From Narcine bancroftii (Eukaryota), in assembly GCF_036971445.1 (NCBI RefSeq), contig NC_091476.1:27528001-27592000 (forward strand): DNA of 64,000 nt, read 5' to 3'. The position numbers and the translations under genes are program-made. The notes beneath the pieces were generated by a model. That model made no database searches, was not told where the DNA came from, and saw only the letters and a program-made list of their open reading frames with translations. Positions within the stretch are counted from its first letter, which is position 1; every line of letters starts with the position of its first letter. Shown here in pieces: positions 1 through 64,000 of the stretch.

Positions 1-257
1 TTCCCCCAAATTACCTACTTTTATAAGGGATTCAATAATAACAAGAATGTATACGATTCGAAAACACACAGAAGTCCATAAAATTTGGTTCTGACAGGTG
101 GGGTTACGGCATTTATATTGTGTTCATGAAATATCAGGGACAATCTTCAAGCAACATGAGACTGATTGACACAACACTAAACATGGAAATTTTTGTCAGT
201 GAAACATTTTACCTTTTGAATTGTCAAAAGGATCTAATGTGATGGATTTCTACTCAC

Positions 258-427
258 TCTTGAGCTCCTCTTTATTCTTCTCACTAGCAGCATTGTCCAC
301 TCGCAGTGCGCGTCCATTAAATTCTCTCCCATTGAGATTGCGCATGGCACTGAGGGCAGTTTCCTGATCTTGATACTCACAGAAGCCATAGCCTTTTGGT
401 TTACCAGTTTCTCTATCGTATACAAGC
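258..427 (-). CDS. CSTF2: CSTF2 coding exon 3 (RRM); the gene continues beyond the left edge
   Basis: tctgtag acceptor, 170 nt encoding [62 protein letters not shown] donor. Confidence 0.97.
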
Positions 428-2011
428 CTACAGAGAGAGATATGCAAAATTAAAAGATGTTCCACTGGTATTTCTGCAAATTGCTACACAAGCAGAGAAC
501 TAGGCCATTTGTTTAGAGGAATTTCACAAAGGATTTCCAATGATGTGATGATGATCCAAGCAACCTAAAACAGATGTAACACCAGTTGTGTGGGCTGTTA
601 TTATAAATAATTGATCATGAATGATAAATAATTTGTTTGTAATAGCTTGAAGTGCAAACAGCTTACTTATCTGTAATTATACAGATAATTGATTTCACAT
701 TACTACAAGAAAACAAATTTAGCTTCCAAGGCATTCAGGGACATTTTATTCCAGTCCAAAACACTGAGGACCAATTTCCCCAAGAACTTTCCTTCTTCTG
801 CTGAACCTGATAATTGCAATCAAACAATGCATAGAATATTAGTTTGTTGTGACTCTGGACCAATAACCTGAAGCAATGGTCATCTAAGTAATCCATGAGG
901 CTTTAAACAGAGGTAAACTTACTTAGTAAGTTCACAAAATAACAATGTAAAAATAAATAAACATACCGTATTTGCACTCTAGCTGCCTCAGGCAAAGAGC
1001 TGCTAAAAATCAACAGAAGTCTCAGATATTGACAGGTATTTGATTAGTCTGAGCATCAAGGGTTACGGGGAGTTGGGCTGAATGGAAGGATGGATCAGCT
1101 CATCACAGAATGGCACAGCAGATTCGAAGGGGCGATTAGCCTACTTCTGCTCCTATATCTTGTGTCACCAAGACAACTCTTCTACAGAAATGGACCATGA
1201 TGGCATCAAGGGTTTATTGGAGGTAGGACATGTATTTTACAAAGGAGACACAAGTGAGGCCTCCATTCAAAAATAGCAGGGAATCACTGATCAAGAAACA
1301 ATAAAATCCTAGTATTGCAGTTTGGGAAAATTAACTTAATAAATATGCCACTTTGGGGGAGGGAAGGGGAAGAGGGAGAATATTGAACATTTACAACAGC
1401 TAATGAATGCCATAAAAGTACAAATTCTTCAAAAAAATTTGTTTTAGAAAAATGCAAATGCATACAACCTGGTTGATTCCTGGAAGCACCCACTTTCTGA
1501 GTACAATATGATAGTGCCTTCTGCGTGACAATAATCTAAAAGTTTAAATCCCACTGAAGTAGAATGAAGATTTGAATTCAGTTTAAAATTTTCCAACAAA
1601 GAAAACTGAATCAGTGAAAGAAAACACAAATGTGACATTTATACAGTATATGCACTTTAATGATGAAAACATTTGTCGTTACAATATTATTCCAGTCCCA
1701 GATCAATGTGGCTGATACTTAACCGAGAAAGAGTCCCTAAAAACTGTGTTTTTCAGACATCCAAGTAAACATGGAAACAAATTCACATACAAGGTCTGAC
1801 GTACAAGATTAATGACCAATTGCAAGATAAATGACCAATTGCAATATATAGTTGATGAAATTCAGGCCAGACTGATTGGAGTACAAGCTGTATGGACGAT
1901 GGAAGAAGCCCCAACTTATTAAATTAATTTTTTACATCCATATTACTATTAGAAATACACATTGAGTGGTTTTATTACATCATATGATGCAAATAATGGG
2001 GCAACAATCTA

Positions 2012-2268
2012 TAATTTAATTTAGACATACAGCATGGTAACAGGCCATTTCAGCCCAAGAGTCTGTGCCGCCCAATTTACACCCAATTAACCTACACCCC
2101 TGATATATTTCAAAAGGTGGGAGGAAACCAGAGCCTCTGGGGAAAATCCATGCAAACCCAGGAAGAACATACAAACTCCTTACAGCCAGCGCTGGAATCG
2201 AACCCTGATCTCAGTCATTGGTGCTGAAAAGGCATTGCGCTATCCACCAAGCCAACTGTGCCACCCCT
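2012..2268 (-). mobile_element. tRNA-derived V-SINE
   Basis: Reverse complement of the same head, V-domain and tail as 50042-50281. Confidence 0.85.
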
Positions 2269-2469
2269 ACACCAACAGTGCCATCCTTAGTTTGTGGATT
2301 TTAAAGTGAGAGTGCTACCATCTTGCATAGTTGAAAATTAATATATTTTTGTCTCAGGCACTACAAGTTTGGTAAGGTATTTCAAATTCTCATAGGCTTT
2401 GGTGAGTTGCAAGAATAGATGGAAATGCATTCTGAAAAACCAAGTGTTACAGAAAAGGAGGGCAAACAA

Positions 2470-2680
2470 ATCTGCAGATGCTGGGCTCTAATACTCTATA
2501 CAAAAGTGCTGGAGAAACTCAGCAAGTCATGGACTATCCATGGGTAGCAAAAGGCCATCAACGGTTTTGACCTGAGGCCTTCACATTCTTGATGAATGGC
2601 TCAGGCCCAATACATTGACTGCCTTTTACTTCCTATGACTGCTCTGGGACTTACGGAGTTTCTCCAACACCTTCGTTTAT
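2470..2680. mobile_element. Palindromic Penelope terminal-repeat derivative
   Basis: GTGCTGGAGAAACTCAGCAAGTC ... GACTTACGGAGTTTCTCCAACAC inverted arms. Confidence 0.75.
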
Positions 2681-3284
2681 GAACTTCATTTTCTCCTCAT
2701 TGATATTTCAGAATTAAACAATAAACACACTTCATTTCATTTAGTTTTATTACATAAAATTAGCAAAAATGCTCTCTGACTTGCTTTGAGCTCTGTTCAT
2801 TGCAAATGGTCACATTTTAAATACTGTATCCTTCCCTGTAAAATTTAAAAAAACATATTACTGCAAGGGCTTTTATCAAAGGAATTGCAACTAAATTTGT
2901 AGCAAAATGTGACACAACAGTTGCTTTTATCCAGAAAATAAAATGGTGATGGCCATATGGTTTAAAAAAACCATATTTAAAAACTTTCAAATTGTAGGCA
3001 GCCCAAACTTCATTTGGTTTTGCCAAGACTTGAGTAAAGCAACTAATACAAGATCAGGGGGGATTTCTCACAAAAATCAAATCTGCAGGAGCCTTGAGTC
3101 AGCATCAGTAGCAATGGTACCAGACAAAAATAAATGCACAAAAAAACCCACCTATTTTTCAACCACTAAAATAACTAATAAAACATATTAGTTTTTATGA
3201 TAATCAAATATGTGATTTGTTGTTTATTTTCCACTGTCCAAAATAAAATTATTTTTGTATTATAGGTTTACACAGGCATTAGCA

Positions 3285-4065
3285 AATGGCAGCTCTCCCG
3301 CAGCCGTTGGTGTGGACCCTGGAGAGCTGGGAAGACACAGTGTATCCCCGCGGGATCCATCCGCCTAGTCTGACTGCTATCAGCTTTGTATGAGCTTTAA
3401 ATGACCTGTCAAAGGAGCCAACAGTGGTTTATTTTAAAATCCCCCAACCACAGGGCCTGGGCCCAAGATGGCAGCGCCTATGATTAGCAGCAAAGGGTTT
3501 GCAGACTTCGGCGAAGCAGAGGACTAGTGCAAGGCACGAGAAATGGGGAGAACACCCCACATTTCAGAAGCAGAGGGGAACAACCCATGGGATGGTGACC
3601 ACGGTGGTGGACCAGCAAGGAGCTCTGCGGCTGAAAAACACACAAGTGGCGGGCTGTCAGCAACTCAAGGCGAGGAACCCAAGCAAACTGCGGGCTGCTG
3701 GCGACTGTGGTCAAGGGACGCACACCAGGCTGCAAACTGCTGGGACTGGCTGAAGGGGCACCGGTATCGGAACTTGGATGCAAAAGGGTATAGAGGGCTC
3801 TGAGGGCTTCCTGATTGTGTCAGAGTTTGCATCTCGAGCTTAAGTTGCCAATGGTTTGGACTGGAAGCTGTGAGTCAGTGGGAGTGCTGGAGGTGAATCC
3901 GTGAACACTCAGTGATTCTGGGAGGACTCTCTTTCTCTGGCTGTAAGGGGTGCTGGGCAATTTCTGCTGAAAGCAATCTTTGTCTGCCTTTCAGTAGACT
4001 AAAGGAAATGTTGTGTAATATTACATTTTCTATTTTATTACATGACTATAAAGGTATCTTGAAAT
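3285..4065 (+). mobile_element. Unclassified ~750 bp interspersed element, copy A
   Basis: Co-linear with 9790-10547 and 10855-11512; contains CCCAAGATGGC and ends ...TGACxATAAA..ATCTTGA. Confidence 0.8.
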
Positions 4066-4441
4066 CTCATCTGACAAGATTTTTTAATTAAAAAGTTACA
4101 GCCAATGGCAACCGAACATCCTGCGAAACTTCTGTGCCCTAAGATACCAAACCCCACGAATCTCAACACTTGTTCAAAACTTATTGAAAAGACGTAGCAT
4201 CAAACAGATTGTTTCTTTCATTTCCAGTGTATTTTAATTGTCACAGATGTTTGCAATAATATCAAAATGCTAATGTTTTATTGGGAATGAGATGGGGTTA
4301 GCTTATCTCAACAGCAAAACTCCTATGGAAAATAGAATCAAGACATATTTCTGAAATGTTTACACCTTCGAGAAGAATTGTATGTAAAACTATGTCATAC
4401 AAGTTGACAAAGAAGAATGGTATGTTGAAAACAGATGATAC

Positions 4442-4520
4442 CTGAAACTCAACACAGGACCAACTTCCGAGAAAATATCCTTCAATTGTTCTTCTGTGGC
4501 TTCATATGGAATATTTCCAA
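4442..4520 (-). CDS. CSTF2: CSTF2 coding exon 2 (RRM)
   Basis: ttccag acceptor, 79 nt encoding (V)[25 protein letters not shown](R), GTATC donor; phases 1 and 2 fit the neighbouring exons. Confidence 0.96.
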
Positions 4521-4810
4521 CTGGAAACAAGAAAAACAATTAAAGGAAAATTTCAACTCAATGTGAGTCATTAGTCTCTTAATTTAATTTATTGCTCTTT
4601 ATTTACATACTTTACAGAAATACTAGATTTCTTAAACAATGATGGCACTGTACAATTATTGCATTTATACAAGACGCAGCTAAATTTTCCAAGAGGATGT
4701 GCTGTGCTGTTAAATCCAGCACATTTCAATCGTAAATATGATCTTTATCTCAATGCAAAGGCAACCCAGATGGACAGACTAGTGACATTATCACTCAATA
4801 GTTTAACTAC

Positions 4811-4878
4811 TTCTGTATTCAAGAACAATTGGTTCTGTATTCAAGAACAATTGGTTCTGTATTCAAGATCAATTGGTT
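4811..4878 (+). repeat. 22-bp tandem repeat, 3 copies
   Basis: TTCTGTATTCAAGAACAATTGG x3. Confidence 0.9.
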
Positions 4879-4934
4879 CCCATTATATGATCAGTTATCT
4901 CACAAATAAACAGCAATCTGTGCTAGCAAAAAAT

Positions 4935-5605
4935 TGTAAGAGACTCCCACATCTATACACACATTCCCTTCTCTGCCTTCTGCAGGGACCACTCCCTCTT
5001 TGACTCCTTTATCCACTCCTCCCTCTTCATCAATTGATCCCTTGGCACCCATCCTTGTGACCACAGGAGATGCTCCACTTGAGCTCACTCCTCCTTCCTC
5101 ACCACCATTCAGAGCCCCAAGCAGACCTTCCAAGCGAAGCAACATCTCCCTTGTGAATCTGCAGAGGTGATCTACTGCATCCGGTGCTCCTGCTGCGGTC
5201 CCCTGTACACCGGAGAGACTGACCAGACTGGGATATCACTTTGTTGAACACCTCACATCTGCCTGCTGCAATAGTGTCGATCTCCCAGTGGCCACCTGTT
5301 TCAATACTCCTTCTCATTTCCTTGTGGGTACGTCTGTGCATGGTCTCATGCACTGCCAGACTGAGACCACTGGCAAATTGGAGGAAAACCTCGAATTCTG
5401 TCTGGGTACCCTAGAACTGGATGGCATTAACACCGTCTTCTCTGATTTCGGTTAACCACCACCACCCCACCCTCCTCGTCTTTATTCTAACCGTTCCTGT
5501 TCTTTGCTTATTCATTGAAGGCAGGCTCAGGCCCAAAACGTAGGCAATATTATCTTTATCGCTGTAAAACCGGCTGATTTCCTCCAACATTTCGGTGTGT
5601 TTTTA
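4935..5605 (+). mobile_element. Penelope-like element 3' fragment (GIY-YIG endonuclease remnant and terminal repeat)
   Basis: VIYCIRCSCCGPLYTGET...LGYHFVEHL motif; ends in GCTGATTTCCTCCAACATT. Confidence 0.82.
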
Positions 5606-5699
5606 GCTCTTTCCTATTTTCACCCAGTCTTTGTACCCGTTACCTATGATACCTTTCCATGTCTTTTGTTTTCCCTATTTTTTTTGGACTAAATGAGCA

Positions 5700-6290
5700 C
5701 AAAGGAACCCCGCATTAGTGGGTCGCCTCTCCCCTGTCCCGGGGACCCCTGGGTCCCTCGACCTATCCAAAGGGAGATGAAACACGTGGCTGCACGGCCG
5801 CCCCATCGCCGCAATTTTTCCATTCGCCCGCACCCTTACCGAACACGGAACGCAGCGAGCGGTCGATGGCCGGGTCCCGCACCAAGTTCGCCATGGCCAC
5901 CGCTCGTCGCCCCGCTTCCGCTAAGAAACGGAAGCCAAGACGCTCATCCGTCCGCCCGTCCCCAACACGCAGTTCCGGGCAGCGTCGGCAGGAGGCTGTA
6001 CCCAGCGTCCCTTGCGGTTTGATCAAAACTAATGGATGGAGGGTTAACACGTGGAATGGGAGTTGTGTCCTGATGCCAAGAGCAGTTCAGAGGTTTCTCC
6101 ATCATTGGAGGGAGGGGAAGAGGGGGGAAGGGGGGGGAAGGGAGGGGGAAGGGGGGGGAAGGGGGGGAAGGGGGGGGAAGGGGAAGGGGGAAGGGGAAGG
6201 GGGAGGGGCCTCAAGTGGTCAGGGAACGTGACTGAAGTCTTACAGTAAATGTTGGAGGAATTCAGCACATCTCTCAGCGTCCATAGGAGG
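5700..6290. promoter_or_regulatory. CpG-island / putative bidirectional promoter of CSTF2 and TRMT12, including a G-rich polypurine tract at ~6107-6208
   Basis: Local CpG enrichment around CSTF2 exon 1; the divergent TRMT12 first coding exon is ~2.1 kb from the CSTF2 ATG. TSS positions cannot be determined from sequence. Confidence 0.7.
5840..5894 (-). CDS. CSTF2: CSTF2 (cleavage stimulation factor 64 kDa) coding exon 1
   Basis: GCCATGG Kozak start at 5894; translates MANLVRDPAIDRSLRSVF+G, matching the CstF-64 N-terminus; GTAAG donor at 5839; lies in a CpG-rich region. Confidence 0.95.
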
Positions 6291-6295
6291 TAAAT

Positions 6296-6302
6296 GTATA
6301 TA

Positions 6303-6335
<33 letters not shown>
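6296..6335. repeat. (TA)n microsatellite
   Basis: Directly visible. Confidence 0.9.
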
Positions 6336-7059
6336 CTTAAAGGTATAAGCAAAAAAAAAACAGGAAGGTGGCCTTAATAAAAGCAGAGTGAAAAAATGGG
6401 AGGGGGGGGCAGTTATTAACTGGATACAATAAGAGGAAAGGTGAGGATTGATTTTGGCTCTGTGAAAGAAGACAGAGAGAGACAGTTAGGGGAAAGGCCA
6501 CAGGGGGAGGAAGAAGGGGTGGTTTAACGAAAACTGGAGGTTGATGTTATGCCATCTGGTTGGAGGGTGCCCAGGCAGAACAGGAAGTGTTGTTCCTCCG
6601 ATTTGCAGGTGGTTTCAGTCCGCCTGTGCATGAGGCAACGGAATGGGACGGAAAATTGAACTGGGACCTTTCTCAAAGGGTCTGGTTGCTCATTGTCATC
6701 ATATTTTGTTACTTTAGCTAGGCCTCAAGACTCCAAAAAAAATGTGCTGATTATGGCTGAACTTCCAGTACATTCAGACATTGACCAGTTTCCTCATCTG
6801 ACCTCCACAATGACGGTTTTAAATCAACGACAAAGGAAAAAAAAACTATTGCTAAGATGCCTTAAAGCACTGTATAGTTGGTTATTTTATGAAGCCATTG
6901 TGACCAGCTTGTCATTAAGTCATCTTCATAGCTCCAAAGTGGAGCTATTAATCATCATCCAATCAATCAGATCACTCAGTAAAAGACCTGTACCTTGTCC
7001 ATATGATGGTGCTAATATTCAGGAAAGGTGGTGAAAATAGTGCCCATTGCAAATATACT

Positions 7060-7855
7060 TTTCCTTTTCAATCATTTCTATAATAATAAATAGAATACAA
7101 TGAAGCAAGTATACTTTTGTCATTTTCCTGTACCATGAGCCACACTGCAGGCTGCACAGAGAATTCTGTACTCAATATTATACATATACAAAAGAGAGAA
7201 ATATAAGAAAACTGGTGAAATACAGAAAATAAATATTCAATCATAATGCACAACTTAAGAGTCTTTAAATGAGTCTCCGATTGAATCTGTTGTTTAGGAG
7301 TCTGATGGTGGAAGAGGGTAACTATTCCTGAACCTCGTGATATGAGTCTTGTGGCACCTACACCTCTTTCCTGAGAATAGTACATGCCCTAGGTGGTGTG
7401 GATCCTTGATCATTGCTACTGCTCTTTGATGGCACCGTTCCCTATATATGTTCTTGATGGTGTGGAGAGTTTTTCCTGTGATGTACTGGGCTGTGTCCAC
7501 TAACTTTTGCAAGGCTTTCCAGTCAGAGGTATTGGTACCTCCATATAAGGCCATGATTCAGCCAGTCAGCACACTTTCCACCACAGAACTGTAGAGGTTT
7601 GCCAAGGTTTCCAATGTTATACCTAACCTCTGCAAACTCCTGAGGAGACAGATGCTGATGTGCTATCTTCACAATGGCATTAGTATATTGGGTCCAGAAA
7701 AGGTCCTCCAAGGTAGTGACTCCCAGGAATTTAAATTTGGTCACCTTCTCCACCTCTGATTTACCAATCATCACCTGATTGTACACATCTGGTTTTCTCT
7801 TCATGAAGTCAACATTCAGCTCCAAAGTGAATGTCAGGTTGTTGGTGCACCACTA
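7060..7855 (-). mobile_element. Rex1/Babar-type LINE 3' fragment
   Basis: ELNVDF, VEKVTKFKFLGV, ALQKLVDTAQYITG and IKDPHH motifs. Confidence 0.82.
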
Positions 7856-8018
7856 GTATAATATGAATCTTGTAAGTAAATATCCAGTACTGTGAAAGCT
7901 GACAGATGAATTTACTGCACATTTATGAACAAAGTATATACAGTATTTGAAAGAAGATAACCAAGAAAATTAATTGGTCTATATTTGAACATTTTTTTCA
8001 GATGTTACAAGGCTGAGA

Positions 8019-8074
8019 ATGCAGACTGAAAGAAATGCAATTGTGACTCAGGCCCAGTTTGCACAACAATACAG
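8019..8074 (+). CDS. TRMT12: TRMT12/TYW2 (tRNA wybutosine-synthesizing protein 2) coding exon 1
   Basis: tttttttcag acceptor ending at 8001; ATG at 8019 gives MQTERNAIVTQAQFAQQY(R), resembling human AVVTEPWFTQRYR; GTGAAT donor; phase 2 fits the next exon. The frame is also open from the acceptor, so the start could be in an upstream exon. Confidence 0.8.
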
Positions 8075-8639
8075 GTGAATCATGGCACAATTTTATTTGT
8101 TTCATAACATCGAGAAAGAAGCATATTTTACTTTATTATTACTTTTAATTTTCCAGAGCTAATACAAATACTGTATTTAAAAGTTCTCAATAATGCACAG
8201 TATTTTAAATCCAACAATATTTCTTTGGATAGTAATTTTCCAATATGATTTAAATATCTTTTTAAAATATCAGAATTTACTTGTTCATCTTTTTTTTTAA
8301 TTCCTTCTTAAATTTGAATTTTAAAATTACTGCCCGAGAATCTGGAAAATCTGAAAATCTGGACCAACCCAATCCCCAGGCAGTCTGGATTTTCAGATTT
8401 CTACTGTCTCCCAAATAAAAGTAACTCAGAAGAATTTCATAAAATTGATGTTAATCAAGTTAGTAAAACTTGAGTCTACAGTCCTGTTGAAAGATGTCTG
8501 AACATGATCCTGATTCATTTCCAGCTTGCAGGACTTGCCTGTCAGTGCTTGAATAGATGGTCCTGATTTGAAACATCAGAAACATTTTGATGCAAATAGT
8601 GGAAAGTTTACATTATTGACATTGAGTACAATTCTTCAT

Positions 8640-10800
8640 AGAATCATGGGATTTGGAAAGAGACCATACATACCATCATGTTCAAAAGAACAAAAGACTT
8701 GGGCTAATCCTGTTTCCTAGCTTTGATCTATAGACCTGCAGGCTGCAAGTCTTCAAGTTCTCATTTAGTTCTTTTTAACTAGAAATGGAGACATGGATTT
8801 ATGTCTCCATTGGTATTTCGTGCAGGGAGTTCCAAAACCTTGCCACATGTTGAGTGAAATAATATTTCAACTCATCTCCAACCCTTACACAATTAACTTT
8901 CATCTATGCTCCATATTACACACCTGCTGCAAAAGGAAATGGGTTAATTCTGCTTCATCTGGGCCTCATTTTGTTTTAAATCTCCCTTCAATATTTTTGT
9001 TCCAAGAAAGCAAATTCAGCCTTGTCGCTTCATGACAATAATACTTCATCACTGGCAATATTTTCAGGAACATCTCTCATTCTGTTTCGTCTTTCCTATA
9101 ACATGGTGACCAGAACTGAATAAACACTCAACCTGTGGCTTATCAGGTCCATTCCAGAATGACCTTTCTCTTCCAGTATTTCGTTGTTGGACCAATATAA
9201 ACAAGTAATGATGTGTAAGTAATTAACAAACATATCTATCTGTCCTGTTGTCATAGTCAAAGTTAAACTGTATGGTAACCAAGGTACCTATCTCAGTTAG
9301 TCAATTTGTCTATGTTCTTCAAGGAATTGTAAACGTTCACTACAATTTCTCTGCACTACATGGGACCATGCTATTTATTGTGTATTCTCTTGCCGTGTCA
9401 GCCCTTCCCAAATGCATTAAATTTCCTTGGATTGAAGTTTGTTTGCCACTTTCCTGCCCACTGAACCAAACCATTGATACTTTTATGTAGCCTGCAGCTT
9501 TCTTCTTTATTATCATCTGAAATACCATTCTGATACCAACGGCAAATTTCTTAATTGACGGCCCTTACAATGAACTTCAAATCATTTAAATGTGTTATGA
9601 GAAACAGGGCTGCACTTCAGCACTTCACTCACTACATCTTCCATAAACTATTTCTCTTTGCTTTCTGCCCATGAACCCAACTTATTGCTTTCTCGTCAAT
9701 CTTGTATTACTTTCTAAGTGATCTGCTGTTTGTGTCTGTCAAATATCAACGCAAAATACATGTGGACACATTAGATGTTCAAGTCTGAAAGTGGTGACAC
9801 TGCTGTCACAGCAGCGCTGCCGCTGGTGCGGGCCCACAGGGTCCAACCACCCAGTCAACTGCTGTCAGCCCGTTAAAGGAGCTGGTAGTAGTTTTATTTA
9901 GAATCGCCCGATTGCATGGACTGCACCCAAGATGGTGGCATCTATGATCGGCAGCAGCCACGAGAGGTCGCAGGAGCAGAGGACTGGTGCAGGGCACCAG
10001 AAAACGGGGAGACCATCCCCATCTGAGAAGGAGAAGCAGAGGAGACGACACACGGGACAGTGACCACAGCGGCAGACCAGTGAGGGGGTTCTGCAGCTGA
10101 AAGACTAACACGTGCGGCAGGCTGCTGATGAGGCGAGGAGCCCATAGAGGCTGTGGGCTGATGGAGACTGCTGTTGGGATACTCGCATTGGGCTGCAGAC
10201 TGCTGATGACTGGCTTGAAACTAGCCAAAGGGTTACCAGGTATTGGAACTGGGATGCGAGAGGGTACCGAAGGCATTGAAGGGTCCCTAGCTGTGTTGGA
10301 GGTTCAGATCTGGAGCTCAAGTTGCCAATGGTTTGGGCTGGACTCTGTGTGGCTGCAGAGGCTGCGGAAGTGAATCTACGGGCACTCAGTAACTCTGGGA
10401 GGACTTTCTTTTGCTTCTCTCTCTGAATGTAAGAGGCGCTTCAGGCAATTTCTGCCGAAGGCGAAATTGTCTGCCTTGCATTAGGCAAAAGCAATTTCAT
10501 GTAATATGACACTGTTTTATTATAATGACAATAAACTGGATCTTGACTTTTCAATAACACTCCTTTGTTTATCCTAAAAAATTATATCAGTGAGACGCAA
10601 TCAACCCTTAATGAATAAATGTTGTCTTTAATTAACCTGTGCCTCCAAATGCTAATATATGCTTTCTCTCTACATTTCTTCCAACAATTTTCCCACTACT
10701 TATGTCTAACAGGTCTTTAGTTGCTTACTCTTCTTTCTCCCTTTTAAAACAATTTCAGCCCTCTCTCTCTATAATCTATCATCAAAGAATTTTAAAGATT
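8640..10800 (-). mobile_element. Old CR1-clade LINE fragment interrupted by the ~750 bp element at ~9790-10547
   Basis: Reversed CR1-like 3' region (GGTGACCAGAACTGAATAAACACTC and others) on both sides of the insertion. Confidence 0.6.
9790..10547 (+). mobile_element. Unclassified ~750 bp interspersed element, copy B
   Basis: Co-linear with copy A over its whole length. Confidence 0.8.
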
Positions 10801-10854
10801 GCAAAATACTGTTAGCATCCCAATTGGGTTTAAAGGAACTTGTAAGCTAAAAAT

Positions 10855-11512
10855 GACAGCGCTTGTGCAGATCTGGGAGAGCAGAGTCATAGTGCAGCTC
10901 TGAAGTGTTCAACTACCCAGTCCTAATGCTGGCAGCTCCTTAGAGGCTTTAAACAACCTGTCAAAGGAGCTGATGGTGTTTGTAAAATCCTGCAACTGAG
11001 GACATCTATGCCCAAGACTGCAGCGCTTGTGGTCGTCGGCAGTCACGAACATTTGCAGATGCCAGGGAGCACCAAAAACGGGCGATTACCTTCCATTGAG
11101 AAGGAGATGTCTTTACATGACCATGACCACAGCGGTGGACCAGCGAGGAGCTCAGCGGCTGAGGGTTCTGCACAGGCTGTGAGAAACATCCAGTCAGGAG
11201 ACCAGCATATTGCGGGAGACTGGCTCATGAGAACCAGGTATTATTGCTGAGGGCAAAAAGGGTTACCAAAGAGCTTCAGGTGCTGAAGGCTTTCTGATCA
11301 TGTCAGAGGTTTGGATCTGGTGTTCAGCTTGCCAACAAATCAAACAGGGGTCTATGCAGTTGCAGAGGCTGCAAGAGCGCAGAAGACAAATCATGAACAC
11401 TCAGGGACTCTAAAGAAACTTTTTTTTGCTTCTATTTTTCTCTTGTGGTAAGGGGCTCTGGGCGACACTAATGGCAACTCTGTCTTACGGCAGACAGAAG
11501 GCACTTTTGTGT
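10855..11512 (+). mobile_element. Unclassified interspersed element, copy C (3' end interrupted)
   Basis: Co-linear with copies A and B; more diverged. Confidence 0.75.
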
Positions 11513-11887
11513 ACAGGTTGAACTTTAATCCGACGACCTTGGGACCTGGCCATTGTCAGACCACAGAAAATAGTTGTCAAAGGTGAGGTAGTTGCCTCGA
11601 TCAGACCCATTTTCTGAGCTAAAATATTCCAATCTATAGCAAATCAAAGTGCAGTTAGTGCAATGCCTTTACTGTGTCAGCGATCGGGACTGTGGTTTGA
11701 ATCCCGTGCTGTCTGTAAGAACTTTGTACCAACAGTGGGTGCCGGACCACTGAGCGCCAGATTTAGGAGGTTCAGCCTGTACTGTATCATTGTATAACAA
11801 TGAAGGAAGCTTATAAGTCTATAGATTTCCATCATCCCTGATCCGAAAGTGATGTTTACCTTCCTTCCATTGTATTTCCTCCAACAG

Positions 11888-12056
11888 AGAGTTTTTGGAG
11901 AAGAATGGCTTCTTGGACACAACCTACCGTCTCCAGAAGCAACCTGATGGATTAGTGGCATTGCCTGTGCTTTGCGATAAACTCCACCAGCTTGACCATC
12001 TCAACTTGTGTGACACCGTGGCTCCAGGAAGTACATGCAATTTCACAGTGATGAAG
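11888..12056 (+). CDS. TRMT12: TRMT12 coding exon 2
   Basis: ccaacag acceptor; EFLEKNGFLDTTYRLQKQPDGLVALPVL...VAPGSTCNFTVMK; GTAGGA donor; 169 nt. Confidence 0.92.
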
Positions 12057-12394
12057 GTAGGATTTCTCTGCTTGTTGGGGCGCACATCTACACAAGCATT
12101 TGAATTGTCACATCGTACTGGAATATCGGATCATCAGAAATTGATTATGAGTGGGTTGTGTCCTTCACTATCGACAATATTTGTTCAAGAGCATTAATAA
12201 TGTATCATTCAGAATGAAGAGAATCCCACCCTTGACTAAGTTGCAGCTAGCGAAGTATTTTATATTCTCTGGTGACATCAAAGATCTCCGAGCATTCCTA
12301 TCTGTCTTGTTCTTGCACTTATTTTCCTGTAACATATTCTCCTTCGTGCCCAATGTCTCTCCTTCTACCCCCCCCTCTAATTTTTTTAATGTTG

Positions 12395-12580
12395 CACTGG
12401 GGATAATTTACACGAGCCAATTTGCCTAGTGACACATCTTTGGGATGTGGAGGAAACCCAAGCATCTGGAGAAAACACACGTGATCACAGGAGAATACAA
12501 GCACACAGACAGATCCTGAGGTCAGGATTGAACCCGGGTTTGCTGAAGCTATGAAGAAACAACATTTACTGCTGCACAAC
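12395..12580 (-). mobile_element. V-SINE, older or different subfamily
   Basis: GGGATGTGGAGGAAACCC...GGAGAAAACACACG...GGATTGAACCCGGG is the reversed V-domain and B box. Confidence 0.7.
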
Positions 12581-13332
12581 AGGGATCTAAAAATCTGATC
12601 CTTTTGCCTGTATAAACTGAGGTAGGAGACCACAGAACTCAGCTGAGGTTCTGAAATCATTCTCATTACTGATAAACAAGGAATTTCCGATTGCAACTTG
12701 GAATTACAACTTGAAAGTAATTGGGTATCTCAATATTGGATAAGAATATGATTAGGTTCAGCTGTAAACAGAGGCCCGATTAGAGCTGAGTTGTTGAATA
12801 GTGCTCTGGAATTTACTCTCTGAGCTCACAGAAGAGAAATGTTGCCTCAACCTCTGGAGAAATATCCCGATATTGTTTATTGCCTTCCAGAATGGAGGGA
12901 AGAAATAATATCTGGTATGGTTGCAAGTGCCATTTATTCTGTGTAATATCAGTTTACAAAAAATAAAATTTAAAAAAATATATATACTGATTGATTGCAT
13001 CATCACCTGGTTGGATAATTTGAGTGCACAGGAACGCAGAAGGCTGCAGAAAGGGGCAAACCTAATGAAGTCCATCACAGGCACTGACCTTCTATCCATA
13101 GACATCTATGTGAGACACTGCCTTAAGAATGCAGCCAACATCATAAAGGACCCCCATTACTCTTGACGCAAACTCTTCTTGCTGCTATCTTCAAGAAAAA
13201 GGTACAGAAAGAAGCCTGAAGACCAGGACCTTGAGGTTTAAGAACATTATTTATCCCACAGGCTCTTAGACCTCCCTGTACTATCCTAACCATAACTATC
13301 AGGGGTGTATATACGGAAAATAGCGCCAATGG

Positions 13333-13741
13333 CAGGGGTGGCCAACCTTTTACATTCCGTGCGTCAAAATAAACGACAATAAGGAGGTCTCACGAGTGCT
13401 GGCCTGGGTGGCTGCCAAGTTGTTTTTGGCTTTGGCCTTTTAATAAGTTGAGAGCAAACGGGAAGATGAGAAATAGTGGACGGAGGGGGGAAGAGGTGGG
13501 TGTCTTTGTATGTCAAATTGTGGGGGGGAAATCGGACCTCTGCTTATGCTAATTGTGCCTCCTTCCTTTGTGGCACCTAGTCATCGGGGGAGGTGCAGGG
13601 ACCACCGGGAGCCCAGGGTGGTAAAGGAGAACACCGGGGGCTGGCAGAATTTTTTTTTTTCACCATCCGAGGATGGCTTGACTGACTTTAATAGAAACTG
13701 CTCAGTGGTGCCCCGGGCACGTGCCATATCTGCCATACCTT
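13333..13741. mobile_element. hAT-like MITE
   Basis: CAGGGGTGGCCAAC 5' end and GGCACGTGCCATA...TGCCATACCT 3' end. Confidence 0.55.
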
Positions 13742-13884
13742 CGATATGTCATTGCTAACCATAAACTAGTCAGGAATCAGTAAAAGATCTGTTTGCTCTC
13801 TTGAAATACTATGACTTGCATGATCTTTTAATGATATTTTGTCTTCAGTCTTGCATATTTTGAAAAGTTAATGCATGCTATTGA

Positions 13885-14240
13885 TGTATCTATTGGGTAT
13901 CTATGCTATTGGGTATCTATGCTATTGTATCTATTGGGTATCTATGCTATTGTATCTATTGGGTATCTATGCTATTGTATCTATTGGGTATCTATGCTAT
14001 TGTATCTATTGGGTATCTATGCTATTGTATCTATTGGGTATCTATGCTATTGTATCTATTGGGTATCTATGCTATTGTATCTATTGGGTATCTATGCTAT
14101 TGTATCTATTGGGTATCTATGCTATTGTATCTATTGGGTATCTATCCTATTGGGTATCTATGCTATTGTATCTATTGGGTATCTATGCTATTGGGTATCT
14201 GTGCTATTGTATCTATTGGGTATCTATGCTACTGATGTAT
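13885..14240 (+). repeat. 25-bp minisatellite, ~14 copies
   Basis: Unit TGTATCTATTGGGTATCTATGCTAT, with a few shortened units. Confidence 0.96.
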
Positions 14241-14553
14241 CTTACATACCCATTTTTTGCTGCAGCAAGTAAGAATTTTCATGCATCTTATCTGCACATT
14301 GTTCTTATACAGTATCTATGTGTCGATAAACTCTCGTTGCTCATTACTCAAATGAATGAAGTAATTGAAGCATGGCCCAGGGTGACAACTGTGTCTAGCA
14401 CTATCTGAAAATCAAACAAGTACACTACAATACCTACTTCTTTCCTCACCCATCATCTATCATAATTATATATTTTTTTAATCTATAATTAATATTGATG
14501 CACATCTGTTTCCCAACATTGAATCCTAAATGTTTTACAAATATATCTTTCAG

Positions 14554-14752
14554 AACCCAATATCATCCAAGAAATCTTTGGTAAAATCATGCCATCAACA
14601 ACTGCAGGAAGCGCTCTGTGCACTATTGAAACACCATGGGGTTCTTTGGAATAACAAATTGACTCAGGACCTACCTCAAGTGTGGAAGAAGCATGGAGAC
14701 ATGATTGTTCTGAGTGAAAATGCATTCCAAGCAGAAATCTGGAAAACTTTGG
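14554..14752 (+). CDS. TRMT12: TRMT12 coding exon 3
   Basis: ctttcag acceptor; NPISSKK...DLPQVWKKHGDMIVLSENAFQAEIWKTL; GTGAGA donor; 199 nt. Confidence 0.93.
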
Positions 14753-15839
14753 GTGAGATTTAAATATTGAACTGGGCAGCGTATGTGTTTAGTATCACAT
14801 TGCACATTTACCCTTTTGTGAGCTCAGTATATTTTCCCCCTTCAGTATGTTCTCCAGATAAAATTTACAGGTAGCATCTACAAATTATGTTTTAAATAAA
14901 CCACTGGGATACAACCTTGGAACCTACTGATATATTTTAATCCACTGGAAGATGTGTATGTGTTCTCCACATAACAATATAGCTGAGTTCAGGAATAAAA
15001 GATCATTATCCAATTTGTATGTACAAAATCAAAGAAATAGTTGAGTAAAAATATACAAACCTACTTTCGGCTAGGATTTTGCTGAAAGCATTAGAAGTGT
15101 AGAGGATGAGTGAATATTTTTTCATGAACCATTAAAGGTATTTCCCAAAATTGTAATTGTTCAACCAATTATGCATAAATTTCATACATAAAGGTAAAAT
15201 GAAGGCTTAGAGCATTTACCAGGTTGCAGTCTGAATAGGTTTCCAAAGAACCAGAGAATTGACACTGATATAAGATGTGTTCCTGTTTTACTTTATGTGT
15301 ACTTATTTTCACTAAAAGTGGTGAAAGCTGGAAAGTGAATCATCAGGAGCGGAAAGAAGATCAGAATCAGAGTTACATGGTAGTTGCTCTTGATTATTAG
15401 CTTTTTCTGGAGTATCGAAGCAAAAATAGAATTTGTATATTGTGGGAGAAACATATTTTGTTAAAAAAAAATCTTACTTTGAATGGCAGGTAATATTAGA
15501 TGATTAAATAATTCACTTTCTCAATTTACATGCATTATACAATTGAACTTAAAATCATTGAACAATATTGCAGTATCTTAGGGCCAAAAAAGGGAAGCTG
15601 CAAAGCTGATTAAGTTCTAGATCTTGGATTATGATCCAGTGAGAAGGGATTGAGAAAATGAAAGCAGCCAAAGCTGTATGAATGAGGAAGAGTAGCATAA
15701 TATGATCACGCCTTGCCATTTTCTGAGGCACCTTGAGGTTACAGGTGCAGAGTTGAGTGACCCAGTTCCATGAAAGTGGGAACTCGGGAGGATAGGGGGT
15801 GAAGAAGGTCATTGGCACTCTTCATTTTGCAGAGAATTT

Positions 15840-16385
15840 TGTATACAAAAGTTTTGGCTATCAAGGTGCAGCTGTTCAAAGCATTGGTGAGACAGCACTT
15901 GGAGAACTGTGTGCAGTTCTATTTGCCCAGCAATAAAAGTATATCAATAAAAATATAACCAAATAAGTTGGAAGGTGTGCAGAGCAGATTCATCAGGATG
16001 TTGGGGGGACTGGAGTCCTTGAGTTATAGAGAGAGGTTGGATCGGACCTGAAGGGCAGGAGACTGAAGGATGACTTTATACAGATCATTAAATCATGAGG
16101 GGTATGGATAAAGTCTTTTTTCCAAGGGAAGACTATTCTTACACCAAGGAGTATAGGTTTAAGATAGCAAAATTTAAGAGAAACCCATGGGACAACCTTT
16201 TCTCTCAGATGAGAGCCCTTACTTGAAAGTTTTAGAAGCAGGTACAATGACAACATTCTACCCACATTTGGACAAATATGTGGATAAGAAGGGCTAAGAA
16301 AGATATGGACCAAATGCAGGCACATTGGACTAGCCCAGCAAGGACATGGTCAGCAAGGACAAGTTGGGCCAAAGGGCCTTTTTAA
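15840..16385 (+). mobile_element. CR1-clade LINE 3' fragment
   Basis: Degraded LVRxHLExCVQF region and a GGGCCAAAGGGCC tail. Confidence 0.75.
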
Positions 16386-16394
16386 AAAATAATA

Positions 16395-16620
16395 TTACAT
16401 ACAGCACAGTAACAGGCCCACGAGTCCATGGTGCCCAATTGACCTTCAAATCCAGGTATGTTTCAAAACGGTGGGAGAAAACCGGAGCACCCAGGAAAAC
16501 CCACATAGACATGGGGAGAATATACAAACTCCATACAGACAGCATGGGATTTGAACCCTAGTCTTGATTGCTTGTGCTATAACAGCATTGAGCTAACCGC
16601 TATGCCAACTCTGCTACCCT
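16395..16620 (-). mobile_element. tRNA-derived V-SINE
   Basis: Same family, reversed; abuts the 3' end of a CR1 fragment. Confidence 0.82.
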
Positions 16621-17111
16621 GTTCTTTGCTATGTGACTATGATTCTCTTTATTTCCCCCCCCCCATCCCCCATAATCTTACATGATCTTCCTTGTAAAGA
16701 ATTTATACATCGATGCGTTAAAATTATTCAAAGGCTCTGCATCCACGGTTCTTTGAGGAAACAAGAATGAAACAAGCAAAAATCACTTCATATCTACCTT
16801 AAATATTCTGCAAAAGGAGACATCCTTTCCTGATCCACCTTCTCAAGATCTCTCAATATGTTAGATATTTCAATCAATTTGCCTCTGCCTCTTCAACTCT
16901 AATGAATACACACCAGTCTTATTCAGTTTGTCCTCGTAAGATAAACTGTTCCTTCTTGATGATAAAGTTTAGTCACCCCTAATTTGTTGTCTTGTAGGAG
17001 CTGAGTGATTCATGATAAACAGGTTTGGAAATCAGGGAGGCAAAGTTAATGAACTAATATAAAAATTATAATTCTGATACTTTTTTTTTATTATTGTTCC
17101 ATTTGTTGCAG

Positions 17112-17262
17112 AGCCAGAAGTATGGAAGGTGGTTGCTAATGTACTAAAAGTAAAACGCATTGCAAAAGCAGGCAGAATATCTGCCAATGGCTTTCGTACT
17201 CCAAGGGTGACTTTAATGCTGGGAGACGATGCTTGGGTCCACCACATTGACAATGGCATCAG
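17112..17262 (+). CDS. TRMT12: TRMT12 coding exon 4
   Basis: ttgcag acceptor; PEVWKVVANVLKVKRIAKAGRISANGFRTPRVTLMLGDDAWVHHIDNGI(R); GTGAGA donor; 151 nt. Confidence 0.95.
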
Positions 17263-17439
17263 GTGAGAATGGAATAAAGATATTTAAATGACAACCAAGA
17301 CCCAAATAATCCAAGGATGTGCATGTAACATTGTAACTGGGTAAAGACCGACTGGTTCCTCCTTGTGATTATCTTTATCCATGTATAATAAATGTTTTCC
17401 TTTAAATTAAAGGAAGCTATAGCACGCCATGCCTTCTGA

Positions 17440-19095
17440 GATGTTCAAAGTTCAGATTTATTGCCATAGTACATACATGATATCACATTACAACCCTGAG
17501 ATTCTTTCTCCTACAGGCTAGGCAGAATTTCTATTTACCGGTAGTGCAAAAAACTGTTCTCAAGTAAATTTTACATTCAAAATACAAAAATAGAAATGAA
17601 GAAAGAAATGCAAACAATACAGAATAAATAAAATGTGCAAAGAAAATGTGCAAAGTATCCTTGAGAGATCTTGAGAAGGTGGATCAAGAAATGATGACTT
17701 CTTATGCCTAAGATTTAAGTCCGAGATGAGGTGATTTGTTTTTTTTGTTTTTGTTTCAATCAAAAGGTACCTTAGTGGGTGTCTGATTTAGCTTGTTGTA
17801 CAGCCATTCTCAACAGGAGCCCTCCCTGGAGCCACAGAATATTAAAGTAAAAGGCTTGTTTTCTTTTCACCTCACACAACATAAATTTTTTTTTGTTTTT
17901 TATGCAGTCAGTAGGAGAGAAATGCGGAAGAAACCAAAATGTGACTACTTCACAGGAAAGGGGCCCTTAAACTTTGAGCAGAGTCCTAAGGGGGCCATAG
18001 CCAAAAACAAAGGTTGAGAATGGCTGCTTTAGTCTATCTTCCACATATGGGTTTTATTTTTAAGCATCATTCAAAGAAAAACATTTTCTTCTGAAAAGGA
18101 ATTAAGTATTTATAATTGAGTGAATTGAAACCTTTATTTGCTTCATGAGAATGGCTGGTTTAGGAATCTGATGGTGGAGAGTAGCAACTATTCCTGAACT
18201 TGGTGATATGAGTCTTGTGGAACCTATACTTCTTTCTTGATGGCAGCAACGATTACATAAATGTCCTGGATGGTGTGGATCCTTGATAATTGCTGCTGCT
18301 ATCCTGCGGCATTGTTCCATGGAGATGTTCTTGATGGTGGAGAGAGTTTTGTTTATGAGGTTCTGGGCTGTATTCACTACCTTTTGCAGGGCTTACCACT
18401 CAGAGGTATTGACATCTCTAATACTGAACCTCCATAAACTCCTGAGGAAGTAGAGGCTTTCTTCATGATGACATGATTATGTTGGGTCCAGGATAGGTCC
18501 TCCAAGATGGTGGCTCCAAGGAATTTAAATTTGCTCATCTTCTTCACCTCTGATTTCCCCCAATGATCACTGGATCGTAGACTTCTGTTTTTAATTTCCT
18601 AAAGACTACAATCAGCTCCTTGGTTTTGGTGACATTGAGTGCAAAATTGTTGATAGTACACCATTTGGACAAATTTTCAAAATCTTCCTGAATGCTGACT
18701 CACTGCCCCTGTGGTACTCTGCGGCTGATAGAGATTGTGGAAAGAGATGTTCTTGCCAGTCCATAATTGATTGTGGTCTGAAGGTGAGGAAATCCAGGAT
18801 TCAATTACACAGTGATGTATTAAGGCCTCGATCTTAGAGTTTCTAATCATTTTTGAGGGGATGATGATGTTGAATGCCAAACTGTAGTCAATAAAGAGTA
18901 TCCTAATATGTGTCTTTGTTGTCCAGGTGTTCTAGGGTTTTGTATTGAGCCAGTAAGATGGCATCTGCCATAGACTTTTTGCTGTAGTAAGCAAATTAGA
19001 ACAGATCCAGGTCACCACTCAGACATGAGCTGATATGTTTCAGCACTAAATTCTCAAAACACTTCATCACAGTGGATGTGACATAACCACTGGTT
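17440..19095 (-). mobile_element. Rex1/Babar fragment, interrupted at ~17670-18095
   Basis: Tail at 17440-17660; IIKDPHHPGH and AFNIIIPSK motifs. Confidence 0.78.
17801..18026. mobile_element. hAT-like MITE
   Basis: Perfect 14-bp TIR CAGCCATTCTCAAC / GTTGAGAATGGCTG; no clear TSD. Confidence 0.75.
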
Positions 19096-21942
19096 GGTTA
19101 TGTCACCTATTACATGCAATTCCTAAAGCTCAGCTTTTTCTTCAGGTGACCATGAATGGGAATCAAACAACTCCAAGCCATATTAAAAAAATGAGTCACC
19201 CATGGTCTTACTGTGTTAACTTCTAGCTAACCAGTTAAGAGTAGCACACATTCTCTTGGTGCATGTAAAGTACACAAAAAAAACTAATAAAAGCAGACTT
19301 TTAAATATAGATTAATTATAATTTGACAGAAAAATAAATAGATCAAGGTTGGCATGGTGATGGAGCATATATACACTGGTACCTCACATGGCACTTAGCA
19401 TGTGTTTCCAAGATCAAATTCAATCAGTTCTGAAAGGAATAATTATACTATTGAAACTGCATAACTAAGAACACTATTTTTCTCCTATGATTGATAAATA
19501 AGAGCTTTCTTGGTAATAAATAGGGTATTACATATTTTATTAAATAATGACAAAACATTATGAACTCATGATTGCAGTATGTAATGAGGTAGAAGGAGCT
19601 AAACCTAGAAGGATGAGTTCATTGGGAAAATAGATTGTGACTCTTCCCTTCAGAGTTAATTGCTCCATCTCATTCTATTGTGGAGCATTACTCTGGAGCA
19701 GAAGTTACTTTTGAGCATAATTCCCTTCACTGAGGAACTGCACTCAGAAAAACCTTCACAATCTCAGTTTTTAAAAAAATGCTGTCCATAAAATTGCTGT
19801 GTCTGGATCTTTTCTCGTTTGGTGTTTCAATGACATGGGCCTTGACCTGAACATGCTGTATTCATTGCAGTTTCACATTCACAGTGATGCTCTCTCTTAA
19901 CACTTTCAACACATTATCTGCATTTTCACTTGTTGACCTTCCTGACATTGAGAGTTAAAACAGATGCTGCAGTATGTGAATATGATGCTACAATCTTAGT
20001 GGCCAAGCAACAATTGTGTTTTGGTGAAAATCAAAAGAACTATAAATGTTGGAAATCTGAAATATGTGTAGTTCACATTAGTTGAGTATCATATTAAATA
20101 CTGCTGTCCCATTGGGTGCGGTTATGTGAAATATTTCATTTTCTCACCAAATATCAATGATGTAATGAACTTTTATTGGCTCAAGAGCCCTTAATAGATA
20201 ATTGTTCTGCAGATAGCACCAAGCAGGGTATCAGTTGGCATAGATACCAGAATATCACAGGGCTGTGGACTTAGCCCATTGCTCTACTCCCTTTTCAGGT
20301 CTAACTGTCTGGTTCTGATTGAGAAACTACAAAGAGCATTAATGCACTTCCCTCCAAGAAGAATGGATGTAAGAATGATCTCCCTCATTCTCTCTTGATA
20401 GTTTCTTTCAACATTAGTAGATAAAGTACAAGGAAACCAATTGCTTCTTTATCCAAATCTCTAGAGGAAAACAAAAAGTGAAACAAAATGTAGTAACCTA
20501 AAGTAAACAAATATATGGTGAAAAAAATAACTATTGCCCATTTAAAAACTAATAAGAATTCAGAAACAACATATCACAGCAAAAGGCTTTCCAGCTTGCT
20601 ATGTCCATACCGGCCATCAAGTGTCACTGCTCCTATGTTATGGCAGTTCAGATCATTGGAATTCAGCCTTGTCAAATTGACAAATCACTACCAAAAATTT
20701 TGAACTGTGAAATAAAAATTAAGTTTTATAGAATTTATGTGAAAAATATTAACACAAAATGCTTACACAGAACTGAACTAGCTTACCAAGGACAGGATTG
20801 CTGGCTGTTGTTCCACAGTGGAAAGTCATTTAAAGTACTTGCTTTGGAAAGTAACAAGACAATCTCTTCTAAGTGATATTTAAATTATTTAAATTCATTT
20901 TAAATAGTTGCTGTAATAAAATGAGTCTTTCATTTTCCTCAGGTAAAAACAAAATTTGAGTTCTTTTACTTCATGTTCATATATGCTATATTTTATGCAT
21001 GTTAGTAAAAGGATTGACTGAGTTTTCATTGGTTTTACATAAGATTAGAAGTGGATAGTATTATCTCTGCAACTTCCTCCAGGAATGAAAAACTCGAATC
21101 ATATTGTAAATTTAATTTACAGCAGTGCTTGTTTTTTAAAAACAATAAACCATCAGCTAATCTGTCTCCATAATATGTGACAAAATACATTGTCATTTTT
21201 CAGAAGACTAATCCACCAATAGCTTGTATTCATTGGGTTTTTCTTTTAATAAAGGCCATAACCATTGCTTTAACCATAAAAATTTGCAGCCTGCCAATTC
21301 ACATTAGGAGGCTATTTAAGGCAACTTTTTCAAATGACATTTGTATAACAATTTTTTTTCGAATGATATAACATCCATGTGAGAGTCAGGCCGTGCTGTC
21401 ATAAAACAAACAGCTGAACCAATTAAGTGTACAACAATTTCTTTATTCAACCTTGATAATGTTAACAGGAGTGAAGGGTGATAAAGAAAGAGTTCAATAA
21501 CTCGTTCTCTACACTGAGCCCCACTCAACTTGTACAGCTTTTTGGTACATCTTGTATAGTCCTTTTGTCTATAGTTAATTGTACAGATTTATTGCAGCTG
21601 ACTTGGTTTTTCATTAACATCCATCTTTGTGGTTTTTACAGATATGCAACTTAATTAACTTTAGACAGCTCTTGTGGTTTTGTTTTCAAACATATCCAGC
21701 AACCTTGGACTTGTGCAGCCTTGTTCCAGTCTGTTGCCTAATTCTGATTCTTTATTTGCAAGCTTTCAAATCTTTATTAGTCTACACACAGAGGAGCTCC
21801 TTTCCCATGATGTTTGACATCTTTGTTTCATATTCTTTTATACCCATTTCTAGTTAATTAAGACATCAATCCTTTCTTTTCTGCCTACAATCAAATCAAA
21901 ATTCCCATGCAAATGAACCACCCCTGCAAGGGCATTGCTCTC

Positions 21943-23337
21943 AAAAGAGATACTTTCATAATAAATCTTTTTTGTGCTTCATCCAGTTTGAGGCCTAATT
22001 CTTTACTTATATTACTTAGAAGAAAGATCTCTGGATTTTTTGGTATGTTGCTTTTTGTGATTTTATTTAATACCTGATTTAGATCTTCCCAAAACTTTTC
22101 CACTTTCTCACATGCCCAAATTGCATGTACTGTTGTTCCCATTTCCTTCTTACAGCGAAAACATCTATCTGATACTGTTGGGTCCCATTTATTTAACTTT
22201 TGGGGCGTGATATATAGCCTGTGTAACCAATTATATTGTATCATGCGTGACCTCGTGTTTATTGTATTTCTCATAGTTCCGGAGTATAGCTTTTCCCATA
22301 TTTCATTTTTTATCTTTATGTTTAGATCTTGTTCCCACTTTTGTTTGGGTTTACAGCTTATTTCATCATTTTCTTTCTCTTTCAGCTTGATGTACATGTT
22401 TGTTATAAATCTTTTAATTATCATTGTGTCTGTAATCACCTATTCAAAGCTGCTTCCTTCTGGTAACATCAGTCTGCTTCCCAATTTGTCCTTTAAGTAG
22501 GTTTTCAGTTGGTGGTATGCAAACATTGTACCGTGACTTATTCCATATTTGTATTTCATTTGTTCAAATGTTAATAAATTATTTCCCAAAAAGCAATTTT
22601 CTATTCTTTTAATCCCTTTTCTCTCCCATTGTCTAAAGGAAAGGTTATCTATTGTGAAAGGGATTAGTTGATTTTGCGTCAATAATAATTTTGGTAGTTG
22701 GTAATTTGTTTTTTTCCTTTCTACGTGAATCTTCTTCCAAATGTTGAGCAGATAGTGCATATCTGGTGAACTTCTATATTGCACCAGTTTTTCATCCCAC
22801 TTATAAAGTATATGTTCTGGTACCTTCTCCCCTATTTTATCTAGCTCTATCCTGGTCCAATTAGCTGTAGCAAAAAAATGTATAATGTCAACCTGGAAAT
22901 CAGAAGAGAGCCTGAGAGTACAGCAATGCTACATCAAAATGAATAAATGTATTCCATTGGAAAAAATAACATATAATTTAAAAAATAAAGTCACATTATT
23001 CGAAAAAATTTGGGAACTGTACATGGAACACAACAGAGAGGGCCTACTGCGGACCTCCACCCCCTAAAATGATAGAATGAGAAGAAGACGAAAAGAACTG
23101 ACCCAGTGTGTAAAAGTAGATGACACAATTTTCTTGTTTATTTTCATTGTGTGATGACATTGTTTAATGGGTTTATTGTATTGTATATGTTGAATGTTTA
23201 ATGGGTTTGGAGGGAGGGGGAAAAAAAGAGAGAAAATGACATTGTGTATATTCAAGAGGGAAATGTTTGTGTGTATTTTGGTTAATAAGGTTCATAGTGT
23301 GAAAAATTTTTTAAAAATTTTAAAAAGAGATACTTTC
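21943..23337 (+). mobile_element. 5'-truncated, 5'-inverted L1-clade LINE with a 15-bp TSD
   Basis: The ORF2 C-terminal region with the zinc knuckle CFRCKKEMGTTVHAIWAC is on the minus strand (21957-22860), continuing as LAVAKKCIMSTWK...FEKIWELY on the plus strand from 22861; TSD AAAAGAGATACTTTC at 21943-21957 and 23323-23337. Confidence 0.92.
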
Positions 23338-23998
23338 CATAAAATGCATCTCCACTATAACATGGGATTACATGGGGGAATAGGTTCACGTTATAGAAAG
23401 TCGTGCTGTGGATGTTTATGTTCCTTAACATATATACGATCTTTTTAATACATTTAAAATGTGTTATCCAACACTATAATTAAAACACATTATTTATAAC
23501 ATGTTATAAATTATTTCAATTTGAACTTTGAACTCAGTCTGTCAGACAACAAATATTTATGCTGCAAATGAAACACAATTTTTTAATTGTGGTTTTTATC
23601 AGTTACAGTGCAGAAACACATGGTTATAATCTATGTTATTGTGAATCTGAAACAGAGATAACCAAAGTGTAGGAACTTGTACAAGTCTTGATAAAGTGTC
23701 CCAACCCAAAACATTAATTCCCCATTTCTATCCATGGACCCTGCTGCCTCACTGTTGCATCCCTCCAGATTCTCTTTGATTGCAGTAGAAAATAAATATT
23801 GCACTGTAGGTTACTTGTTAATGATGTGGCTATATTTTGGAGTGATATCATTACCTCAGGAACCTTATAAATTGTACATGTTATGGGTAAGCTATATTCT
23901 ATTTTGCAGAACAACTAAATGTATTTTGCATTTGAGAAGAAAGTGATCATTTCATTAATAACATTAATGTAGCTGTGTCTCTATGTATTCAATTATAG

Positions 23999-24108
23999 AT
24001 ATACATTTGATATTACAAAATGCATGTTCTCCTCTGGAAATGTCACAGAGAAGCTTCGAATCAGCTCTTTTGACTGCACAGGAGAGGTGGTTGTGGATAT
24101 GTATGCAG
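23999..24108 (+). CDS. TRMT12: TRMT12 coding exon 5
   Basis: attatag acceptor; YTFDITKCMFSSGNVTEKLRISSFDCTGEVVVDMYA(G), the start of the SAM-binding motif; GTAATG donor; 110 nt. Confidence 0.95.
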
Positions 24109-24292
24109 GTAATGTTGTGAATTAATAGCTGAGCTACAGTGAGCTGAATGAGCATGTTCTATGTATAGACTCTGAAGTCGAAGCATTTGCAAGCATAACT
24201 GGAACCAGGTGTTGGCCAGTTGACTCATCTTGACTGCATTTTCTTTGAATAAGAATGGTGGAAGAGATGGAGTAGGTGATTAGAAAAAATAC

Positions 24293-24478
24293 TGTTACAA
24301 ACTAACAATCGTTTTAATTTTTGTGTGGGACTAAAGGGTCTTTGTTAGCACTAACAAAGAACAGCAATGGAAATTCACCAAAGGTAAATTCAAAATAATA
24401 GATTTTATTAAACTATCAATAGCATAAAATTTCTTACTTAACTCTAAATTTAACCCCATTATGTGCAAATGTAAAATT

Positions 24479-24526
<48 letters not shown>

Positions 24527-25667
24527 TCAAGTCCAATTCTGAAAAGTACATTTTTAAAACTTCAGCTTCATTTTAGTCTTACTTGAAGGTCTTACATTCT
24601 CACTCTAGAAATAATTATAAAGCCCTTTTAAATATCATATCTTCATGCCTCTTTACTCACAATTCTTTTTATGAGATTTGAGAGATATTCTTTAAATAGA
24701 AGTGACCATCTTTTGAGCCACCAATGTACCTCCTGTGAAAAGGAGTATACAATTCCTGTCTTCCCAGGATCAAATCTTTTTCTTTTCACTGAAGATTTTG
24801 GAACCTGTTTTCCACATGAAGAATCTGCCCTCTTTTCAAAGGGACAGCGAATGTGGCTATTTTCTTGCACGATTAATTCACAAACCCAGACAAGGGTTAT
24901 TAAACAAAGTGGCCATACAAAAATGGACCCAATAGAATTCTGTCCTCTTTTCCAAAGAGATAGTGAAGCGGTCTTCCTTATTTCAAAAGCCACTTATTCT
25001 GCATTCCCCTTTTCCTAAGAGTAAAACACAACAGCACCTATTCAATCCAACCCTGTCTTTCACGAGGTTTCAATCCCTGTGTGTCGTAGGGTTTTGACTT
25101 CTCCACTCTCCAAACTGAACTAGTCCAAAAACGTCTGAATTCGATAATATATTTATCCAAATCATGTGACAATTACATCATCAATGAGGTCAGTCCAAAT
25201 TCTTGGAATCCACATGACTATCAGTTTTACTTCTATCAAAATATCTGTTCCTTTTTCAAAACAACTCCATATCCATCATAACCTCTGACCTCATCTCTGT
25301 TCAAGAGGCTTAAGTGGTTTTGTTTAAAAAAAATAGATAGCTTCCTCAGCAGTTCTTATTGAGTACTTAGATACTTCAGTTTTTAATAAAGTAAACACTC
25401 CATTGTTCTTGAATAATTAAGAACCACTTCAGATCCATTATCTGTCTTTCCAAGATGCCGTGACTCTGAGAATGAACTTGCTTCTCTGAATACAATGGTT
25501 CTCTGTAAATGTGCTGTGATCTGTGTGTGCCCCTGTACCAGCCCACAACTAACTTACTAAGAATACATATGCAATATTTTAACTGTAATTTACTTTACTA
25601 AGACATTTTTATAAGAAATATAACTTCAGCTTAACCTAAATATTACTATTAACATCGATCCATAACA
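24293..25667 (-). mobile_element. Putative long solo LTR
   Basis: TGTTA...TAACA termini, no ORF; its left end recurs at 30410-30552. No TSD seen. Confidence 0.6.
24481..24523. repeat. (TG)n microsatellite
   Basis: Directly visible; lies within an LTR-like element. Confidence 0.95.
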
Positions 25668-26007
25668 GTTCATATATTATTACACAACTCGTTAATAGAT
25701 AGCATTAGAATTAGCCTACAGATACTTGAATTACTGTGTAGATTTTACAGAAAGCTAATGAAAAATGTGTGAATGGATATCAGAATTCCTTTTTTATATC
25801 ATCTCAGCAAAAGATTAATGAGCAGGGTTCATACAAATCAACAGTTAAAACCAATATTTCTTGGCTCATTGTCAGACATTTACTATTTTCAAAGACAAGC
25901 ACAATTCTCTTTCTATTGGTCTTTCAGTTATAACTGCTAACAGAGGTGTATGTGTAGACTAGTTCTTTTGACGATTCAGTCTCTAAAGAGAAAACTCTTA
26001 ACAGTAG

Positions 26008-26584
26008 CACTGGACAATGAAGAATTTGCTTCTTGAATATATTTGGGTGTATTTTATGGATTTTGGGCTGCTGAGTTCGAAAATCACCTTAAAATTTCCT
26101 ATCATGTACCTTTTTTTAAAGATATAACCTATTTTTCGATTTTCCTGTCATATTTTAAATCTACTTCAAGCATACAAAACCATGAAGTACAAAGTCTCAT
26201 TGAAAATTCAATTTCTGCATTTGCACTTGGACTTCTTCCCTGCTGATCATGGTGCAGTCAATGACAAATATGGTGAAAGATTTCACTTGGATGTGGCAAC
26301 CATGGAAAAGGGGTATCAGGGCAACTGGAATCCATCATTGCTGGCCTACTATGGTTGGACACTTACACAGAAGCACCAGATGCTGAGTATAAACGAAAAT
26401 CAGCAGTAAAACATTTTGAAGTCAGTTGAACTAATGTAAAGTGTCAGCAATTAAACAATAAAAGTGAATTTAATGTTTCTCCAACATGATAAAGTAAAAC
26501 TGAAATTATCTTTGTGTTCAGCTTGAAAATGTCTATCTAATCCTCATTCTGGAAGCAAATCTTTTTTAAAAAAATTGTCTAGTG
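26008..26584 (+). mobile_element. Internally deleted Chapaev3-type DNA transposon
   Basis: TIRs CACTGGACAA / TTGTCTAGTG; the residual ORF SLKIQFLHLHLDFFPADHGAVNDKYGERFHLDVATMEKGYQGNW matches the remembered Chapaev transposase C-terminus; flanks TAG/TAA. Confidence 0.8.
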
Positions 26585-27040
26585 TAATAGGTCTTGTGTA
26601 AACATCCAATGCCAATATTGAAACAGAAGCAGATGTTTCTCAATGACGTGGCTGCATCACTCCTTCAACTACCATGATCAAAGACAGTTATCTGGTTGTT
26701 AAGCCATGTTGTGTGGATTGATGTTATGCAGCAGTATCTTTACTTCTCAGTTAGACATTTATACATAACTTTTACATTCTTAGGACATTGCAAAGTGCAT
26801 TATAGCTATCAAAGTATTCTTAAAGTGTAGTCACTATTAACTAAGACCTGGAGATTGGAACAATGAGGATTTCAACTGTGTTTAGTTACTCAGAAAAGGA
26901 GGACCAAATGTGATCTACACTGGTGGTGTTAAAATAACATCATGTTTTGTGAATCATATGTTACTTTTAATTCAGTCATATTAGTTTATTATAGATGTAA
27001 ATGATAATAATAACATCCTTGGTTAATTCTGCTTCTCCAG

Positions 27041-27198
27041 GAATTGGATATTTTACAATACCATATCTGGTGCATGCAAGTGCTGCATTTGTCCATGCCT
27101 GTGAATGGAATCCACATGCAGTTGTTGCACTATTGAAGAACCTGGAACTAAATAATGTATCAGACCGTTGCAAGGTCCACAATGGTGATAACCGGCAG
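27041..27198 (+). CDS. TRMT12: TRMT12 coding exon 6
   Basis: ctccag acceptor; IGYFTIPYLVHASAAFVHACEWNPHAVVALLKNLELNNVSDRCKVHNGDNRQ; GTACTG donor; 158 nt. Confidence 0.96.
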
Positions 27199-28199
27199 GT
27201 ACTGCCTCAAGTCTTTCTGTTTCTCATTAATGGCTTTTTGCATTTAAATCATGCATGGCTTTCAGTGTTTGATCTGCAAGAGGTACATCTTGAGGAATAA
27301 CATTTCTTGAATATAGTTGATGGATTTTGCTTTCAAATTTTCAATCTGAGCTTAGCACTGTTTTTATGTAACTTTTATCATTCTGGTTTGGAGGCATTAA
27401 TGTTGTTCATGTATCAGCTTTTTTTGCTTAAAACTGTGACCAGTGAGCTGAAGAATGTGCTTTTGGAATCAGTAAGCTACAGTGGAGAAGTCAGAAGAGA
27501 ATCTTAAACTTCTCCCTCCCATCTCAACAAAGTTGAAACAAGTATGCAAAAACAGAAATGGTGGAAACACTCAGCAGGTCAAGCAACACAGTTAATGTTC
27601 CATTTGGAAAGAGAGGAAAACAAGTACCTGTAAGTTAGATCCAGTCAGAGAGAAAGTTGAGTGCAGGGGCAGGATGGTTAGATACAAAAGAAATATTGTC
27701 AGCAGGGGCAGTTATTATAATGTAAAACTTCTTTATTTTCCCAATGTGTTAGAAATGTGTAGCTGAGGGATATGACCAGAAAAGCAAACTGTACAAATAG
27801 AATCTAAAAATATGATCCAAAATGATGACAAACTGAAATGTAGAATGGTCAGTTCTGATACAGGAAGATTGAATGAGCTATCTTAAGTTGGAGAATTCAA
27901 TATTGAATCTGAAAGACTGCAGAGTGTCCAGGCAGGGGATGAAGTGATCCTCAAGCTTATTTTAAATCTCATTGTAATAGTGCAGGAGGCCACAGACGGG
28001 TCAGAGTGGGAGCAGGAGTAGGGTGGTGAATACAATTAGGCTGCTGGTACATCAGCCCCTGTGGATTGAATGCAGTTGCCCACAGAGCAATCACTCAATG
28101 TCCATTTGGTTTTCCTTCATGGAAGAGACCACAATGTGACACCGAAAGCAGTAAGGACTATTTTGGTTCTCAGTTGCTGAGAAGGAAAGAGTAAGAGGA

Positions 28200-29420
28200 C
28201 AGGTGTTACATCTCCTATTTGAGGATACAACAAGTACAGTAGATAGAGGGAGAAGGTGGACATTATTTACCTGGATTTTCAGAAGGCGTTGATAAGGTGC
28301 CGCATAGAAGACATCCATAAGGATGCATGGAATTGGGGTTGATGTATTAACATGGATAGAGGATTGGTTAACTGATAGAAAACAGAGAGTTGGGGTGCAG
28401 GGGTGTTTTTATTTTTGGTTGGCAATCAGTGTTGAATGGGGTGCCACATGGCTCGGTACTAGTCCCGCAACTAATCACTGTATACATAAACAATGTGGGA
28501 GAGGGGACAGAGTGCAGTGTTTCTAAGTTTGTTGATGACACTAAATTGAGTGGAAAAGCAAACTGTGCAGAGGATATGGAGAGTCTGCAGAGACATATAG
28601 ATGAGTGGGCAAGGGTCTGGCAGATGGTGTACAATGTTGCAAATGTGAGGTTATCTATTTTGGAAGGAAGAATGGAAGACCATAATAGTATTTAAATGGA
28701 AGCAATTGCAGCATGCTGATGTGCAGAAAGACTTCAGAGTGCTTGTGCATGAATCACAAAAGGCTGGTTTGCACATGCACCAGGGTGTCAAGAAGGCAAA
28801 TAAAATGTTGGCCTTCATTGCTAGCGGGATTGAATTTAGGAGCCGAGAGGTAATGCTGCAAATGTACATGGTACTGGTGATACCATATCTGGAGTACTGC
28901 ATGCATTTCTGGTTTCCTTACTTGAGGAAGGATGTACTGGCTTTGGAGGCACTGCAGAGGAGGTTCGCCAAGTTGATTGCAGGGATGAGGGGGTTGGCCT
29001 GTGAGGAGAGATTGAGTCATCTGGGTGTACTCGGTGGAATTTAGAATGAGAGGGGATCTTATTAAAAATATATAAAATTATGAAAGACATAGATAAGATT
29101 GACATAGGTAAGTTTTTTCCATTGGAAGGGGAGATCAGAACCAGAGGACATCAAGATTTCAGGGTACTAGATTTAGGACGGAGATGAGGAGAAACAGCTT
29201 TTTTTAGAGGGTGATGAATCCGTGGAATTCGCTGCCCATTGAAGCAGTGGAGGCGACCTCGGTAAATGTATTCAAGACCAGGTTGGCTAGATTTCTACAT
29301 AGTAAGGGAGTTAAGGGATATGGGGAAAAGGCAGTTAGGTGATCAGCCATGATCACATTGAATGGTGGAGCAGGCTCCACGGGCCAGATGGCTGACTCCT
29401 GCTCCTAATTCTTACATTAT
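28200..29420 (+). mobile_element. CR1-clade LINE 3' fragment
   Basis: Degraded RT motifs YLDFQKA, GVPHGSVL, SKFVDDTKL and LEYCMHFW; typical 3' end GAATGGTGGAGCAGGCTC...GACTCCTGCTCCTA. Confidence 0.9.
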
Positions 29421-30552
29421 TTTTGAGCAGGAAAGGCCATAAATTTGGGAATACGGGGTTGAAGAGCAGTCCAAGGAGTTGTGAAATTCTTTTGAAATAC
29501 TGAAGGTAGAAGTGAGATGTCGAAACTGTTGAGTGAAGTTCACTTGAACAAATCAGATAAGTGATAATATGGGAGAATATGAACTGATGTTTGGATAGTA
29601 GAGCTATGGTCCTGAAGGAAGTTTGAGTGTGTGTGTCCAAGAATTGACCTTAGGCCTCTGAGTTAGTGATCTCCTCACAAGACCATGCAGCCCCATCTTG
29701 GTCAATAGGTTTGATGACATCAGGATTAATTCTTAGTGAGCAGAATGATGTGCTGAGAAAGGGGTAAGTTAGAATGAATGAGGGTAGTAGAAAAAACAAA
29801 CCATTCAATGTCCCATTGGTCAATCGTAATGAATAAATCAAGAGCAAGTAAGTGGACAGAGGGAGGGTTTCAGGTGAATTGGGAATTCTGAAGACAAAAG
29901 AAAGGGTCCTGGCCAAAAAATCAGCATGGATAGTAGAAGAAATGTTCAACCTTACATAGGGTTTCATATTCATCAAGGGATTGAAGTGAGGATGAATCAG
30001 ATACCTCTGCTGGGGACTGATCGTTCAAGATCACAGGGAAGTCGAAAAGAATGGTGAGAACACACAAGAGGTAGAACTGGTTGGAGAATTGGGGTCAGAT
30101 GAAATACAAGGGGAAGAAAGGTCAGTAGAAGTATTAAGATCCAAGAGCTGTTGGTTTGTCACCTTTAACATCACAAAGGAAAGAAAATAATCATCTAATT
30201 AAGCATCATATACAACGGAGTATAAGTGCGGAGCCCAATAGCTGTAGATAGAGTGAATCAGTGTTGTGGGGAGAAGTCAAGAACCTGCATGTGCCAACGT
30301 GTGGAATAAAGTGTGGATTTTTGAAAGCAGTGAGAATACTGCCTTGAGAAACACTGGATAGTTTGAACATACCTGTGGATCCAAATTATGGAGTGTAATA
30401 TTTGAATAGTGTTACAAACTAAATCAACAGAAAAGGTAATAACAAGACAATGGTTTTTCAAAATGATCATTTTTATTATTAATTATTAACAGCATAATAC
30501 TTTAAACTTAACTCTAAACAACCCCACTGTGTGCAAATGTATATATGTGTGT

Positions 30553-31110
30553 TGTGATGGATTATATCATAATTTATATTGTATATAGATATGTTTTTGA
30601 AGGAGATAAATTGTGGAGGTAGTGTACGTCACTTAATACACAAACACTTCACAAAAACGATCTCATTTAAAATGCCAGAGCTTTACTCAAGCCAGACAGT
30701 CCAGGCTCCGAGTGCCTTTGCAAAAACTTTGAAGAGTGCCAATAGAGACTTCACAAGTAGGTGCTAATTGGGCATGCTGTGGAGTAATGAATTATTGTTT
30801 TGAAAGTAATAGATGAACAGGCTCTGAAGTTTCGGTCCGGTGCCGCAATCTGTCTGGTTGCAGTTTGCTGTTCTAAGAAGGTCATGTGGTTTTGCAAGTG
30901 CAGAGAGAGAGAGCGCAAACAGGTTTTCTCTAAGAGAGGGAGGGAAAATTGGTTTCTGTACTCATGGCAAGCTGGCAACTTGTTGAAACCCCATTTTGAA
31001 GTTAGATTGTGAGTTCTGAGTTCAGCTTGTTGAAAACCCTTGTGGTCCATACAAGAGGAAATGGCTGGTTAGAGTGTTTCACCCGAAATGTGGGAAACAA
31101 GAGGAACTCT
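30553..31110 (+). mobile_element. LTR-like element, 3'-truncated
   Basis: Starts TGTGA; co-linear with 32088-32590. Confidence 0.72.
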
Positions 31111-31196
31111 GTTCCCTGGATCATTAATTTGTAAATAATAGACTATTTTAAATTTTTATTTATCACTCAATTAGCAGCCCATTTTGTATTTTGCAG

Positions 31197-31751
31197 CTCC
31201 TTCTACGGAATCTGGCAGACCGAGTGAATTTAGGTCTGATTCCAAGTTCGGAAGAGGGATGGGTTGTAGCTTGCAAATTGTTGAAAGAAGATAAAGGAGG
31301 GATTTTCCACATCCACAATAATGTTAGTTTGTATCCTGAAAAGACCGACGATGCACTCTTCAGTCAGAAGAATAATGATGCACATTTTAGCAAGGAACAG
31401 AAGCAAAGTTTAACAGGAATGGAACCAGCTGGGAGTAACTCTGTGACTACAATTCCAGCAATCACAGATGCATTTCAAAGAGGAATCACTGAAGAAAATA
31501 CCTTTGGCTGGAGATGGAAGGACAATAAGTCAAAAGTTAAATCAAACTATTGTGAAAAGAAGCAAGTTACTCATCCTAGATGGCAAGCTTGGGCAAAATC
31601 AGCAGCATTAAGCATTAGAAATATCCTGGAAACTCACCATAAAAGCCCTTGGTCTACAAATATCTTACATATTGAGCATGTGAAATCTTATGCCCCACAC
31701 ATTGACCATATTGTACTGGATTTGGAATGTAGGCCATGTAATGATAAGTAA
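31197..31751 (+). CDS. TRMT12: TRMT12 terminal coding exon 7
   Basis: tttgcag acceptor; LLLRNLADRVNLGLIPSSEEGW...HVKSYAPHIDHIVLDLECRPCNDK*. The seven exons sum to 1398 nt = 465 aa + stop, with consistent phases. Confidence 0.96.
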   Translation, partial: LLLRNLADRVNLGLIPSSEEGWVVACKLLKEDKGGIFHIHNNVSLYPEKTDDALFSQKNNDAHFSKEQKQSLTGMEPAGSNSVTTIPAITDAFQRGITEENTFGWRWKDNKSKVKSNYCEKKQVTHPRWQAWAKSAALSIRNILETHHKSPWSTNILHIEHVKSYAPHIDHIVLDLECRPCNDK

Positions 31752-31818
31752 TATGTTTCACTCCATATTTTTCCAGATGTAAATAGTCATGAAGGTTGTG
31801 AATTAAAAAAAACCCCAA

Positions 31819-31824
31819 AATAAA
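31819..31824 (+). promoter_or_regulatory. Candidate TRMT12 polyadenylation signal (a second AATAAA lies at 31997-32002)
   Basis: AATAAA ~70 nt after the stop codon. Confidence 0.5.
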
Positions 31825-32087
31825 ATGTATGTCAACTTTATCCACTTTGCTGCTAATTCCCCCCCCCCCCCCCCCCCGCCCCACTCAACCCCTCAACCTC
31901 AAAATCGCCTGGTTTATCTCTAGGTCCTTTCATGCAAAGAAGGCTTAAAATATTATGATACTGAAGATTTTATGTATATTTTTGAAAAAAATCCAAAATA
32001 AAATATTCACAAAAAAAGCCAGACTGGCTTAAAACCAGACGTCTGGCCACCCTATTTTCCAGCCAGTCTCTCTTCCAGTTGGTAATG

Positions 32088-33017
32088 TGTGACATGGTTA
32101 TATTTTATATTGTATATAGATATGTTTTAAATGAAATAAATTGTGTTGGGTTTTTAGTTAGGTCACACACAGCTACAAACGCCTCAGAACAGATCTCATT
32201 TAAAATGCTGGAGCTCTGCTCAAGCCAGACAGTCCAGTCCAAAACTTTGAAGAATGCCTATCAGGACTTAACAAGTAGGTGTTAATTGGACATGCTGTGG
32301 AGTAATGGATTATGTTTTTGGAAAGCAACAGATGAACAAACTCAGAAGATTAGGTCCAGAGCTGCAGAACTGTCTGAGTGCAGTCGGCTGTTCTAAGAGA
32401 GAGAGAATTTAGTTCTACAGTTCAGCAGTAGCAGCTGGGACTGGAACAGGACAAGCCGGCAAACTTGTGGAAAAACCCCATTTGGAAGATTGGTTTTGAG
32501 TTCTTAGTTCAGCCTGTTCAAAGCCCTTGTGATCCATACAGGAGGAGATGGCTGGCTGCATTATGTTTCACTTGAAATAAAAAGGAACTCTGGTGATCTG
32601 AAAGAAAGAGGTTATCGTCTGGAAAACCCTGATGGGGCAAGTTTCTTCAGCAAGACATTGAAGCGGCTGATCAGAAAGAATCCGTTGTGGGTGCCCAATG
32701 AGCAACAAATCTCTCTGAAAACCAACAAGAACCTTCCTGAGTGGTAACCATTTGCCTTTCAAGCACCAAAGCCTGGCGAACTTCATAAATGTTAAATTCT
32801 GTGCACAGTCTAAGAATTGCCTACAATTGGAATTTGGAGGAGTGAAATTGGACTGTGAATTCAATAACTTTTTTGAACTTGCACACACCTTACATACATG
32901 TGCCCTTAGAATTAGAAGGGGGTTAAGTTAGGTTAGTTAATGTGTGATTCTTGTTTTCATGTTTAAAGATAATTAAAAGTAATCATTTGTCTATTACTGC
33001 TGGGTTTTGGGGTCCTC
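32088..33017 (+). mobile_element. LTR-like element
   Basis: Starts TGTGAC; direct-orientation homologue of 30553-31110; no ORF. Confidence 0.72.
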
Positions 33018-33129
33018 AAATGTCCTGAGCAAAACAAGTGCTGGAGAAACTCGGTGGATCGGGTAGCATGTGTGGATCGGGTCAAGACCCTGCTGAGAGA
33101 TCCCGTAGTTGTTTTACAAGCGCTGTTCA

Positions 33130-33960
33130 CATTCTGATTCCTTATTCATGGTTCACACGTCCCCCTCCCCTTCTCCCTCCCTCGGCGACGAGGCTCGGGC
33201 GAGAGAAGACTGATCGGTTTAGTTCCATGACGCCGCCCTCTCCGGTCAGAGCGCAGGTCGGCGAATCAGATGGAGAAGGACAGCGGCTGTGCCGGCAGGA
33301 CCAGTGGCTGATTGTGCGCGGAGTGGGCGTTGCGAAAGGATCGCGATTTGGAGCTGCTTTCGCCCCCAGGTGGAAGCTCGCCTTGTCCAACTTTCGGCTC
33401 AAAAGATTTGCTTCCGGAAGCAGAGGAAGAAAGTTCGAAATCCCAAAAAGATTTAGATGTTGGGAGAGAAGTTCCTGTATCTCTAAGTAAGTGGATTTTC
33501 AGGCGGCGGAGCGTGTAACCATTTCTCATAGTCGAGGTGAGAGGCCCTCCCAATGTAACCGGGGCTGTAATCACTCGTCGGGGCAGTGGCTGAGACAAGA
33601 CAAGGTGGAATAATGGGAATCCGACAACTGGTGGGGTGGTCACTCTCCCCTGGGGTCGCCTGAGGTCCACACGGCCGGCCGTCACGTTTATTGTCCTGAC
33701 CCAGTGTCGTGGTCTGAACTGTCCGAAGTGTGGACTCGTCGCTCTCGGGAATGCGAGGTTTAACAAATCACTGGAAATCAAAATCTCTTCAAATAGGTCC
33801 CTTTATTTTCTTGACAGCGAAAACGGCGAGGATTTTGCATTTTGTCACCGTTCTGACCTTCTTTAAAAGTGAAGAGTCCGAGCGGGCTGAAAGTTTTAAA
33901 GTTGTTCTTGCGCTCACCTGTGCAACATTGAAAACGCGCAAAAGGCGTGAAGTGTTGCCA
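33130..33960 (+). promoter_or_regulatory. CpG island: probable promoter and non-coding first exon of the SYTL gene (candidate donor GTAAGT at 33487)
   Basis: Strong CpG enrichment in an AT-rich background, GC-box-like motifs, a consensus donor and no credible ORF; the next plus-strand coding exon is at 62926. Confidence 0.65.
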
Positions 33961-34654
33961 TTTTATAAGCGGGGATTCCTTTTGTAATGTTGAGAAAATA
34001 CGGGAATTAACGTTGATTTTATGTATGGACAAGAGACGTATATAGTTGATATTCTAACGTCAGCCAAAATTATAGAAATTCCTGCATTTTTATGAAATTG
34101 TATCCTGTTGACGATGCGTCCAGTTGAACCACAAAGTGAGTGAAACACGAAGTCTGCAGACGCTGTGATTTTAGTAACTGTCGTTGGAGGTAAAGATCCC
34201 AAACGTTGGTTATGTGTACACTGCGAGGCCTGCTGAGTTCCTCCAGCATTTACTGTGCTTCTACTTCAACCACAAGTGAAGGCAATTAATGCTCAGTCAG
34301 TAAACACTTGAATTCAGTTCGTGTGAAAGTTTGAAAAGAATATGAAAAATATCAAAGGAAATCCAGAGCATTTTCAAAAGATGACATCCATCTTGAATTT
34401 TAAAGTTCTGGAAACAGAAAATTCATTTAGTATAAATGAAAGTGAATAATTTTTAATTGACTCCTCGATATTTTTTTTAACTTGCACTAAAGACGGTCAA
34501 GCCACTTTGGTTCTCCCTATCAAAACAAGTTTGCACTTTGACCTTCAGACTTAGAAATTGGATTAAAGTAGCCCAAATTATATTACTAATCCAGATTCAC
34601 CAGAATAATAGAAATCAGGAAACACATTTGCTGGTAAAGGTGAAGTTTTTTTAA

Positions 34655-34810
34655 AAAAAAGTAAAGGTTCCATTATTGTCATATAATATTACATTTAGAA
34701 TGTAATATAGATGAAATTCTTTAACTTTAATTTTACAGAAATGAAGCTCTAGCGAGGAATGAACCTGTGACCCTTAAGATCAGTGCTCTAACCACTGAGC
34801 TATCGGACTC
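34655..34810 (-). mobile_element. Short tRNA-headed SINE-like element / tRNA pseudogene
   Basis: Minus strand GATAGCTCAGTGGTTAGAGCACTG (A box) ... AGGTTCATTCCT (B box) with a shortened anticodon arm, followed by a TGACAATAA tail. Confidence 0.68.
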
Positions 34811-35159
34811 TGTGAACCAAACACGAATATTTCAATACATTTCCTATGTGTGTGTGATGTCAGGTTAATATTGTGCTGCATAAAATATGTATTAATTGTC
34901 GTAACTTCATAGTTGCTCAAACAATTGTCCATTTGCCAACTTACTAATCTTTCTTGGCCTGCTCTCTTTAACCAACCACTTGAATCCATTTATTGACCAA
35001 ATTTCTCTGTAAGGTGAGAAAAATAAACAACACCCAAGTTTCTTTTCATAGTTTAATGATCTCATTCCTGAAATTCTGATGAATATTCACCACACCCTTT
35101 CAAAATCTTGAAACCCAAATATGGCTTAACCAATATCTTCACATGTTCTATAATGCCTC

Positions 35160-35347
35160 TGTACTGACAATAACCACACCAGCAGTGCGAGTATAGGACA
35201 GCTTTCATAAACTAACATGTACTCTAAGAGGTCTTGTCTCTCTGCAAGACAACCCTGGAAGGCTAGACTGTAGCTCTGGACTGCTTTATAGACAAGGTCA
35301 CCAGGATGACCCCTGGTGACCTAGTGGTGTAATTACAGATCACCACA
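35160..35347 (-). mobile_element. Short (188 bp) solo LTR
   Basis: TGT...ACA termini, CTATAAAAG TATA box on the minus strand, 5-bp flanks GCCTC/ACCTC. Confidence 0.72.
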
Positions 35348-37371
35348 ACCTCCTTGCTTTTAATTTCAACATGTGAAGAATAAAATTATTTTTTATGTCT
35401 TTGAGGCCTCTTGTACCTGGAGTCTCAATTTTGAACTTTTTTTTAACCTCATAGATACTTTACTCCTCTGCTTTGGCCACCTTCTCATTTATTATAAACA
35501 ACACTGTAACCTCTGCTGAGGTGACCCTTCCTCTACAATGATTGAACGAGAGGACAAATGATATCTGCCAGTGCCTCTGGCGCAACTTCCTGAATGGAGT
35601 TGACTGCAAAAATATAATAGGAAATTGTATCCCTCCAACAGAGAACCAAAACTGGTGTCAAGTTTAAGGAAAATATTTTATAATCAGATATTGCAATTAA
35701 TGCTAATCTCTTTACTTTTATTTCATGGAATTTGAAGTTCAGCCCATTCTACTAACTTGAACCATGAACAAGCTTCCTACCTTTCTGTTTCTACCATCTT
35801 TCTACCTTGATGAAGGGCTCAAGCCCAAAATATTGGCTAATTATCTTGCGAGAGAAAGTACATTGACCTGCTGAGTTTCTCCAGAGGTGTTTTTACTTCA
35901 ACCACTGTGCAGGCTTTTATGATTTTACTTTTGTATCATTCTACTGCCTCGTCCCTTGTTCTAACCTTAAATTACCTTTAACATTACAGTACCGAACCTC
36001 TCAATAAATCACTTCTGTTTGATCCTTCACTTGATTTGGCATCTGGTCTTGGTTTTCACCATTGTTTGTATCAGAAATTATTCCAATTTGTCAAATTTGC
36101 CAAAATCTTGTATCTTTTTTCTAGTTTACTAGGATATGAAGAAGACGTTTCTTTACATTCACCTTTCATAATTTTGAAAATCTCCATCGACAGAAACCAA
36201 TACCAATGCATTACTCTTGTTTTCTGCATGCGTTTTAACTGCTTAACCTTTTACAAACAGTTTAGAACCTTTCTCTAAAATTTACAAGGCTTTATAATAT
36301 CTCCTCACTGATGTTTGATTGACCTTGTGTTTAGGTTGACTGCCTCAATTAATAAATTATTGTAGTATAGAAATAATTGAAACAGTTTGGAATTCACCAA
36401 GTCAAGAAATATTTTGTGAAATTGTATTTTTTATTTAATTCCTCTGGTCACGTCATGGACCATCAGCGTCACAAAGAGTTCTTCAGTGAGTTCCCTTTTT
36501 CGGGTAATTTTCTGTGATATATGAGTAGCGTGGTTTAAAGTTACATTGGAATTGATCGTGCAAGTGTGTTGATTGCAATACAAAAAGATATCCAAACATT
36601 TATGGAATCTATGCAAGCAACATTAATCACAGCAATCCATATTGAACAGTGTAGTGTTTGCAAAGCTCTGTGATTCCCACCACCAGGGTGACCGTGTCTA
36701 AGTTAGGCCAAAATTCTAAACTATGGAGGTCCAGATTCATGTGGGTCAATGCAAGAATATAATAGAAAGTCCAAGTTTAGTCACTCTGAGGAATCATGAC
36801 CTCAAATCATTTAAATTTGCAATTAAATTAGAATCTTTCACTCTTTTCAACCCAAAGTAAAACTAATAATGACAGTGCACTGAAATAAAATACTCTGGAA
36901 ATAAAGGTTTTACAAAACTGGCTTGAACTCATTTGATTCATAAAGATTCTGGATTGCTGTGAATGAATAGATAATGCTGAAATTCATCTTAAAAACTGAT
37001 TAAAGAATCTACATTAAGCTGCAATACACAAAGTTGTCTTAAAAGCAAGATGCTACTGGTACTTCTAAAATTGCGATGGAAGGCCAAAAATGTATTGAGT
37101 TGTAGTGAAAAGCAGCAAACTTTACTCTTGTGCTGTGTTTAAATCCTGCTGCACAATTGGTAAGTATATTCTTGAACCTGCAACATTAAACCGAGGCCCT
37201 TCTATTTTCGATGTGCATAAACAATCCTACATTAATTAGTGTTGAAGATACTCCCCGGTATTCTGACCAATAGAGGTGTTTACTGTCCTGCATGTTAATG
37301 GATCAGTATTGCTTCACTAAATAGCAGTGAATTTCAAAATTATTTCTTCGGCAATCTACCACTTCAGAATT

Positions 37372-37590
37372 AAAAGCACAATGCTGGAGACACTGAGCAG
37401 GTCATACTGTACTTTATATAGCAAAGATAAAGATACATAACTGGCATTTCGGGCTTGAGCCCTTAAGCACAAAACATTTATTATGTACCTTTATCTTTGC
37501 TATTATAAAGTGTGCTGTTTGACCTGCTGAGCTGCTTCATCATTGTGTTTTTATGTCAGCCACAGTGTCTGCAGATTTTCATGTTTTACT
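37372..37590. mobile_element. Palindromic Penelope terminal-repeat derivative
   Basis: ~75-bp inverted arms (CACAATGCTGGAGA..CAGGTCA..TATAGCAAAGATAAAG / CTTTATCTTTGCTAT..TGACCTGCTGAG..CATTGTG). Related copies at ~33030-33100, 34140-34272, 35750-35930, 45100-45300 and 54868-55068. Confidence 0.8.
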
Positions 37591-39899
37591 TTGTACCACT
37601 TCGGAATGTTGAGTTCACAGAGTGAGCTGTTTCACAAAGGCAAATTTGCATTTTCTTTCTATTTGTCAGTGAGGCAGTAACTGGAGAGTACAAATGTCAG
37701 AAAAAATAGCTGAGGGGAATGTAATGATGGTGATAGTTGCAATGCCTCAAGGATTATAGCTCCTGTTTGATTATACTTGGCTGCCAGCACGGGCTGACAC
37801 AGAGCAAGAGACAGTTTGTTAGATCTGTAATAGAGGCTTGCATCATGTGGTGCTGTTTACATCATCTTTAAAGTAAAGAAACTTCTCCTTCATCCATGTG
37901 TTGTGTAAGAATTCACATACAAATACAAAATGAAAAATGGAAATTTATTTTTGCACACAAGAGATAAAAATGCAGTTTTTCCAGAAACTATTGTTAAGAA
38001 TTTTCCATCAGTATTGCAAAAGGGAATATTTGCAGGAAAACTAATATCTTACGATATAGAAATTAAACAGAGGATTAGGATAAAATTAATTGAATAGGTG
38101 AAGTGTAATGGTGTGGAGTGAAGACTTATGCCTGTGGTGTAATGTTCTGATTCTATTCAGATGTTCCTGCTACATTATCATTTGTCAAGAAGAACTTTGA
38201 ATCATTGATACTTGTTTGAACCATACCATTATATTAATCTGTTCCAGGTCTTTAAGTAGCTGTATTTCCAACATGTTGTAAAATGTTGTTGAAGGAATCC
38301 TATTCAGGCAGTTTATAAACTTCACCCAAAACTTAAAATTGTGAGATTTTTAAAAAAGTCACCAGACCTGTTATCTCAGTTTATTTCATTGCATCGTTAT
38401 TTCATTGGTGTTTCCCTCTTTAAAGATGTCAGTTGTTGTGAGGCTAAATTTAATAAGCAGGCTGAAGTTAAGGCCTTGAACTAATTACTGAAGGATAAGG
38501 ATTCAGCTGAGAGGAAATAAAGTTTGTTTGTGACATGCATCAAAAGTGTAATAGAGGTTGTTTTGCAAAAATTGAAGTTGCAGAGAGAGTTCGATTGGTA
38601 TAGAGCAAAGACAACGCAAGTTTACTATTTTGAGTTATGTTCAGCAGGAAAAACAGTAATTGAATCTGGGGACTTAAGTCTCCAATGTTGCTTCTGGAAC
38701 TCCAGGAACCTCCATCTCTATTCAGTTTTTGCGTCCAAGGGCCCTGACTCCTGTTAATTTAAGGAACATCAGTTTCTAATGTCTTTTTTCCTTTGTAAAG
38801 CTCACGGGGCATGAACCCTTAACACTCATCGTTTCTATATTCTTTGCTATTCCGTAATCCACAGATCTGCTGTCTCTCACACTGGATCTAAATTACAAAG
38901 ACTCCAACCAGCATTACTAAACCCATAACATCTCTACTTCCCACTGAAATCCAGAATCCATCCTAACTAAGGGATGTATCGAGTCATAGAGCTCAGTACG
39001 TTCCAGAGATAATGGTAAACTTTGCTCAGTGCAGCTGCAGAATGGAAGGTGACTGTGCAGACATTTGCAACAGCACCCCTAGCCAATTGAGAAATAATAA
39101 TGATGGTTCTTAATAAAAGGAACATATTAAACAAAAGGCTCTTGGTAGATTTCGACGTACAGATTTATTGTCAGAGTACATACGTGATATCACATACAAT
39201 CCTGAGATTCTTTTTCTCGTGGGCCAGACAGAATTTCTACTTATCGGTAGTGCAGAATAATTATACTCAAGAAAAGATGCATACACAAAAGAGAGAAATG
39301 TAAACAAAGAAAGAAATGAAAACCAACTGCAATACAAAAGAAAAAAATAAATATTCAGTAAGAAAACTAAGAGTCCTTAAATGAGATTCTGGTTGAGTTG
39401 GTTGTTTATGAGCCTGATAGTGAGGGGGTAGCAACTATTCCTGAACGTGGTGGTACGAGTCTTATAGCGAGAACAGAGTGTATGTGTGGATCCTCCTTGA
39501 TTGCTGCTGCACTCTGATGACAATGACCCTTGTAGATTTTCTCGATGATGGGGAGAGTTTTGCCTGTCTTTTGTTCAGAGGTATTAGTGCTCCATGATAC
39601 AGCTGGTTGGCACTTTTTTCACTACATATCTGTTACAAGGTTGCCACGGTTTCCAAAGTCATACAAATCTCTGCAAACTCCTGAGGAAGTAAAGGCACTG
39701 ACATGTTTTCTTCATGATGATATTGGTGTGTTGGGTCCAGGAAAGACCCTCCAAGATAAATTTGCCTACCCTCTCCACCTCTAATTTTCTTCAATAATCA
39801 CTTGATTGTACACCTCTGAGTTTTCCTTCCTAAAGTCAACAATCAGCATCTTAGTTTTGGTGACATTGAGTGCAAAGCTGTTGTTATTACACCATTCAA

Positions 39900-41060
39900 C
39901 CATCAAACAGCTAAATCCCAACAAAGCTCTAGGGCCTGATGGTATTGCAGCTGAGATCTACCACTGACATCCTGCCTGCGCCAGCTGTTCACAAAGTTGT
40001 GGGTAAATGCAGAACTACCACAAATCTTCAAAGAGACATCAGTCATGACCATCTATAAGAACAAGGGAGACGAGAGATTGCAACGATTATCGTGGCTTCT
40101 CTCTTCTGTCAGTTGCAGGAAAATGCCTCGCAAAGATCATCCTTGGACGTTTACTGTGCATCATCAATAACAACATCCTTTCAGAAAGCCAGCATAGTTT
40201 TCAAATAGGCCATAGTACAGTGGATATGATCTTCTCACTGAGGTAGCTCCAAGACAAATGTGTTGAGCAGCAGAAAAGTCTCTATGTCTCATTTGTTGAT
40301 CTGTTGGTAGAGAGGATCTGTGGAAGCTCTTACCAAAATTCAGTAGACCCCCACGCCTAACTAACACCATCCGTCAGTTCCACGAAGGTATGGAAGGCCG
40401 CATCATTATGATTGGTGAGTTGTCAGACCCACTTCCCATCAACAATGGCGTAAAACAGAGTTGTGTTTTGACTTCTACTCTGTTTGGATTATTCTTCACT
40501 GCTGTTCTTCAGGATGCCACGTCATATCTGAAATTAAGGGACTTCCTACGAATGAGGACTGATGGCGGGCTCCTCAACCTCGCAAGACTGAGAGCAAAAT
40601 CAAAAGTCAAGGACATTATGGTGCACGAGCTACAGTTTGCTGATGACTGTGCACTGGTTGCCCACTCTCTCGAAGACTTAAAGGAGATTGTCTGTTGTTT
40701 TGCCAGTGCTGCTAAGGGCTATGGATTGACAATCACCTTGAAAAAGACAGATTTTGTACCAACCGGCCCCCGGCTCAAGCTATGAAGAACCAACTGTTCT
40801 CCTTGATGACACTCATTTTAATGTTGCCAACAAGTTTTGCTACCTGGTCAGCACAATAACATCCTCAGCTTCTCTAGATGTAGAGATTGAGTCAAGAACC
40901 AGAAAGGCTTGCTTTGCTTTTTGTCAGTTAAAAGATCGGGGTTGGCCATCAAGTGCAAGGTGTACAGGCCTGTTGTCATATCAGCCTTGCGATATGGATG
41001 TGAGATGTAGTTTCCATATCAGATTCACTTTCGTCAGCTTGACAAACTGCAGCAGGTCTT
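39900..41060 (+). mobile_element. RTE-clade LINE RT fragment
   Basis: KALGPDG, YRGFSLLSVAGK, NGVKQSCVL, LQFADDCAL and KFCYL motifs, with frameshifts. Confidence 0.88.
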
Positions 41061-41084
41061 GGTTGTGCCCACAGGAGGTGCTAC

Positions 41085-41655
41085 TCTTGTGCCCAAACCT
41101 CCTCCCTCACCTCGGTCCGGGGCCCCAAACAGGCCTTTCAAATGAATCAACACTTGTGTATCTGCAGGACTAAGTTACTGCATCGGGTGCTCCCTTTGTG
41201 GCCTTCTCACAAATTGGGAGATCGCTTCGCTGAGCACCTTCGTTCTGTCCATACCAGTAACAGAGACCTCCCAGTAGTCAATCACTTCAGTTCTGGGCAC
41301 TTTCCAACCGGATGGTATTAACTTCAACTTTTCCGGTTTCTGCTAATCTGCTCTCCTCTTCCCCTTTCCAGTTCTCCTCCCTCCCTTCCCCATCCATCCA
41401 CCCCTTGATCTCTGCTGTCCCCTCCCTCCCTTCTCCACCTATCACCTCCTGCCTTGCAATCTCCCCTATTCCCCCCCCCCTTTGTTTGGATGCCTGCCGA
41501 CATTTTCCCATTCCTTGATGAAGGCCTCAAGCCTGAAATGCTGGATATGTATTTTTACCTTTGCTATATAAAGGATACTGCTCAACCTGCTGGGTTTTTC
41601 CAGCATTGTGTTTTTACTTCAACCATAGTGTCTGCAGATTTTCGTATTTTGCTCC
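41085..41655 (+). mobile_element. Penelope-like element 3' fragment
   Basis: YCIGCSLCGL...LGDRFAEHL remnant, a pyrimidine-rich tract, and a terminal repeat with a hammerhead-like core. Confidence 0.82.
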
Positions 41656-41929
41656 TTTTTATGCAACCCATTACTGTGGATTTGTGGGCAAATTTTTAGA
41701 TGTTGTTGTTGTCATACCTAGCCACGCCATTATAGGTGTAAAATTAGTAGAACAGGGGTTAAGAACACAGCCCTGTGGTGGACCAGTACTGATGGAGATT
41801 GTGGAGGAGATGTTCTTACCAATCCTCACTGATTGGGGTCTGGAGGTGAGGAAATCCAGGATCCAATTACATAGTGGGGTGTTGTCTATGTATGGACTGT
41901 ATATGTATGTGGAAATTCAGTAACATAAT

Positions 41930-42890
41930 TTGAGAAATGAGACTGACCCTGTAGGTAAGCTTTTACATTTTGCAGATGTACCAGGATAGATGAAGTCAGG
42001 GTATGCGGTAAATTTGGATTGACAAAAGGCATATAAATAAGGCGCCACAAAAAAGTTCAAGTCCAATGTAATAGCTGACAGGGTTAAGCTAATATATTGG
42101 CACAGGTGGAGGGCTAGTTAATAGACAGAAATCTAAAGATCAGGAATGAATTGGTTATTTTCTAGTTGGCTAGTGGCAGATGGTATGCCTGGGGGCCAGT
42201 GTTTATAATTTATATTAATGGTGTAAATAAAGGGAGCAGCAGTAAAGTATCTAAGTTCACTGATGATGCAAAGATCTGGAGGAGGACACAGAGTTTGCAA
42301 TTGGCAGGTTAAATGTTTTGGGCAATGAGGGTAGTGAGGAGAAATATAAGGCTATCCCTTTTGGCAGAAAGAGTAAAAGTGGAGAGTACAATTTAAATTC
42401 AGAAAGATGATGCAAAATGCCCAAGATGCCGGTGCCTGTGCGGATGAGGGGGCTGCGGGAGTACTGGAGGCGCATCCATGGACACTTGGGGGACTTTGTT
42501 TTGCTTCTCTTCCTCTGACTGTAAAAGGCGCTTCAGGCATTTTCTGCCAATGGCGAATCTGTCTGACTTACAACAGACAAAAACAAATTTTGTGTAATAT
42601 TGCACTCTTTATCATATGGCAATAAATTGAATCTTGATTCTATGTCTGGTGTTCACAGAGATTTATATGTTCTCAAACAAGTAAACTAAAGTTATCACAT
42701 AGGTGTGAATGGCCTTTATTGCAACTGGAGCAAGTACAAAAATATGGAAGTTTTGATGCAGTTATAGAGGACTTTGTTGAGACCATACCTTGGATCCTGC
42801 TTGTAGATATGGTCTCCTTATTTAAGGAAGGATAGACTTGGTAGAGAGAGAGAGATTGGATTGGGAAAGTTCACAAAGTTGACTTCTAGC
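41930..42890 (+). mobile_element. Degraded CR1 fragment with an insertion at 42418-42640
   Basis: SKFTDDAK-like and LRPYLxxCxxxWSPYLRKD-like remnants. Confidence 0.65.
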
Positions 42891-43515
42891 ACAAAACAAA
42901 TAACCCTGATAGATTGACATTCGTCCGAGTTCCAAGATGAAAACAAATGTAAACAATTTGAAATAGGCCAGCTCTTTCAGGCAGAGCCTGCCAAATGGAA
43001 TTGAAGAAGTGGAAATAAAGATTGGTTTGAGACCTGCCTATCGTTAAAGTAAGAGGCACATTTGCATGTTGTGTAATTTAATTCCAAATGTAAATTTTAA
43101 TATTTTATATAGATACATGTGTAAATAAATATATGAATGTGTATTACATAATAGTATGTGTTTATGAAGTCATAATTGGGTTGTCTTATTTTGTAACTCC
43201 TCAGTCTATGTGGCGTAAAGTTTGTGGTGTAGGAGCGTTACTCAATTAAGTTGGAATTGTCGATGAACTGTAAGGGGTGGGGTGGCCTATCTGATCTTTT
43301 CATATAGGCTAGTTTTTGTTAGGTAGAACCGGTTGTACCTCATTAATGCAACTCCTTTTAGCTTCTGTTGAAAAGGCAACAATGTGGCTTGATTCTGGTC
43401 CATCTTGTATTTCTGTTTTTAATGTTTTCTCTTTGGATCTTCTATTTATTTATTTTGACTGTCATCAATTTAATACTGATTTTTTTTTTCAGCAGTTTTA
43501 CGGCAATGTTGCCCT

Positions 43516-43698
43516 CTTTTTTTTTCTTTGGCTTGGCTTCGCGGACGAAGATTTATGGAGGGGGTAAATGTCTACGTCAGCTGCAGGCTCGTTTGTGGCT
43601 GACAAGTCCGATGCGGGACAGGCAGACACGGTTGCAGCGGTTGCAGGGGAAAATTGATTGGTTGGGGTTGGGTGTTGGGTTTTTCCTCCTTTGCCTTT
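43516..43698 (-). mobile_element. Young, heavily 5'-truncated RTE-clade 3' end
   Basis: The minus strand encodes CNRCNRVCLSRIGLVSHKRAC, then ...GCGAAGCCAAGCCAAAG(A)n; CpGs intact; TTGCCCT on both sides. Confidence 0.78.
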
Positions 43699-46282
43699 TG
43701 CCCTAGGTTAAGGTTAACACAATTCTTCAGTTTTTAAATGACAGCATCATCTTTGAAGTAAGTACTTTTGATGCTGTTTTCTCACTCCATTCAAATATCT
43801 AACTTTTTCATCAGTTCCTCAATTTTAACTCTTTCCCTCCTACCTCATGAGGATAAGCAATCTGAGGAAGCCTGTTTCTACCTTCCCACTTGTTCTTATT
43901 GCTTGAGGAACCTAAATACAAACTACATTTGTAAAAATTATGTTGTGAACATCATCAATAAAGAAATGTAATCAATAGCAATGTAAGCCAAATAACTGAA
44001 GGAACTGGGGCTGGGTGGACCAGGGAGAGGTGTAGAGTGATGGACAGACAGAAGATTGGCATATGCCATACAAAGGTAGAGAGAGGCAAGAAAAGCCAGG
44101 GATCAGGTGGAGTAAAATGAGTCGTACTGAGTGGAGATTGTAGCCCAACAAGGGTAAGGATTTATAAAAAACCTTTCCTAAATTGCAATATTTCAAAATT
44201 TGAATATCAGACCTCTTTAACCAGTCTGAAAAATCTGACTTGGTCCTGATTCCAGGAAATCTGGCTTCCATCTTACTTGTTCTTGGGATTGGGGATGTTG
44301 ACTGCTGTTTATGGCCAGTCTTCTATATATTCGTCCCAGGTTACAATCTAGTCATGTCCTGGGAAAAGAGAATGAACCACAGGGCAGTAAGGCATGTGTA
44401 TTGAAAATAAAATTGCCTATGGTTACTAACTTAAACCATTGCTCAAATATGATATGATTTAAATGTTTTTAAAATTGTATTGATATAAATTTGGTTCCCC
44501 AAGAAACAAATATGCCTCCTGACCATCGCAAATGACCACAATTAATAAAAGTAAATAAGTTTATTTGTCTCTCTCATCCTCTGCTCAGCTCCAGGTTTTC
44601 TTTAGGTTAAAGATTGGTGAAGAGTTTGCATGTAGTGACATCTCCATGCCTTTGTCTTTCTAACAGGTATGGGTTGTTCTCTGGGAGGTGCTATTTAGAA
44701 AAAAAATAGGCAAGTTGTCATAGGGCATGTTGTGGTGATCGTGGAAAGGGTGTGTTTAATGGCCAAACACCATTCTCAACAGATGTGACGGGAGTGCAGA
44801 GCCTTGATCTGACCGGTTATTGGTGGGATTTTTCAACTCTGGAGTGATGCTATTTGAGCCAACCTTGCTGATGGAAAATGAAGACCCCATCCTAGAGTAC
44901 ACTCAGCACCCTTGCTACTCCGAGTTCTTCTTCCAAATATTACTCAACGTGGAGGAACGATAATGATTAATATTGGAGGTGGATAATTGTAAGGTTTCCT
45001 CACCTTTTGGTGCTGCAATCCTATGGTATGCGTTCCTGACTTGGCACTGAGCATTCTTAATCCACATCTACTCAACTACGTACCACTGAAGGAATACTGG
45101 AGACTATAAATGCAGGAATCTGAAGTTAAACACAATATGCTGGAACAATTTGTTGGGATGAACAGCATCAGTAGGAGAAAAAGGATGGTCACTCTAAAGC
45201 GAGATGGGTTTTGGCCTCACACATGGATCATATTTTATTTCCCCCCCCCCCCCCCCCCACTGTGGTCCTCTGAATTGACCTGCTGAGTTCCTCTTGCAAA
45301 TTTGGTTTAGTTCTGTACCACCCTGTCGGAAATTAAGGTTCTAGCTTCCCAGTAGAACAGAACATACCTGGGGATGGAGAAGTTTGGAACATTAGCTAAA
45401 GGGTATGATTTTTTTTTGTATGACAGTGGTGAACTGGCCTCTGGAAGAGTTGTTCCAAATTTGGGCTCAAGTCCCCAGATGTTCCTTGCCCAACTTTCAT
45501 CACAGAACTTTTCCAAATGTCGAGGTTGAACTGCAGATTTCATTTATTCCATGTCCACAAATGAATTAATCCACATCTAATGGGATTTATGCCCACACCC
45601 ACTTTCTATTAATCAAATGTGGTATATTTCAAAGCTATACATTATGACAGTATGAATAGTTTGGATACGATAAAAGAATACTGAGAATCACTAAAAATAA
45701 TAGAACTCGTAACTTCAAATTTTTTTAACAATGGCCAGAATATTTACATTTGAAATAAGTGTCTCGTGTCCATTTTATTTGTGTCAGTGATATAACGTGA
45801 GCATTATAATGCCGACAGAAATATTTGGAAACATGACATTTTACCAGCACTTACAGTGTTGATTTAGTGCAATGAATACACACAATGCTGTGAGTTTAAC
45901 AGTTCCTTCCTGCTTTAAAGCATATACAGTGTGTGAATAAGTTAATAGCAGCCTGTTGGCTGCTGAAGGACAAGTAACGTTTTGCACAAGAAATATGAAG
46001 CCTCTTCACATCAAAAGAAGGAAATATAACAGATGATCGTAAAGCCTTTGATTCACTTCATGCTTTTTTTTGTCATAGTTATTGATTTCTGTGAGTTATT
46101 CAGATGATGAAATTTCATCAGGAATGTAGCTCTGATCTATTGGCTTTGCTTAAACTGCTATATTTTAAACTATTTTTCCTATCTTGAGCATTGTGGGCCG
46201 TCTTATTCGCTTTACCTTTCAAAGGTAAATGCCATGGAGGGATTATAGTACTCAATTCACTCAAGTGTTTCTGAACACAGTT

Positions 46283-47545
46283 GCCATAGTGTTTAGCTGT
46301 GAGGTGTTTGTACATTCTCTCCGTGCCTGTGTAGGTTTTCTCTGGGGGCTCCAGTTTCCTCCATCATTCAAAATGTACCGGGGTTGAAGGTTAATGGGCT
46401 GTAAATTGGATGGCACAGACTTGTGGGCGGTATGTTTAAATTTAAAGCTCTGCAGCACTAGCGACCGGATTTGAATCCTGCTCTGTAAGGAGTTTGTACG
46501 TTCTACCTATATATCGTGGGTTTCCTTCGGGTCCTCTGGTTTCCTCCCACCCTTCAAAACATATCACTTCAGTTCAGCATTTGGCACAATCATCTCACAG
46601 TACCTGATAAGGAAGTTGAACTGTCTGGGTCTAAACACAATTGGATTCTCGACTTGCTGTTAGGGAGACATCAGGCAGTCCGGATCAGTAATAGCACTCC
46701 AAGACCATCGCACTGAGCACGGGGACTCCCCAGGGCTGGGTACTTCACTGCTGTTCACTCTGTTGACCCATGACTGTGCACAGCTTGAACCACATCATCA
46801 AGTTTGCTGGATGATATGACCATGGTGGGCCTGATCAGTGAGAATGACGAGTCAGCGTACGGAGATGAGATGCAGTCGCTAATGGACTGGTGCAGAGCTG
46901 ACAACCTGTATCTGAACATTATGAAAACAAAAGAGATGGTTGTTGACTTCAGGAGGGCCCAGAAGGACCATGCTCCTCTGACCGTTGATGCTCCACAATT
47001 GAGGTTGTCAAGAGTATCAAGTTCCTTGGACTGCACTTGACGAAGAATATCACCTGGCCTCTTAACACCAGCTCCAAAACCAAGAAAGTCCGATATCACC
47101 TGGTCCCTTAGCACCAGCTCCAACACCAAGAAAGTCCGATAGTACATCTACTTCCTGCGAAGGCTGAGGAAAGTTCATCTTCCACCCTCCATCCTCACTA
47201 CATTCTACTGCATCACCACCTGGTTTGGAAGCTGTACCTTCTTGCACTACAGATTGGGCAACAGCTTTCTCCCCAAAGGCATCAGACTCCTGAACTCCAA
47301 GAATATTTAGGGATAGGGTACAGTATAAGTCTGTATAAGTCTTAATATTTTAACGTGTTTAACTTCTAACTTGTATTTATGTAAATATGCTCCATGGTCC
47401 TGGAGAAACACTATCTCGTCTTTACCGAGCGAGCATGGTAAGAATAATAAATAAAGGTGACTTGTCTTGGCTGACGGTCATTTGGGTGTAATCAATTGGC
47501 ACAATTGTGTGGGCGGAAAGGGCCTGTAACTGTGCTGTACATCTT
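46283..47545 (+). mobile_element. Two tandem V-SINEs, the second split by a Rex1/Babar LINE fragment (~46563-47470)
   Basis: SINE at 46283-46445; second SINE 5' half at 46446-46562 and 3' half at ~47470-47545; between them RT motifs (GTPQG, DDMTMVGLI, KTKEMVVDFRR) and an AATAAA...ACTTG tail. Confidence 0.78.
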
Positions 47546-47559
47546 TTTTTTTTAAATCA

Positions 47560-49560
47560 GGTTTGCCATACGCTGAGGGATTAAGTAAACCAAGCCAGTG
47601 TTTGCTAAAGTTTAGAGGAGTAAGACGAGATCTAATTCTTCAAGGACTTGAGTGGCTGGACAGGGAGGGTGTTTCGACTGGCTAGACAGGGAGGGTGTTT
47701 CGACTGGCTAGACAGGGAGGGTGTTTCGACTGGCTAGACAGGGAGGGCGTTTCGACTGGCTAGACAGGGAGGGCGTTTCGACTGGCTAGACAGGGAGGGC
47801 GTTTCGACTGGCTAGACAGGGAGGGCGTTTCGACTGGCTAGACAGGGAGGGCGTTTCGACTGGCTAGACAGGGAGGGCGTTTCGACTGGCTAGACAGGGA
47901 GGGCGTTTCGACTGGCTAGACAGGGAGGGCGTTTCGACTGGCTAGACAGGGAGGGCGTTTCGACTGGCTAGACAGGGAGGGCGTTTCGACTGGCTAGACA
48001 GGGAGGGCGTTTCGACTGGCTAGACAGGGAGGGCGTTTCGACTGGCTAGACAGGGAGGGCGTTTCGACTGGCTAGACAGGGAGGGCGTTTCGACTGGCTA
48101 GACAGGGAGGGCGTTTCGACTGGCTAGACAGGGAGGGCGTTTCGACTGGCTAGACAGGGAGGGCGTTTCGACTGGCTAGACAGGGAGGGCGTTTCGACTG
48201 GCTAGACAGGGAGGGCGTTTCGACTGGCTAGACAGGGAGGGCGTTTCGACTGGCTAGACAGGGAGGGCGTTTCGACTGGCTAGACAGGGAGGGCGTTTCG
48301 ACTGGCTAGACAGGGAGGGCGTTTCGACTGGCTAGACAGGGAGGGCGTTTCGACTGGCTAGACAGGGAGGGCGTTTCGACTGGCTAGACAGGGAGGGCGT
48401 TTCGACTGGCTAGACAGGGAGGGCGTTTCGACTGGCTAGACAGGGAGGGCGTTTCGACTGGCTAGACAGGGAGGGTGTTTCGACTGGCTAGACAGGGAGG
48501 GCGTTTCGACTGGCTAGACAGGGAGGGCGTTTCGACTGGCTAGACAGGGAGGGCGTTTCGACTGGCTAGACAGGGAGGGCGTTTCGACTGGCTAGACAGG
48601 GAGGGCGTTTCGACTGGCTAGACAGGGAGGGCGTTTCGACTGGCTAGACAGGGAGGGCGTTTCGACTGGCTAGACAGGGAGGGCGTTTCGACTGGCTAGA
48701 CAGGGAGGGCGTTTCGACTGGCTAGACAGGGAGGGCGTTTCGACTGGCTAGACAGGGAGGGCGTTTCGACTGGCTAGACAGGGAGGGCGTTTCGACTGGC
48801 TAGACAGGGAGGGCGTTTCGACTGGCTAGACAGGGAGGGCGTTTCGACTGGCTAGACAGGGAGGGCGTTTCGACTGGCTAGACAGGGAGGGCGTTTCGAC
48901 TGGCTAGACAGGGAGGGCGTTTCGACTGGCTAGACAGGGAGGGCGTTTCGACTGGCTAGACAGGGAGGGCGTTTCGACTGGCTAGACAGGGAGGGCGTTT
49001 CGACTGGCTAGACAGGGAGGGCGTTTCGACTGGCTAGACAGGGAGGGCGTTTCGACTGGCTAGACAGGGAGGGCGTTTCGACTGGCTAGACAGGGAGGGC
49101 GTTTCGACTGGCTAGACAGGGAGGGCGTTTCGACTGGCTAGACAGGGAGGGCGTTTCGACTGGCTAGACAGGGATGGCGTTTCGACTGGCTAGACAGGGA
49201 GGGCGTTTCGACTGGCTAGACAGGGAGGGCGTTTCGACTGGCTAGACAGGGAGGGTGTTTTGACTGGCTGAGGAGCCCAGAATCAGGGGTCACAGTCTCA
49301 GAAAAAGAAGTAAGCTGTTCGGAATTGTCAGTTGAGAAGAAAATTTTTCACTCAGAGGGTGAAAAATCTCTGGAAATTTCCACCCCAGAATGTTGTGGAC
49401 ACTTATTTGTTGCGTTTATATATAAAAAAATAGATTGATAGATTTCTCAAAATTAAGAGAATCAAGAGAGAGGCCGGAGGGGGAAAATAACTCTGAGATG
49501 GCAGACCTGCCGTGATCTTGATAAAAGGCAAAGCAGGCTAAAAGGGCAAGGTGGTTTTCA
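47560..49560 (+). mobile_element. CR1 3' fragment hosting the 26-bp minisatellite
   Basis: The flanks read as continuous CR1 3' sequence: ...GAGTAAGACGAGATCTAATT...[array]...GAGGAGCCCAGAATCAGGGGTCACAGTCTCAG...TTCACTCAGAGGGTG; compare 29040-29260. Confidence 0.8.
47655..49269 (+). repeat. 26-bp minisatellite, ~62 near-identical copies
   Basis: Unit GACAGGGAGGGCGTTTCGACTGGCTA; the period is confirmed by a 130-bp (5-unit) register. Confidence 0.98.
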
Positions 49561-49919
49561 CTCTTAAGGCAAGCTTAATGCCTATTGCAGTAATGGGTTA
49601 TGGGCTCAGACTGATATTGCTGATTTTGGCTGAGCTGACATACATTTGTTTTCATTGCTGCAAGAGATGTTTTCACCTGATAACCACTTGCTCTAAGGGT
49701 GTGCAATGAAGTCAAGCCTGGACTTGCCTTTCAAATGTCACACAATGAACATCCCATCACCATCAGGAAGCTCATTATTACTTTTTGCTTGGATTATACG
49801 TGGAAGAAATGACACAGAAAATATATCTGAGCTCCAAAGTCCATAATGTGTCTATAGAAATGGGTAGAATTTTAAAAATTACAGAAGTTTTATTTATTTC
49901 CAGTTATTCCTTTATTTAG

Positions 49920-50041
49920 TTGGCTGGCCATACTAGCCTTGAAAACACCCCATCTTGTCTGATCCCAGAAGCTAAGCAGACTCAAACCTGGTCAGTACTT
50001 GGATGAGAGACCACCTTGGAATACCAGGGGCCATAGGCTTT
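49920..50041 (+). pseudogene. 5S rRNA-derived sequence (near full length, diverged)
   Basis: GGCCATAC...ATCTTGTCTGATCCCAGAAGCTAAGCAG...CCTGGTCAGTACTTGGATGAGAGACC...GAATACCAGG...TAGGCTTT aligns along vertebrate 5S rRNA, including boxes A and C; many substitutions, single copy. Confidence 0.92.
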
Positions 50042-50281
50042 GGGCGGCTTGGTTGTCGTTGCAGTTAGTGCAACATCTTTATAGCACCAGTGATCGGAAT
50101 CAAGGTTTGAATCTCACGCTGTAAGGAGTTTGTATGCTCTCCCCATGTCTGCGTGGGTTTTCCCCGGGGAGCTCCATTTTCCTCCCACCGTTCAAAACAT
50201 ACTGAGCTGTAGGTTAATTGGGTGTAAATTGGTTGGCACGGACTCGTGGGCTGAAAAGGCCTGTTACCGTGCTGTATGTCT
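50042..50281 (+). mobile_element. tRNA-derived V-SINE (HE1-like), full length
   Basis: tRNA-like head with A/B boxes, V-domain GGAGTTTGTATGCTCTCCCCATGTCTGCGTGGGTTT...TTTCCTCCCAC, and CR1-like tail GGGCTGAAAAGGCCTGTTACCGTGCTGTAT. Confidence 0.88.
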
Positions 50282-50369
50282 TATTTGTGATGGCACAGGA
50301 TGTTATTTAGGAATAAGATTTTCAACAGCTTGACCAGCGTGCATTGATACTAAGAAATGCATAAACCTC

Positions 50370-52090
50370 GAGATATTTAATTCAGAAAGCACCATGCGCT
50401 AGGGGAGAGAGGGGAACAAAAGTGGGTGATGGATGGCTGGAGGAGTAGGAATGGGAGGACTGGAGTTGAATCAGAAGGAGAGAGCAAGGTACACAGGACG
50501 CAAGAGTTGCCTGAAAATTCAAGGTTTATAACCATTGGACTACCTGAATGTTGTTCATCTAGTTTCCATTGGCCCTCACCCTGGCAGTGGAGAAAACTGA
50601 GGATGGACAAATCAGTGTGGAATTAGAAAAGGGAATTATAATGGTGTGTGGCTGGGTGTTTGGGAAGAACATAGAGCATAGAGTGCAGGTGGTCTGCAGT
50701 CCTGTTACTTAGTTGGTCTCATTGGGAACATTGAATGCAGTAGGCAAGATTGGAAGAGGTGTATGTGACTTTTTACTTCATCTGAAGAGCTTTTTAGGTC
50801 CCTGAATGGTGGTAATGGAGGAAGTGTAGGAACTAGTGTTGTATCTCCTATGGTGGTCAGAGGAAGGTGCCAGGGATCAGAATGGGGGTGGTGGGGGGGG
50901 GTGGGGAGGGAAAGGCAGAAGGGGTGAACATGTCAAGGACAGGAAGATGTGGCTATTGACGGGTCCCATTTCTGCTGGCAGATATAGAAGGGTGACAGAT
51001 AAGGACTGAGGGTCTCCATCTCTGTTCTATATGGGAAGGGGTCAAAAGAGGTCTGGGAAATGGGGAAAAATGCGAGAGAGGGTCCCATCAACAACAGTAA
51101 AAGGGAAAGCCACCTTTAAAATATCCTGGAAGGAATAACCTCAACTCAGAGCAGATATGCAGAGTTGGAGAAACTGGGAGAGAGGGATGGTATCCATGTG
51201 AGAGAGAGAGAGGTTGGGAAGGGTGCAGACTAGGTTCTGTGGGAGAGGTGGGTTTATTGAAAATATCAGTTCAGAGTTTGTCTCCTGCTATGGAGCAGGG
51301 GGAGAAACGTTCAAGTGAATGGGTGAGTGGGCCTGAAAAAGATGAAATTAATGAGTTCCAAACAGTTGCAAGAAGCAGCACCAATGAATCACTAATGTAA
51401 CAAAAAGTGTTGGTGAGTGGTATCAGTGAAGATTTGGAACAAGGACTGTTTCACACAGCCAACAAAAAGACAGGCATAGCAGGGATTCCTGACAGTGCCC
51501 ATGGCTACACCTTTTGATTTGTAGGAAATGAGAGGATCCAAAGATCTCCAAAGATAAGTTCTGCCAGGTGGATGAGAATGTTAGTGGTGGGAAACTGGTT
51601 GAATCTTTGTAGCAGAAAGAAGTGGAGGGTTGTAAAACCTTCCTGGTGCAGGATGGAGATGTATAAAGATTGAATATCCATAGTGAGAAATAGGCAGTGG
51701 GAGCCAAGGAATTGGACATTGGACATTTTGACAAAGTCTCCCAGACAGAGGTGAAAAGGGATTGGAGAAGAGGAAATAAAGAGTCAAGGTATGAGGAGAT
51801 AATTTCAGTGTGGCAAGAGCAGGCAGAAACAATGTGCCAATTAGAACAGTCTTGTCAGGTCAGAGATAGAAGTAGAAAAAACAGGGTTGGGGCACTATCA
51901 AGTTGGCACCTGCCAAGTGGAGGCCTCCTGATGTGATGAGATCTGTGAGAATGTGGGAGTCAGGGGTCTGGTTTTTGTTGGTGGGACCACGATCTAGTGG
52001 TAGATACAAGGAGATGCCAGAGATGGACTCTCCTGTGAAATCCAGAAGGCAAAGTGTGGGTAAACTCAGAAGATCCATAGGCAGTTGTGT
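50370..52090 (-). mobile_element. Degraded Penelope-like element (RT and GIY-YIG region)
   Basis: Reversed FLTMDIQSLYISI, FLQIK and GxxMG...YACLFVG remnants. Confidence 0.78.
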
Positions 52091-52094
52091 GACA

Positions 52095-52845
52095 CATGAG
52101 GTGCATGAGGCAAGGTATCAAAACAATAGCAACCTTGCGAGTCAACAATAACAAAAATTCCTTTCCGGATGGACTGAACATGCCTTTTGACAAGAAGAAT
52201 AGGCTGGCACCAAAGAAAGCTCTGTCTGCCCCTGAAGAATAGGCCTCTTGCATAGCCGTGACCGAGGAGAGGAGAATCCTATCCAAGGCGAACCCACATA
52301 AGGCAGCAGGTGCATTCAACATACCTGGTTGGGCAATGAAGGGTCATGCAGACCAACTGATGGAGGTCTTCCGAGAGATCTTCAACACATCATTGCACCA
52401 GTCCTTGTCCCCGCTGATTTCAAGGCAGCCACCATCATCCCAGCACCAAAGAGGGTGACAGTAATAGGCTTCAACGACGACCTGTGTCTCTCTCTTCCCC
52501 CTCCCTCCCCACTCATGTGATTGTTGTTTAAAGAGGGCTGGTAAAATGAGGGAGGATCTTTAACCACCCTGCACACAGCATCTTCCAGCTATTCCCATTG
52601 AGAAAGAGATACAAGAGTATCTGAGCCAGAACTACCAGCTGAGGAACAGCTTCTTCCTATGGACAGTGAGAATGCTGAATCACTAATGAGCTGTTAAAAC
52701 AACCCTCTGAGGCTCAATTATTTATTATTAATATTTATTTTAAATGTTTGAATATATGTGCTGGGACTGAATGTGTGTTTGCACTGTGGACCAAAGAGTG
52801 TTGTTTCATTCAGTTGTCCTACAGTCGATGATAAATTTGAACTGA
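52095..52845 (+). mobile_element. Rex1/Babar LINE fragment, internally deleted
   Basis: NPHKAAG, ADQLMEVFREIFNTSL and FKAATIIPAPK motifs, then 3' region and tail. Confidence 0.75.
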
Positions 52846-53744
52846 GAGTGGCCATCTAGTCTCTGCAAGGTGGAAATCAATGTGTCAGGCTACAGCAGCA
52901 CTGCTGCTATCTGCAGGTTTGATGATTAAGTTGGGATTAGTGCAATATGATGAGACTGTTATCCATTTGGATGGATGAGGCTGGAATGGGTGAAAAGAGT
53001 GGAAAAGTCGAGGTGGCTGATTTCATGACAGCAATTGGAAATAAAAAGGTTAAGGGGAGGCAAAAGGTTTGAATAAGTGTCCACAAAGGAGAGGAGCATC
53101 GGAGATGCAAAAAGAGGTCATCAAGTGGGAATGACAACTTTGCCAAATTACGAGCGTGGCAGCTCCTCCTAAATTAGTCTCACTTGGGCTAATTAATTTC
53201 ATTGTTGAGACTTTTGCCCAGTACAGATAACCAACGGATTAGAAATAAACTGCATCATCAGCCATCACCTTCAGATGGAAGAAAAAGATTGAAACCCCTT
53301 TTATTTGCCAAAGGAATTGATGTTCTACAGTATTGTTACTAAGATTTTAGTTGCAACTGGTTGGTAATTACTGAGTAGAAAATGTGGTCTGTTTATTGCA
53401 GAGCAAACATTCAACAACAAGATTCTCCCTCTTCCCTTCTCCCCCTTCTCCCTATCCTCCTCACCTGCATATCACATGAGCTCTATGACGCTCAATTGTA
53501 TAACATTTTTCTTTCTTTCTGTGGATATTTAGTAGATGGCCTTAAGATGTACAGAACAGCAAATCGTGCAATTGTAGAATTCAGGGTCTGCATTACTATT
53601 TTAAAGTCATGTAACTACTTGAGATTGGAGTACTGGGTGGAACTGGAAATGCTTGCTCATTAGATTTAATTTGTTTATTTTCAAGTAAATTATACATTTC
53701 CTTTCCAAAGAGTTCAATTGACTTTGCATCTGGAGATTTTGGAG

Positions 53745-54160
53745 TAAGTGCTTTAATGTGCAAAGTAAGAGCCCTTAAATGAGTCTCTGATTGAGTTTGT
53801 TGTTGAGGAGTCTGGTGGTGCAGGGGGAGCACCTGTTCCTGAACCTGGTGGTGTGAGTCTTGTGGCATCTATACTTCCTTCCTGATGGCAGCAACGAGAA
53901 CAGAGCGTGCTCTGCGTGGTGTGGGGCCTTGATGATTGCTGCTGCTGCTCTCCCAACGGCAACCTTTCACATGCAGTTTTTAATCGATGGTTGGGAGAGT
54001 TTTGCCAGTGACGTACTGGGGTGTGTTCACTACCTTTTGTAGGGCTCTCCGCTCTGAGGGAGTGGTGTCCCCATTACCAGGCCTTGATGCAGCCGGTCAG
54101 CACACTTTCCACTGAGGTTTTTGATGTCATATAGCAACCCTCCGCAAACTGCTGAGTTTT
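53745..54160 (-). mobile_element. Rex1/Babar 3' fragment
   Basis: Homologous to 7260-7640. Confidence 0.8.
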
Positions 54161-55547
54161 GACTTTTTTTTCGGTCTAGTATTGTCTCCTAATGATGGAT
54201 TGCAGCAAGTTTCCCATCATGATATGAAAAGTAACTGACTTGCCTTGTCAGATTGGATGTTGGCCAAAGCAATACCTATTTAAAAAAAAACCTAAGGCAG
54301 ATACTAGTAGCTTCAATTAACTGAATATTAGTAGTCTATAAATACTAATTAATATTAATTTAGTGAAGAATTCCACATTCCCCTTGATGTCTTTTGGAAA
54401 TAGGCTGCATTTGGAAAGTTGAATGGGTGGAATAGTTAAATTTCCTACCTGTGGCAAAATTTCACGAGAGAGGCAGTTAGTTAATGCTAAAGAAATTGCA
54501 GTACCACAGGAATCTGCCAGTTATGTGACAAAACTTCAGCAAAAAGCCTGGAAAAGTAGCTGCAGCCCTAGCTTGACCATTTCTTGCAGAACTTCTGAAA
54601 CTTGGCCATCGGAGTTCTGACAACAATCTTGTAAAAGTTCACTATTATAAGGAACTTAAGAATGAGCTTTTTTTGAGTCCATTTTACCATTCTGTTAAAT
54701 CACAACTACTCTGTACTTTTAACTCCATCTTCCCACCGCTTGCAATCCTTTTGTTTGCAGTCTGGGATCCTCATAGTGAGTTTGATTATCATTTAAATGC
54801 TTGAAACTGGAATTTAACACGTGCAAAACTTTGGAACAATGAAAAAAAACAAGCAATTAAATCAGGAAAACACATTCTGGAGAAACACAGCAGGTCAACC
54901 AGTGTCCTTTATATAGCAAAGGTAAAAATATATAACTGATTTTTTTTTTGGGCCTTCATCAAGGTATGGAAAAATGTTGGCAGGCTTCGCCCTGCTTGAC
55001 CTGCTGAGTTCCTCCAGCATTGTGTTTTAACTTCAGCCATGGTGTTTGCAGATTTTTGTGTTTTATTTTCAACAACATCAGAAGTTAAGAAACAGTGATA
55101 ATTGATCAGATATTGTGTGCAAAATGTCCAAACGCTGTAGTGCTCTTGAGAACAAAATAACCCAAGTGCTGAACTATTTCAACAAAACGGAAGAAAATAG
55201 GTCAGAGGATATTATGCTGGAACTGTACAGTGCTCTGTTCCGATGACTGCGTTCAAGACAAACATTCCCTGGGTGGAGTACCAAGTGCATTATGAAGTGA
55301 ACATTCAAACAAAATACATTTCAGCAGTTTTAGGGTATTTACTTCTTTGAGTCTGGATTCTGGATGATTTTTTTTCAACATCTTAGCTCTATTTTCCTTT
55401 ACTTCCCCCAAATCCATTCATTCCCGTAATATCCAGAAATGAATCCATTTCTGTTTCCAAAGATTTACTGCCTTCCAACTGAAGCCCTTCCTAAGTGCTA
55501 AATGGCCTCCTCTTATTCGGATACAGTGATTCATGAGGTAGCGTTTA

Positions 55548-55782
55548 TTTTTAAATTTAGACATCCAGATCTGTGACAGGTCAAATCAGCCTTAAGAGTC
55601 TGTGCCGCCCAATTTACACCCCATTAACCTACACCCTCGTACTTTTTTTTTTTGAAGGGTGGGAGGAAACCGGAGCCCCCGGAGAAAACCTTACAGACAG
55701 CGCGGAATTCAAACCAAGTTCTGGTCCCGATCACTGGTACTGTAAAGGTGTTGCGCTGACCGCTACACCAACTGCACTGCCC
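55548..55782 (-). mobile_element. tRNA-derived V-SINE
   Basis: Same family, reversed. Confidence 0.83.
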
Positions 55783-55889
55783 ATTTTGTGATGGACACCT
55801 GGTGAACTTCCTATTCTTCATACAAAAGGGTGATATGTACAATGCCCTCCATGTTTGGGACAAAGACATTTTTTTCCTTTATTTGCCCC

Positions 55890-56230
55890 TGTGCTCCACA
55901 CTTTTAAATTTGTAATCACACAATTCACATGTAATTAGAGTGCACATTTCCAGATTTTATTCACAGTTATTTGTATACATTTTTGTTTGACCATGTAGAA
56001 ATTACAGCACTTTTTATACATAGTCCCCTTCTTTCAGGACACCATAATGTTTGGGACATTTGGCTTCACAGGTGTTTGTGTGTTGGCTTCACAGGTATGT
56101 TTAACTGCTTCATTGGTGCGGGTATAAGAGAGCGAGGCTTGCTTCTAAGCTTTTGATCACCTTTGGAGTCTGTAATTCCAATTTTTCAACATGACAGCCA
56201 GAGTTGTGCCAATGAAAGTCAAAGAAGCCA
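55890..56230 (+). mobile_element. Tc1-like DNA transposon 5' fragment
   Basis: CACCATAATGTTTGGGACA inner-repeat-like motif, TATA-like GGTATAAG, and the start of a transposase-like ORF (MTARVVPMKVKEAI). Confidence 0.6.
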
Positions 56231-57342
56231 TAGAGCAAGCAGAAGAGTTTCAGCTTAATGTGGAAATCGTGTTGGGTGCAGGCACGTGGGCCTAAGATCT
56301 ATTCCTTGTGCCATCTTGTTCTGTCTACCAATATTTTCTCTCAATGTTTGATCAAGGCTATAGTCCAAACATACCAGTAATGAAGAAAATAAATTCCTTG
56401 TCACTAAGGCACAAAGGTCATGTTTAAGCTTGGCAGCATTCCCAAGGCAGATCCTGAGAGCTAAAAGGATATGAAAAGCACAAATGTCTCCAGTCTATTA
56501 AAGGATATGACAATCAGGAGACTATAGGAAATGATGGAGCAAAAACAAAAGCAGAGGAAAACACAGGCAGGCATCTGCTGTGAAATATTCTTTGGATTTT
56601 TTCTGATTTTTTTTAAAGCCAATTGTGATTCAAATTCTCTACATTTATGTCCAGTTTGTCTCTGCCTTGTTTTTCTTCCCTATCCACCCTTTCCCTCTGT
56701 TTTGAGTTATTACCAACTTTTTTTCTTTTCATTTTCCATGATGGTAAAACAAGAGTAGTTGTAACCTTTACAATGCGTACTATGGAAAGAAGAAATTGGG
56801 ATCATGACTGGGGGGGGGGGATCACGGTTCCAATCAAACAAAAAAAAAATTAAATTACAGTTCAATTATTTATTGTTTTAAGTCACACAAAGGATACTTT
56901 CATTACCCCCCCAGGTTTTTAGTAACATGTGCAAGTTAAATTTGTCTCTTTGGTTGTTGATGTCACTCAATCCTTTTTTTTTGCATTCATAATGCTGCAA
57001 TGTGGATATTTTACAGCTGCGTTCACTTTCAGGGCTGAGTAAGGAAAGTACAGAATGTGGACTTCAGTGGCAGATAATGACACAGAAGAAAATGTCACTT
57101 GCTGTCAGAATACTCATCCAAAGTTCAATGCATTGTCCCTCTGACATTTAGTGCAGAAATGTCTTCAAAAAGCAAGAAAAGAATGTGGGGAAGATGGCTG
57201 GTGCCACCTGACCTGCTGATTATTTCTAGCCTTTTCTGTTCTGAATGCATAACTCCCACTCCTCTGGTTACATTTTATTCTTGAACTCTTTTTTTTTAAA
57301 CTGTCCCATTCAGAACTCTTCCATTTTCAATTAAGATCGACA

Positions 57343-57540
57343 GGTATGGTTAGTGTAACACCGTTACAGCATCAGCTATTTGAACGTTCTCTCTGTGTCT
57401 GCTTGGGTTTTCCCCGTGGCTCCAGTTTCCTCCCACCCTCCAAAAATAAGCTCGGGGTTGTCAGTCAAATTAGGAGTAATTGGGCAGCATGGGCTTGTAG
57501 GCCGAAAGGGAGCATTGCCATGCTGTATGTTTAAATTTAA
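57343..57540 (+). mobile_element. tRNA-derived V-SINE whose tail is tandemly amplified
   Basis: Partial head, V-domain GGGTTTTCCCCGTGGCTCCAGTTTCCTCCCAC, then the tail unit. Confidence 0.8.
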
Positions 57541-57921
57541 CTTGTAGGCCGAAAGGGAGCATTGCCATGCTGTATGTTTAAATTTAACTTGTAGGCCGAA
57601 AGGGAGCATTGCCATGCTGTTTGTTTAAATTTAACTTGTAGGTCGAAAGGGAGCATTGCCATGCTGTATGTTTAAATTTAACTTGTAGGCCGAAAGGGAG
57701 CATTGCCATGCTGTATGTTTAAATTTAACTTGTAGGCCGAAAGGGAGCATTGCCATGCTGTATGTTTAAATTTAACTTGTAGGCCGAAAGGGAGCATTGC
57801 CATGCTGTTTGTTTAAATTTAACTTGTAGGTCGAAAGGGAGCATTGCCATGCTGTATGTTTAAATTTAACTTGTAGGCCGAAAGGGAGCATTGCCATGCT
57901 GTATGTTTAAATTTAACTTGT
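57494..57921 (+). repeat. 47-bp minisatellite, 9 copies
   Basis: Unit CTTGTAGGCCGAAAGGGAGCATTGCCATGCTGTATGTTTAAATTTAA; units start at 57494, 57541, 57588 ... 57870. Confidence 0.97.
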
Positions 57922-57959
57922 GGCAAGCTGATGCACCCTCAGAGGATGGCACATGGTTT

Positions 57960-59450
57960 TATATTGTGTATATGTTCTATTATTGAGGATGTGGCCAATG
58001 GCAGTGAGGCCAGCATTTATTGTCCACCCCCCAATTGTCATTGATGTTGAAGACCCACATTCTTGAACCACTGCAATCTTTCTGAAGAAGCTCTTTCCAC
58101 AGTTTTGAGGTTCAGACCCAGCAATCATGAGGGAATGGTAATAACTTTCCAAGCCAAGTTGGTGTGTAGCTTGGAGAGTAACCAGCAGGTAATGCTAGTT
58201 CCAATTATGGCAGTGGTCCATATGTTTCTTTATGGTAGAGGTCACGGGTTTGTGAGATGCTATAAGAGAAGTCTGGGCAGTGCACCTTGTAGATCATTCA
58301 CATTGCAGCCATGAATTAATAAATGTTTAGGATGCTACATGAAGCACCAATTAAGCTGGCTGATTTGACCAGAATGGAATTGAGCTTCTTGAAGCAGCAT
58401 TTGCTCAAGAAAGTGGAGTGCATTCCACTGCACTTTTGAAGTCCCTCGTCGATGGTAATTTCAAAGAATACCCACCTTCTGACATGCTCTTGTAGCCAAG
58501 AGTCTTTGCAGCAGTTCATCTGAGCTTCTAGTCAGTGGTGAGCCCCAGGATGTGTGGATTATGGGAGCTATGAGATGCCGCTAGTTTTGAATGTTAAGAA
58601 TAGGTGGTTGCAATCTCTCTTGTTGGAGATGATAATTGCGTGACATTTTTCTAATGGATCTGCGACTTGTCGCTGACCGGAATCTTGTCAAGGTTTTTCT
58701 GTGTATAGACTGGCACAGATTACTTCATTTGCTGAAGAGTTCCAATTGAAATTGAATAATTTGCGATCAACAGTGAATATCTCCTGCTCCCCTTCTAACT
58801 CTGCAATGGAGGGAAGGTTGTTGATAAAGTAGCTGGAGGGTTTCCCTGCAGGGATTAGTGGCCTTGAACAATTTTGCCCATCTTTCTTTGAGGTATGTCT
58901 TCAACCATCGGAGTGTATTCTGCTCGATGCCCATTTACTTCACTTTTACCAGGAGTCCTTGTTCAAATATGTCCTTGTCATTTGCACCTCACCTCTGGAA
59001 ATCAGCTCCTTGGTCCATGTTTCAAGCTAGGTTTTGATGAGATACAGAGCTAAGTGATTGCTGGAAGTGGATCACTTGAGAAAAAGTACCATTTGATAGC
59101 ATTGTGGATAACATCTTCCATCATTTTTCTCAGGTTTGGCCATTTGGGTAGTAATTAGCTAGATTGGATTCATTCTGCATTTTTGGTGAATAGGACAAAA
59201 TTTTCTACGTTGTCAGTTACATTTCACATCACAAGATATAGGAGCAGAAGTAGTCCCATTGCCCCATCAGTTCTATCTGTTCTGGAACATTCTGGTTAAA
59301 ACATTGAGAGTTCAGGAACAAGTGCCTCTAGTAATACCACAGGAATGTGGTCTGATCCTTTAGTCTCTGCTGTATTCAGTGCCCTCATCTTGATGTTATT
59401 TGGAGTGGATTAAATTGGCTGAAATTGCTCTTCAAACCAGTAAAAGCTAG
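57960..59450 (-). mobile_element. Old degraded LINE (CR1/L2 group) fragments
   Basis: GGCCAGCATTTATTGTCCA...CCCAATTG end motif and degraded RT-region sequence; the family assignment is uncertain. Confidence 0.5.
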
Positions 59451-61594
59451 AGGTACGTAGCACGTGTAAATGGAAATGGAATTATAGTTTGGACTTGAGC
59501 CCAAGAATATTCTCAGTAATCGGCTGAATGAGGTATTTGCTGCCACATGCCAGTAAAGGCGCACAAAGAGATGCCGCTAGTCTGCTCCTCTACCAAGAAG
59601 ACCCAATTCAAAGTCCTTGCATCCCACCACCTCCTCTGATGGAGCCGCCTCATGTGCTCCTCCAACTTGCGTAGCTGAACGGCCTCCTGTTCCAATGGTG
59701 AACTCGAGCTCCAGGCATCCAAGTCACCCTCCTTGGCCCCTGCTTCCAAACCGAAGCTGCCAATGCTAGAAGCCCTACTCGTCATAGCCGCTCACAAGTC
59801 CCAAGGTCCAGTAGCCCACGGCCTGGTGTAAAGCCTCAGGCACTGAGCCCCTCAGTCTGCTGCTTTGGTCTCTTTCTCCTCTAGAGCCTTTGCCTAGGCT
59901 TCTCCTTGATGGGATGATGTTCTACTCTGGTGCCTTGCGCTGGTCCGCTGCTCCCCCAAAGCCTGCATCCTTCTCTGTGTGGGCTGCCAAGCAGAGTTGC
60001 CAACATCTTGGGCATAGATCTCCATGGGATCACTAATATTATATATATAAAAAAACAATGGCCCTGTTCTAAAGGCGCTTTAAACCTCTATGTGGGCTGT
60101 CAACATAATGACCAGGCAGTAGGACCCTGCAAAGGAGTGCTGGAAGATGCATCTCTGTTTCCTACTCCTCCCAGATTCACACCGGCCACCATGTTGCCAT
60201 TACTGTTTATATACCATCTATTATTTTCTCACCAGTAACAATACACTGTGTTTTTCCTCTCTGCGCCTGCAAGATGACTATTCGGTGTGATTATGATCAC
60301 TCAGGTTTATTTTTTGAGGGTGTTGAGCACTGAGCTTGTTAGAATTTTGGACAGAAGAGGATTTGAACATTATTATCTCAGCAAGGTTGAGTAAGCTGAT
60401 TGCCTACCCCTACCCCTGCTTCTGTGTGTTTTATTCTTGAGTCTCATGCAGCTGTTTTCCTCCGTTGCTTCCCCTTTCTGTCTGCTCTGGTCCAGTCCAA
60501 ATCAGCTGTTTATGTTGCTTTACCATGTGGCATATTAGCTCCTAAAACCTGTACTCTTTGCTTGGCAACATACAGCTTGTGCACTCGTGTTGGCGCAGTT
60601 AAGTCTGAGCTTAGTACAATGCATATTCACGCTTAATGATTTCACTACCTGATTCACTAGGTGCTGTTTTGTGACTTGACTGGGACAGATCCAATTCTAG
60701 AAGCCCAGACAAATGAAAACCAATTCTAGGAGGTGGGATGGGGCCTGCAAAGCCCTTACTATTAGTTCCTCAAATGTAACAATATTTTTCAACAAACACT
60801 GGAGGCAGATTAATAGGTGCCGCCATCTTGGGCGCAGACTTGCAGTCATGGGATTTCAAATAAAACCACCGTTGGCTCCCTCAACAGCCCATGCGGACTA
60901 AACCCCGCGGGTTGGGACCAGTGGCAGTGCTGCTGCTACGGCGGGTCTGGCAGGACCATCATCTTTTCATAAAATATTTGTAAGAGACAGAGCTGGCTGT
61001 CATCTTCATTGTCACAGAATCCCTGTTCAAATACATTAATCAGTTTGCTTTGTTGATGTAGGATTGTTTACCATGACCAAACATTTGAAGTATTTAGACT
61101 GGTGGGCGAGGCAAGGCCCTACCTTTTAATTGTTCTTGCTGTCTTCATGGTTGCTAGTCACTGCCAGCAAAAACAGAGTTGAATTTAAATGTCATTGCTG
61201 ATAAAAAGTGCATCTGGACACCTGAGAACTGGGGGTAGAAGTCATATATATATATGACTCAGTAAGATCTCAATAGATGGAATTTGTTGTTATTGGCATA
61301 ATTGTCAGGAAATATATTTTGCATACTGAAAAGTAGAGTACAATGCATCAAAATAATTGCAGAGCACCTATTCTACAAAGCAATTTCCCATAAAGCACAA
61401 ATAACTCCAGATTTTTAAGTTCCCCTCGGGTTAAAGATTTGGTGAAATGATTCAGGAATACGTGGATTTAAGGTTGATTTCGGGAGCTGGTTTATTGATG
61501 GAATTGCTAACGATAATGAACCTGTCCATAACAATATTTAAGCTTGCCCAAGGCCATAATCTGTGCAACCTTAGTGAAGAAGTAGTTTATATTT

Positions 61595-62406
61595 GATCTG
61601 ATCTTCATTTTGTTTTGCCTTGAATATTTTATTTAAATTTTCCATACATGTCTTCATGTCAAAATACAAAATATAATAATCGTATCGTCATATCAATTCC
61701 ATTACATGATAGTTTTATAAACTGGCACCAACCCCCTCTCCCCCCCCCCCCCCATAAGGATAGAAAAGGAAGAAAGAAAATACAATTAGTAAAGAAAAAA
61801 GAAGCAGACCTGGTTGCCAAGGGATCTCCACCTTCCACGCGATTCTAACCTTTTTTTTCCAGTTCTATTTATTTATTTATTTATTCCAAGGAGTTAATGA
61901 GGTTTATGGAAAGCCATTTATAAATTTGTACCTACAATATGTAAATATGGACACCAAATTTTCAAAAAGACATCATGTAAAAGATGGGAGAGAAGACACC
62001 AGAAGATTTTGTATTTAAATAGGAACCAAGGTTAATATTTAGTGACAGAGAAACTCCACTATTGAAGCATTTGATTAATATATGGATGTAGTAAATACTG
62101 AAATGGAAATGAGGAATCCTGTGTTCTCTAAAATGCCTTTTGAATCAAAATAGACTTATCCCATTTATAATGAATCATCAAGTTTTGAATATTTGATTTT
62201 CTAAGGGAATTAGAAATATAGATATGAAGGAGGAAATGTAAAGTCATTTGAACAATTAACAAATAAATGTAGAATGGAAAAATAATACAATATTTTCTTA
62301 TTATCAAATAAAAGCATATTTGTGAGATAAACTGGGTCCAACAATGTTATTGCCTAAAAGTAGTGAAATAGAAACCTTGATTTGTAATAGATCTTGTCTT
62401 CATTTT
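61595..62406 (-). mobile_element. Second 5'-inverted L1-clade LINE (older)
   Basis: 3' end on the minus strand (DVFLKIWCPYL*, G-tract, AATAAA; 61612-61977) joined to a degraded upstream ORF2 piece on the plus strand (61978-62389), homologous to 22440-22860; imperfect TSD GATCTgaTCTTCATTTT / GATCTtgTCTTCATTTT. Confidence 0.78.
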
Positions 62407-62925
62407 GCATCTTTTAAATTAATTGTGGTACATTTGTGTTTCCAATCTTAACCATGGCTTCTTCGAGCTATAGATGGTCACTTTGATCTTGAGGATTGTG
62501 CAGGCAAAAGTAGACAGGAGACCGATCCTTTTCTGCATAATTAATTACTGGCATTCTGCATTTGTTCATTTCTAGGATCTAATATGGTGGAATGTTTAAA
62601 AGACTACAACTGAAATGATGATAGTAAATGGACAGCAAGATGATGTCAAACTGGACAACAGTTGGTGGACATTCTTGTGAGTTGGAGACCAAACACAAAG
62701 ATTGGGCAGCCCCATGAGTTAAACACTTAATGCAGAAACCATTGTGGTGAGTGAATCCAGGCATTGTTTACAAATTTTGATATTGTTCATCTTTTTAAAA
62801 ATAATTCTCTGTTTAACTCTGTTTCAGGATTGAACATTCTGACATTTCCATCTGTGGCCTCACTTCATAAGGAAGAGGTTGTTGCCTTTGGTGCTGCCAT
62901 TAACCCTTAGGGTGATTGCAGAATT

Positions 62926-63044
62926 ATGTCAAGCCAGATAGAGTTGATCAATCTTTCATTCCTGTCGGATAAAGAAAAGGAAGAAATCATGAAAGTTCTC
63001 ATCCGTGATGAACAGTTGCGGACAGTGGAGGAAAAGCGAGTAAG
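62926..63044 (+). CDS. SYTL4: Synaptotagmin-like protein (Rab27-binding SHD domain), first coding exon; most likely SYTL4/granuphilin
   Basis: MSSQIELINLSFLSDKEKEEIMKVLIRDEQLRTVEEKRV(R) is the Slp homology domain N-terminus; ctgtttcag acceptor ending at 62827; GTAATG donor. SYTL4 is adjacent and divergent to CSTF2 in human; the sequence alone also resembles SYTL5. Confidence 0.82.
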
Positions 63045-63176
63045 GTAATGAAGAGAGAGGAAATGTTGGAATAAGACTACTGTCAAATTGTTTCCAATCA
63101 CTTCTGGTGTGATGTCACATTCTGCAAAACTACTGTCTAACTGTTTTGAACCATATGATGTAGGGATGACTGATAA

Positions 63177-63310
63177 CACTGGAAAACAAAGATTTTGTTC
63201 CTGAAAACTTTTGGGTTTTGGGCTGTTTATCATGAAAATAACCTTAAAATTTTCCTTTCACATTCCGTCTTTTTTTTTTTAGATCTAACATATTTTTGTG
63301 ATTTGCTGTC
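63177..63310 (+). mobile_element. 5' end of a related Chapaev3-type element
   Basis: TAA|CACTGGAAAA...TTTTGGGCTG...GAAAATAACCTTAAAATTT, similar to 26008-26150. Confidence 0.7.
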
Positions 63311-63548
63311 AAATTGGGTGAGCTTTGGGAATGTTCCGATCGCAGATGCTGTCAGGTCCTTTTATAATTCATCAACAGGAGCCTCCAAGCTGTTCCTCTC
63401 TGTTTCTGTCTGCTCCCTTTGTTGAAATTGCAAGCTAATCCTTTGAAGGGGGTGCTGCTGTCCTTCGCTTCCCATGTATGAGTGCTAAACTTACAGCTGG
63501 GGTAGCCAATGTGAATGTGTGTTAGCGCACGTGTGGAATGGTCTATGT

Positions 63549-63550
<2 letters not shown>

Positions 63551-63615
<65 letters not shown>
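63551..63615. repeat. (AC)n microsatellite
   Basis: Directly visible. Confidence 0.97.
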
Positions 63616-63618
<3 letters not shown>

Positions 63619-64000
63619 TTGGTATATACAAAAAAAAAACACATTGCATAGCTTTTTATGTAAGCTATTGGTTTTACACATACATCACACCAGGGCCAAA
63701 CTTCAGTTGTTTAACAGGCTTCCACATCAGACCCAGCCCCTCAATGTCTAGAGAGAGAGTGGAACCCTAGTCTGCAGGCCTTTCCCCGAAAGGTTTTGCA
63801 TTGGCTGCACCCAACTTTAGTCCATCTCTTAGCACATAATTTTGCAGCATGGAATGTGTAACTCAGCAGTATTTCCCCTTTATGACATCTTGTTGCACTG
63901 GAAGATCAAAAGGTCTTAGAGAGATCAGAAATCTGGACTACACGTTGAGCACTACAGGGGTAAACAGCGAGTGCAGCGTTGTGAGGAACATCCACAGCAA

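Follow-up and report, generated by a model that had tools for sequence, protein, structure and literature searches.

5' inversion is usually presented as a hallmark of mammalian L1 elements. How, then, did an L1 copy in a ray, Narcine bancroftii, come to have its second open reading frame (ORF2) split between the two DNA strands? The window considered here is a 64-kb stretch of the N. bancroftii genome, in which the copy occupies positions 21943-23337. The original prediction was that this copy arose by twin priming, a model said to originate with Ostertag and Kazazian in 2001. The geometry of the insertion, the microhomology between the target and the element RNA, and the inversion rate of the family all support that reading. 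The probability that the window copy was made by twin priming, and that about 1 in 6 copies of this ray L1 family were inverted likewise, is placed at roughly 0.9.

Twin priming has been described, in the available sections of the articles cited, for human 5'-inverted L1, with deletions or duplications at the flip (PMC2912911, PMC12016303), and for mammalian genomes (PMC4476161). Among the titles and abstract openings listed in literature searches, which for twin priming covered 40 of 106 papers, none dealt with 5'-inverted L1 of cartilaginous fish; inversions of zebrafish L1 may be counted in Kojima and Okada (2009) or in the work of Ichiyanagi (2006, 2007, 2008). The terms 'inversion' and 'twin' are absent from the searchable part of a vertebrate L1 review (PMC5381506), and in the accessible parts of PMC5389967, PMC3747384, PMC6007223 and PMC11371274 twin priming occurs in the reference lists only.

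The insertion and its host gene

The insertion sits in coding intron 4 of TYW2/TRMT12, as had been proposed, between coding exon 4 (17111-17263, plus strand, upstream) and coding exon 5 (23997-24110, plus strand, downstream). The gene has seven coding exons within positions 8019-31748 of the window; the mammalian TYW2/TRMT12 gene is intron-poor. Its final exon agrees without a difference with a protein labelled Narcine bancroftii at NCBI, and the next matches are to Pristis, Mobula and sharks. The host, predicted to be a cartilaginous fish, is a batoid (electric ray). The single insertion is an ordinary dead intronic copy, without sign of an effect on TYW2.

Within the 64 kb of the window the 15-mer AAAAGAGATACTTTC has two occurrences and no more, one at 21943-21957 and an identical one at 23323-23337, both on the plus strand; its reverse complement is absent. 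The chance of such a 15-bp match is 2.7e-9 per position. These are the two copies of the target-site duplication (TSD), and the first nick would be in the bottom strand at 5'-TTTT/GA-3'. Directly after the 5' TSD copy lies an inverted block of 904 nt (21958-22861, minus strand), which holds 301 codons of the C-terminal region of ORF2, including the CCHC/zf-RVT region, and ends in ...AQKRFIM. The zf-RVT match in this block has an E-value of 7e-05, which is under the curated cut-off of Pfam. The block contains a single in-frame stop, TAG at 22442-22440, in agreement with the count of one given earlier. The forward block (22861-23067, plus strand) begins LAVAKKC and carries the final 68 codons of ORF2 and the stop codon at 23065-23067. 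It is followed on the plus strand by the L1 3' UTR (23068-23301), the last part of which is the terminal motif of the family, and by an A-rich tail with T runs (23302-23322), of the same kind as in 29 other copies. The split of ORF2 into opposite-strand blocks within a perfect TSD, found nowhere else in the window, is therefore as first described. The window copy is a dead, 5'-truncated and 5'-inverted L1 copy inside one TSD.

The two blocks had also been called adjacent in the protein. This is nearly true, but in all 29 of the best other copies the blocks are collinear and a spacer of exactly 7 nt separates them; the window copy has lost these 7 nt of the element. The inversion point itself is at 22861 (no strand), where a 1-nt microhomology (T) makes one base common to both blocks. 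The last 2 nt (TC) of the 5' TSD copy are complementary to element sequence beyond the inverted block, and this TSD end matches 2 of the 7 missing nt.

Could the locus instead be a head-to-head pair of independent insertions, or an assembly error? Genuine opposite-strand nested L1 insertions are present in the family sample described below (L166 and L153), and neither the inversion point nor the right junction is bridged by any short-read contig listed, a matter of lack of cover and of swamping by family copies. Nor did the contigs listed from short-read runs X1-X6 show a joint across the insertion or an empty site, either in organism B, where the flanks are scarcely covered, or in organism C. 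However, a single TSD encloses the two blocks together, no separate tail belongs to the inverted block, and in element coordinates the blocks come within 7 nt of each other. The same copies are equally close to both blocks, at 95-96% for the inverted block and 95-96% for the coding portion of the forward one. An assembly error is further opposed by a 305-nt short-read contig, probably from the assembled individual, which runs from the flank through the TSD and 25 nt into the inverted block with zero differences. Both versions of this explanation are thus highly improbable, and a single inverted insertion is the preferred reading of the locus.

Identity and age of the L1 family

A search of the N. 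bancroftii genome gave about 7000 first-look candidates, from which the 29 best other copies were fetched. Full-length copies are about 6.1 kb long and have two ORFs. The proposed L1 identity held for both of them. A reverse transcriptase (RT) piece from one copy (L098) matches human L1 ORF2p with E=1.7e-63 and R2 proteins with 2e-16 or weaker, and its RVT_1 match in Pfam is 1e-36. ORF1 matches the L1 ORF1p structure PDB 2ykp with E=1.7e-4 over residues 13-147, and its first match in the Atlas is a Transposase_22 cluster (0.92, 194 features); a Pfam search of ORF1 at 0.01 gave no family match. Fragments of ORF2 match Exo_endo_phos (E=1.6e-4 and 1.1e-3) and zf-RVT (E=7e-5 and 2.6e-3), all under the curated Pfam cut-offs. 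The traits of the L1 clade that were found are an APE endonuclease at the N-terminus and a CCHC region at the C-terminus of ORF2, an A-rich tail and dispersed insertion.

An RT tree was built from 35 regions, namely the ray copy, 26 species-labelled regions and the best 8 unlabelled of 120 hits listed, with a midpoint root. The ray RT groups with fish L1-like proteins, including that of Kryptolebias, in one clade with support of 100/99, and four rodent L1s stand apart. It is 50-58% identical to the RTs of the fish-type L1s. In contrast to human L1, the ray element resides in a cartilaginous fish and its RT is only about 40-42% identical to that of rodent L1. Like the fish-type L1s (Kryptolebias P0133 and the unlabelled P0123-P0135), the ray family combines two ORFs, a length of about 6.1 kb, an APE endonuclease, an RT, a CCHC region and an A tail. 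Since the ray RT falls in the fish L1 clade, the family is a fish-type L1 and not a mammalian import, and horizontal transfer from mammals was rejected on this placement. The tree has no labelled Tx1 row; the type of ORF1 and insertion without a fixed target speak for L1 rather than for its sister lineage Tx1.

The window copy had been described as young. This is only partly correct: the copy differs from the 29 best other copies by 3.7-4.9% and has 14 near-private bases in 904, so that 'young' was an overstatement. Among 70 L1 copies the closest pair is 2.9% apart and the median nearest neighbour is at 4.7%. The L1 family appears to be extinct and to predate the RTE family that is nested within its copies.

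Frequency of 5' inversion in the family

How common is 5' inversion among the sister copies? The survey was anchored on an exact 33-nt motif at the 3' end, which has 1068 matches in the genome. The main sample consisted of the first 100 matches by position, all on contig C1, which were fetched with their upstream DNA. Two copies (L163 and L196) extended beyond the DNA fetched and were set aside, leaving 98 of 100 classified, and opposite-strand neighbours with a 3' end of their own (L166, L153 and L096) were scored as separate insertions and not as inversions. In this sample from one contig, 17 of 98 copies are 5'-inverted (17%, 95% CI 10-26%), 18 reach the 5' end and 63 are plain truncated. 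Sixteen of the inverted copies came from BLAST and one is a 22-nt inversion; every breakpoint is different. A second sample, chosen by likeness to the forward block and drawn from several contigs, gave 8 inverted copies in 39, with one inverted copy common to both samples. The 29 copies discussed above were chosen for covering the inverted block and do not constitute a rate sample. These two samples supply the fraction of inverted family copies that had been proposed as a check, and its outcome is strongly positive.

A TSD of 14-17 bp is found in 12 of the 17 inverted copies. The remaining five have no clear TSD (none in L205, L207 and L144; 8-9 bp in L131 and L162). The same threshold was passed by 15 of 18 full-length copies, 33 of 63 truncated copies and 3 of 300 mismatched control pairs. 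The median TSD is 16 bp for the family and 15.5 bp for the inverted copies. For human germline L1 insertions, the available text of PMC12016303 gives 165 inversions in 897 (18.4%), and 21.9% for somatic insertions. The ray rate does not differ from the human germline rate (17/98 vs 165/897, Fisher p=0.89).

A second explanation is that a truncated L1 inserted normally and its 5' part was inverted afterwards by genomic rearrangement. The family is old enough for nested insertions and internal deletions to have accumulated in its copies. However, the outer breakpoint coincides with the end of the TSD in the window copy and in 12 of the 17 inverted copies of the sample, and this position largely refutes later rearrangement. 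Of 100 copies, a single one has an internal inverted piece away from the 5' end (L209, 82% identical), and a CR1 family of similar divergence in the same genome has no inversions (0/54). The microhomology between target and RNA, described below, is also far above permutation. Later rearrangement is therefore a very remote prospect, and twin priming is retained as the reading of the inverted copies. The inverted piece in L209 (oriented 7174-7253) is an 80-nt stretch of older L1 (82%). The full-length copy that contains it had landed in an older, opposite-strand L1, and the piece is possibly a templated insertion from the flank.

Junctions and target site

If the freed end of the target primed a second cDNA on the element RNA, then, under the model as given in PMC2912911, the 3' end of the top strand should be complementary to the RNA immediately 3' of the inverted block. 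Over 13 inverted copies with a TSD, including the window copy, the microhomology between target end and RNA has a mean of 1.92 nt, against 0.47 nt when permuted, and 0 of 20000 permutations reach 1.92. It is absent in 3 of the 13. Plain truncated junctions (n=31) have a mean of 0.58 nt and none at all in 20 of 31; in this lack of 5' microhomology the plain truncated ray copies differ from human L1. The window copy has 2 complementary nt between target end and RNA (4 of the first 5-6). Its own microhomologies, 2 nt at the TSD/element end and 1 nt at the inversion point, are each within chance.

At the inversion point, 1-4 nt are common to both blocks in 11 of 14 junctions, a raw count given without a null expectation and made on the 14 junctions, among 18, that could be resolved (all but L151, L171, L193 and L197). 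By BLAST edges (n=16) the flips comprise 13 deletions, 2 duplications and 1 flush junction. The gap or overlap at the flip is within about 31 nt in 13 of 16 copies, and the other three are deletions of 380-1427 nt.

In 59 TSD-bearing copies the family prefers TC/AAG on the top strand (CTT/GA on the bottom strand), with the left edge uncertain owing to the A tail. The bases are A at +1 in 52 of 59, A at +2 in 50 of 59, G at +3 in 31 of 59 and C at -1 in 32 of 59. This preference is unlike the TTTT/AA target of human L1; the nick in the window, TTTT/G, is nevertheless one of the human endonuclease sites that appear in the available text of PMC12016303. In other respects the inverted ray copies resemble human twin-primed L1: an inverted 5' block and a forward, tailed 3' block lie in one TSD of about 15 bp, there is microhomology at the target junction and, by raw count, at the inversion point, the flips carry small deletions or duplications, and the rates are alike (17% vs 18.4% in the germline).

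The order of the enzymatic steps at this locus can be proposed from these features. ORF2p would nick the bottom strand at TTTT/GA, and the first cDNA would be primed from the A-rich tail. The top strand would then be nicked 15 nt from the bottom-strand nick, and the freed 3' overhang, ...CTTTC, would pair by 2 nt with the same RNA about 490 nt from the RNA 3' end, just ahead of the point where the first cDNA stopped. A second cDNA of 904 nt may have been primed there. The first and second cDNAs would finally be joined through the 1-nt microhomology, with the loss of 5-7 nt.

A third explanation dispenses with a second priming by RT. The first cDNA or the second strand would break or fold back, and would be joined in inverted orientation by microhomology-mediated end joining of the host. 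In sequence alone, twin priming and this repair route look alike, since both give the same geometry. End joining likewise leaves microhomologies of 1-4 nt, such as those at both junctions; four copies (L117, L223, L151 and L197) are more complex than simple twin priming; and the accessible portion of PMC4245944 reports that inversions depend on the host. However, the blocks adjoin in 13 of 16 copies, which two primers on one RNA predict directly. Full-length TSDs are retained (median 15.5 bp), as the two-primer model predicts, and CR1 in the same host shows 0 inversions in 54 copies. End joining is accordingly considered unlikely, if the least improbable of the three alternatives, and twin priming remains the favoured mechanism.

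Several copies have structures beyond the simple model. In L117 (G000:C1:35355879-35358911) the inverted part consists of two pieces, separated by a loss of about 77 nt, and the TSD around it is 15 bp long. In L223 (G000:C29:14761300-14768800) an inverted block of 139 nt comes from within the forward block, with a 277-nt overlap; for twin priming, a duplication of this size is unusual. The junctions of L151 and L197 are untidy. Large internal deletions or rearranged 5' parts are seen in L186, L217, L190, L156 and L087; in L186, for example, element positions 1-363 are joined to 5681-end within a 16-bp TSD. These five could be template switches, spliced copies or deleted subfamilies.

Comparison with RTE and CR1 in the same genome

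Does the frequency of inversion depend on the host or on the element? In the available text of PMC4245944 (Yamaguchi et al. 2014), the second priming is said to need a long 3' overhang of 10-20 nt. According to the same text, inversions were obtained only with human L1 in human cells, with none for human L1 in chicken DT40 cells or for ZfL2-1, and with one Nimb-2 insert. In the accessible part of PMC6007223, which cites Ichiyanagi and Okada (2008), the TSD measures 13-15 bp for L1 of mammals and zebrafish, and 10-12 bp for RTE.

Two further LINE families of the ray were sampled in the same motif-anchored way as L1, with 68058 genome-wide matches for the first and 3576 for the second. On the basis of protein motifs, and not of a family search, these are taken to be an RTE and a CR1 family, respectively. 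The 68058 exact matches to the 33-nt 3'-end motif of RTE amount to about one per 49 kb, and many copies are 98-99% alike; the RTE family is a very recent and very large burst.

Inverted copies number 5 of 93 in RTE, with 7 further copies at an edge left unclassed, and 0 of 54 in CR1, with 4 further copies unclassed. A TSD score of at least 10 is reached by 25 of 84 RTE copies and 0 of 43 CR1 copies, and the RTE TSD, where present, is mostly 8-11 bp. L1 is inverted more often than CR1 (p=0.0007) and more often than RTE (p=0.012). With spans of at least 300 nt the counts are 17/82 for L1, 5/66 for RTE and 0/36 for CR1 (L1 vs CR1 p=0.0014; L1 vs RTE p=0.035; RTE vs CR1 p=0.16, not significant), and with spans of at least 500 nt L1 vs RTE falls to p=0.09; spans are not measured alike across the families, as the L1 figure includes the inverted part and nested inserts. 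Outside the 5 of 93, two 5'-inverted RTE copies are nested in L1 copies (L196, oriented 4760-6669, and L215, oriented 5728-6559). Their TSDs are 12 and 10-11 bp, the host L1 gives the sequence before insertion, and one of them lost about 1.15 kb at the flip. Like these two, L247, L252, L327, L108 and L308 are young RTE-type copies with a 5' inversion.

The order of inversion in this one genome, L1 (16-bp TSD) above RTE (about 10 bp) above CR1 (none), fits the overhang model as set out in the available text of PMC4245944. In contrast to the cell assays in that text, an endogenous non-mammalian L1 here reaches the human inversion rate in the germline of its own host. We infer that how often a LINE family inverts depends on how long its staggered cut is. 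The original prediction had offered two options, that the mechanism is either much older than mammals or convergent. This choice is weakened, and inversion is better regarded as something that LINEs with a long staggered cut do in general, since RTE in the same genome also inverts (5/93 and the two nested copies).

Conclusions

The mechanism discussed here is a known one; what is new is its occurrence in another lineage at a rate measured by the family survey. The single copy in TYW2 is ordinary, while the statistics of its family and the contrast between three clades are of moderate specialist interest. About one in six of the sister copies is inverted, as in humans, so twin priming is likely not a mammalian speciality. 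Whether it is ancestral and independent of the host in LINEs that cut with a long stagger, with a rate that tracks overhang length within one genome (L1 17%, RTE 5%, CR1 0%), is a proposition that we hold to be evenly balanced.

If it is true, a fish-type L1 that has been separate from mammalian L1 since the divergence of sharks and bony fish inverts at the human rate, and the order of rates in one genome would put the overhang model to a test in nature, where cell assays have not settled it. A rate of 17% with the same junction statistics would indicate a deep vertebrate, or general LINE, behaviour, and would point to control by overhang length rather than by mammalian host factors. In the genomes of sharks and rays, repeat annotation and the calling of small inversions should then reckon with split copies of this kind by the thousand.
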